From the IMG/VR virus record IMGVR_UViG_2526164632_000038: a stretch of 40,504 bases of DNA; one strand, 5' to 3'. Source of the stretch: a virus (lineage: Duplodnaviria; Heunggongvirae; Uroviricota; Caudoviricetes). The notes beneath the pieces are model-generated. The model was not told the origin of the DNA and searched no databases. It saw only the letters and a list, made by a program, of their open reading frames with translations. Of the stretch, positions 1 to 40,504 are shown piece by piece. Numbering within the stretch: position 1 is the first letter of the stretch; the number at the start of each line of letters is the position of its first letter. The translations under genes and the position numbers were made by a program.

Positions 1-247
1 CGGATATAACGGTGTTTTCAGGACGTACGACTGGTTCCGTGGAAAATTGTCCGTAAAGGCAGGCATCAAGTTCCTGCTCCGACATGCCTGCGGGCAAAGG
101 CCACGAAAGGCCAGCTCTCCGAAAGCGCACGAACATATTACAAACTGTTGATTTTGGTACACCCAGGCGACGCCCGGCCACAACCCGGGGTAAATGTTCT
201 TCAAAGTGAAGACGTAAAGCTTCAGTGATCCAGGTCCGGTGTTTCAT
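1..247 (-). mobile_element. Partial IS21-family istA-like transposase N-terminus (runs off window start)
   Basis: Minus-strand ORF from ATG at 247..245 to the window edge: MKHRTWITEALRLHFEEHLPRVVAGRRLGVPKSTVCNMFVRFRRAGLSWPLPAGMSEQELDACLYG. HTH followed by an AGLSWPLP motif that I recall from IstA proteins; family assignment is from memory only. Confidence 0.4.
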
Positions 248-326
248 ACGATAGTGTCCATTAAAAATGATGGACATTATTTTTGTAGAGCCGGAGGAAA
301 CAGACCAGACGGTTTAAATGAGCCGG

Positions 327-506
327 TTACGCTTTATATGAGCCAGGAGCATCTAAACAGGAACATGCCGGGATACCGACACCCACAGCAAGATATTCAG
401 TTGATGTGGAAATATATTCCCGTGTCTCACCATCATAATTGTAAACGGTAATGTCTCCCGCCTTTGTGGTGATGAGTTCGCTATTTAATACAGCTTTATT
501 CATCAT
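327..506 (-). pseudogene. Truncated tail fibre assembly protein (N-terminal 59-aa stub)
   Basis: ATG overlaps the tail fibre stop (ATGA at 503..506). Translation [59 protein letters not shown] then stop; far shorter than typical Tfa proteins and directly abuts the IS21-like fragment. Confidence 0.45.
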
Positions 507-1366
507 GCGGCCCTTACGATATAATTAAAAGCGATGTTACGAGGACGAGTTTCTGTACCTACATTTTCACTAATTTCACCATAACGTTTAACACTACGAG
601 AGCTAATAGCTCGTAGTGAGGAAGGCACATTAAGACCGGGTTCGTCCGTTTTAACTATTCCCCCGTCACCGTATGTAGCCAGTATTCCTGGGTTTACTCC
701 TTCCCGTGCACTTCCTGCGGCGAGTCCGTCCCCTGTCCATAATTCCATATAGTGTGCATGGTCCAAAATTGTGTGTGGCTGCCAATTAAGCAAAGCGCGA
801 CCAGTATCAATCCCGCGACCGTCATCCCAGCCACGAATAAATTCACCGCGTAAATCAGGCAATTTATTGGTCGGGTAAGCCTTTGCCAGTTCCGGGTATT
901 CTTCAGCAGAAAAAGCCGCACCGTTGCATTTCAGCCAGCCTGTTGGCGGTGTGACTGAAGGCCACGGAACAGGCACACCAACAGGTAATGCAGAACCTTC
1001 TCCCAAACCAAGGTTTTCGAGAGCCGTTTGCACAGTGCCATCCGATTTGATATCGCCAAACGGATTCTTGCGGCTCAGGTATTCAACAGCAAACCCCGAT
1101 CCCAGCAATTCAACAAAACCGGGCAGATCACCATTATCAAGCACATCCCGTTGCGTTTTGTCACTTACAAACTGGGCCAGAGCTGCAGCAATAAAGCTGG
1201 CCTGTCGAATGGCTTTGTTCACCTGCGCACTGGATGCTTTCCCTGCTGTAAATCCGGATAAAAGCGCAGGCAACGCTTCCCATTCCTCCTGCGACATAAC
1301 ATTGGCATTTCGATCAGTTGCAAACGCTTTAAAGTCATTTTTCGCCATCAGAGTAATACTCCCCAT
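503..1366 (-). CDS. Phage tail fibre protein
   Basis: 287-aa ORF at the distal end of the tail/baseplate cluster, Gly/Pro-rich, tail-fibre-like C-terminus, followed by a coupled tfa-like ORF. Confidence 0.6.
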
Positions 1367-2028
1367 GCTCCTACATCAAAACCACTGATGAATTCGTTAT
1401 CCATATCAAAACCAAAAAATTTTGAGCCTTCCGATGGGGTTTCCACCGAAGGAGTTTCAATGCCCCCCGCCCATACCCCGGCGGCTTTTACTGTGAGATA
1501 CCCCTGTTTAATTGCCGCAATTAACTCACGCGATACATCTGAAATATCAGTATCAGGAAAGACCCAGACCGATATCGTCATGTCCTGGTTATCGACTATC
1601 TGCATTCGCAGCCCGGATCCTGCTGTTGCCGCGTCAAGAATTGCCGGAAGCGAATCATTCCGTCCGTCCCAGTTATTAATCGCAATCTTCGCTTTAAGGA
1701 TGACACGATAAGTTTCATCGCTGAGGTACATGTATCCGGAATCAGGATCGTATGGTCCCTGCCATACACCCTGATCATATCCAAGCCCGTCGGTATCCCA
1801 GCTGAAATAAACACCTGAGATAGGCTGGCTGACAACACGGCTACGTCCGATCCACAATCCCAGAATGTCAAGTTGCACACCAACCGCAGAGTCAATATCA
1901 AATGCAGTAATCAGCCCTCTGGTGGCCGCCGCAACATCAATAAGCGGCCGGGTCATCAGATCAACATGTGCAAGAAATTTAGGTTTGGTGGCGTGGTAGT
2001 TCGTGATTAGTTCGGTGTATTTGCTCAT
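1348..2028 (-). CDS. Baseplate/tail-fibre-associated phage protein (resembles DUF2612-type proteins)
   Basis: 226-aa ORF between the baseplate J-like gene and the tail fibre, overlapping both neighbours; family resemblance is from memory. Confidence 0.45.
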
Positions 2029-3188
2029 GACTCCACCGTTATAACGATATTTTCCGGGGTACAGGACGCAGATTCGTTGTATCTGATATCAATGTTTGAT
2101 GACGACAAAGCCCCCGGAGATTTCCCAATCGTCAGTTCCTGAATATCGTAATAGCGTGCATTCCCGCCACTCACCACGCCAAGATTCGCCGGTGAGTAAA
2201 TGCGACTTAAAAGGACCGAATCACCAATCATCAGACTATTGATATAGTCGGAAATAGCCTGCTGGATCTGCTGCCCTATCTGTGAGGTATAACCCGTAAA
2301 AACTTTTAATTTAATCCGGGCATAAACAGGCACATCACTGGAACGCGAGAATTTGATTACATGGGGATTGCCGTATTTATCCGGAACCGTAACGGATGTT
2401 GTACCGTGAGTGGCTGTCCCCTGGCCTTTATTCCCTCTGATAGCCTGAGCAATATCCATCACATCACCGCCATCCACAATTACAGCAACAGAGTGTGGCG
2501 GTAACCCGTTACCGTCCTCCGAACCAGTATCGTTTTCATAGAGTTTGTGGCGGGTTACACCGGTAACATTAGAAACAGCACCATCCAGTGCTTCAAATGG
2601 GGTTATTGATGGCAACGCAACACTTTGCGACTGGCGGATACGTAACTCCGCATCAGTTTCTGCCGGAGAGCCAACAGTAGCCGCAGCAGGATTAGTTACC
2701 GAAACCCAGCCACGGGTTGGCGTATTAATTTCAGTGATAGTTCCAGCCAGCGCCGCCACTGCACCACTGACGGAACATGTTGCGGTCGCCATCACTGTAC
2801 CATCCACGCCGACCACCACTGAAGCAGGCAAACGCCATATCACACTATTACTGTCTTTCACGCTGCCATTAATGATGGTTGTTCCGGCAGTTCCTGTAAG
2901 AAGCAAATCAACCGTAGAATTCGTCGCGCCTTTACGTGAAATACCATTTATTTTCACGTTACTGGTCAGTGCGGCCCCATAGCCGGTTGCCGGTGAAAAA
3001 CAGTTGTAGACAGTTATCGCAGTATTATTGGCATCATGAATCGCCAGCGCCATCAGAGCCACCATCTGGCCGTCTTTACTATCCGGTTCGAGGTAGGTAG
3101 ACTGGCCCCCTGAATCTCCAGACAACCAGTATCACTTAAATAAGTGATAGTCTTAATACTAGTTTTTAGACTAGTCATTGGAGAACAG

Positions 3189-3554
3189 ATGATTGATGTC
3201 TTAGGGCCGGAGAAACGCAGACGGCGTACCACACAGGAAAAGATCGCAATTGTTCAGCAGAGCTTTGAACCGGGGATGACGGTCTCTCTCGTTGCCCGGC
3301 AACATGGTGTAGCAGCCAGCCAGTTATTTCTCTGGCGTAAGCAATACCAGGAAGGAAGTCTTACCGCTGTCGCCGCCGGAGAACAGGTTGTTCCTGCCTC
3401 TGAACTTGTTGCCGCCATGAAGCAGATTAAAGAACTCCAGCGCCTGCTCGGCAAGAAAACGATGGAAAATGAACTCCTCAAAGAAGCCGTTGAATATGGA
3501 CGGGCAAAAAAGTGGATAGCGCACGCGCCCTTATTGCCCGGGGATGGGGAGTAA
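3189..3554 (+). CDS. insC: IS2 transposase OrfA
   Basis: [41 protein letters not shown]... HTH protein; A6G slippery heptamer at 3506..3512 for -1 frameshift into orfB. Confidence 0.85.
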
Positions 3555-4417
3555 GCTTAGTCAGCCGTTGTCTCCGGGTGTCGCGTGCGCAGTTGCACGT
3601 CATTCTCAGACGAACCGATGACTGGATGGATAGCCGCCGCAGTCGTCACACTGATGATACGGATGTGCTTCTCCGTATACACCATGTTATCGGAGAGCTG
3701 CCCACGTATGGTTATCGTCGGGTATGGGCGCTGCTTCGCAGACAGGCAGAACTTGATGGTATGCCTGCGATCAATGCCAAACGTGTTTACCGGATCATGC
3801 GCCAGAATGCGCTGTTGCTTGAGCGAAAACCTGCTGTACCGCCATCGAAACGGGCACATACAGGCAGAGTGGCCGTGAAAGAAAGCAATCAGCGATGGTG
3901 CTCTGACGGGTTCGAGTTCTGCTGTGATAACGGAGAGAGACTGCGTGTCACGTTCGCGCTGGACTGCTGTGATCGTGAGGCACTGCACTGGGCGGTGACT
4001 ACCGGCGGCTTCAACAGTGAAACAGTACAGGACGTCATGCTGGGAGCGGTGGAACGCCGCTTCGGCAACGATCTTCCGTCGTCTCCAGTGGAGTGGCTGA
4101 CGGATAATGGTTCATGCTACCGGGCTAATGAAACACGCCAGTTCGCCCGGATGTTGGGACTTGAACCGAAGAACACGGCGGTGCGGAGTCCGGAGAGTAA
4201 CGGAATAGCAGAGAGCTTCGTGAAAACGATAAAGCGTGACTACATCAGTATCATGCCCAAACCAGACGGGTTAACGGCAGCAAAGAACCTTGCAGAGGCG
4301 TTCGAGCATTATAACGAATGGCATCCGCATAGTGCGCTGGGTTATCGCTCGCCACGGGAATATCTGCGGCAGCGGGCTTGTAATGGGTTAAGTGATAACA
4401 GATGTCTGGAAATATAG
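3512..4417 (+). CDS. insD: IS2 transposase OrfB (DDE catalytic domain)
   Basis: 301-aa ORF overlapping orfA in the -1 frame; IS3-family integrase-like core. Confidence 0.85.
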
Positions 4418-4559
4418 GGGCAAATCCAGTAGGCATCACTGCCATAAATCTGCTGAAAATAGCTAATCAGGGTGCTGAGTATCGTCTGATAATCAGGCGC
4501 ACTGATCCCCTCCGCGGTTACCTTTGCAGATAAACCGAGAGAATCAAGGTTCAGAGCCA

Positions 4560-4913
4560 TTACGCCTCCGATTTAACAGTCGTTATTCCATAGAGAGTGT
4601 CGATTTCAGCGGAAAACATGACACGTCGGGTCGTGGTATCCACCGTCGTATTGAAAGAGAGGATTGATTTAACGCCCCGCGTTTCGAGGATGCGCTTACG
4701 GATCGCCAGGTTGTAGGTTTCCGGCTTCTGCTTACCGAGCACAGACTGGATCCACGGGGTCCCTTCGGTGGTGTCGAGAAACCATTGCCCATACCACAAT
4801 TCAAATCGCGTTTTTACCGCCTGCGCCACGGCCTCCGGTGAGTTAATCAGCCAGGTGTCATCACCGCTGCCAAAGGTGTAATCGCCATCGGCGTCTTCAC
4901 GTCTGTATCGCAT
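4560..4913 (-). CDS. Small baseplate protein (gpW/gp25-like position)
   Basis: 117-aa ORF between the V-like and J-like genes; stop/start overlaps with both neighbours. Confidence 0.45.
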   Translation of the reverse strand: MRYRREDADGDYTFGSGDDTWLINSPEAVAQAVKTRFELWYGQWFLDTTEGTPWIQSVLGKQKPETYNLAIRKRILETRGVKSILSFNTTVDTTTRRVMFSAEIDTLYGITTVKSEA

Positions 4914-5665
4914 CAGTTTACCCTATCGGTATTGCTTCCACCGCGCTGAACACCGCCATGAGTGTGCGTATCATCGATTGGCTTGCCGTTAGCCTTCACG
5001 CTCCCCAAAAACTCAACAGCACCAGTGATTTTTGAAGCCACACCAGAAACCACAGACCCCACCATGCCCCCCATCCAGGTTAACAGGCCATGAATGGTTA
5101 CTTTCTCAGAAAAATCAGCCAGAGGGGCAACCACATCAAGACCACCCGGAGCGACAATTTTAATTTTCCTGGTATCAGGATTAAGCTCAAAATAGGTGCT
5201 GCCGTCATCACTACGCAACTGTGTGGCACTGGTATTAATACCGCTAATCCTCCTTGCCTGCGACTGGGGACCGACAATACAAAACGCATCCGATAAATCA
5301 TGCATTCTGTCATCGACCGTCTCCTGTATCCCGCCACTCTGCCACCAGAAATCGATGCAGCGATCGGCAAAAATCACCAGGCATTCATCGCCGGCTTTTA
5401 CCGGGAAAGTTAACGTGCAGCCGCCGCCGCGCGGAAATACCACCGGCACATCCACCAGCAGCGGGTAATTTTTGGTTACGCGGTTGCCGTCGTTGTCGGT
5501 TTCAACCGAACGAATAGCAGGCTGCACAACCGCCGTCACCGCGTCAGGATCGAATGACTGAACGATGCCAGGCAAAGCGACGCGGATCTGGTTCTTTGTG
5601 GTTTCCCGCTCGGATTTGAATGTTTCGGCAAGGTCGCCGCTACGAGTCTGGTCTGATATGGCCAT
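4913..5665 (-). CDS. Baseplate assembly/spike protein (gpV-like)
   Basis: ATG at 5665 preceded by AGGAG (caggagtttatcaaATG); 250 aa; position in baseplate cluster. Confidence 0.45.
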   Translation of the reverse strand: MAISDQTRSGDLAETFKSERETTKNQIRVALPGIVQSFDPDAVTAVVQPAIRSVETDNDGNRVTKNYPLLVDVPVVFPRGGGCTLTFPVKAGDECLVIFADRCIDFWWQSGGIQETVDDRMHDLSDAFCIVGPQSQARRISGINTSATQLRSDDGSTYFELNPDTRKIKIVAPGGLDVVAPLADFSEKVTIHGLLTWMGGMVGSVVSGVASKITGAVEFLGSVKANGKPIDDTHTHGGVQRGGSNTDRVN

Positions 5666-5682
5666 TTGATAAACTCCTGAAA

Positions 5683-5706
5683 ACAAAAAACCCGCCAAGT
5701 GGCGGG
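5683..5706 (-). terminator. Rho-independent terminator closing the AT-rich cassette
   Basis: Minus strand reads CCCGCCACTTGGCGGG followed by TTTTTTGTT. Confidence 0.55.
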
Positions 5707-5900
5707 TCTACAGGAACAACTCTAAGTTTATTTTTCTGTTTAAAATTGTCCAACTCAGGTTCTTTAACGCTTTCTGTCATGTAATCCAATCCACCAAAAG
5801 GTACTTCAAGCATTATACTGCTTTCATAATCAGCCATGGATTGCTCTGCTTGCGTTGGCTTGCTTTGCTGTGAGTTGTCATTATTTGATGTTGTCATCAA

Positions 5901-6122
5901 CTATGCCTTATTTATCAAAAGAAAAGTAACCGATAATATGAAAAAACCGAAAGATAACGCAATTCCTTCAAAAAGATAACGAGCGTAAACTGCCTTTTCT
6001 TTATGAAGACTTTCGATCAATTCAACAGCTTTACCATACTGAAACATATGGTATCTAAGCGTTTTAATTTTATCACCGTAAAATAAAAAATCATGCTCTT
6101 CTTTTCGCTTATGAATAGGCAT
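5901..6122 (-). CDS. Small membrane protein (73 aa) in AT-rich cassette
   Basis: ATG at 6122 (MPIHKRKEEHDFLFYGDK...) directly after the upstream stop; C-terminal hydrophobic helix LFEGIALSFGFFILSVTFLLI; AT-rich. Confidence 0.35.
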   Translation of the reverse strand: MPIHKRKEEHDFLFYGDKIKTLRYHMFQYGKAVELIESLHKEKAVYARYLFEGIALSFGFFILSVTFLLINKA

Positions 6123-6136
6123 TTTTGGTATATCTT

Positions 6137-6454
6137 TCAGTCCCCAAGTACGCCATAGGAAAAAAAGCACATAACAATACAAACAAAGCACAGATATGCA
6201 CAAAGTATAGATAATGTTAAAAACCAATTACTCTTTAGCCCACTTTTGAAATCAACAGTCCCAAATACAGCCAGTAGAGCAGAGGTTTCTACAGCTAAAA
6301 TAGCAAGAAGGTAGTTAACTTTGTCCTCAAGACGACGATATGTTGATTTTGCTTCCTCATATCTATCTTTATAATATGACGAAATAAAATCAGCGCCTAT
6401 AGTCTCAATTGCCTTTTGTTCTTCTGTTGTATCTATTGACGAACGCTTGCTCAT
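6137..6454 (-). CDS. Membrane protein (105 aa) in AT-rich cassette
   Basis: MSKRSSIDTTEEQKAIE... with two hydrophobic segments (LLAILAVETSALLAVFGTV; WFLTLSILCAYLCFVCIVMCFF); AT-rich. Confidence 0.45.
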   Translation of the reverse strand: MSKRSSIDTTEEQKAIETIGADFISSYYKDRYEEAKSTYRRLEDKVNYLLAILAVETSALLAVFGTVDFKSGLKSNWFLTLSILCAYLCFVCIVMCFFSYGVLGD

Positions 6455-6461
6455 TTCTCAA

Positions 6462-6809
6462 TCAACCAACAACTTTCTTACACGGGAAAGAGCCAATAAT
6501 TTTCGGAGCATCCATGCTGTTCTGCAACAACTGGACGTTCAGGAAACGCGTTTTAGTGCCAGGTCGATGGATATACTCGAACCCATAATTGTTGCCATCT
6601 TTGGCAGGCATCAGGTCCATTTTGATCTGCATGCCTGTACCGTCTTTACCCAACATTTTTACTTTTTGGGACGTTACTGTTTCGCCATTGATTTTAAATA
6701 ATGAATCAGGGATCGCATCCATACGAAAGTTGCCGCATTGCATCGTTATGGTGTTTGCACTTACACCAACAGACACTAATGCCAGCAATGAAAATATCCA
6801 TCGTTTCAT
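6462..6809 (-). CDS. Small secreted protein with N-terminal signal peptide (115 aa)
   Basis: ATG at 6809 with GAGAGGA upstream; MKRWIFSLLALVSVGVSA-NT signal-like N-terminus, no lipobox Cys. Confidence 0.5.
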   Translation of the reverse strand: MKRWIFSLLALVSVGVSANTITMQCGNFRMDAIPDSLFKINGETVTSQKVKMLGKDGTGMQIKMDLMPAKDGNNYGFEYIHRPGTKTRFLNVQLLQNSMDAPKIIGSFPCKKVVG

Positions 6810-6811
6810 TT

Positions 6812-7876
6812 CTATAATCCTCTCTGAAAAGCAGTGCTGGATGGCATATCCTGCGCACCGCGCGCTTCGCACATCATATCCATGTACCACGCCTGGCCCC
6901 TTGTATCGCCAGTGTACATAATCCCGCGCACAATATAAACGCCATCCGTTGCGATGCTGGCAGGCTGCGATGTGGTGCCGCTTAGCGTAATATTTCCGTC
7001 CGTGTTCTGGTCGGTGATCTGCCCACCAGCCATAGCGATATCGTTGTTCGACAACGCGGTGCGATATACGGAAGCCTGATCCAGTTGAATGAGCCCATTA
7101 ACCCGGATGTTCGGATTAATAAGCGCGCGAACGTTTACGCCGTTGCCGATGGTCTGCTGCGGCATGCCAATAAGCCCGGTAGCGCTGTTGAGCACAATCG
7201 CTTCGTGAACATATTCATTATTCGCCACCATCTGGCGCTGACCGTCTACGAATTGCCATGTTGCGCCACATTGCCCGGCTACGTTATCCATTAGATGCCG
7301 CGTCATGCCAAAGAGCACCCGCCCCCGGGGGAATACAGTAGCAGGCATTTCAGGCGTCAGGCCTTCGGTCGCACCTTTGGCTTCGAAGTCTTTCATCAGC
7401 GCACGGTTCACATCAGCGACCGTGTAACCGGCAGCCAGCGTCTGTGAGGTTATACTGGTGGCAAAAGCCAGATCAGTATCTGCTGCCTGAATCAGGACGT
7501 AGGAATCAACCGGACTGTCTTTTCCTGTAACCGAGTAGCGAATTTCACCGCTGAAAATCAGTCCGTAGTTGCGGCCATCACTCTGGCCCACGTCCGCCGC
7601 ATCAACCTCCCGCACGATCCCGACGTCGCTTGCCGACACCTCCGGCGCGATACCGTCGTAACCCGCAATCAGACGCACTTTCGAAAACTCCCGCCCGGTG
7701 ATTCGGTTCACAGTATCTGCCGAGAGGTTATAAATTTTGATAGTCCCTACCCGGGACGCGCTGCTGATGTTGAACCAGTCGATCGTAAAGGTCACTTTAA
7801 AATCACTTAGCTCAATTCCCTGACCGTTCCCGTCCACAAGCTGCAGCTCGAAATGTCTCATCCAGTTCTGTGACAT
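6812..7876 (-). CDS. Tail/baseplate hub-region protein
   Basis: 354-aa ORF downstream of the tape measure cluster; operon position. Confidence 0.45.
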   Translation of the reverse strand: MSQNWMRHFELQLVDGNGQGIELSDFKVTFTIDWFNISSASRVGTIKIYNLSADTVNRITGREFSKVRLIAGYDGIAPEVSASDVGIVREVDAADVGQSDGRNYGLIFSGEIRYSVTGKDSPVDSYVLIQAADTDLAFATSITSQTLAAGYTVADVNRALMKDFEAKGATEGLTPEMPATVFPRGRVLFGMTRHLMDNVAGQCGATWQFVDGQRQMVANNEYVHEAIVLNSATGLIGMPQQTIGNGVNVRALINPNIRVNGLIQLDQASVYRTALSNNDIAMAGGQITDQNTDGNITLSGTTSQPASIATDGVYIVRGIMYTGDTRGQAWYMDMMCEARGAQDMPSSTAFQRGL

Positions 7877-7878
7877 GC

Positions 7879-8181
7879 TTACTCCGTTGATACCAGTAAA
7901 TGGCTGCGACCGCCCAGGTCAGTTTTTGTGGGGTAATCCTGTGTGTTGTCATCACAGACCACCACCAGCTTAAAACCAAGCCCCATACAGGCGTACTGCG
8001 CCAGCAGGTCAGCACCAGTGACGAGAGGAATACCGGAGATTACCGGCTCCCCTCTGTCGTTCTGCAGGTCCATAATCCAGTACAGATCGCGCCATATGAT
8101 GCTAATCCGCCAGGTAACACCACCCAGGACGATGCTGAACTGCTGGTTGTCCGCTGTCAGCGGAATTTCCTGAATTGCCAT
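7879..8181 (-). CDS. Small tail protein
   Basis: 100-aa ORF tightly packed in the tail operon. Confidence 0.4.
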   Translation of the reverse strand: MAIQEIPLTADNQQFSIVLGGVTWRISIIWRDLYWIMDLQNDRGEPVISGIPLVTGADLLAQYACMGLGFKLVVVCDDNTQDYPTKTDLGGRSHLLVSTE

Positions 8182-8768
8182 TAGCCGCCCCCCAGTAATG
8201 ACGCCACGTTACCCGTGATGCTTTTCAGCAGTGAAGTATCTGGAGGCTTGGTGGTTTTGTTGCCGCTGTTCTGTACCGCCGACGTGCTGGCCCCTTCCTT
8301 CATGTTGGTTTTATCCGCGACGGAAATCTGCTGTGTCCGGGAGATAAGGACCTCCCTCAGGGTGAGGACGGCGGACAGGACGTTTTCGGTTGTCTTGTCC
8401 GTCGTCACTTCCAGCGCCCGGATCAACATGTTGCTGTACAGTCGTTTACCGGTTACCACATCGAAGGGGATACGGCTTTCCTGCAGATCCAGTAGCTCCT
8501 GATACGTCTGCTGAGGACTCAGGCCGAGCAGGCTGGTAGCCGTCAGGTTACTGGCAAAATCCAGCAATGCGCCACCACCGGCGAAACCAACCTCCATCAC
8601 CACTTCTGACGGTTTTTTATAGGCATGATCAGCGACAGCGGCCCCGACCTCTACCGGATGCTCTGTTATTTCAAGCATATCTGTATGCTTCTCTGAAATA
8701 ACAACACAGGGAACAATCATTCCTATTTTTCTGCTCTGCTGATGAAAAAGTGTAGAGAGAATATCCAC
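8181..8768 (-). CDS. Tail protein immediately downstream of the tape measure
   Basis: 195-aa ORF, start overlaps the tape measure stop. Confidence 0.4.
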   Translation of the reverse strand: MDILSTLFHQQSRKIGMIVPCVVISEKHTDMLEITEHPVEVGAAVADHAYKKPSEVVMEVGFAGGGALLDFASNLTATSLLGLSPQQTYQELLDLQESRIPFDVVTGKRLYSNMLIRALEVTTDKTTENVLSAVLTLREVLISRTQQISVADKTNMKEGASTSAVQNSGNKTTKPPDTSLLKSITGNVASLLGGG

Positions 8769-10756
8769 TAACCCACCCTCACCTGATTACTTCGCATGAC
8801 CTGAGCATTTGCAGACTGTTGCCGACGTGCAACCTCATTACCGACAGCGTGCGGATCTCCACCACCGTAAATGTGGTAGGTATTTTGCTGGTTAACCTCT
8901 GTCACTTTGCCACTAATTCCCGCCACGGCAGCCTTATTAATCAGCTCCCGAGAATAGATATTTCTTCCATTCTCATGCTGGATAATGCTGCTCATCAATG
9001 CTGACATGGTTTGCGGATCGCTCATATTCAGGGCAGCCCGGGGATCCACTCCCAGTCGTTGCGATACAGCCCTGATATACGCAGTTGTGTTGTTATTATC
9101 AGACGCAGGTGCCCAGGTAGAGATAATTTTCTCCACACTGTTTATTCCCCGTCCGGCGTACAGCATTAACTGACGAGCAAGAGCCCGTAATCCATCAAAA
9201 GCAGTTTCAAATCTGGCAAATCGCCCGCCCGGGCGTTCAAGAGAAGCCCCTGCCTGACCAGCAAAATTAAGGTTTCCCGGATTGTTATTCCGTTCTCCTC
9301 GTTTCGTAGCCTGTGCATGTTGTTCCGGCTCATCATCACCAAACCAGCCGCGTACCGTCCGGCCCACACTGCGGGGATCGAATCCCCAGTGCTCTTTAAT
9401 CCAGTCGGCAGTACTGTTAGCGCTGTCTGTAACCATCGGCATCGCTGACGGATTTTCGCTGCCCTGATTAAGTATCTGTTTGCCGATGCTGACGGCATCA
9501 GCCCAGCGGCCATCTTTGATAGCGTTGAGCAGGTCGGCGATCATGTTCAGCATTTTGCTGAATTCGCCCATCTGGTCGATGAAGTTGCTGAAATCCCACT
9601 TCAGGGACCATGATTTGGGGTCAATATTGAGCAGTTTCGCCAGCGCTTTCACCAGGTCGTTAACGGTCGTTTTAAGGTCACGAACCATCTTCAGCGCGGC
9701 ATCGACCTCCGGTTTCCACTTGCCCCAGTCAATCAGGCTGTCGCCGCCTTCCTTCCAGGTCTGATAGTCCTCCCACAGGAGGGCAATACCCGCCGCCAGC
9801 GCGGTAATGAGGCCAATCGGCGACATCCAGAACGTACTGTTCAGAATGCGCAGCGCAATCGTCAGTGCGCCAAACAGCGAGATCAACTCCCGCGTTTGCT
9901 TATCCAGCGATTGCCACCAGGTGATAAGGCCTGATGTCCCCTCAATCAGTCTGAAGAACAGCCGCCCGATAATATCCCCGAGCGCCAGAATGCCTTTTAT
10001 GGCTTTCGTCAGGGTCTGCTCGATACGAGGGAAGTTGTCCAGGATATGGCGGCGCAGGGTGTCCAGCGAACCCGCAAGCCCCCCCGCAAGATTAGAGCCG
10101 ATTTTGTCACGGGCCATGCCTGCCATCGCGCCAAACTCACGCAGGGAGGTCATAAATTTGTTGGAGCTTCTGGCCGCCTCGTCAGCATTGAAGCCGATAG
10201 CTTTCGCCATTGCGCTGTACTGCCCGGAGAAGCCACCCACACCCCGGCGCATCGCCATAAGGGTATTTTCGTCAATGCCCAGCATCTGCGCATACTGGTT
10301 AGCCCGGTAATACGGCATGCTGCTGAGTTTCTGTCCAACGCCCGTAAAAATAGCGGCCATGTCACGCATGTTACCGCTGGCATCACGGGTCTGTACGCCC
10401 AGGCGATTCAGAAAGCCTTCTGCACCGGGATTGTTACGAATAAACCGGGATAGGCTTTCCAGAGAAGATCGCGCAGCGTCCACGCTGCCGCCAACCTGCG
10501 AAACCGCATAGCCAATAGACTGAATTCCCTGGACTGTCGCGCCGGTGCGCTGTGACGCCCAGTAAAGATTATCCAGGCCGGAGGCGATCTTAGCCGTGAA
10601 GGCCACCACGGACAACGCAGCTCCTTCAACAGCCAGCCCCATTTTGATGACATTTGCAGTTGTACCGGCGAGGACAGAACCGAACTTTTTCGCTCCTGCA
10701 TCATCCACACTGAAGCCAAGCGAGACGAGGAAATCTTTAATAGTTTCAGCGTTCAT
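8768..10756 (-). CDS. Tail tape measure protein
   Basis: About 662 aa from ATG at 10756 (MNAETIKDF...) with GGAGAGAGGA upstream; long Ala/Gly-rich helical protein after chaperone, tube and sheath genes. Confidence 0.65.
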   Translation of the reverse strand: MNAETIKDFLVSLGFSVDDAGAKKFGSVLAGTTANVIKMGLAVEGAALSVVAFTAKIASGLDNLYWASQRTGATVQGIQSIGYAVSQVGGSVDAARSSLESLSRFIRNNPGAEGFLNRLGVQTRDASGNMRDMAAIFTGVGQKLSSMPYYRANQYAQMLGIDENTLMAMRRGVGGFSGQYSAMAKAIGFNADEAARSSNKFMTSLREFGAMAGMARDKIGSNLAGGLAGSLDTLRRHILDNFPRIEQTLTKAIKGILALGDIIGRLFFRLIEGTSGLITWWQSLDKQTRELISLFGALTIALRILNSTFWMSPIGLITALAAGIALLWEDYQTWKEGGDSLIDWGKWKPEVDAALKMVRDLKTTVNDLVKALAKLLNIDPKSWSLKWDFSNFIDQMGEFSKMLNMIADLLNAIKDGRWADAVSIGKQILNQGSENPSAMPMVTDSANSTADWIKEHWGFDPRSVGRTVRGWFGDDEPEQHAQATKRGERNNNPGNLNFAGQAGASLERPGGRFARFETAFDGLRALARQLMLYAGRGINSVEKIISTWAPASDNNNTTAYIRAVSQRLGVDPRAALNMSDPQTMSALMSSIIQHENGRNIYSRELINKAAVAGISGKVTEVNQQNTYHIYGGGDPHAVGNEVARRQQSANAQVMRSNQVRVG

Positions 10757-10985
10757 TATCCTCTCTCCATTTCTCAATGCGTCGCTGGTTATCCGCTTTT
10801 ACCGCCAGATGGTCATTCAAGAGAGCAATGTCATACAAATCGACAGAGCCATCTTTAAGTGCTGTATAAGGAATTAACCCGGCGTCAACCGGATTGAGAA
10901 GGTAGGACAGCCCGTCCGGCAGGCTGTTAAACGTCAGCCCTGTTGCAGGCTCTGCGTCGTGCTGGTAAGGGGTGTAGGCAAAAAA
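10746..10985 (-). other. -1 frame extension of the tail assembly chaperone (putative programmed frameshift product)
   Basis: Slippery heptamer T TTT TTG at 10985..10979 in the chaperone 0 frame; the -1 frame is then open for 74 codons with no start codon of its own and ends at a TGA overlapping the tape measure start. Confidence 0.5.
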
Positions 10986-11386
10986 TTTCCCAGCGAATCG
11001 GCGACCACCCGCGCCACCAGCTGCAGCATGACCAGCAAGTCAATATCATCAAACATCAGTTCGCCCTGGGTAAATACCGGCACCCATCCGTCCATATGAC
11101 GCCGCGATACCACCGCAAGACAGGGATGAATAATCGCATCGGTGTCATCTTCGGTCAGGGAAGACAGTTCCTCAGCGATACGCGGGAGCATGGTTTCAAA
11201 CACCGGTTTTAACTGTTCGAATTTCACGGTGTCGATTTTGCCGTCAGCAGGCAAACGGGAGCGAATACTCCCGAAATCTGACATCATTCCTGCCAGCACC
11301 GGCAGAAGTTTGCGGGTCACTTTCAGCTGGTCAAAAACGCTGAGTTTTGCCGTGCGATATTTCACGCCTTTAATTTCGAATTCCAT
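10934..11386 (-). CDS. Tail assembly chaperone
   Basis: 150-aa ORF between tail tube and tape measure; carries the slippery site near its 3' end. Confidence 0.55.
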   Translation of the reverse strand: MEFEIKGVKYRTAKLSVFDQLKVTRKLLPVLAGMMSDFGSIRSRLPADGKIDTVKFEQLKPVFETMLPRIAEELSSLTEDDTDAIIHPCLAVVSRRHMDGWVPVFTQGELMFDDIDLLVMLQLVARVVADSLGNFLPTPLTSTTQSLQQG

Positions 11387-11389
11387 GCA

Positions 11390-11830
11390 TTAAAACTCCC
11401 CGAGAACCTGGTCAATCTTGCCGCAGTCAAACACCCACGGCATCGTATTACCGGTTTTAGCGTTGGCGTTATCCGGTTGTTTCTGGAACGCAACACTGCG
11501 TGCCGTGATGATGTCGCCGCTGACCTTGTTGCGGATCACGATAACGTTATTCCCCCATGTGGCAGAAGACTGGCTCTGTGCGTTATACGCCAGCGACAAT
11601 TTTTTATTTGTCGGTGATGTCTTCAGAAGGTTAACGGTAATCGTCCCGCTTTTATCTGCATGGAGACTGTGCATCACTTCGCCATCAGCACCGATGGTCA
11701 TGGTGTTTTTAGGACCGCCCATCGCAACCACAATCCCCTCTTCAGAACTTGCCGAACCGTACCCGAGGTCAATCGAACCTGTCGGCCCGGTCAGCGTCGC
11801 AGTGACATCCATAAAAGAATAGGTAGACAT
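11390..11830 (-). CDS. Tail tube protein
   Basis: 146-aa ORF immediately after the sheath-like gene. Confidence 0.5.
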   Translation of the reverse strand: MSTYSFMDVTATLTGPTGSIDLGYGSASSEEGIVVAMGGPKNTMTIGADGEVMHSLHADKSGTITVNLLKTSPTNKKLSLAYNAQSQSSATWGNNVIVIRNKVSGDIITARSVAFQKQPDNANAKTGNTMPWVFDCGKIDQVLGEF

Positions 11831-11840
11831 TCACTTCCCC

Positions 11841-12986
11841 TTAGCGAACAACGTTAATCTGTACGTCAGCGTAATGAACCGCGCCTGCAAGTTTTATTGC
11901 AGCCTGAATCACCGGAGCCTTACGGGCTTCACGTTCTGATTGAGCCTGTTCATCCAGCGGCTGAGCGTATACGTAATAACCTTTGGGCAGTGTGTCACCT
12001 GATGACAACTGACCAAGGTCGCCCCCGTTCCATACGCCCGGAGCAATCAGTCCATTCTGAACGGCCTGATCCAGTGATTTTTCAACATTTGATAACAGTC
12101 GGGTAATACCGGCTTCAGTCTGGGGAACTTTCGTGGTGCTGGTATAAAGCAGGTTATAGAGGTTGGTCTGCACATAATTCTGTAACCAGTCCAGGCCGTG
12201 GCGTTCATCAAAGAAATCGCCGTTAGCCATCACTCCCTGCTGGAGGATAGCCGTATCATTCTGGTAGTACACGAATACATTGCAGTTTTTTGCATCAAGT
12301 GCCGATGCCTGGCTGACTGTCAGTGTTTCATACCCGATACCCGGCTCCTGCTTAAACTTGAGCGTAATCGCGGTATTACTGCCATTGAAATTAACCGTGA
12401 ATGCCCGGCCAAATGCAGATAACGCAGCGTATTTATTACCCGATGAATACTGAATAAAACTGCGTGAATATCCGGCGGTTTTCAGTTTTGATGCCAAATC
12501 ATCGCTGGATGCAGTCTGCAGGCATTTCTCATCGCTTGTCGTAATCGCCAGAATACGGCTTACAGAAGAGGATTCGATCGCCGCAGCCACTTTCAGCCAG
12601 TCTGCATCCTGAATATCTTCATCGTCTGCAATCCCCAGCCCATACCATGAAGTATAATCAAGCATGGCATTCACAGCCTGCTCCAGCGTCTCAGGCGTGG
12701 CCTGTTCGCTGTCTCCCTTCGTTTTCACCCAACGACCAACAAAAACCTCCTGAGGTTTCGGTGATTGAGAGAAAAACACCTGCGCAGCCTTATATTCTGG
12801 TGATTCCACGCCAAAATCTTTTCCAATATCTTCCGCGGCAGAATAACGGCGAATGCGCTCACTTACCGGAATGATTGTGGACGGGCCGAGAATGAGTAAT
12901 GCACCAAAATTTCGCCCTGATGCTGCACGCGGCGACATGATCACATCAACATTAACAACGTTTGATACAGGCAAGCCCTGTGCCAT
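11841..12986 (-). CDS. Tail sheath-like protein
   Basis: 381-aa ORF preceding tube and chaperone (contractile-tail gene order). Confidence 0.5.
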
Positions 12987-12989
12987 AGC

Positions 12990-13556
12990 TTAATCTCCGA
13001 AAAAGATGACTGGTGCATCCACCAGCGATTTAATACCGTACTCGCGCACAACCTTCCGGCGCAGGCGCACCGTCATATCGTAGCGGCGGACCCATTGCTG
13101 ATTAATAAGTTCAGGGAAGGGAGTCAGACCTGTGTAATCGCCAAGAGACAGCCCCAGCGCATTCAGTGCTGCATTGTTCTGCGGCACAGATATACCGTCA
13201 CGAAACCGGGACGCATACACCATCCCCGCCGGTCCATAAAACGAAGCCATACACTCAATCGTTTCATGCCGCCAGAGCTGAGAGCCATCATCGGTCTGTC
13301 TGGTGAATGCCGGACTGTCATCACCTGACCATCCGATAACCCCAAACGCACACCAGTTCGTTTCAACCGGTAGCAGTGGCGGCTGCTCTTTCTGCCAGCG
13401 CGGGCGAACCATCCCGGCAGACAGACCGGAAACGTTACGTATCCACTGGCTTAACAGCCTGTCGAGCGCTTCGTCATAATCCGGATCGCCACTGGTTGGT
13501 ATTAACCATCCGCGCTCTGTACTGGTGTTATTGCTCAACCGGAGTTCCCCCATCAA
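12990..13556 (-). CDS. Neck/tail completion protein
   Basis: 188-aa ORF between head-tail joining genes and the sheath. Confidence 0.35.
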   Translation of the reverse strand: MMGELRLSNNTSTERGWLIPTSGDPDYDEALDRLLSQWIRNVSGLSAGMVRPRWQKEQPPLLPVETNWCAFGVIGWSGDDSPAFTRQTDDGSQLWRHETIECMASFYGPAGMVYASRFRDGISVPQNNAALNALGLSLGDYTGLTPFPELINQQWVRRYDMTVRLRRKVVREYGIKSLVDAPVIFFGD

Positions 13557-13917
13557 ACGGCATCAACTCACAATGCGCCTGAACGAATCCGGCCCCATAA
13601 GCTGTATACGGGTCGACGAAGGTCACACGGTAATCACGGCCCTGATACGTCACGATATCGGCATCACGGCCAGTCTGTCCCTGCGTCAGTCGCTCAGTCG
13701 TCACAATCAGAATTGCACCACTGATTACCTGCCCGGCCTGCATACGACGGTTTTCCAGAGAGCGATCAACAGTAACGACTCCGGCAAACTGCTTTTTAAC
13801 TTCGCTGTCGCTGCCGATTCCGTCCTCATCCACCGTTTGCACACGGCGTGTTACCCACAAATTGAAGTCGCAAAAATCGGGGTCAAAAAGCACATCTGTT
13901 ACATCAAGAGTCGGCAT
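13528..13917 (-). CDS. Head-tail joining protein
   Basis: 129-aa ORF; operon position. Confidence 0.35.
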   Translation of the reverse strand: MPTLDVTDVLFDPDFCDFNLWVTRRVQTVDEDGIGSDSEVKKQFAGVVTVDRSLENRRMQAGQVISGAILIVTTERLTQGQTGRDADIVTYQGRDYRVTFVDPYTAYGAGFVQAHCELMPFDGGTPVEQ

Positions 13918-14458
13918 CTTTATCCCTCACTACATGGGTAATAGCTCTGCGATATTGCCCGGTGTCAATTAATGGTTTCGCCAGATCGGTTCCGGGAGAT
14001 TCGCCAGCAACACGCCGGGCAAGTTCCAGTGTTGCCCCCTTGCGCCCCCGACGAGCCCGGGCTTCAACAGTACTGTCAGCAAGCGGCGTAAAGCCGGTAA
14101 TGGTCATGTAACGCCTGACGCCATTAACGGCCAGCGTTCCGGCACGGTTGAGTGCACTTTCTGCTCCCGCAGCATTACCATCAAGTGCAGCCTGCGCCGC
14201 GGCTTTAAGCTGCGGCACCGTCTGCTCTTCTGCCGATTTAACGCCGGGGACCAGGTGAGGTCGTGGCGGGATGTTCTGCTCTGGTGAGCCGTATTCGTTG
14301 AGGTAACCGATGCCCGCATTACCAAACGGAACATCATCCCGTTCGCTGTCTTCCGAAGGGATGCCGACCAGCACATCTTTTTTGGTTAACGACCTGAGCG
14401 CATCCAGAATGGCCTTAGCGTTATCCACCCTCGTTGTTACACCGCTTTTGAAACTCAT
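13904..14458 (-). CDS. Head-tail connector/adaptor protein
   Basis: 184-aa ORF; operon position. Confidence 0.35.
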
Positions 14459-14862
14459 AGCTGGCGACCGCCTGCACCGAACATCGTGATCAACTGATAA
14501 AATTCAGCGCCATATCGGGTGTTATTCCAGAAACCTGCATCAGGATTCAGCGTCGCGCTGGTGTCATAGCTGACGCTTACCTTATCCACGGACTTTGAGG
14601 ACTGAACACCATTGGTTGAACCGCCCGGACCACCAGCCAGCATCGCTCTGCTGTCAGCCGCCCAGAGCGTCATGTAGTGAGCAACGAACAACCCGGCAAA
14701 GTACGGAAACAACTTTTTGCCGGTGACATTTTCGCTCAGCAGTTCATCGGCCAGATTCAGACGGAACCCGATTTGGGCGTCGGGATATTTTGCCGGGTCA
14801 GCAAACTGCGGGAAGTCGCGGCGAAAATCACTTACCGCTGGCAGACTTTGATTCTTTGACAT
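14455..14862 (-). CDS. Head-proximal structural protein
   Basis: ATG at 14862 ([13 protein letters not shown]...); listed ORF has an upstream extension overlapping the previous gene. Confidence 0.35.
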
Positions 14863-15196
14863 CTTTAGCCCCATTACCGCCAGTCCGGGCGGCAGTAATC
14901 TGCGCCTGCAGGCTGTCGTTCTGCTCCTGCAGTTTGAGCAATGCATCTTTAAGATCGGCAATCAGCTTATCTTTGTCGGCAATCTGCGCTTGCAGGCCGT
15001 CGATAATGGGTTGCAGATCATCGGTGTCGCTAATCACGCTTTCGGAAAGCTCAGAGTGCGCCTGGGTGAACCAGTGCGACGCGACCTCTTCCGGTACGTT
15101 ATGCCGTCCCCGGCCAAACTCCTGTTTTGACTGATCGCCGAGCGTCAGCGTAAACGGGGTGTGAACATGGATGGTAACCAGCTTTTCTTTCGCCAT
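14828..15196 (-). CDS. Coiled-coil phage protein downstream of the capsid gene
   Basis: ATG at 15196 with AAGGAAA upstream ([12 protein letters not shown]...); heptad-like segment [33 protein letters not shown]. Confidence 0.4.
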
Positions 15197-15236
15197 TTCA
15201 GTTTCCTTCAGGCCCCTTTCGGGGCCATTCTGGTTA

Positions 15237-16178
15237 TCAGATACCGTCCACATAGGACAGAGTTTCTTTATACACTGGCTCGACTGCACCCAGCTTGCCG
15301 TAGTAAGTGACGATCTGATACAGGCCGCGATACTGCACCGGCACGCTCTGAAGCGGAACCAGCGGGTAGCGGACGTATTTTTTATCGTTGGTGTACGCAA
15401 CCATGCGATCCTTATTCCCCACACCACGGCCTTTCAGCCATTTAACCGCGCGGATATTCAGCGGAACACCGTTCTGGTGATAGCTGATGGTGTTGGTCTG
15501 AAGGTACGTCAACAGGGACTGGTTACCCGCAGATGAAACGATGATGCTGGACAACAGAGCAAACTGTTCAGGCGGGATCAGCAAATCACGCGGGACCACA
15601 GAGTAACCAGAAGCGGCCCACGCATCAGACAGCACCTGGTTAATGCTTGCGCGGATTTCGTCCGGTGTTGAGGTTGCCCACGTTTTGGCAGCGTTGTTGA
15701 CAGGCACGCCGTCCAGGGTAACAAGGCCTTTCAGGTTTAATGCGGAATCGCCAACATATACCTGTTCATCGTTATCCATCTGCCATTTCAGTTGCATCCC
15801 GTCATACTTCTGCGTATCAATCGGGCGGCCGACCTGCTGAGCAGCCTGCAATTCTATGACCGTCCAGCCAAGTTCCATCCCCCACAGGTTCAGCGGGTTA
15901 CCGGATTTGCCGGTATCCACGTTCACGCCAGCAATAGCGGTTGAGTCTTTGCCTACCCAGTTTTTGCCATTCGGATTTGCACCAGTACCCGCAGCGGCGA
16001 AGCTGGTATTCGTCCAGCTGGAAATGTCATCTGCGATAGAGACATCTTCACGCAACTGAATATCGCGGGTCCAGGTGTACCCCACCAGTGGCAGGTTCAG
16101 CGTCTGGTCGAGTCGCTCCAGCTCCCCGATGAGAAAGGCACCAGAGCTGTCAACGGTTGCCTGATCAAAAGTAATCAT
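15237..16178 (-). CDS. Major capsid protein
   Basis: 313-aa ORF following scaffold-like and decoration-like genes. Confidence 0.55.
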   Translation of the reverse strand: MITFDQATVDSSGAFLIGELERLDQTLNLPLVGYTWTRDIQLREDVSIADDISSWTNTSFAAAGTGANPNGKNWVGKDSTAIAGVNVDTGKSGNPLNLWGMELGWTVIELQAAQQVGRPIDTQKYDGMQLKWQMDNDEQVYVGDSALNLKGLVTLDGVPVNNAAKTWATSTPDEIRASINQVLSDAWAASGYSVVPRDLLIPPEQFALLSSIIVSSAGNQSLLTYLQTNTISYHQNGVPLNIRAVKWLKGRGVGNKDRMVAYTNDKKYVRYPLVPLQSVPVQYRGLYQIVTYYGKLGAVEPVYKETLSYVDGI

Positions 16179-16189
16179 TCGTCTGTTCC

Positions 16190-16696
16190 TTAAATCTTCC
16201 AGGAAATTTCTGCATTGCCGTTAGCATCACCGGCACCTGTGAATTCAGCGTTGGTCAGCACCACATTTTTGCCACTGACTGACGTGGACATGAATCCACC
16301 CAGCGGCACTTTGATGGATTCATCAGTGGAGACGACAACGTATACCGGGTCGCCTTTTTTGATAGTGCTGGCATCAAAATCAGAACCGAGATTAACGGTC
16401 ACGTAGCCACGCTTCATGGCGTCGCCCGGGAAGTTCTTGCCTGTTCCCACCTGGCGAACCATGTCCGGCTGCGACGTGGTCGGATAAGGGCGCACGTAGA
16501 TCCCCTTCACCTTGTCTGCGGTATCACCATCTGCCAGCGGCACGAAAAAACCGTCATCATCGTATTTACCAGCCAGCCCATAGGCAGCGAAGGCGTTATC
16601 GGATTTAAGGACCACCGGTTCGACGGTTAAGTCCTGCGGGCGAGAGACAGCCCCGGCAATACCAACAGGCATCCGGTACAGAAATACATTATTCAT
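16190..16696 (-). CDS. Head structural/decoration-like protein
   Basis: 168-aa ORF between the scaffold-like gene and the capsid gene. Confidence 0.4.
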   Translation of the reverse strand: MNNVFLYRMPVGIAGAVSRPQDLTVEPVVLKSDNAFAAYGLAGKYDDDGFFVPLADGDTADKVKGIYVRPYPTTSQPDMVRQVGTGKNFPGDAMKRGYVTVNLGSDFDASTIKKGDPVYVVVSTDESIKVPLGGFMSTSVSGKNVVLTNAEFTGAGDANGNAEISWKI

Positions 16697-16699
16697 TTT

Positions 16700-17920
16700 T
16701 TACCCTTTACGGTTTGCCCAGAATTCAGCGTTTTGTTTGTTCAGGGAAGCGATACTGGTCATGCCCATGTTTAGGCGCTGTGCATCGCCGGTGGTGGCGC
16801 GGGTGTTTCGCCCTTTGGCAATCTCAGACACGGCATTAAACGCCATGTCGACCGATTGTTTCGGCAATTTGCGGATATCCGCATCACCGACTATCTGGCG
16901 AACCAGCGTTTTGTCAGCGGAAGCCAGAACCTCGCGTTTGAACGCGGTCGGTTTCATCTTACGGCTCAGATCGATACCCGGAACAATAACTTCGGCACGC
17001 CAGGCTGAGTCACCAGTAATCGTGGTTTCCTCTTCATCGTCCTCGCCGTCACCGGTCGGATTATCGTCAGGCTTATTATCGTTATCGCCCGTGGCATTTC
17101 CTTCCAGCTTAGCCAGCAGGGCTTTCAGTAATGTTTTGAGGTCATCATCACTGTCGCCGGTTGGGCCTCCCCCCATCTCTGGTGCTTTGTCCGGTAGTGG
17201 TTGCTGCGGGGACAGGTTGATATTGAGATTAACGCCCTGCGGCAAATCCCCCTCATCTCCTGTAACCGATGCGGGAGCCGACTCCACCAGTTCGTTCATG
17301 GTGTCGGCATCTCCTGTCTTGATGGCCGCACGCATGCGGTTCCACCAGTTTTTCTTTTGATTTGCCATTGTGTCTCTGTCTCCAATTGCACAACGATTTC
17401 CGGCTCTGCCTTTAGGGACAAGAGCCACATGGTTTCCGGTAATATCGACCTGCTCAGCTTTACCTGGCTCGGTCTGCTCGTACTCCGCGTCATAGCCGCA
17501 CGACACTTCGCGCAGGCCATCTTCGATAAGCTGAATGGCGTTTTCGTCTTTGACGATAAGGTCAGCCAGCATCAAATCAGACTGCTCACCCGTCCCGCGC
17601 CGGACATTCTGGAGGTGCCCGACAGCAAGCTCTTTCCAGTTCTCGGGATTTACCAGCCGCACATTCCCGTTTTCATCTTCAGGATGCAGAATCGTGATGC
17701 TCATCCCTTCGAATGAGGCAAGCGTGGCCGGATGGAATACCTGCTCAGGAGAACGCGTGACGACTATTTCACCGAACTTATCGGGTTTCAGTTTTGGCAG
17801 GTCATCAGCACCATAGAGCTGCTTACCTGTTCGTCCTATCGGCACGTCTCTGCACAGCAACGAGCCGTCAGCCAGCTGATAGCGGGTTTCCCCCAGCCGG
17901 GTATTGAAAAAATATTTCAT
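16700..17920 (-). CDS. Head scaffolding/prohead-protease-like protein with acidic linker
   Basis: 406-aa ORF with Asp/Glu-rich low-complexity stretch (GDNDNKPDDNPTGDGEDDEEE); position after the head morphogenesis gene. Confidence 0.4.
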   Translation of the reverse strand: MKYFFNTRLGETRYQLADGSLLCRDVPIGRTGKQLYGADDLPKLKPDKFGEIVVTRSPEQVFHPATLASFEGMSITILHPEDENGNVRLVNPENWKELAVGHLQNVRRGTGEQSDLMLADLIVKDENAIQLIEDGLREVSCGYDAEYEQTEPGKAEQVDITGNHVALVPKGRAGNRCAIGDRDTMANQKKNWWNRMRAAIKTGDADTMNELVESAPASVTGDEGDLPQGVNLNINLSPQQPLPDKAPEMGGGPTGDSDDDLKTLLKALLAKLEGNATGDNDNKPDDNPTGDGEDDEEETTITGDSAWRAEVIVPGIDLSRKMKPTAFKREVLASADKTLVRQIVGDADIRKLPKQSVDMAFNAVSEIAKGRNTRATTGDAQRLNMGMTSIASLNKQNAEFWANRKG

Positions 17921-17934
17921 GTGTTACCTGCGAT

Positions 17935-18708
17935 TCAGGCGGGATAAGATTGGGAGGTGGGAAAAACGATTTCTTTATAACAGCGACAATTCGGGAGCTC
18001 GCCAGCGTGACCTGTCATGCCGTCAAGCGTTGGAGGTTTGCCCCATTCGACAAATTTACCTTCCATTTCCCGATGAGAATGCCTGACGTCACCATCTTCG
18101 GCTGTACGCCAGATATAACTATTCGAACCAATTGACAGCGCACGCGCCTGATCCAGCGCGCCGGTTGCACGTCCAAGTTCAGTACGGGCAATCAGGTCAG
18201 CTCTGGACTTTGCTATATCACCCGATGCGGCTATTTCTTTAGCAAAATATTCTGCTCTCCCACCGGTCACAACAGCTTCTGTCGCCCGATTCTGGATGTC
18301 GTACACCCTGTCAGCCGCCTCGAGGGGGAGCGATTTGATGTACTTGACCTGTTCGGCGATGATGGATTGCATCACCTGGCCCACAGGAGCGCTTTCCACA
18401 AGATTGCGGAGCTCGCGACTGATGTTCTTGCTGTGTTGCCGCCAAACTTTCTCGTTCTGCCGGGTTAGGTCCGCAGTAAAGTTTTCCGCGACCTTTGTCG
18501 CCCAGGGGGTGATGATTTCACTGTAGCGTTCCAGCGCCTCAATAATTTCCGTGATACTGTCATTTGAACCATCGTAGCGACCATTTACGATGTCTCCGAC
18601 CGCCCGCGCTATCCTGCGTAGGCTGGTTCGATAGCGGATTTCCGCCTGACGGTTCCTGCGGTTCGTCATCAGATTCGCCGATGCCGGGCGGCGCTTCATC
18701 TTCGGCAT
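17935..18708 (-). CDS. Head morphogenesis protein (Mu F / SPP1 gp7-like)
   Basis: 257-aa ORF directly after the portal; true start may lie downstream of the listed one. Confidence 0.5.
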   Translation of the reverse strand: MPKMKRRPASANLMTNRRNRQAEIRYRTSLRRIARAVGDIVNGRYDGSNDSITEIIEALERYSEIITPWATKVAENFTADLTRQNEKVWRQHSKNISRELRNLVESAPVGQVMQSIIAEQVKYIKSLPLEAADRVYDIQNRATEAVVTGGRAEYFAKEIAASGDIAKSRADLIARTELGRATGALDQARALSIGSNSYIWRTAEDGDVRHSHREMEGKFVEWGKPPTLDGMTGHAGELPNCRCYKEIVFPTSQSYPA

Positions 18709-20026
18709 TCTCGATGTCCTCGTCGGTAATGGATGCCCCGATGCCGGTTACGTCAGAATTTTCGCGCAAATCAGTCATAGCGGCTTTCAGTGTCATCAGA
18801 CCATCACCCAGCGCCGTACTGATTGCGTTGGTAGTGTTTAACGCCACCGTTGAGCGATCGACATCAGACATTTGCCAGAGCGGGTTAAACTCAAACGTGA
18901 AATCGTCCGGCAGCGGCTTGCCAAGCTCCGAACGATGCATGATGTCCAGTATCCGCCGCACCGGAAGACGTAAACGCCTCTCCTGTAACGAGCTTACCCG
19001 GTCGTAATAGTTGGCAAGGTCTGCATCGCCGGTAGAAAATCCTTTCGGGGACTGTCCGAACAACCGCACCAGTGGGATACCAACAGCGCCACTAATCTGT
19101 TCTGCAAACTGCGAAAGGATGTCATCCAGACCACTGAAGCTGTACTGATGCGTTTCAAACTTATCCCGCGAGTCCATGAGTGTCATACCTTCATTGCTCT
19201 GGAACTGTCGAATCAGGTCGATATTCTTCAGCAACGCTTCATACGCAGGACCACCAAGTGCGATAAGCTCGCGTAGCTTCTCCACGCTGTAGGTGCGCAG
19301 ATGCGCCTTGTAGACCAGCTGCGCCGCGCCGACAGTAGCGCTGTCGAACGCGGTAAGACGATCCCAGATACGCTCTACAACCGACATTCCCCATTCGTTC
19401 TCGGTCATCTTCTGCTGAAATGGCAGCGTGACGCCATCAAAGCGAATCAGGCGACTGTGATGAATGCGCCAGGCAGGAATTCCCGTTGCTGTGGTCACCA
19501 CATCGTAAAACTCAGGTTTACCCAGGTCCGGCCCCATATCTTTAATGCGGCGGGTCAGTACCGGGTCGATCATCCAGCGGTCGAGCGGGAGAATCCCCTT
19601 AAACTTGCCCTTACCGATGGTTTCGGGTCGCAGCGGGGTCATTGGTGCCTGCCCCTCAATCATGATGAAACCCACCGCGCCGCCGTAGAGGCGCGACCAT
19701 TTCAGCACGTCATTCAGCGCATCCCAGATTTGCAACTCATCCAGTTGTGATTCGAGAATGCCACGATCTTTTGCATCAATTTCCGACGTGATGCGAATGC
19801 CTTTGCGGGTCATATCATCCGGGATAGCATCGACTGCTTCGCCGATGATCCAGGATGAACGATAGGACCATTCCACCAGCATGCGGTTACGACTGGTGAA
19901 ATTAGCCCGGTAGGTGGATGCTGAGTGCTGGTTAGGTGTCTGCATCCCTACGCGGGCAATAAAATTCTCATAACCATCAGCTGTGGCCTGCGCAGTTCGC
20001 CGCAGGGCTTGTTTGTTTCGTGCCAT
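18560..20026 (-). CDS. Portal protein
   Basis: 488-aa ORF whose start overlaps the large terminase stop; acidic C-terminus. Confidence 0.6.
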   Translation of the reverse strand: MARNKQALRRTAQATADGYENFIARVGMQTPNQHSASTYRANFTSRNRMLVEWSYRSSWIIGEAVDAIPDDMTRKGIRITSEIDAKDRGILESQLDELQIWDALNDVLKWSRLYGGAVGFIMIEGQAPMTPLRPETIGKGKFKGILPLDRWMIDPVLTRRIKDMGPDLGKPEFYDVVTTATGIPAWRIHHSRLIRFDGVTLPFQQKMTENEWGMSVVERIWDRLTAFDSATVGAAQLVYKAHLRTYSVEKLRELIALGGPAYEALLKNIDLIRQFQSNEGMTLMDSRDKFETHQYSFSGLDDILSQFAEQISGAVGIPLVRLFGQSPKGFSTGDADLANYYDRVSSLQERRLRLPVRRILDIMHRSELGKPLPDDFTFEFNPLWQMSDVDRSTVALNTTNAISTALGDGLMTLKAAMTDLRENSDVTGIGASITDEDIENAEDEAPPGIGESDDEPQEPSGGNPLSNQPTQDSAGGRRHRKWSLRWFK

Positions 20027-21648
20027 CAGGCCTGTCTCCCTAGCAGCTCCCAGATGTTCAGGGCTGAATTCATTGGGGCATAGTTGATCATCACCGAGTC
20101 GGCAAGGTTTGGCGATCGGGTTCCATCAGGCTGTTTATCAATAACGATTTTTCCCACACCATTAATGGAATAGGTCGGCTGCGAAAGCTCGATGATGAGT
20201 TTATCTTTGAGTGCCATGCTACTGCTGATTGAGATGATTTCGTCCGGGTTGTAAGCCATACCTTCAACCACGGCGCGCCAGGTATTCTGAAAAAGTTTAC
20301 GTAACCGCCACCAGCTCTGGGCTTTGGCGTTAGCGAAGAAGTCCTTGTTCAGACGTGCGGCTTGCCCGTTGTCCCCGCGAACAGCTTCATCATCCGGATC
20401 AAATACCGCGCCACTACCTCGAAACGGTGTGGCAAGTATTGACGGTCGACGCGCAGCGTTACGCAGTTCGTTGATAGCGCGTGCATCGCCGCGAACGCCA
20501 GCGCCCAGCCCGTCCTCGTCAAAGCGAAACTCTTCGAGGTTGTCCTGTTCGCAAAAGCCGAAAACCTTCTCGACGGACTGATAAATGTCGCTGCCCACAC
20601 CGGACCATTCCCGCACATTTTCCAGGAGGAAGCCATGACGGGTGGAAAAGGCATTTTTGTCCCTGCCTTCGTCGGCGACATCCATCGCGCCAAGTCGTTT
20701 GCCTGTTGGCTGGATACCCAGTTTGATATGCGCATCAACGGCAGCCTGTACCCATTCGGATGGAATCAGAACGCCTTCCGCTGATGCGCTGTAGTTCAGA
20801 TCAAGTTCCTGTGCCACCACCACCGGATTATCGATTTTCTCGCATTCCCTGCGATACCACTCTTCATCCTTGCGAGGATCATCCCGCCAGTGGAATGTGA
20901 ATACCGGTATCTTCCCGCCATGACGCTTCTGAGCGAACGGGTTAGCCATGCCGTTAACTGAACTCAGGTCGATACGGCAACGCGTCGTTTGTGACAACGC
21001 CGCATCAATCAGCAGAGGACGCTGAAGGAATGCAGCCTCATCAACCAGATAAAGCGTGGTACGGTCACCACGACCAATATTATCGCCAGCCTCGCCTTTG
21101 ATAACGGCACCAGTTTCAGGAAACTCAACACGCATATATGGCGCGTGCTTCTTCTCGCTCCACGAACCGCGAAACTCTACAGGTAGCGTTTCCACGAACT
21201 TGCGTGCCTTCCAGAACAATGCTTTCGGGTCACCAGTGCTGTCGACGTATTCCTCTTTACGGGAGCCGAAACCGATAACCATTTCTTTGTTGAAGAGACA
21301 AAGCGAGCAGGCCAGTCCGATCGCGGTCCAACTGAGCCCCATTTCACGGGATTTTTCGGTAATACCATTCTCCCGATTGCCCCAGCGTTCCATAATCCAG
21401 TGGATCCACTCCTCCTGCTTAGGGAAGAGTAAAAACGGAATGGTCACCGGCAGGCCATAATCAATATTACGCGGGTCCGTTGTCATGCCCCAGTCGATGA
21501 TGAACTGAGCCGGATTGGTTCGGTAAAACTGCTTCAATACGGGCAATATTTCAGGATTCTGGCGAATGCGCTGTAGGCGTTCCATCCGCCATTCAAAAAC
21601 CATCTGGTAATCAGGATGTTTAAAATCGAAGGGGAATGGTAACGGCAT
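20026..21648 (-). CDS. Terminase large subunit
   Basis: 540-aa ORF; Walker B-like [10 protein letters not shown]; follows the small subunit and precedes the portal. Confidence 0.7.
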
Positions 21649-21650
21649 AC

Positions 21651-22223
21651 TTAGCCCATCATTTTTCTATACGCCTCTGCAGCCTGCTCCGGCGTTAAGT
21701 TGGTAATTTCTGTTCTGACGGGTCCTCCATCAGCGCCAGTCACTTCATTTTTGACGTTGTCTTTAAACGCCTGAACAGAAACATGACGCCCAAGCAACTC
21801 AAGGTTTTTAACCTTATCAGGCCACTTAATCTTTTTAAGGATCCCGACCATTTCTCTGTCATCTCCTCGCCCCTCAAACATTTCAGCGAGGTTAAATCCA
21901 CTCAGGTACCGACGCCACGATTCCGGCCACGCAGACAGAGGCTTAATACTTAAATCGTCCTCCAGGATGTCAGCCACATCGAGCCTGTCGATCTCAACCA
22001 GTCGCATCAGCACATAATTAGCATCAATGCCCAGTTGATCAATACGCTCCTGCTTTAGCTCGTTAATACGGGCGCGTATCTCAGGTTTACCGTATAGTTC
22101 AGCCCCCGTAACATGTGCTCGCCTGGAGACGTAGCCTGCGCGAATAGCTGCTTGTGTAGCATTCAGATCGACAAGAAACTCGCGACAAAACACCTCGTGT
22201 TTTGCTTTCAGCTTCTTAGTCAT
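21651..22223 (-). CDS. Terminase small subunit
   Basis: 190-aa ORF immediately upstream of the large subunit, basic N-terminus. Confidence 0.55.
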
Positions 22224-22284
22224 TTTATTTTCCAGTTATCAGGTCATTATCGAAGCCCCTCCTGGAAGAGCTTCTGTAATGCTA

Positions 22285-22809
22285 TTACCGGGACTGTTCT
22301 ATTTGTCGGACACCAGCCAACTGGTTATTCGCCTTCTCGATGGCTGCCAACAGTGGGTTAATCCACAGAACAGCCTGGCAATATGTCAACGTTCTGGTGG
22401 TAGTGGCACGATCACCGGCTGAGTCAATGTCCCCGGAATCGGCGTGCAATGCGCTGGCGCGTAAACGGTTCGCGTAGTTGAGCAACCCGACAGCAATATC
22501 AACAGGAACAGGGAAATCACAGTTCTTTTCACGGAGCAGAACCTCACGGTATTTGATGACTGTCTTCTCGTGACCGATGTCGACCAGAGAATTTAATCGG
22601 CTTGCGTTTTCTGCTATCTGGTTAAAACGATTGAAGTTTAATGCCTGATTAGCTATCACTTTCCCTTGATATTCAGCTTCACCTTCCGCTTTATCAGCCC
22701 GCAACTTTTCTGCCTGATACTTGCTGTGGTAATGGTTTGCAGACCAGACGAGCGCCCCAAAGGCAGAGAAGAAAAATGCCGCGATGACAATCTTATAAGT
22801 CAGCTTCAT
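22285..22809 (-). CDS. Rz-like inner-membrane spanin
   Basis: N-terminal TM helix (KIVIAAFFFSAFGALVW) followed by a charged helical domain; overlaps the endolysin 3' end. Confidence 0.5.
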   Translation of the reverse strand: MKLTYKIVIAAFFFSAFGALVWSANHYHSKYQAEKLRADKAEGEAEYQGKVIANQALNFNRFNQIAENASRLNSLVDIGHEKTVIKYREVLLREKNCDFPVPVDIAVGLLNYANRLRASALHADSGDIDSAGDRATTTRTLTYCQAVLWINPLLAAIEKANNQLAGVRQIEQSR

Positions 22810-23269
22810 TTACCACCCCACCAGCATCTTTAAACCTGGAAATCAGGTCACCGATTTTATGTTCATACTGACCGTAACCTGCACCAGGTAACGACGCCCA
22901 GATATTGCTGCAACGGTCGATTGCCTGACGAATATCGCCACGGTCAATCATCGGTAAAGCGCCACGCTCTTTAATCTGCTGCAGCGCCACAGCGTCCTGA
23001 CTTTCTGGCGAAAAATCTTTCAGGCCAAGCTGCTTGCGGTAGGCATCCCACCAGCGTGAAAGAAGCTGATACCGGCCTGCGGCTGTTGATTTAAGCTTCG
23101 GGTTTAGCGTGACAAGTTTGCGAGGGTGATCGGAGTAATCAGTGAACAACTCACCTCCGACGATAACGTCATAACCGTGATTACGTGTCGGTTGTCGCCC
23201 GTTATCCGTTCCTTCTGACCATGCCACCATATCCAGGAAAGCTTTGCGTTGGGAATTTAGTGTCTGCAT
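22793..23269 (-). CDS. Endolysin, lambda R-type lytic transglycosylase
   Basis: MQTLNSQRKAFLDMVAWSEGTDNGRQPTRNHGYDVIVGGELFTDYSDHPRKLVTLNPKLKSTAAGRYQLLSRWWDAYRKQLGLKDF... is near-colinear with lambda R as I recall it. Confidence 0.85.
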   Translation of the reverse strand: MQTLNSQRKAFLDMVAWSEGTDNGRQPTRNHGYDVIVGGELFTDYSDHPRKLVTLNPKLKSTAAGRYQLLSRWWDAYRKQLGLKDFSPESQDAVALQQIKERGALPMIDRGDIRQAIDRCSNIWASLPGAGYGQYEHKIGDLISRFKDAGGVVNEADL

Positions 23270-23272
23270 GAA

Positions 23273-23614
23273 TTACTCCTTAGAGCCACCAAACTTGTTA
23301 CCGATTACTCGCATTGCAGCCCCACGAATAGCATCGACACCGATCAGCCCAACACCACCACCAATGGCAACAGAAAGAGATTTAGGCCATCCAACATACT
23401 CAAGAGCGGATGCAAAGGTCAGCGTCAGAGCACCACAGAGCAAAATCTCAAGCGTTTTTCGTTTCCAGCCGCCGCCACCGCCAAAATAGGCAATGCGCAA
23501 GCCAGCCATAACAATTGACATAACCACTGCGCCCAACGGCGTATCTCCACGCCACCAACTTTGTAAGAGTTCCAGTAAGTCAGGCCAGGAATGAGGAGCA
23601 TTGTGCATTTTCAT
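23273..23614 (-). CDS. Holin with dual-start motif (MKM)
   Basis: GGAGGTG 7 nt upstream of ATG-AAA-ATG at 23614; hydrophobic segments; directly upstream of the endolysin. The listed ORF starts 18 nt further up at 23632 without an SD. Confidence 0.6.
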   Translation of the reverse strand: MKMHNAPHSWPDLLELLQSWWRGDTPLGAVVMSIVMAGLRIAYFGGGGGWKRKTLEILLCGALTLTFASALEYVGWPKSLSVAIGGGVGLIGVDAIRGAAMRVIGNKFGGSKE

Positions 23615-23713
23615 ACTTCCCACCTCCGCCATTACGGGGTGTTGTTGAAAGGCGGGCCCTGCGTATACGCCCGTAGGATTGGGTTATGAGCCGTCCTTCG
23701 GTGGGCCCTGAAT

Positions 23714-23740
23714 ACAAAAAAAGTTCGCCATAGCGAACCT
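23714..23740 (-). terminator. Rho-independent terminator in the late-operon leader
   Basis: Minus strand reads GGTTCGC-TATG-GCGAAC followed by TTTTTTT, about 75 nt upstream of the holin start. Confidence 0.55.
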
Positions 23741-23965
23741 TGTTAAATTTGTTAAAAAAGGAAGTTATTTAACATAATGTACGTTATAGGAACCACACGA
23801 TCCCCGCTCGCAATAGATTTGCGATGAAAGGCCTATTTAATCAACTTAAGTGGTCCAGAATGACGAAATTCGAGTGAATAAAAGGTGCATAAAAAAGGGC
23901 AAAAACTGCATAGCGTTTTTTCGCAGCGAAAGCCCTGTTTTATTAGCTTTTCCCCAGAATGGGGC

Positions 23966-23992
23966 AATAAAAAAGGCCCCCTTGCGGAAGCC
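23966..23992 (-). terminator. Second terminator-like hairpin in the late leader (GNRA loop)
   Basis: Minus strand reads GGCTTCC-GCAA-GGGGGCC (two G-U wobbles) followed by TTTTTTATT. Confidence 0.4.
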
Positions 23993-24431
23993 TCTTCGTG
24001 ATGAACTGTTTTCAACAGATATCAGGCTAATCGGCTTTTTGGAATTCCACAACTATTTTTTATCTTACCTTGATGCCTGATGCCGTCAGATGTTTACGAC
24101 AGTCCTGAATACCTTCGTTATAACCCGCATCGTAGAAGCTATCCGGCTTTGCCTTCAGCGCAGGAAGCGTAACGCTGGTAGCTCTTCGTTCGGCCAGAAC
24201 ACCTGCCTGAAAGAGTGTCCACATCAACTGAACTGCTGAATCACAGTAAGTAACATCTTCACTGTACAATTCTCGTTCAATCCGATGCCAAGTTGAGCCT
24301 TCATTGATGCGCCAATATTACCTTTGACCTGCAACGACAGGTCTGGGTACCTCTGTTCCATGAAGCTTTCAAATCTGTTGCGAACGCTGATCAGAGCCAT
24401 CTGGTTCCCTTACGTGATTGATTGCTGGATA

Positions 24432-24854
24432 TTATGCCGCCGAGCAGCTCCTACGCAAAGTCCTGATAGCCTGAGGCTTTGACTGAACCGACTGATCCAT
24501 TTCGAGCACCACATCCAGCATGGCTAAGCAACCGTCAATAAATCCCTCTGCCGCCTGAAGCCTCTTCAGAACGTGGGTGTGAGATACGCCGAGCTTCTCA
24601 CCCATCGCCCGCACGGGCATGGCCTGGACGTAATGCCACTCAAGGAGCGTGCACAGATACGGATCTTTTTTCTTCAGGCAGCTCATAGCGGAGTTGATGA
24701 TAAGACCGTCATTGTCACTGCATTTCAGCCTTCCAGACTGCGTCGCGGGTAGCAGATTCTTAAACCCGGCTGCAACAGGAGGAAAGTAGACGCTACCACC
24801 TTCACTCGCTGCCCAGCCACCCCAGCGCTCTAAAACCTGTTGAATATTACGCAT
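24432..24854 (-). CDS. Late-gene antiterminator, Q-like
   Basis: 140-aa ORF between the primase-helicase gene and the lysis cassette, upstream of the terminator-containing leader; family resemblance from memory. Confidence 0.55.
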   Translation of the reverse strand: MRNIQQVLERWGGWAASEGGSVYFPPVAAGFKNLLPATQSGRLKCSDNDGLIINSAMSCLKKKDPYLCTLLEWHYVQAMPVRAMGEKLGVSHTHVLKRLQAAEGFIDGCLAMLDVVLEMDQSVQSKPQAIRTLRRSCSAA

Positions 24855-24983
24855 AGCTCTGACCTCTACGTTTTGCTACGAAAAAATTTTCTGAGAACCA
24901 CGTCTGTTTATCCGTGGGTGTGGATAACGCAGTTCCGATTCGCTTATTACACGCTGTTATGTGCAAAAAATTCCTTGTTCGGC

Positions 24984-25155
24984 CTGTACCAATCTGTACC
25001 CACCTGTACCAGCTCTTTTCAAACCTTTTCCCCAAGCGACTTATATATATATATGGGGTTCTTAGTAATTAGGTTGGTACAGATGGTACAGTTGGTACTG
25101 ACCTTTAAATTCAATTAGTTAAAATGTACCAACCTCTATTTTGAGGCTGGTACAG
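24984..25155. repeat. Iteron-like repeat array flanking an AT-rich tract (candidate origin or regulatory array)
   Basis: CTGTACC at 24984, 24994 and 25004 (10-bp phasing); (TA)n tract at 25041..25054; inverse GGTACAG/GGTACTG at 25076, 25085, 25094; further copies at 25125..25130 and 25149..25155. Confidence 0.5.
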
Positions 25156-27328
25156 GTTGGGACACCGCCTCAAAAATTCGAGTCATTTTCCCCCCAATTC
25201 GCCTTTGGGCACGCTTATACCCGCAATTTTGCAAAACATTACTAATTCGCATTTCTTCGCGTTTTCCGATGCGGTCAGGATTTAGCCCAATCGCATCACG
25301 CAAAACATCACTTGCGCGTAAAAATTCGCAATTTCGCGGAAGTTCATTAGTCATCAGGTCTGGCGTGTCGAGCCATTTCTCTACCGTTTCAAGCCAAGCA
25401 TCCTTGATGGTGTACTGTTCATGGACACTCGCTGCCAGTTGTTCAGCCTCACGGAACTGGATACCCCCCAGACGCTGAAACACCTCACGAGCCTCAGCCC
25501 AAAGTAAAAGGAGATCTCTTTTTATCGCTTTCACGTCGACTTTCGACACTTCCACGGGGAGCCAGCGACGGTTACCAGTCTTGTCCGCAAGGAATTCGTC
25601 CTCATTGGTGGTACCAACGAACACCAGGCGACGAGGAAACTGGGTGGCGAACTCCCGGTATTTCGGGATCCAGTTTTCGTGAGTACGCGTCACAAACGCT
25701 TTGATTGACTCCAGCTCTTTGGTATTAAGTCCGCGCAGTTCACCAATCTCTGCCACCAGCCGACCACGCATTTTTCGAGCGAGATCATCGTCTTTTTCGG
25801 CAAAAGAGATTTCAGTAAAAAACGCAGGATCAGGGCTCAGTGCCTCCACTCCGGAAGACTTACCGCAGCCCTGCGGACCAACGAGGATCGGCACCATATC
25901 CGCTTTGATGCCTGGCTCCAGTACTCGCCCCGCCAACGCGGTCCACATGTACATAGACACCGCACGGGTATAAGGCGTGTCGGCTGTACCGAAGTGCGTA
26001 TGGTAGAAACATTCGATGCGCGGCACGCCATCCCACTCCAGCCCGTTCAGCCAGGTAATCGCTGAATCGAATGGTTGTTCATCGGCTGCAAGTAACACCA
26101 CATCGCGAATAAGTTCACGACCAACAGGTTTAAATCCCCGCTTTTCCATCGTGATGCGCAGGCGCGCATAATCCGCATCGGTGAATGCTCGCCATTGTCC
26201 GGATCCTGCAGAGGCAAACATGATTTCGTCGCGGAACTGGTCAAAGCGAATATCGATGTCCACAAAATCAGGGCGTACTACTGCTTTGGCTGCGTTGCTG
26301 ATGGTTGCCTCGATACGCCCCCATTTATCACGCTCGAAAGCAGGCAGCGGTAAAGGTTCCGCCACTTCGGTGCTGGTCAGATCTTCGAAATCGTCGTTGC
26401 GGATCCCGATGGCATTAAGGAAATCTCCGTCATCACGATGCGCACAACTGGCATGCAGGCATTTAAAATGCCCCTGCTCAAAGCCCGCGGTTCCCGCAGG
26501 AAAATAAGCTGTGCTTGTTGGATCGCCCCCGCTACTGTGGCCGTCTTCAAACGGACAGCGGATATATCGTTCACCATTTGCGCCATCCAGCAGCGTCCAG
26601 CCATTGGCATCAAGATATTCAGCTGTATCATCCGTCGCGCCGGGCGTGAATGCTGATCGGTCGCGCATCTTCGTGTTGCCCGCTTCGGTGGTTACCGACA
26701 CAGGGAGTTGTTCAGCCAGGCGCTGCCACAGCGTTTCAAGCTGCTCACCAGTAATAGCCGGAGGTTCATCCGGCAAACCACCGTCCCATTCAATACGCGC
26801 GCCGCTGCTGTGCGTACCACAGGCAACGAACTGCTGCCCGTTCGCCAGCAACTCGATAATGCCCATATCCCCCGCCAGGCGATGGATACGCTTACAGAAA
26901 TCACCATCAACGGCCAGCAGATACAGACACTTATTACTGTTTGCTCGCCAGCGTCGCGGCGGCAACTCCCCCAGAAGTTGCACAAGCGTTTTGCGAATAT
27001 CTGCCTGAATGTCTTCATCTTCGCTATCGCAGTCCAGCGCCAGCCAGCCATGGCCTGTACGCACGCAGATGCCATAATCCGGTTCATTCGACCAGCGGGC
27101 AAAATCATGCTCAGTAACAACATACCCGGTCCATTGAGCAATACCGGTGACCTGGCGGTCCCGGTTATAGCGACTTGGCGTCTTACCCAGCGCTTTCAGT
27201 TTACTATCAGGGGATATGGTCGCACCGGGGTTACATACAACTGGGAGAAGATGATCAGTTCTCCCCAATACCAGGTCGAAATGAAACCACTCATCAGGCG
27301 TAGCTCCCCATGGTTTGCTATCGGACAT
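25136..27328 (-). CDS. Primase-helicase (primase-polymerase-like N-terminus with P-loop NTPase C-terminus)
   Basis: 730-aa ORF coupled to cro; Cys/His cluster (CPFEDGH..HFKCLHASCAH); Walker A GPQGCGKS; Walker B-like LVFVGTTNE. Confidence 0.7.
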   Translation of the reverse strand: MSDSKPWGATPDEWFHFDLVLGRTDHLLPVVCNPGATISPDSKLKALGKTPSRYNRDRQVTGIAQWTGYVVTEHDFARWSNEPDYGICVRTGHGWLALDCDSEDEDIQADIRKTLVQLLGELPPRRWRANSNKCLYLLAVDGDFCKRIHRLAGDMGIIELLANGQQFVACGTHSSGARIEWDGGLPDEPPAITGEQLETLWQRLAEQLPVSVTTEAGNTKMRDRSAFTPGATDDTAEYLDANGWTLLDGANGERYIRCPFEDGHSSGGDPTSTAYFPAGTAGFEQGHFKCLHASCAHRDDGDFLNAIGIRNDDFEDLTSTEVAEPLPLPAFERDKWGRIEATISNAAKAVVRPDFVDIDIRFDQFRDEIMFASAGSGQWRAFTDADYARLRITMEKRGFKPVGRELIRDVVLLAADEQPFDSAITWLNGLEWDGVPRIECFYHTHFGTADTPYTRAVSMYMWTALAGRVLEPGIKADMVPILVGPQGCGKSSGVEALSPDPAFFTEISFAEKDDDLARKMRGRLVAEIGELRGLNTKELESIKAFVTRTHENWIPKYREFATQFPRRLVFVGTTNEDEFLADKTGNRRWLPVEVSKVDVKAIKRDLLLLWAEAREVFQRLGGIQFREAEQLAASVHEQYTIKDAWLETVEKWLDTPDLMTNELPRNCEFLRASDVLRDAIGLNPDRIGKREEMRISNVLQNCGYKRAQRRIGGKMTRIFEAVSQPVPASK

Positions 27329-27331
27329 GGG

Positions 27332-27544
27332 TTAAGCCTTTTTATCGTTTTGTGAGCCATACAACAGCCAATTAGGGTCGCAATCCAATGCTATAGACAT
27401 TTCAAGAAGATAACGTGGCCGAGCAATAACACCACTTTCAATTCTGTTTATTGCCTGCTGGCTCACTCCTGTGAGCTCAGCCAACGTAACTTGCGTCATT
27501 TTGAGTTCTTTACGTCGTTCTTTTACTCGGGTCGCTAAGGTCAT
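27332..27544 (-). CDS. Cro-like HTH repressor
   Basis: ATG at 27544 with GAGGTGA upstream; 70 aa; HTH QVTLAELTGVSQQAINRIESG; divergent from the cI-like gene. Confidence 0.7.
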   Translation of the reverse strand: MTLATRVKERRKELKMTQVTLAELTGVSQQAINRIESGVIARPRYLLEMSIALDCDPNWLLYGSQNDKKA

Positions 27545-27583
27545 TGCTTTCACCTCATACAATTTTAGTGGTATTTAGCAACA

Positions 27584-27618
27584 ACAAATGAGGTTTGTCA
27601 AATACAACAAAAATTGTT
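27584..27618. promoter_or_regulatory. Operator-like dyads in the cro/cI divergent promoter region
   Basis: ACAAA-N5-TTTGT at 27584..27598, TTGT-N5-ACAA at 27595..27607, AACAA-N3-TTGTT at 27606..27618, within the 120-bp gap between the two starts. Confidence 0.4.
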
Positions 27619-27664
27619 TTTAATGTGGGTATACACATTAATACAACCCAGAAGGACTAATCCC

Positions 27665-28288
27665 ATGTCTCTCGCAGCCCGTTTTAAAGCACGTCGTTTG
27701 GAATTAGGAATGACTCAAGTGGAAGTAGCGAATTCTGCAGGGGTTAGCCAACAATCCATAGAATCCATCGAAAGTGGACGAACCAGAAAGCCACGCAATC
27801 TTCTGGATCTGGCTAAGGCCTTGAAATGTAGCCCAGACTGGCTACTGAACGGTAAAAATATTATGCCTCTCGCGGAGATAAGTACCAGACGCATACCTAT
27901 ATTAAGTTACGTTCAGGCAGGAGAGCTTACAGAAGCAAGAGACATAACAGATCTGACAGGGGAATTTGAATATATTTTGGCAGACTCTGACATTCCAGAA
28001 ACATGCTTCGCATTACGTATTGATGGCGACAGCATGCAACCAGAGTTTAAAGAAGGAGACATTGTTATCATCGATCCTGATCTATGTCCTGCACCAGGGG
28101 AGTTTGTTGTCGCCAAAAACGACGGTCACGAAGCTACATTTAAAAAATACCGTCCATTAGGAATCGGCATCGACGACTTTGAATTAATCCCCCTAAATCC
28201 TGATTACCCTATTTTTCGTAGTGCAGATATGAACTTACAGATCATAGGTGTAATGATCGAACACCGTATTTACCGCCGTAAACGTTAG
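27665..28288 (+). CDS. CI-like repressor (HTH plus S24 LexA-type autopeptidase domain)
   Basis: ATG at 27665 with AGAAGGA upstream; HTH QVEVANSAGVSQQSIESIESG; C-terminal GDSMQP serine motif. Confidence 0.8.
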   Translation: MSLAARFKARRLELGMTQVEVANSAGVSQQSIESIESGRTRKPRNLLDLAKALKCSPDWLLNGKNIMPLAEISTRRIPILSYVQAGELTEARDITDLTGEFEYILADSDIPETCFALRIDGDSMQPEFKEGDIVIIDPDLCPAPGEFVVAKNDGHEATFKKYRPLGIGIDDFELIPLNPDYPIFRSADMNLQIIGVMIEHRIYRRKR

Positions 28289-28307
28289 TATTCCCACCGT
28301 AAATATC

Positions 28308-28327
28308 GGGAGGCGTAACAGCCTCCC
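28308..28327 (+). terminator. Hairpin after cI (possible terminator, weak U-tract)
   Basis: GGGAGGC-GTAACA-GCCTCCC perfect 7-bp stem, followed by TTACCCCATTTG. Confidence 0.3.
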
Positions 28328-28335
28328 TTACCCCA

Positions 28336-28440
28336 TTTGTAAAGTCTTACAAATTAAATTCACTTAAATATCAATAAAGTAGTATTCACACCCCACAAAA
28401 TACCACGTTTGCGGTTTACACAATACAACTCAAATTGTAT
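28336..28440. promoter_or_regulatory. Candidate early-left operator/promoter region
   Basis: TTTGTA-N6-TACAAA at 28336..28353 and ATACAA-N6-TTGTAT at 28423..28440; half-sites resemble those between cro and cI. Confidence 0.35.
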
Positions 28441-28610
28441 CTTTAGCCACAAGTCGAACGGCGCGACTCTAAACCATGCGTCGGGACCGTGGCGGGACAG
28501 GATGTCGGCAATACGGGTCAGTAAGTTCCCTTTGGGGTGCGGCGAAGCACTGCCTACTGATACAAGTCGAAGCCGCCGAACCACCAAAGTGAACTGAATG
28601 AGGAAACGGC

Positions 28611-28805
28611 GTGAAAACATATAAACCGCTCAAAGGTGAATGCCCTGCTTGCCAAACACAGCTTCAGACACCAAAGCCAAAACGATACCAAATCAACGAA
28701 TGTTATGAGCACTGCCCTGGATGTGGTGCTTTCCTGCATACCATTGCAACGCACTGGCGTGTCCGCTTCAACCTTGTGGTACCACGTACGCACAATACCA
28801 ACTGA
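28611..28805 (+). CDS. Small zinc-ribbon-like protein
   Basis: GTG start with AGGAAA upstream; two Cys pairs (CPACQ ... CPGCG); first ORF of the plus-strand early operon. Confidence 0.35.
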   Translation: MKTYKPLKGECPACQTQLQTPKPKRYQINECYEHCPGCGAFLHTIATHWRVRFNLVVPRTHNTN

Positions 28806-28921
28806 ATCATCCATGTAATTGCTGTGTGTAGTCTTTGCCCGCCGCAAGTGACGGGCTTTTTTATGTCTGAAAGCGCACTCGCAACAGCGCGCTCCCCGAT
28901 ATGAAAAAAGGAATACAACCG

Positions 28922-29071
28922 ATGAAACCTGAACACCTCTATCGACTGACGGGGCGCGATGTTCTCCGTTATCGCCGTAAAAACTTCGATTTGATGACCG
29001 GTCTGGCCGTTGCCACTGCGCTCGGTCTGATCATCACTTTCATTCTCCTTGTTGCGAGGACCACAGTATGA
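28922..29071 (+). CDS. Small single-pass membrane protein (49 aa)
   Basis: AAGGA upstream of ATG at 28922; [49 protein letters not shown]; stop overlaps next ATG (ATGA). Below the ORF-track length cutoff. Confidence 0.35.
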   Translation: MKPEHLYRLTGRDVLRYRRKNFDLMTGLAVATALGLIITFILLVARTTV

Positions 29072-29970
29072 GTTTAGAAACCAGTCTCGAACTTAATAAT
29101 CAACTTCTGGCACAACATAATGCGCTGCTTGAACGTCTTATCCGCACAATGGCATCAGGTATTGTTATGCATCCTGACACGATTTCACGAGTGCAGGAAT
29201 GTCGGGATACAGCAACTGAAACTGAAAATATGTCAGCGGCAATGACACTGGATGATCTGGAGTTCAGCGACGTTATCGCACTGGCTGGTTTCTACCCGGT
29301 AGCCACCCCTATCACAGAAGACATGCTGCAACGTGCTGTTGCCTACCGTGATGCTGAAGGCGATAAACGAGTAGTTCAGATTGATCCTCTCGACAGCGCA
29401 TTGCAGGGCGTCAAACGAGCCAGGGCACTGCATAAACCCGCTCTTCTGGACCTGTCCCGTAACATTCTTAAGTTCTGGGACGACCTGCCAACCATCGGCG
29501 AGCGACGTGCTTTTGCCGAGCAACTACTTGATGCACCTGCAGATGGGCGTGATGAAGTTAAGCCGAAAAAGGCCAGTAACAAAGATGGAGAACGCACGGG
29601 GCCGTTTTACGTCAAAAATGTATCCGGCACAGCAGCCAGTGAACTCCACACCTTACGCAAGTTGAACGAGATGCTTAAAAAAGGCCATATCGAGATCAAC
29701 CGTGTTGAGTACCTTCAGCTGCAGGAAGAATTTGCACGCAGAGACGCAGCAAATTCCAGCCAGAATAATGACGCCAAAGATGACCATACAATTGATTTCG
29801 CGGCACTACGCAAACAAGCTGAAGGGTTGATCCTCCAGTTAGCAAAAGGGGGTTACCGGGCAGAAGCTATTGCAATTCTGGAAAAACAGGGAGCCAGGAA
29901 ACTTGGTGAAGTAACGGATGAAAATCTCGCTGAAGTAATCACCCTGGCTGAAAAAGCACTGGAGGGTTAA
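29068..29970 (+). CDS. Hypothetical early protein
   Basis: 300-aa ORF coupled to flanking genes; no family recognised. Confidence 0.5.
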
Positions 29971-29972
29971 TC

Positions 29973-31274
29973 ATGCCAGACGTTCATGCACAACTTTCTC
30001 CATCATCAGCGCATCGATGGATGCGCTGCCCAGGAAGTCTGGCGCTGGAGGCCACACAACCGGATAAAGAAACAACTTTTGCAATCGAGGGCACTGCAGC
30101 GCACGCGCTTGCTGAAAAAGTTCTACGAAACAGGCAAAGCCACCCGGAACACTACGCCGGATGCAATGTTTCTATGTTTCTCGGCTCATACCCCCTTCGC
30201 GAAAATCCTGATGATACATCTGGCCCACAGGTGGATGATGAAATGGTCGAAGCCGTTGGCCGGTATGTTGATACGGTCTGGACTCTTGCACAGAATAATG
30301 AACTATTGGTTGAACAACGTGTTGATTTCTCACATATAACGGGGGTGGAAGAATCTTTCGGAACTGCCGACGGCATAATCATCGCTGGTAACGAATTACA
30401 AATCCACGACCTGAAATATGGCAAAGGCGTCCGCATTGATGCAGAACAAAATGAGCAACTACAACTGTATGCTCTGGGTGCGCTCGAACAATTCAGCATG
30501 CTGTATGACTTTGAGACTGTAAGATTATTTATTCACCAGCCAAGGCTCAACCACGTTTCAGAATGGTCGTTAACCGTACAGGAACTTCAGTCTTTCGGTG
30601 AACGGGCACAGGAGGCCGCAACCAGTGCGATCCTTGTTCTCAATATTGCTGAATGCGAAGGCATTGAGACACTACCGCTGGAAAACTTCATACCTGGAGA
30701 AAAACAGTGCCGCTTCTGTAAAGCAAAAGCTATTTGCACTGCCCAGAAAATGCAGCATTTACAAACAGCGGCCAGCGATTTTGAAGATCTGACAAAGCCT
30801 GTCAGCGAAATAATCACCAATGCCAGCGCACGTGTACCTCTGTTAACCATTGAGCAGCTTGCGGAGATCTATAGCCAGGCCGACTTTATTGAATCCTGGC
30901 TAAAGGCAGTACGGGACCGGGTTCACAATGAACTCAATGCCGGACATCCGGTACCGGGGTTTAAACTGGTAACAGGAAAACAAGGTAACCGGGCCTGGAG
31001 TGATGAAGAGGCAGCTCGCGCACTTCTGAAGGACCAGTTCAGGTACAAAACTGAAGAAGTATTCGACTTTAAACTTATTAGTCCCACAAAAGCCGAAAAA
31101 CTTATCAAAAAGGCCAGTCCACGCCGTTGGTCAAAAGTCGAGGCACTGATAACACGAGCTGATGGTAAACCAACCGTCATTCCCGAGTCAGACCCACGCC
31201 CCGCACTCAATATCAACCCTGTAAATGATTTCGACGACGTATCCGACGATACGCTAACCGCAGACCTCATCTGA
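29973..31274 (+). CDS. PD-(D/E)xK nuclease with Cys cluster (Cas4-like; resembles DUF2800-type phage proteins)
   Basis: N-terminal RWMRCPGS Cys plus C-terminal [10 protein letters not shown] cluster; nuclease-like motif ...IHDLKYGKG. Confidence 0.6.
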
Positions 31275-31289
31275 TTTAAGGAAATACCC

Positions 31290-31838
31290 ATGAAACTGAA
31301 GCTGAACAATGTTCGTCTGGCCTTCCCGTCTCTGTTTGAAGCTAAAACTGTAAACGGCGAAGGCGATCCGCGTTTCTCCGCAGTATTTTTAATGTCTCCC
31401 AAACACCCACAACTGGAAGAAATCCGTAAAGCTATGAAGCAGGTAGCGAAGGAAAAATGGGGAGAGAAGTGGGAGCCCATTTATAACCAGCTGGAGAAAA
31501 AACTCAATCTGTGCCTGCATGATGGTGATGAAAAAGCAGAGTATGAAGGCTTCCCCGGTAATTTCTTCCTGAATGCTGCTAACAAAGCGCGCCCAGCTGT
31601 TCTTGATCGCGATCGTTCGCCACTTATTCAGGCTGACGGACGTCCCTATGCAGGGTGCTATGTAAACGCCGTTATCGATATCTGGGCACAGGACAATAAT
31701 TTCGGTAAACGCATTAATGCCTCACTCGGCGGAGTCCAGTTCCTGCGAGACGGCGATGCATTCGCTGGCGGCGGAGTGGCAAGCGCTGACGATTTCGACG
31801 ATATCAGCGAAGGTGCTGATGCTGAAGCACTAATTTAA
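31290..31838 (+). CDS. Phage single-strand DNA-binding-like protein (resembles DUF2815-type)
   Basis: 182-aa ORF with acidic C-terminal tail ADDFDDISEGADAEALI; sits between the nuclease and polymerase genes. Confidence 0.5.
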   Translation: MKLKLNNVRLAFPSLFEAKTVNGEGDPRFSAVFLMSPKHPQLEEIRKAMKQVAKEKWGEKWEPIYNQLEKKLNLCLHDGDEKAEYEGFPGNFFLNAANKARPAVLDRDRSPLIQADGRPYAGCYVNAVIDIWAQDNNFGKRINASLGGVQFLRDGDAFAGGGVASADDFDDISEGADAEALI

Positions 31839-31853
31839 CCCTACTTCATAGAC

Positions 31854-31872
31854 GCCCGGTTAAACACCGGGC
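31854..31872. terminator. Bidirectional hairpin between convergent genes
   Basis: GCCCGGT-TAAAC-ACCGGGC perfect stem between the SSB-like stop and the reverse-oriented membrane gene stop; no clear U-tract. Confidence 0.3.
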
Positions 31873-31890
31873 TACTGATTAGGCGTATAA

Positions 31891-32520
31891 TCACTCAGGA
31901 ATCTTAATCTTTCTCAATTCTTTATTTAGTTCACAGATCTTTTTCTTAGACGGGAAAGTATCATACATCCAAAAACCAACAGTCTCTAAAACTATTATCA
32001 TAACCATATACACAAGATAATTTAAAAGGCCTTCATTTTGCCCTATGGAAATAATGCAGATAATAGAAAAAAGGGTAAACAGCACAAAACACAGAAAGGA
32101 AAACAGACGACTAATAATAAATAAAAAACCTGAAAAATCAACATTAATAAAAAACACTCCGTTATCTTTCTCTATATAATTCTGAAGCTTAATCAACTGA
32201 TTTATATACTGTCTTTTTTCTAATCTATTGCAAATGTAAATAACATCTCTTCGGTTATAAGATGATTGCAATTTCAGCGCATCACGAATAATTTTATCAT
32301 TTATTCTTTTTTCTATGGCACTCTTATCCTCCTCATCCAGATAACGTTCATACTTAACTAAATATAAAATTAACTTCTTAACATATTTAGGCTCTTTATA
32401 CTTATAATTAAAAATGATCTTTCTTATCCAGACTCCCATAACAATCAAACATGAAAAAATATATCCAGCTATTTTCTCCAGATGCTCTGTATGGTCAATC
32501 AAGTATTGGATCATATGCAT
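31891..32520 (-). CDS. AT-rich reverse-oriented membrane protein (209 aa), unknown function
   Basis: Opposite strand to the surrounding operon; very AT-rich; N-terminal TM (IAGYIFSCLIVMGVWI), Lys-rich central domain, C-terminal TM pair. Confidence 0.55.
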   Translation of the reverse strand: MHMIQYLIDHTEHLEKIAGYIFSCLIVMGVWIRKIIFNYKYKEPKYVKKLILYLVKYERYLDEEDKSAIEKRINDKIIRDALKLQSSYNRRDVIYICNRLEKRQYINQLIKLQNYIEKDNGVFFINVDFSGFLFIISRLFSFLCFVLFTLFSIICIISIGQNEGLLNYLVYMVMIIVLETVGFWMYDTFPSKKKICELNKELRKIKIPE

Positions 32521-32566
32521 AATTAATCTTTTAATCAGTTAATAGAATAAAAACCAAGGTAAACAC

Positions 32567-34630
32567 ATGTCCAATATACTATGGGGCGACCTGGAAACCT
32601 ATTGCGAAATCCCTATTACGAACGGTACCCATGCGTATGCCGAAGGCGTTGAAGTGATGCTTTTCGCATGGGCTATCAACGACGGGCCAGTAAACGTGTG
32701 GGATATCACTGCCGGTGGTGGTATTCCACACGGCTTATACGAAGCAATCGCAGACCCTGAAACCCTGCTTTATTTCCATAACTCTCACTTCGACCGCACC
32801 GTTCTGCGTTATGCAATGCCGCGCCTGGCACCGCCAGTCGAACGTTGGCGCGACACAATGGTGCAGGCGCTGGCGCACGGTCTCCCGGGGTCTCTGGGGG
32901 AACTCTGCGAAGTACTAGGCGTCCCGCAAGACAAAGCGAAGGACAAAGAAGGTAAAGCGCTGATCCAGCTGTTCTGTAAGCCACGCCCGAAAAACAGCAA
33001 ACTGCGCCGGGCCACCAGCAAAACCCACCCGGAAGAATGGCGGCGCTTTGTTGCTTACGCCGGACTGGATATCGAGGCAATGCGCGAAGTCTATAAACGT
33101 CTGCCGAAGTGGAATTATCAGGGGACAGAACTGGCGCTCTGGCATCGTGATCAGCAGATCAATGACCGGGGCGTCTGCATGGACGTGGAACTCGCACGCG
33201 CTGCGATCGACGCGGTAGACCAGGAACAAAAGCGCCTGGCAAAGCGTACACAGGAAATGACTGATGGCGAAGTGCAGGCAGCCACACAACGAGACGCGTT
33301 GATTAAGCACATTGTTGAATCCTACGGTGTGGAGCTACCAGACATGCAACGCAGTACTCTGGAACGTCGTATTGCCGACCCCGATTTACCATCTGCCGTG
33401 AAAGAACTGCTGGCTATCCGCCTGCAGGCCAGTACTACCAGCACCAGTAAATACAAGGCACTGATGAAAGGCGTAAGCCACGACGGGCGCTTACGCGGTA
33501 CGCTACAGTTCTGCGGGGCGTCACGTACCGGTCGTTGGGCCGGACGGCTATTCCAGCCCCAGAACCTTCCCCGCCCTTCACTAAAACAGGAACAAATAGA
33601 CGAAGGCATCGAAGCACTGAAAGCCGGATGTGCAGACCTGCTGTTTGACAATATCATGGAACTAACCAGTTCAGCGTTACGTGGCTGCATTATCGCGCCA
33701 ACAGGCAAAAAGCTGGTGGTAAGTGACTTGTCGAACATTGAAGGCCGTATGCTGGCATGGCTGGCGGGAGAAGAATGGAAACTGAATGCATTCAGAGAGT
33801 ACGACGCCGGAACGGGTCCGGACTTATATAAACTGGCGTATGCAAAAGCTTTCGATATTGCACCAGATGATGTTGATAAACACATGCGTCAGATCGGTAA
33901 AGTCATGGAACTCGGTCTGGGTTATGGTGGTGGTGTGTCGGCCTTCATCACTTTTGCACTGGTTTACGATCTCGATCTCGACGAGCTGGCGAACGCCGCA
34001 CTACCAAACATTCCCCGCGATGTTATCCGCGAGGCGAAAAGCTGGTACGACGAATCGGTTAAACGCAAGTCAACCTACGGGCTTTCTGAACGGGTATTTA
34101 TCGCCTGCGACTCACTTAAACGTCTCTGGCGCCGGGCGCATCCCGCGACCTGTGATTTCTGGTACGAACTGGAGCGCACCGTCCGCACTGCAATCGCCAC
34201 ACCGCAAAAAACATTGTATTGCGGTTATCTTAAAATCCGCCGCGATGGCGCGTGGCTGCGCATACAGCTACCATCCGGACGCGCTGTATGCTACCCGTCT
34301 CCGGTTATCGAAAAAGGGAATATCACCTACATGGGGGTTAACTCTTATTCGCGTAAATGGCAACGACTCAAAACCTACGGCGGAAAGCTGGTGGAGAACA
34401 TCACCCAGGCGGCCGCCCGCGACATTCTGGCCGGAAACATGCCGCTTATCGAAGATGCCGGTTACAGCATTGTGCTGACGGTACACAACGAGGTGATCAC
34501 CGAAGCACCTGACACAGAAGATTTCAACGATAAAGCGCTTTCCGCGCTTCTCTCCACTGACCCCGAATGGGCGCCCGATATCCCACTGAACGCTGGCGGT
34601 TTTGAGGCGTACCACTACAAAAAAGATTGA
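32567..34630 (+). CDS. Family A DNA polymerase with 3'-5' exonuclease domain
   Basis: Exo motifs DLETY, HNSHFD, YAGLD; pol motif A DLSNIEGR; motif [15 protein letters not shown]; motif C position reads VHNEV. Confidence 0.8.
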
Positions 34631-34694
34631 TATAACTCACCTTATCGAGCTATGGCGACATGCTGAATTCGAGTAAATTAAAGGAACAATACTT

Positions 34695-35456
34695 ATGCAG
34701 GAACTAACTGAAATGCCGATCACCTATCCATACCCGAGAGAAACTTTTCCTGACTTTTTGAGGGAGTGTGGGTTCACCAATTTTTCCCACGAACAGCGTG
34801 AGACTTGTGACTGCTATCGTTTAACGAATGGCGTAATTGTTAACCTTTACACCACCCGGACCATTCAGTTTCAAGGTAACCCTCAAGAACGTCCCAATGT
34901 TGAAACTGCAATAATGACCCATTTAGGAACGCCGCCCACGGCAACACCACTAGCCGTAGAACAGCCATCTGAGCTCCCCAAAAAGATATTCATTGTTCAC
35001 GGCCATGACCATACTGCAAAGGAGCAACTTGAGCTAATCCTTCATAAACTTGGATTACCAGACCATTTCATTTTGCAGAATACGGGAGGGACTGGACTCA
35101 CCATTATTGAAGAGCTTGAACGTGAAATTGGGCAAGGACAAACTGCTACCCGTTTCGGGATTGTTCTTTTGACACCTGATGATATGGGATACTCAAAGCG
35201 CGCCGGTGAAGCAGAAATCCAACCCCGCGCAAGACAGAACGTTGTACTCGAGATGGGTATGCTTCTTTCGTCCTTAGGGCGCAGCAATGTAGCAATCCTT
35301 CAGAAACAGCACCTAGAACAGCCTTCTGATGCTAACGGGATTTTGTATCTGAATTTCAACGACCATGTACGTGAAACAGTTCCTCGTCTAGTGCAACGGT
35401 TACAAAATTCTGGTTTCGAATTTACACAAGCTCAAATAGCTAACGCTTCCTCGTAA
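34695..35456 (+). CDS. TIR-like domain protein (candidate defence effector)
   Basis: C-terminal region KIFIVHGHDHTAKEQLELILHKLGLPDHFILQNTGGTGLTIIEELE...LLTPDDMGY...PRARQNVVLEMGMLL matches my recollection of the TIR-like nucleotide-binding family (FIVHGHD start, LTPDD, conserved Glu in NVxxExG); N-terminal 95 aa unassigned. Confidence 0.55.
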   Translation: MQELTEMPITYPYPRETFPDFLRECGFTNFSHEQRETCDCYRLTNGVIVNLYTTRTIQFQGNPQERPNVETAIMTHLGTPPTATPLAVEQPSELPKKIFIVHGHDHTAKEQLELILHKLGLPDHFILQNTGGTGLTIIEELEREIGQGQTATRFGIVLLTPDDMGYSKRAGEAEIQPRARQNVVLEMGMLLSSLGRSNVAILQKQHLEQPSDANGILYLNFNDHVRETVPRLVQRLQNSGFEFTQAQIANASS

Positions 35457-35479
35457 TTACCCCTTATTGTTGATTACAA

Positions 35480-35504
35480 CCCTGCATCGCGGGGTTTTTT
35501 ATTT
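35480..35504 (+). terminator. Rho-independent terminator after the TIR-like gene
   Basis: CCCTGC-ATC-GCGGGG hairpin followed by TTTTTTATTT. Confidence 0.5.
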
Positions 35505-35519
35505 GGGAATAAAAACCCT

Positions 35520-35654
35520 ATGTCATTTAAATACCGGGACAGTCCGCTTTATTACCGGACTGTGCGGGAGGCTTTGCACCTTGAACAGTCCGGCGGGTAC
35601 GACCGGGCGATGCAGGTCTGGGCCAAAGCGAACGTCGGTTTGATTTTTGTCTGA
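35520..35654 (+). CDS. Small ORF (44 aa), possible small regulator
   Basis: MSFKYRDSPLYYRTVREALHLEQSGGYDRAMQVWAKANVGLIFV; no strong SD; below the ORF-track cutoff. Confidence 0.2.
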   Translation: MSFKYRDSPLYYRTVREALHLEQSGGYDRAMQVWAKANVGLIFV

Positions 35655-35690
35655 TGCAGAACATGCGCGAAAAGCGTAAGGAGGTGGACG

Positions 35691-35885
35691 ATGTCTAATA
35701 TCGATAATAAGGGTTGGGGGTTCCCCGCTCTGTCAAAAAAAGCACATTTCTTTAATTCGGGGGAAGCCATATCACTATGCGGAAAATGGATGTTCATAGG
35801 TATCAGGATTGATGAATGGCATGACCATCCTGAGAACTGCGCTATCTGCATGAAGAAACGCAAAAAGCAGGAAGGCGAAAGCTAA
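35691..35885 (+). CDS. Small Cys-containing protein (64 aa)
   Basis: Strong SD AAGGAGGTG 5 nt upstream of ATG; stop overlaps the next start. Confidence 0.45.
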   Translation: MSNIDNKGWGFPALSKKAHFFNSGEAISLCGKWMFIGIRIDEWHDHPENCAICMKKRKKQEGES

Positions 35886-36172
35886 TGGCCTATGAACGTG
35901 AAAACCTAATCGAAAAGCACCTCGTCGCTGAAGTAAAAAAGGCTGGCGGGGTTGCCTTTAAGTTCGTATCCCCCGGTCGCCGCTCGGTACCAGATCGCAT
36001 TGTTCTGCTACCCGGCGGTCGTATCATTTTCGTTGAATGTAAATCCCCCGGCAAGCCACCACGGCCTGACCAGTTGCGCGAACACGGACGGTTGCGCGCG
36101 CTGGGCTTTACCGTAGTGGTGCTGGATAGCAAAAATCTGGAGGCCATTATTTTAAGCCGCAATAAAGGATAA
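35885..36172 (+). CDS. VRR-NUC-type PD-(D/E)xK nuclease
   Basis: 95-aa protein with VPDRIV ... FVECK motif. Confidence 0.55.
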   Translation: MAYERENLIEKHLVAEVKKAGGVAFKFVSPGRRSVPDRIVLLPGGRIIFVECKSPGKPPRPDQLREHGRLRALGFTVVVLDSKNLEAIILSRNKG

Positions 36173-36184
36173 AAGACTTATGCT

Positions 36185-36766
36185 TTAATCCGTATTTTTA
36201 ACACGTATTTCGAAACACCCTTTTAATTTAGCTATTTCCTTTTTAGAGGACATGATTGTGAATCTCATCCCTTTTAAATCATTAACAAATTCAAATTTTG
36301 CGCTATTTGACTCACAATCACCAACAACAAAACCACTACCAAATGAATTGAGCAACACTTTAGTATTACTACCATCTACCATATAATATTCGTTATTTTT
36401 AAATGCAGTAACCTTCCCGAATGTATAGCTCAATATCAACAACGTTATCACCCCTAAAGGAAAAGCTGACTTTAGGATTTTTAAATCGATATAATAAAAT
36501 ACGTTCTTATACTCTGCAAGCCTCCCAAATTTTCTAATGCTCTCCATATGATGTTCGTGTCTCTTACTATGGATTGGCATGGACACCACATTGTGATAAT
36601 TCAACAAAAGCATAGCAAATAATAAAATATCCTGAACACTCATCACAGAAGTTTTGGAGAAATAACCAAAAGGCCAATGAAATCCTATTATACAAATATT
36701 AGCCATTAGCATAACAACTATAAATACAATAAATGGAACATAATATTTCCCTTTCAAATCAAACAT
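36185..36766 (-). CDS. AT-rich reverse-oriented membrane protein (about 193 aa), unknown function
   Basis: Three hydrophobic segments in the N-terminal half, soluble C-terminal 80 aa; ATG at 36766 overlaps the upstream gene stop by 8 nt. Confidence 0.5.
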   Translation of the reverse strand: MFDLKGKYYVPFIVFIVVMLMANICIIGFHWPFGYFSKTSVMSVQDILLFAMLLLNYHNVVSMPIHSKRHEHHMESIRKFGRLAEYKNVFYYIDLKILKSAFPLGVITLLILSYTFGKVTAFKNNEYYMVDGSNTKVLLNSFGSGFVVGDCESNSAKFEFVNDLKGMRFTIMSSKKEIAKLKGCFEIRVKNTD

Positions 36767-36980
36767 CAACGCCGCATATAAGGCGCCGAGAAATAAAAAC
36801 TAAAAACAAAAGCCACACAGCCGAATACAATAGCGTATTTAAGTCTATTTTAATAAAAAGGTCTGGATAGCCATAATACGATGCAACACCTTTCTGAAAA
36901 GAATATGCCATCGCATAAGCTAACGCTGAAAACATAGTTAATAAAGAAACTTGCTTTGTAAATATTTTCGCCAGGGGCAT
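36759..36980 (-). CDS. AT-rich small membrane protein (73 aa), first gene of the reverse-oriented pair
   Basis: Two hydrophobic helices (VSLLTMFSALAYAMAYSF; LLYSAVWLLFLVFI). Confidence 0.45.
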   Translation of the reverse strand: MPLAKIFTKQVSLLTMFSALAYAMAYSFQKGVASYYGYPDLFIKIDLNTLLYSAVWLLFLVFISRRLICGVDV

Positions 36981-37043
36981 ACCCGCCTCCGTTAGTTATA
37001 TATATAGAGAGAGAAGTGACCATATTCTACCATAGGTGTATTA

Positions 37044-38438
37044 ATGAATAGCATATTCCACCCCAGAGTTTATCAAAACCTCATAATCAATCACCAAACT
37101 AACATTCTGCGCGGCAACATCTGGGCGGGTATGGGAATGGGTAAAACCGTGGCAACGCTCACTGCGCTGGAAGATCTCTTTATGGCAGGGGCAGAAACAT
37201 GCCCCGCACTGGTCCTCGCGCCGCTGCGCGTGGCTGCCAGCACATGGCCGGATGAAGCACTGAAGTGGGGACATTTGCGCAATATCGAGGTGCAGCCAAT
37301 TATTGGTAATGCCAAAGCGCGCTCTATGGCGCTGACGAACAGCAACGCAAGCGTGTTCACCATCAACTACGATAACCTTGTCTGGCTGATTGAAGAATTG
37401 GGAGAACGATGGCCGTTCGGTACTGTCATTCCAGATGAAAGCACCCGGCTAAAATCCTTCCGGCTGCGCGGTGGTGGTAAGCGCGCGGCGGCGCTGGGCA
37501 AAGTGGCGCATAAGTATGTCCGGCGCTGGATAAATCTCACCGGTACGCCAGCACCGAACGGCCTGGTAGATTTGTGGGGACAATCGTGGTTTGTGGACCA
37601 GGGGCAACGTCTCGGGCGCACTTACGGCGCGTTTACCTCACGCTGGTTCAACTCGATACAGTTTCCGGGGCAGAGCTGGACCAAACTGGAGCCTTTTGCT
37701 CACTCACAGGGTGAAATACAGCGAGCGTTAGCCGATGTAACCCTCTCGCTGGATGCGGCCGACTGGTTCGATATCAAAGACCCCATCCATAACGTAATCC
37801 GCGTGGATATGCCACCGAAGGCCCGTCAGCAGTATCGTGAAATGGAAAAGGAAATGTTCCTCGAGCTGAATGGCGAAGGCATCGAAGCACCGAACGCCGC
37901 GGCAAAGACACTGAAGTGTCTGCAAATCGCCAGCGGCGCAGTATACACAGATGACACCGGAAGTTGGTCAGAACTGCATGACACCAAACTACAGGCGCTG
38001 GACAGCATACTGACCGAAGCAGCTGGCGCACCTGTGCTGGTTGCTTATCACTGGAAACACGATCTTGAACGCTTGCTTAAAGCATTCCCTCGCGGTCGTC
38101 ACCTCGACCAGGATCCACAGACACTGCGCGACTGGAATTCCGGAAAGATTCCTGTTCTCTTTGCACACCCAGCCAGCGCGGGCCACGGCCTGAACATGCA
38201 GGACGGCGGAAATATACTGGTATTTTTCTCACACTGGTGGGACCTGGAGCAATATCAGCAAATTATTGAACGTATCGGCCCCACCAGGCAGATACAGGCC
38301 GGACACAATCGTCCGGTATTTATTCACCACATTATTGCTGCCGACACTATGGATGAAATGGTGATGGAGCGGCGCAACTCAAAACGAACAGTGCAGGACA
38401 TCCTGCTCGATGCCATGAAAAAGAGAGGTATAGCATGA
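37044..38438 (+). CDS. SNF2/DEAD-like superfamily 2 helicase
   Basis: Walker A GMGMGKT, motif II IPDEST, C-terminal helicase domain. Confidence 0.7.
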   Translation: MNSIFHPRVYQNLIINHQTNILRGNIWAGMGMGKTVATLTALEDLFMAGAETCPALVLAPLRVAASTWPDEALKWGHLRNIEVQPIIGNAKARSMALTNSNASVFTINYDNLVWLIEELGERWPFGTVIPDESTRLKSFRLRGGGKRAAALGKVAHKYVRRWINLTGTPAPNGLVDLWGQSWFVDQGQRLGRTYGAFTSRWFNSIQFPGQSWTKLEPFAHSQGEIQRALADVTLSLDAADWFDIKDPIHNVIRVDMPPKARQQYREMEKEMFLELNGEGIEAPNAAAKTLKCLQIASGAVYTDDTGSWSELHDTKLQALDSILTEAAGAPVLVAYHWKHDLERLLKAFPRGRHLDQDPQTLRDWNSGKIPVLFAHPASAGHGLNMQDGGNILVFFSHWWDLEQYQQIIERIGPTRQIQAGHNRPVFIHHIIAADTMDEMVMERRNSKRTVQDILLDAMKKRGIA

Positions 38439-38635
38439 GCGAGAAACCCGACGATTTACTCACCCCGGATGAAGTATGCCAAAAGTTAGGTATTACACAG
38501 AAAACGCTATGTGAGTGGAATATTAAGCATCGTCATCGGGCTATCCTGGCACCAATTCGTTTCAGTGCAAAAGTAGTTCGTTATGAGCGCCGAAATATCG
38601 ACGCTTTTATTCAAAAATGTCGCAGCCAGTATTAA
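38435..38635 (+). CDS. AlpA/excisionase-like small HTH protein
   Basis: 66 aa, LTPDEVCQKLGITQKTLCEW HTH; start overlaps helicase stop (ATGA); 3' end overlaps the convergent integrase stop. Confidence 0.55.
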   Translation: MSEKPDDLLTPDEVCQKLGITQKTLCEWNIKHRHRAILAPIRFSAKVVRYERRNIDAFIQKCRSQY

Positions 38636-40035
38636 CCTCGCCGCCGTAGCAATGCCACCTGCGCAAGTATGCTCCGCTCGTGAGCCTCGAAAGCTTCGCG
38701 CTTCAACGCAATCTCTTCCTGTAAAATCTCATCAGAAAAGTCGTAATGTTCTGCCATCGGGTCATCTGACTTGCTGGAGTGGTGAAGGCAAAGGAGGCTG
38801 ATTTCCCTTCGGTCTGAGCGGGAATAGCCTCTTTCCTTCATCAAGGCAATAACATTGCTCTTAAGGAATTTACGGCACATCGTATTAAATGCACCGTCTT
38901 TCCCTTTAACAGTCCCATCATGTTTTATTCCTTTTACAGCCCCGTCCGGGCTGTATGTTTTCACCAGCTTATCCAGTGATCGTTTTGAAAATGGCTGCAT
39001 TGGATCACGTGGCTGCAAAAATACATAATCCCTGTTGCACTCAGGAACTGAATCACGCCAGGCTTTCTGCTCGTCGATAATCCGCCGGATCTCAGGGGTT
39101 ATCGGCAGGCGGAAAGCCTTTTGTGTTTTCATAGCCCCTCGCATGCCGATAACCCCTTCCGGATAAACAATTTCACCAGCCTCCTCGTGAACGTAGTCCC
39201 AGCGCAGGTTATGGACATTAATCGGACGAACACCAGTGATGATCATGAAGCGAACAGCATTCTTCTGGTGTACAGAGGTGCAGGCAGCAACATTGAGCCA
39301 GAGTCGGGCGATTGATTCAATATCGGTAAAAAGCCGTGTGGGGGTAGGTTTCTGTACGCGGGAGGAAACATAATCATCTGGCAGACTGGCGGCAACATTG
39401 CGGCCGTTGCAAAGAGTAGGTGCGCAGAACTTCCAGAACCGACGGAGCTCGGCAAACAACTCCAGGGCGTTATTGTTCGAGCGAGTAGCGATCCACTCGT
39501 CCAGCACTTCCACCAGCCGATTGTATGTTACGTCGCTGAACACCTCGCGCTCGCCGAACGTTGCTTTAATCCGGTCGATACGCACCCCGTAGGTTGTGAA
39601 ACTGTCCGGGCTCAGCTTCTGCCGGGCGACTTTGGCTTTGAGGTCATCCCGGTACATTTCCAGCGCTGCATGTACGGACTCTGCCCGCAGGCCACCGTCA
39701 GCCATACCTAGCGCTTTTTCGCGCGCCAGCTGGATAGCGAGCTCCGGCCACTCGCCGAGCTTTTTACCTTTGAGGCCCATCTTTTTTGGAAACTCGGCGT
39801 AAAATGTAACCTTACCGGCTTTGCTGAAATCGATACGGAGATAGTTCTCTTTTTCGTATTTGGAACGGCGAGCCACGCCGGAAGCAGCGAGGATGATTTT
39901 GGCGGCAGCAACACAGATTTTCATGTGTGCGCTAGTATAGGGGGGTTTACAGGCGTCCCATTTTTCAGAAGCGGCTAAAACATCGTCATTATTGGGGCTA
40001 TCCGGATTATGTGTTACAGTGCGCGGCATTCTCAA
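38632..40035 (-). CDS. Tyrosine-type site-specific integrase
   Basis: About 465-aa ORF at the prophage edge, adjacent to an AlpA-like gene and the host gene; catalytic residues not individually verified. Confidence 0.7.
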   Translation of the reverse strand: MRMPRTVTHNPDSPNNDDVLAASEKWDACKPPYTSAHMKICVAAAKIILAASGVARRSKYEKENYLRIDFSKAGKVTFYAEFPKKMGLKGKKLGEWPELAIQLAREKALGMADGGLRAESVHAALEMYRDDLKAKVARQKLSPDSFTTYGVRIDRIKATFGEREVFSDVTYNRLVEVLDEWIATRSNNNALELFAELRRFWKFCAPTLCNGRNVAASLPDDYVSSRVQKPTPTRLFTDIESIARLWLNVAACTSVHQKNAVRFMIITGVRPINVHNLRWDYVHEEAGEIVYPEGVIGMRGAMKTQKAFRLPITPEIRRIIDEQKAWRDSVPECNRDYVFLQPRDPMQPFSKRSLDKLVKTYSPDGAVKGIKHDGTVKGKDGAFNTMCRKFLKSNVIALMKERGYSRSDRREISLLCLHHSSKSDDPMAEHYDFSDEILQEEIALKREAFEAHERSILAQVALLRRRG

Positions 40036-40234
40036 TCCTTATCTGCGTAGGCGCAGAAAACAAGCTCACACATACAAGTCTTTTCTACGGGACAAAATGC
40101 AATGTGTTGCGGTTTAGTGTTGCTGGACTGAGTTTATCAAGGTTAAATACACTGGATCAACATACAGTAAGTTAATGACAGTAAAGCATACAAACTCGAT
40201 ACAACTTACTGATTTTAAAATGATTTAACGGTAA

Positions 40235-40504
<270 letters not shown>

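What the first reader, a model, noticed from the sequence alone, without database searches (positions are those of the whole stretch)
36185..36980. Second AT-rich reverse-oriented locus: overlapping two-gene membrane-protein pair
Two minus-strand ORFs (73 aa and about 193 aa) overlap by 8 nt and sit between the VRR-NUC and helicase genes. Both are AT-rich and predicted membrane proteins; the larger has a soluble C-terminal domain. A small plus large membrane pair in opposite orientation inside a replication operon looks like an accessory cassette. An alternative is a single gene split by a frameshift.
Basis: seen in the sequence. Interest (0 to 1): 0.65.

Follow-up and report, generated by a model that had tools for sequence, protein, structure and literature searches.

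The report
One membrane-protein gene split by frameshift
The "two overlapping membrane-protein genes" are one 265-residue prophage accessory gene, broken in this sequence by two missing bases, and its function is still unknown.

Summary
The two minus-strand ORFs exist as described: 73 aa and 193 aa, with an 8-nt overlap and 32.7% GC against about 53% in the flanks. They are not a gene pair. In every relative examined the locus is one 798-nt ORF of 265 aa. That covers 5 complete E. coli genomes aligned in full, 9 checked across the break, 7 IMG/VR prophages, and about 900 contigs holding intact alleles.

The window differs by two one-base contractions in adjacent T6 runs (T6-AG-T6 to T5-AG-T5, window 36795-36806). 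I could not decide whether this is a real pseudogenising change or a homopolymer sequencing artefact.

The intact protein is a polytopic inner-membrane protein. The AlphaFold2 model (pLDDT 90.6) shows five helices and a small C-terminal beta domain, probably periplasmic. Precomputed annotation places it in Pfam PF27470 ("TfpB"). It has no solved structural relative and no hit to a known defence family.

It is a solitary, AT-rich, reverse-oriented accessory gene in a variable slot between the VRR-NUC and SNF2-helicase genes of a prophage next to yfhL. A related prophage has a 27%-identical homologue in the same slot, while its flanking genes are 70-77% identical.

Function is inferred only: an envelope-acting protein made in lysogens, possibly for superinfection exclusion. 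Interest is low to moderate.

The parts
36185..36980 (-). Whole disrupted gene: 796 nt here, 798 nt (265 aa plus stop) in relatives. It encodes a TfpB-family (PF27470) polytopic membrane protein.
   Evidence: Alignment A1 with five E. coli genomes; RefSeq CDS WP_001127515, WP_001127518, WP_021529155 and WP_044190089; GC 0.327.
36759..36980 (-). N-terminal fragment ORF, 73 aa. Residues 1-59 are native (helix 1, the conserved loop motif and half of helix 2), followed by 14 out-of-frame residues and a stop.
   Evidence: Profile hit E 8.5e-26. The precomputed Pfam hit PF27470:TfpB sits on this exact 73-aa product.
36185..36766 (-). C-terminal fragment ORF, 193 aa from an internal Met (residue 73 of the intact protein). 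It carries helices 3-5 and the C-terminal beta domain.
   Evidence: Profile hit E 3.9e-45.
36795..36806 (-). Frameshift site. The plus strand reads A5-CT-A5 (gene strand T5-AG-T5), where all relatives read A6-CT-A6. These are two separate one-base contractions, a net -2, at codons 60-63.
   Evidence: These are the only two A/T runs of 6 or more in the gene.
36655..36655 (-). Single substitution (plus strand T here, C in relatives) giving E110K. More distant family members also have K at this position, so it is probably neutral.
36986..36990 (-). Shine-Dalgarno GGAGG, 5 nt upstream of the ATG at 36980.
   Evidence: Read directly from the sequence.
37024..37032 (-). Possible extended -10 promoter element TGGTAGAAT for the gene's own transcript. 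It overlaps the first codons of the divergent helicase gene. This is a consensus match only.
   Evidence: Read from the sequence. The promoter scanner, which also requires a -35 hexamer, did not list it.
36996..37014 (.). (TA)n(GA)n microsatellite in the 63-nt divergent intergenic region (the presumed 5' UTR). The number of TA units differs between strains.
   Evidence: Alignment A5; match lengths of 1001-1013 nt.

Best explanation
Shown: the locus is one gene, not two. Its intact form encodes a 265-aa protein that precomputed annotation places in Pfam PF27470 ('TfpB'). In this sequence the reading frame is broken at codons 60-63 by two one-base contractions in adjacent T6 runs, leaving a 73-aa N-terminal ORF and a 193-aa C-terminal ORF that starts at an internal Met.

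Shown: the gene is a solitary, AT-rich, reverse-oriented accessory gene in a variable cargo slot between the VRR-NUC and SNF2-helicase genes. The host element is a prophage with a PolA/VapE replication module, integrated next to yfhL.

Inferred from the model, hydropathy and the positive-inside rule: the protein is an inner-membrane protein with five helices. The N-terminus faces the cytoplasm. The ~70-residue C-terminal beta domain faces the periplasm and carries a conserved Cys223/Cys256 pair.

Inferred from context only: it is transcribed from its own promoter in the lysogen and acts at the envelope. The most likely role is to interfere with entry of superinfecting phage DNA, following the logic of P22 SieA. 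I put about 0.35 on this functional part. In the window's allele, helix 2 is destroyed and the conserved N-terminal motif is separated from the rest, so the gene is probably non-functional if the frameshift is real.

The confidence of 0.85 below applies to the 'one gene, frameshift-split, TfpB-family accessory membrane protein' part. It does not apply to the function.
For: One ORF elsewhere:
- Five complete E. coli genomes annotate a single 798-nt CDS at the same place. Alignment shows the window lacks exactly two T's.
- Nine of nine closest genomes read 103 nt where the window reads 101.
- Seven IMG/VR prophage contigs match residues 1-265 continuously.
- Intact 265-aa alleles occur on roughly 900 contigs. 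The exact split products occur on only 1-2 Logan contigs.

Family:
- There are 7 close clusters of 260-265 aa in Enterobacteriaceae.
- A profile search found 74 representatives, nearly all 230-290 aa and covering both halves.
- The annotation PF27470:TfpB appears on the window's own 73-aa product and on homologues.
- dN/dS between E. coli alleles is 0.28, which indicates a protein under purifying selection.

Structure:
- The AlphaFold2 model from 65 sequences has pLDDT 90.6 and pTM 0.86. It shows helices at 13-36, 47-76, 81-99, 116-152 and 167-195, then five strands and a C-terminal helix.
- The distribution of charged residues fits an N-in, C-out topology.

Accessory nature:
- GC is 0.33 in hosts of 0.46-0.56 GC, for five of the six homologues measured.
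- The gene is always solitary and often reversed inside prophages of at least three types.
- A related prophage has a 27%-identical homologue in the same slot, with helicase, PolA, VRR-NUC and integrase 70-77% identical.
- The slot carries other reverse-oriented cargo elsewhere, including PDC-S42.
- The neighbouring slot carries a TIR protein matching PDC-S35.
- A strong Shine-Dalgarno sequence and a plausible extended -10 element lie upstream.
Against: - There are no functional data of any kind.
- There is no hit in PADLOC. The only PHROGs hit is a family of unknown function.
- Distant family members sit in heterogeneous contexts, partly housekeeping and across many phyla, with no conserved neighbour. 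A phage-related role therefore need not be general.
- I could not run the PF27470 model myself, because the local Pfam copy lacks it.
- The promoter is a consensus match only.
- The two fragments could in principle be co-translated, because the overlap allows re-initiation, and could still assemble.
Confidence: 0.85

Rival explanations
1. The frameshift is a sequencing or assembly artefact (under-called homopolymers), and the organism actually has the intact 265-aa gene.
For: - Against the near-identical FDAARGOS_1059 prophage (about 39 kb), all 6 indels lie in homopolymers. All 4 window-specific ones are one-base contractions of A/T runs of 6 or more.
- One of these also splits a second AT-rich gene, at window 6166.
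- No single mutational event produces T5-AG-T5 from T6-AG-T6 (read).
- None of the 17 of 5,426 complete E. coli genomes that carry the locus, including IAI1, shows the variant wherever I read the junction: 9 directly and 2 more of the 94% allele.
- The run accessions that carry the variant are early ones. From memory, that era used pyrosequencing; I did not verify the platform.
Against: - The same double contraction is present in contigs from two different runs that differ from each other by two SNPs. This fits an inherited allele.
- In the 20.6-kb Logan contig, every other gene, core or prophage, has its normal length.
- The four contractions are not spread evenly over the 45 A/T runs of 6 or more. 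P = 0.011 for two or more falling in this gene, and P = 0.0003 for all four falling in the two AT-rich loci.
Confidence: 0.45
2. The frameshift is real: the gene is a recent pseudogene in this lineage of a decaying prophage.
For: - The variant is shared by two runs with different SNP backgrounds.
- The prophage is already damaged here by an IS2 insertion in the baseplate J gene.
- A further substitution (E110K) sits in the same gene.
- Other genomes hold independent truncations of this gene: P0095 (-1 in the second T6 run), P0093 (48 aa), P0094 (77 aa) and P0086 (138 aa).
- The indels are concentrated in dispensable AT-rich loci.
Against: - Two independent contractions 8 nt apart are needed where one would inactivate the gene.
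- The indel-to-substitution ratio of 4:5 against the closest relative is high for real divergence.
- The allele is absent from every complete genome where the junction was read.
Confidence: 0.5
3. This is a genuine two-gene operon of a small and a large membrane protein, translationally coupled through the 8-nt overlap.
For: The ATGTTTGA overlap resembles coupled genes. The 193-aa fragment starts in a predicted cytoplasmic loop, so on its own it would keep a consistent topology.
Against: - No relative has two ORFs with this junction.
- The last 14 residues of the 73-aa ORF are out-of-frame translation of helix 2.
- Residues 60-72 of a conserved helix are lost.
Confidence: 0.03
4. The intact protein works like the TfpY/FimB/TfpB type IV pilin accessory proteins. 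That is, it binds the membrane-embedded N-terminal helices of pilins or pseudopilins and modulates type IV filament or type II secretion assembly in the lysogen.
For: - The Pfam family name TfpB attaches to the window's product and its homologues.
- Published TfpY-like proteins are 235-245 aa, with N-terminal transmembrane helices and a periplasmic C-terminal domain. [quoted passage not shown]
- I recall that Moraxella TfpB and Dichelobacter FimB are pilin-adjacent accessory proteins. This is from memory.
Against: - No pilin-like gene lies near the gene in the window, in 12 contexts of homologues, or in 12 genomes from many phyla.
- The modelled architecture (five helices, one small beta domain and a C-terminal helix) differs from the published description of three helices and two beta sheets.
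- I made no direct sequence or structure comparison with TfpY, TfpZ or FimB.
Confidence: 0.12
5. The site is a programmed frameshift or a phase-variable switch at the T-runs, controlling expression of the membrane protein.
For: The break lies in two T runs. One other genome has a -1 change in the second run (P0095). A variable (TA)n tract lies in the 5' region.
Against: T6 is short for slipped-strand phase variation (general knowledge). About 900 contigs are in frame, against a handful that are not. A -2 shift restores no frame. No RNA family matched the region. The only stem-loop listed inside the gene is a terminator-like consensus hit just downstream of the break, in a scan that is not above its shuffled background.
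Confidence: 0.03

Closest known systems
Pfam PF27470 'TfpB' family (hypothetical proteins such as RefSeq WP_001127515 and WP_001127518)
   Same: Sequence family. The window's N-terminal product and its homologues carry the precomputed PF27470 hit. The intact E. coli alleles differ from the window's gene only by the two missing bases and one to a few substitutions (92-99% protein identity between alleles).
   Different: The window's copy is split. The family has no demonstrated function in this context. The hit is confined to the N-terminal part: the 193-aa fragment has no Pfam hit.
TfpY/TfpZ/TfpX(PA7)/FimB-like type IV pilin accessory proteins (Qaderi et al. 2025, PMC11841053)
   Same: Similar size (235-245 aa against 230-290 aa). 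Both have N-terminal transmembrane helices, a periplasmic C-terminal beta-rich domain and no recognisable catalytic domain. The family name suggests a link.
   Different: [quoted passage not shown] This one is never near a pilin gene. The modelled helix count and beta-domain layout also differ. Homology was not tested directly.
P22 SieA superinfection-exclusion protein (PMC10883804)
   Same: Both are solitary prophage-encoded polytopic inner-membrane proteins. [quoted passage not shown] That parallels the 27% identity seen here between alleles in the same slot.
   Different: There is no sequence relationship: the PHROGs scan gave only a family of unknown function. SieA is 162-164 aa with three transmembrane segments and a conserved cytoplasmic motif. 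This protein has five helices and a periplasmic domain. No exclusion phenotype is known for it.
Frameshift-split genes at homopolymer runs (pseudogenes or assembly errors)
   Same: The breaks are one-base length changes in A/T runs of 6. They produce two overlapping ORFs that together equal one gene. A second example lies in the same window at 6166.
   Different: Nothing is different. This is the ordinary explanation of the two-ORF appearance.

Membership tests
Pfam PF27470 (TfpB) | Significant match to the family HMM | tested here: met
   The precomputed hit is unmarked (E <= 1e-5) on the window's exact 73-aa product and on homologues P0005, P0009 and P0053. It is weak or faint on P0007, P0033 and P0012. 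I could not re-run the model because it is absent from the local Pfam copy.
Pfam PF27470 (TfpB) | Single polypeptide of about 230-290 aa carrying both the N-terminal motif region and the C-terminal beta domain | tested here: not met
   The window's copy is split into 73 and 193 aa. All relatives meet this feature.
TfpY/FimB-like pilin accessory proteins | Encoded immediately downstream of a major type IV pilin gene | tested here: not met
   The neighbours here are VRR-NUC and the SNF2 helicase. The called genes flanking homologues in 12 contexts include no pilin family. A pilin N-terminal motif scan of 22 loci from the genome collection, 12 of which encode a family member, found nothing. No pilin family appears among the 25 most frequent Pfam families of 65 neighbouring ORFs.
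TfpY/FimB-like pilin accessory proteins | Three N-terminal helices, a mixed three-stranded sheet with a beta-alpha-beta unit, then a helix leading into a three-stranded antiparallel sheet | tested here: inconclusive
   The AlphaFold2 model (pLDDT 90.6) has five long helices, one five-strand beta domain and a C-terminal helix. It was compared with the published description only, not with coordinates.
TfpY/FimB-like pilin accessory proteins | Detectable sequence or profile homology to TfpY, TfpZ, FimB or Moraxella TfpB | not tested
   No reference sequences were reachable with the tools. The AlphaFold database library was unavailable.
TfpY/FimB-like pilin accessory proteins | Interacts with pilins and promotes pilus assembly | not testable with these tools
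   This needs two-hybrid and twitching or piliation assays.
Known anti-phage defence systems (PADLOC-DB v2) | Match to a defence-protein model | tested here: not met
   No hit for either fragment (E <= 1) or for two intact alleles (E <= 10). The neighbouring TIR gene does hit PDC-S35.
Superinfection-exclusion inner-membrane proteins (SieA type) | Sequence homology to a described Sie family | tested here: not met
   PHROGs returned only phrog_35408 (unknown function) and a marginal hit to another family of unknown function.
Superinfection-exclusion inner-membrane proteins (SieA type) | Prophage-encoded, acts alone, located in the inner membrane, blocks DNA entry | not testable with these tools
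   Prophage location and solitary arrangement are shown. Membrane location is predicted. The exclusion phenotype is untested.
Overlapping two-gene operon | Both ORFs conserved as separate genes in relatives | tested here: not met
   There is one ORF in all relatives.

The most novel reading that the evidence does not exclude
The PF27470-type solitary membrane proteins carried by enterobacterial prophages could be an uncharacterised class of envelope-acting superinfection-exclusion or defence proteins. They occur here, in two kinds of lambdoid prophage, and in small chromosomal insertions. They are always about 33% GC and usually reverse-oriented. In the VRR-NUC/helicase slot they have diverged to 27% identity while the flanking genes remain 70-77% identical. 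They may have been derived from pilin-accessory proteins that recognise membrane-embedded helices.
Probability: 0.25. Interest if true: 0.55.

Novelty: new member of a known kind. Interest (0 to 1): 0.22.

Why it matters
As flagged, it matters little. The "pair" is one gene with a broken frame, and intact copies are already in RefSeq as hypothetical proteins. It is a useful warning that the A/T homopolymer differences in this window create false gene pairs; there is a second case at 5901-6454.

The underlying gene is moderately interesting. It belongs to a widespread family of unknown function and has a confident predicted fold with no solved relative. In these prophages it occupies a cargo slot that elsewhere holds candidate defence genes, and it diverges much faster than its neighbours. 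An exclusion or defence role would add a new single-gene, membrane-level mechanism. It would also give a first function to a family that Pfam names after pilin-associated proteins.

Tried and rejected
- Pfam, PHROGs, PADLOC and NCBIfam scans of the fragments and of intact alleles gave nothing usable. The only results were phrog_35408 (unknown function) and sub-threshold noise.
- A first AlphaFold2 run with 7 sequences was poor (pLDDT 47) and I discarded it. The 65-sequence run was used instead.
- tblastn against deposited phage genomes and plasmids found nothing. Megablast against phages found nothing.
- A scan of GTDB species representatives with the close-family alignment found no relatives. 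Two broader alignments were too divergent for the tool.
- A second word-indexed homologue search with the 65-sequence profile added little.
- A cluster look-up of distant members gave almost no names.
- Literature searches for PF27470, the WP and UniRef accessions and the SRA runs found nothing. Most 'TfpB' hits refer to type IVb pili or to the Acinetobacter motor ATPase, which are unrelated.
- An Rfam scan of 35800-37300 found nothing.
- I considered and rejected a toxin-antitoxin or holin/antiholin-like pair, a programmed frameshift, and phase variation (see the rival explanations).

Full report
**1. The observation**

The minus strand carries an ATG ORF of 73 aa (36980..36759). It also carries an ORF of 194 aa from TTG, or 193 aa from the adjacent ATG (36766..36185). 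The overlap is the 8 nt ATGTTTGA. The ORFs sit between a VRR-NUC gene (35885-36172) and an SNF2-type helicase (37044-38438). Both of those are on the plus strand, inside a replication module. GC is 0.327, against 0.53-0.54 in the two flanking genes.

**2. The pair is one gene**

Megablast of 36100-37100 against 5,426 complete E. coli genomes found the full locus in 17 of them. Match lengths were 1001-1013 nt for the window's 1001. In all five that I opened (IAI1, 14EC029, FDAARGOS_1059, XH993 and strain 48), RefSeq annotates one 798-nt minus-strand CDS of 265 aa at this place, between the same neighbours.

The alignment shows a single cause. Relatives read GTTTTTT-AG-TTTTTT-ATT. The window reads GTTTTT-AG-TTTTT-ATT, so each of two adjacent T6 runs is one base shorter. 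On the window's plus strand this is A5-CT-A5 at 36795-36806.

Translation of the relatives gives ...WLLFFSFLFLGALYAALMFDLKGKYY... The window's 73-aa ORF ends ...WLLFLVFISRRLICGVDV*, so its last 14 residues are out-of-frame. The 193-aa ORF restarts at the internal Met73.

Further support:
- All nine genomes of the closest allele group have 103 nt where the window has 101.
- Seven IMG/VR prophage contigs match residues 1-265 without a break.
- In the 15-billion-protein collection, intact 265-aa alleles are seen on roughly 900 contigs (651, 66, 57, 54 and smaller counts).
- The window's exact 73-aa and 193-aa products are seen on only two and one Logan contigs.
- Each fragment matches a family profile on its own (E 8.5e-26 and 3.9e-45).

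**3. Real mutation or artefact**

The window's prophage is almost identical to that of FDAARGOS_1059. Over about 39 kb there are 5 substitutions and 6 one-base indels, and all 6 indels lie in homopolymers.
- The four window-specific indels are all contractions of A/T runs: 5735, 6166, 36799 and 36801.
- The two FDAARGOS-specific indels lie in C runs. They coincide with genes flagged 'frameshifted' in that record.
- The contraction at 6166 splits another AT-rich gene into two overlapping ORFs (5901-6227 and 6137-6454). That gene is a single 184-aa CDS in FDAARGOS_1059.

This pattern looks like platform error, and no single event converts T6-AG-T6 into T5-AG-T5.

Three observations point the other way:
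- The window is 100% identical over 14.3 kb to a Logan contig of run SRR096442. A contig of a second run, SRR124116, carries the same double contraction but lacks the window's two SNPs at 33969 and 36655. This is what an inherited allele would look like.
- All other genes on that 20.6-kb contig have normal lengths.
- The four contractions are concentrated in two AT-rich accessory loci, which hold only 6 of the 45 A/T runs of 6 or more (P = 0.0003).

Other genomes hold independent truncations of this gene, including a -1 change in the second T6 run. The prophage here also carries an IS2 insertion in its baseplate J gene. I leave the question open at about even odds. Read-level inspection would settle it. 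Either way, this is not a two-gene system.

**4. The intact protein**

There are seven close clusters (57-92% identity), all 260-265 aa. They occur in Escherichia, Salmonella, Raoultella and Enterobacter. An exhaustive profile search over 1.84 billion representatives found 74 proteins at E <= 1e-3. Nearly all are 230-290 aa and match both the N-terminal and the C-terminal parts.

The conserved signature is Y..Y.YQ.G.A.Y.G.P..FI..DL, at the end of helix 1 and the loop that follows. There is also a G...A after the last helix, and a V.L..YG...I.G.C motif in the beta domain.

dN/dS between E. coli alleles is 0.28, so the intact gene is maintained as a protein.

With 65 sequences, AlphaFold2 gives a confident model (pLDDT 90.6, pTM 0.86). 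It has helices at 13-36, 47-76, 81-99, 116-152 and 167-195, strands at 200-243, and a helix at 247-264.

Lys and Arg residues cluster in the N-terminus, in loop 74-82 and in segment 136-166. Loops 37-46 and 100-115 are nearly free of them. The C-terminal domain has the only two cysteines, C223 and C256, which are invariant among close relatives. By the positive-inside rule this indicates an N-in, C-out topology with a periplasmic, possibly disulphide-bonded domain. This is an inference.

**5. Family name**

The local Pfam, NCBIfam and PADLOC copies give nothing, and PHROGs gives only phrog_35408, of unknown function. The precomputed annotation attached to the public proteins lists PF27470, named TfpB. 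This applies to the window's own 73-aa product and to homologues, but not to the 193-aa fragment. The detectable part of the family model is therefore the N-terminal region.

From memory, TfpB is the ORF in the Moraxella pilin inversion region, and it is related to Dichelobacter FimB. The published account of TfpY/TfpZ/FimB-like pilin accessory proteins describes the following (PMC11841053):
- proteins of 235-245 aa;
- three N-terminal transmembrane helices and a periplasmic beta-rich C-terminus;
- sequence similarity concentrated in the helices;
- interaction with major and minor pilins;
- a role in priming pilus assembly;
- no phage-defence effect.

The general plan is similar to the protein here, but two tests do not fit. 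First, the modelled architecture differs (five helices, one beta domain). Second, no family member that I could place is next to a pilin gene:
- not in the window;
- not in 12 contexts of homologues;
- not in 12 genomes recovered with a motif-based DNA scan. These span Planctomycetota, Acidobacteriota, Chloroflexota, a candidate phylum and several Proteobacteria.

The 65 neighbouring ORFs I scanned share no conserved family. Mobile-element markers such as resolvase, relaxase, integrase and HNH appear once or twice each. I file the protein under PF27470 on the annotation evidence. I do not claim that it is a pilin accessory protein.

**6. Genomic role**

The element is a prophage of roughly 40 kb, integrated next to yfhL. 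It has an integrase, a PolA/DUF2800/DUF2815/VapE replication module and myovirus-type tail genes.

The gene is the only reverse-oriented ORF between VRR-NUC and the helicase. It has a strong Shine-Dalgarno sequence and a possible extended -10 element, TGGTAGAAT. It leaves only 12 nt before the convergent VRR-NUC stop codon.

Other E. coli relatives fill the same slot with different reverse-oriented cargo. One has three genes, including a match to the PADLOC candidate PDC-S42 (E 6e-40). Another has a single 108-aa ORF. The neighbouring slot between PolA and VRR-NUC carries a TIR protein matching PDC-S35 here (E 7e-109). In relatives it carries an ATP-binding protein, or YfbU plus a hypothetical protein.

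A more distant prophage of the same type keeps a TfpB-family gene in exactly this slot, at only 27% identity. Its helicase, VRR-NUC, PolA and integrase are 70-77% identical to the window's.

Other homologues are solitary, reverse-oriented genes in lambdoid prophages. One lies between xis and the early-left genes, and another between dinI and the replication genes. Others sit in small chromosomal insertions. All of these are about 0.33 GC in hosts of 0.46-0.56 GC.

**7. Most likely mechanism**

Taken together, this is the profile of a gene expressed in lysogens that acts at the cell envelope and is under diversifying pressure. The best-known analogue in logic is P22 SieA. SieA is a solitary inner-membrane protein that blocks the DNA-delivery conduit and exists in sequence types less than 30% identical (PMC10883804).

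I therefore favour an entry-blocking or exclusion role for the intact protein, at about 0.35. A pilin- or pseudopilin-directed role stands at about 0.12. The remainder is unassigned. None of this is shown. There is no homology to any described exclusion or defence family.

In the window's allele, half of helix 2 is lost and the conserved N-terminal motif is separated from the rest. If the frameshift is real, function is probably lost.

**8. Verdict**

- Observation: confirmed.
- Preferred interpretation (a two-gene pair): rejected.

The gene is a catalogued but uncharacterised family member in a prophage cargo hotspot. Interest as flagged is low. The family itself is a reasonable candidate for experimental follow-up.

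Noticed in passing
window 34695-35456 (+): A 253-aa TIR-domain protein matches the PADLOC candidate system PDC-S35 (E 7e-109) and Pfam CAP12-PCTIR_TIR (3e-31). It occupies a second variable slot between PolA and VRR-NUC. Relatives carry an ATP-binding protein (weak DrmA-like hit), or YfbU plus a hypothetical protein, in that slot instead.
   Followed up: partly
window 5901-6227 and 6137-6454 (-), contraction at 6166; also 5735: A second AT-rich locus shows the same false-pair appearance. An A8-to-A7 contraction splits a gene that is a single 184-aa CDS in FDAARGOS_1059 into two overlapping ORFs. A T6-to-T5 contraction at 5735 lies near the 3' end of the neighbouring small CDS.
   Followed up: partly
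window 3098-4428: A 1331-bp IS2 copy with a 5-bp target duplication interrupts the baseplate J/gp47-family gene. It is absent from the otherwise near-identical FDAARGOS_1059 prophage, so the prophage here is probably defective.
   Followed up: yes
window 36996-37014: A (TA)n(GA)n microsatellite lies in the 63-nt divergent intergenic region between the membrane-protein gene and the helicase. The number of TA units varies roughly from 3.5 to 9 among six strains. Any effect on expression is unknown.
   Followed up: partly
L029 3059-4732 (E. coli CREC-544); L030 3051-3377 (OkiPb01695): In related prophages the VRR-NUC/helicase slot holds unrelated reverse-oriented cargo. One has three genes, including a 292-aa match to the PADLOC candidate PDC-S42 (E 6e-40). 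Another has a single 108-aa ORF. The slot behaves as an accessory or defence hotspot.
   Followed up: partly
window 7326 and 17174: At these two C runs the window is one base longer than FDAARGOS_1059. In that record the corresponding genes (a hypothetical protein and a DUF2213 protein) are flagged as frameshifted. The reference genome therefore seems to carry its own homopolymer errors or mutations.
   Followed up: partly
window about 35520-35698 (+): The small ANR-family regulator gene upstream of VRR-NUC is annotated as frameshifted in IAI1, 14EC029 and FDAARGOS_1059. In CREC-544 it is intact (216 nt). It looks like a shared pseudogene in this prophage lineage.
   Followed up: no
window 31950-32560 (-), GC 0.28: Another very AT-rich, reverse-oriented gene lies between the DUF2815 gene and PolA. 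It is 209 aa in FDAARGOS_1059 and has no Pfam hit. The gene at the equivalent position in a related prophage carries a weak PF27729 (UCP028583) hit.
   Followed up: no
L027 5001-9135: In one metagenomic contig a distant family member is followed on the same strand by an 1106-aa protein with no Pfam hit and preceded by MazG-like and N6/N4-methylase genes. This could be a defence-island context.
   Followed up: no
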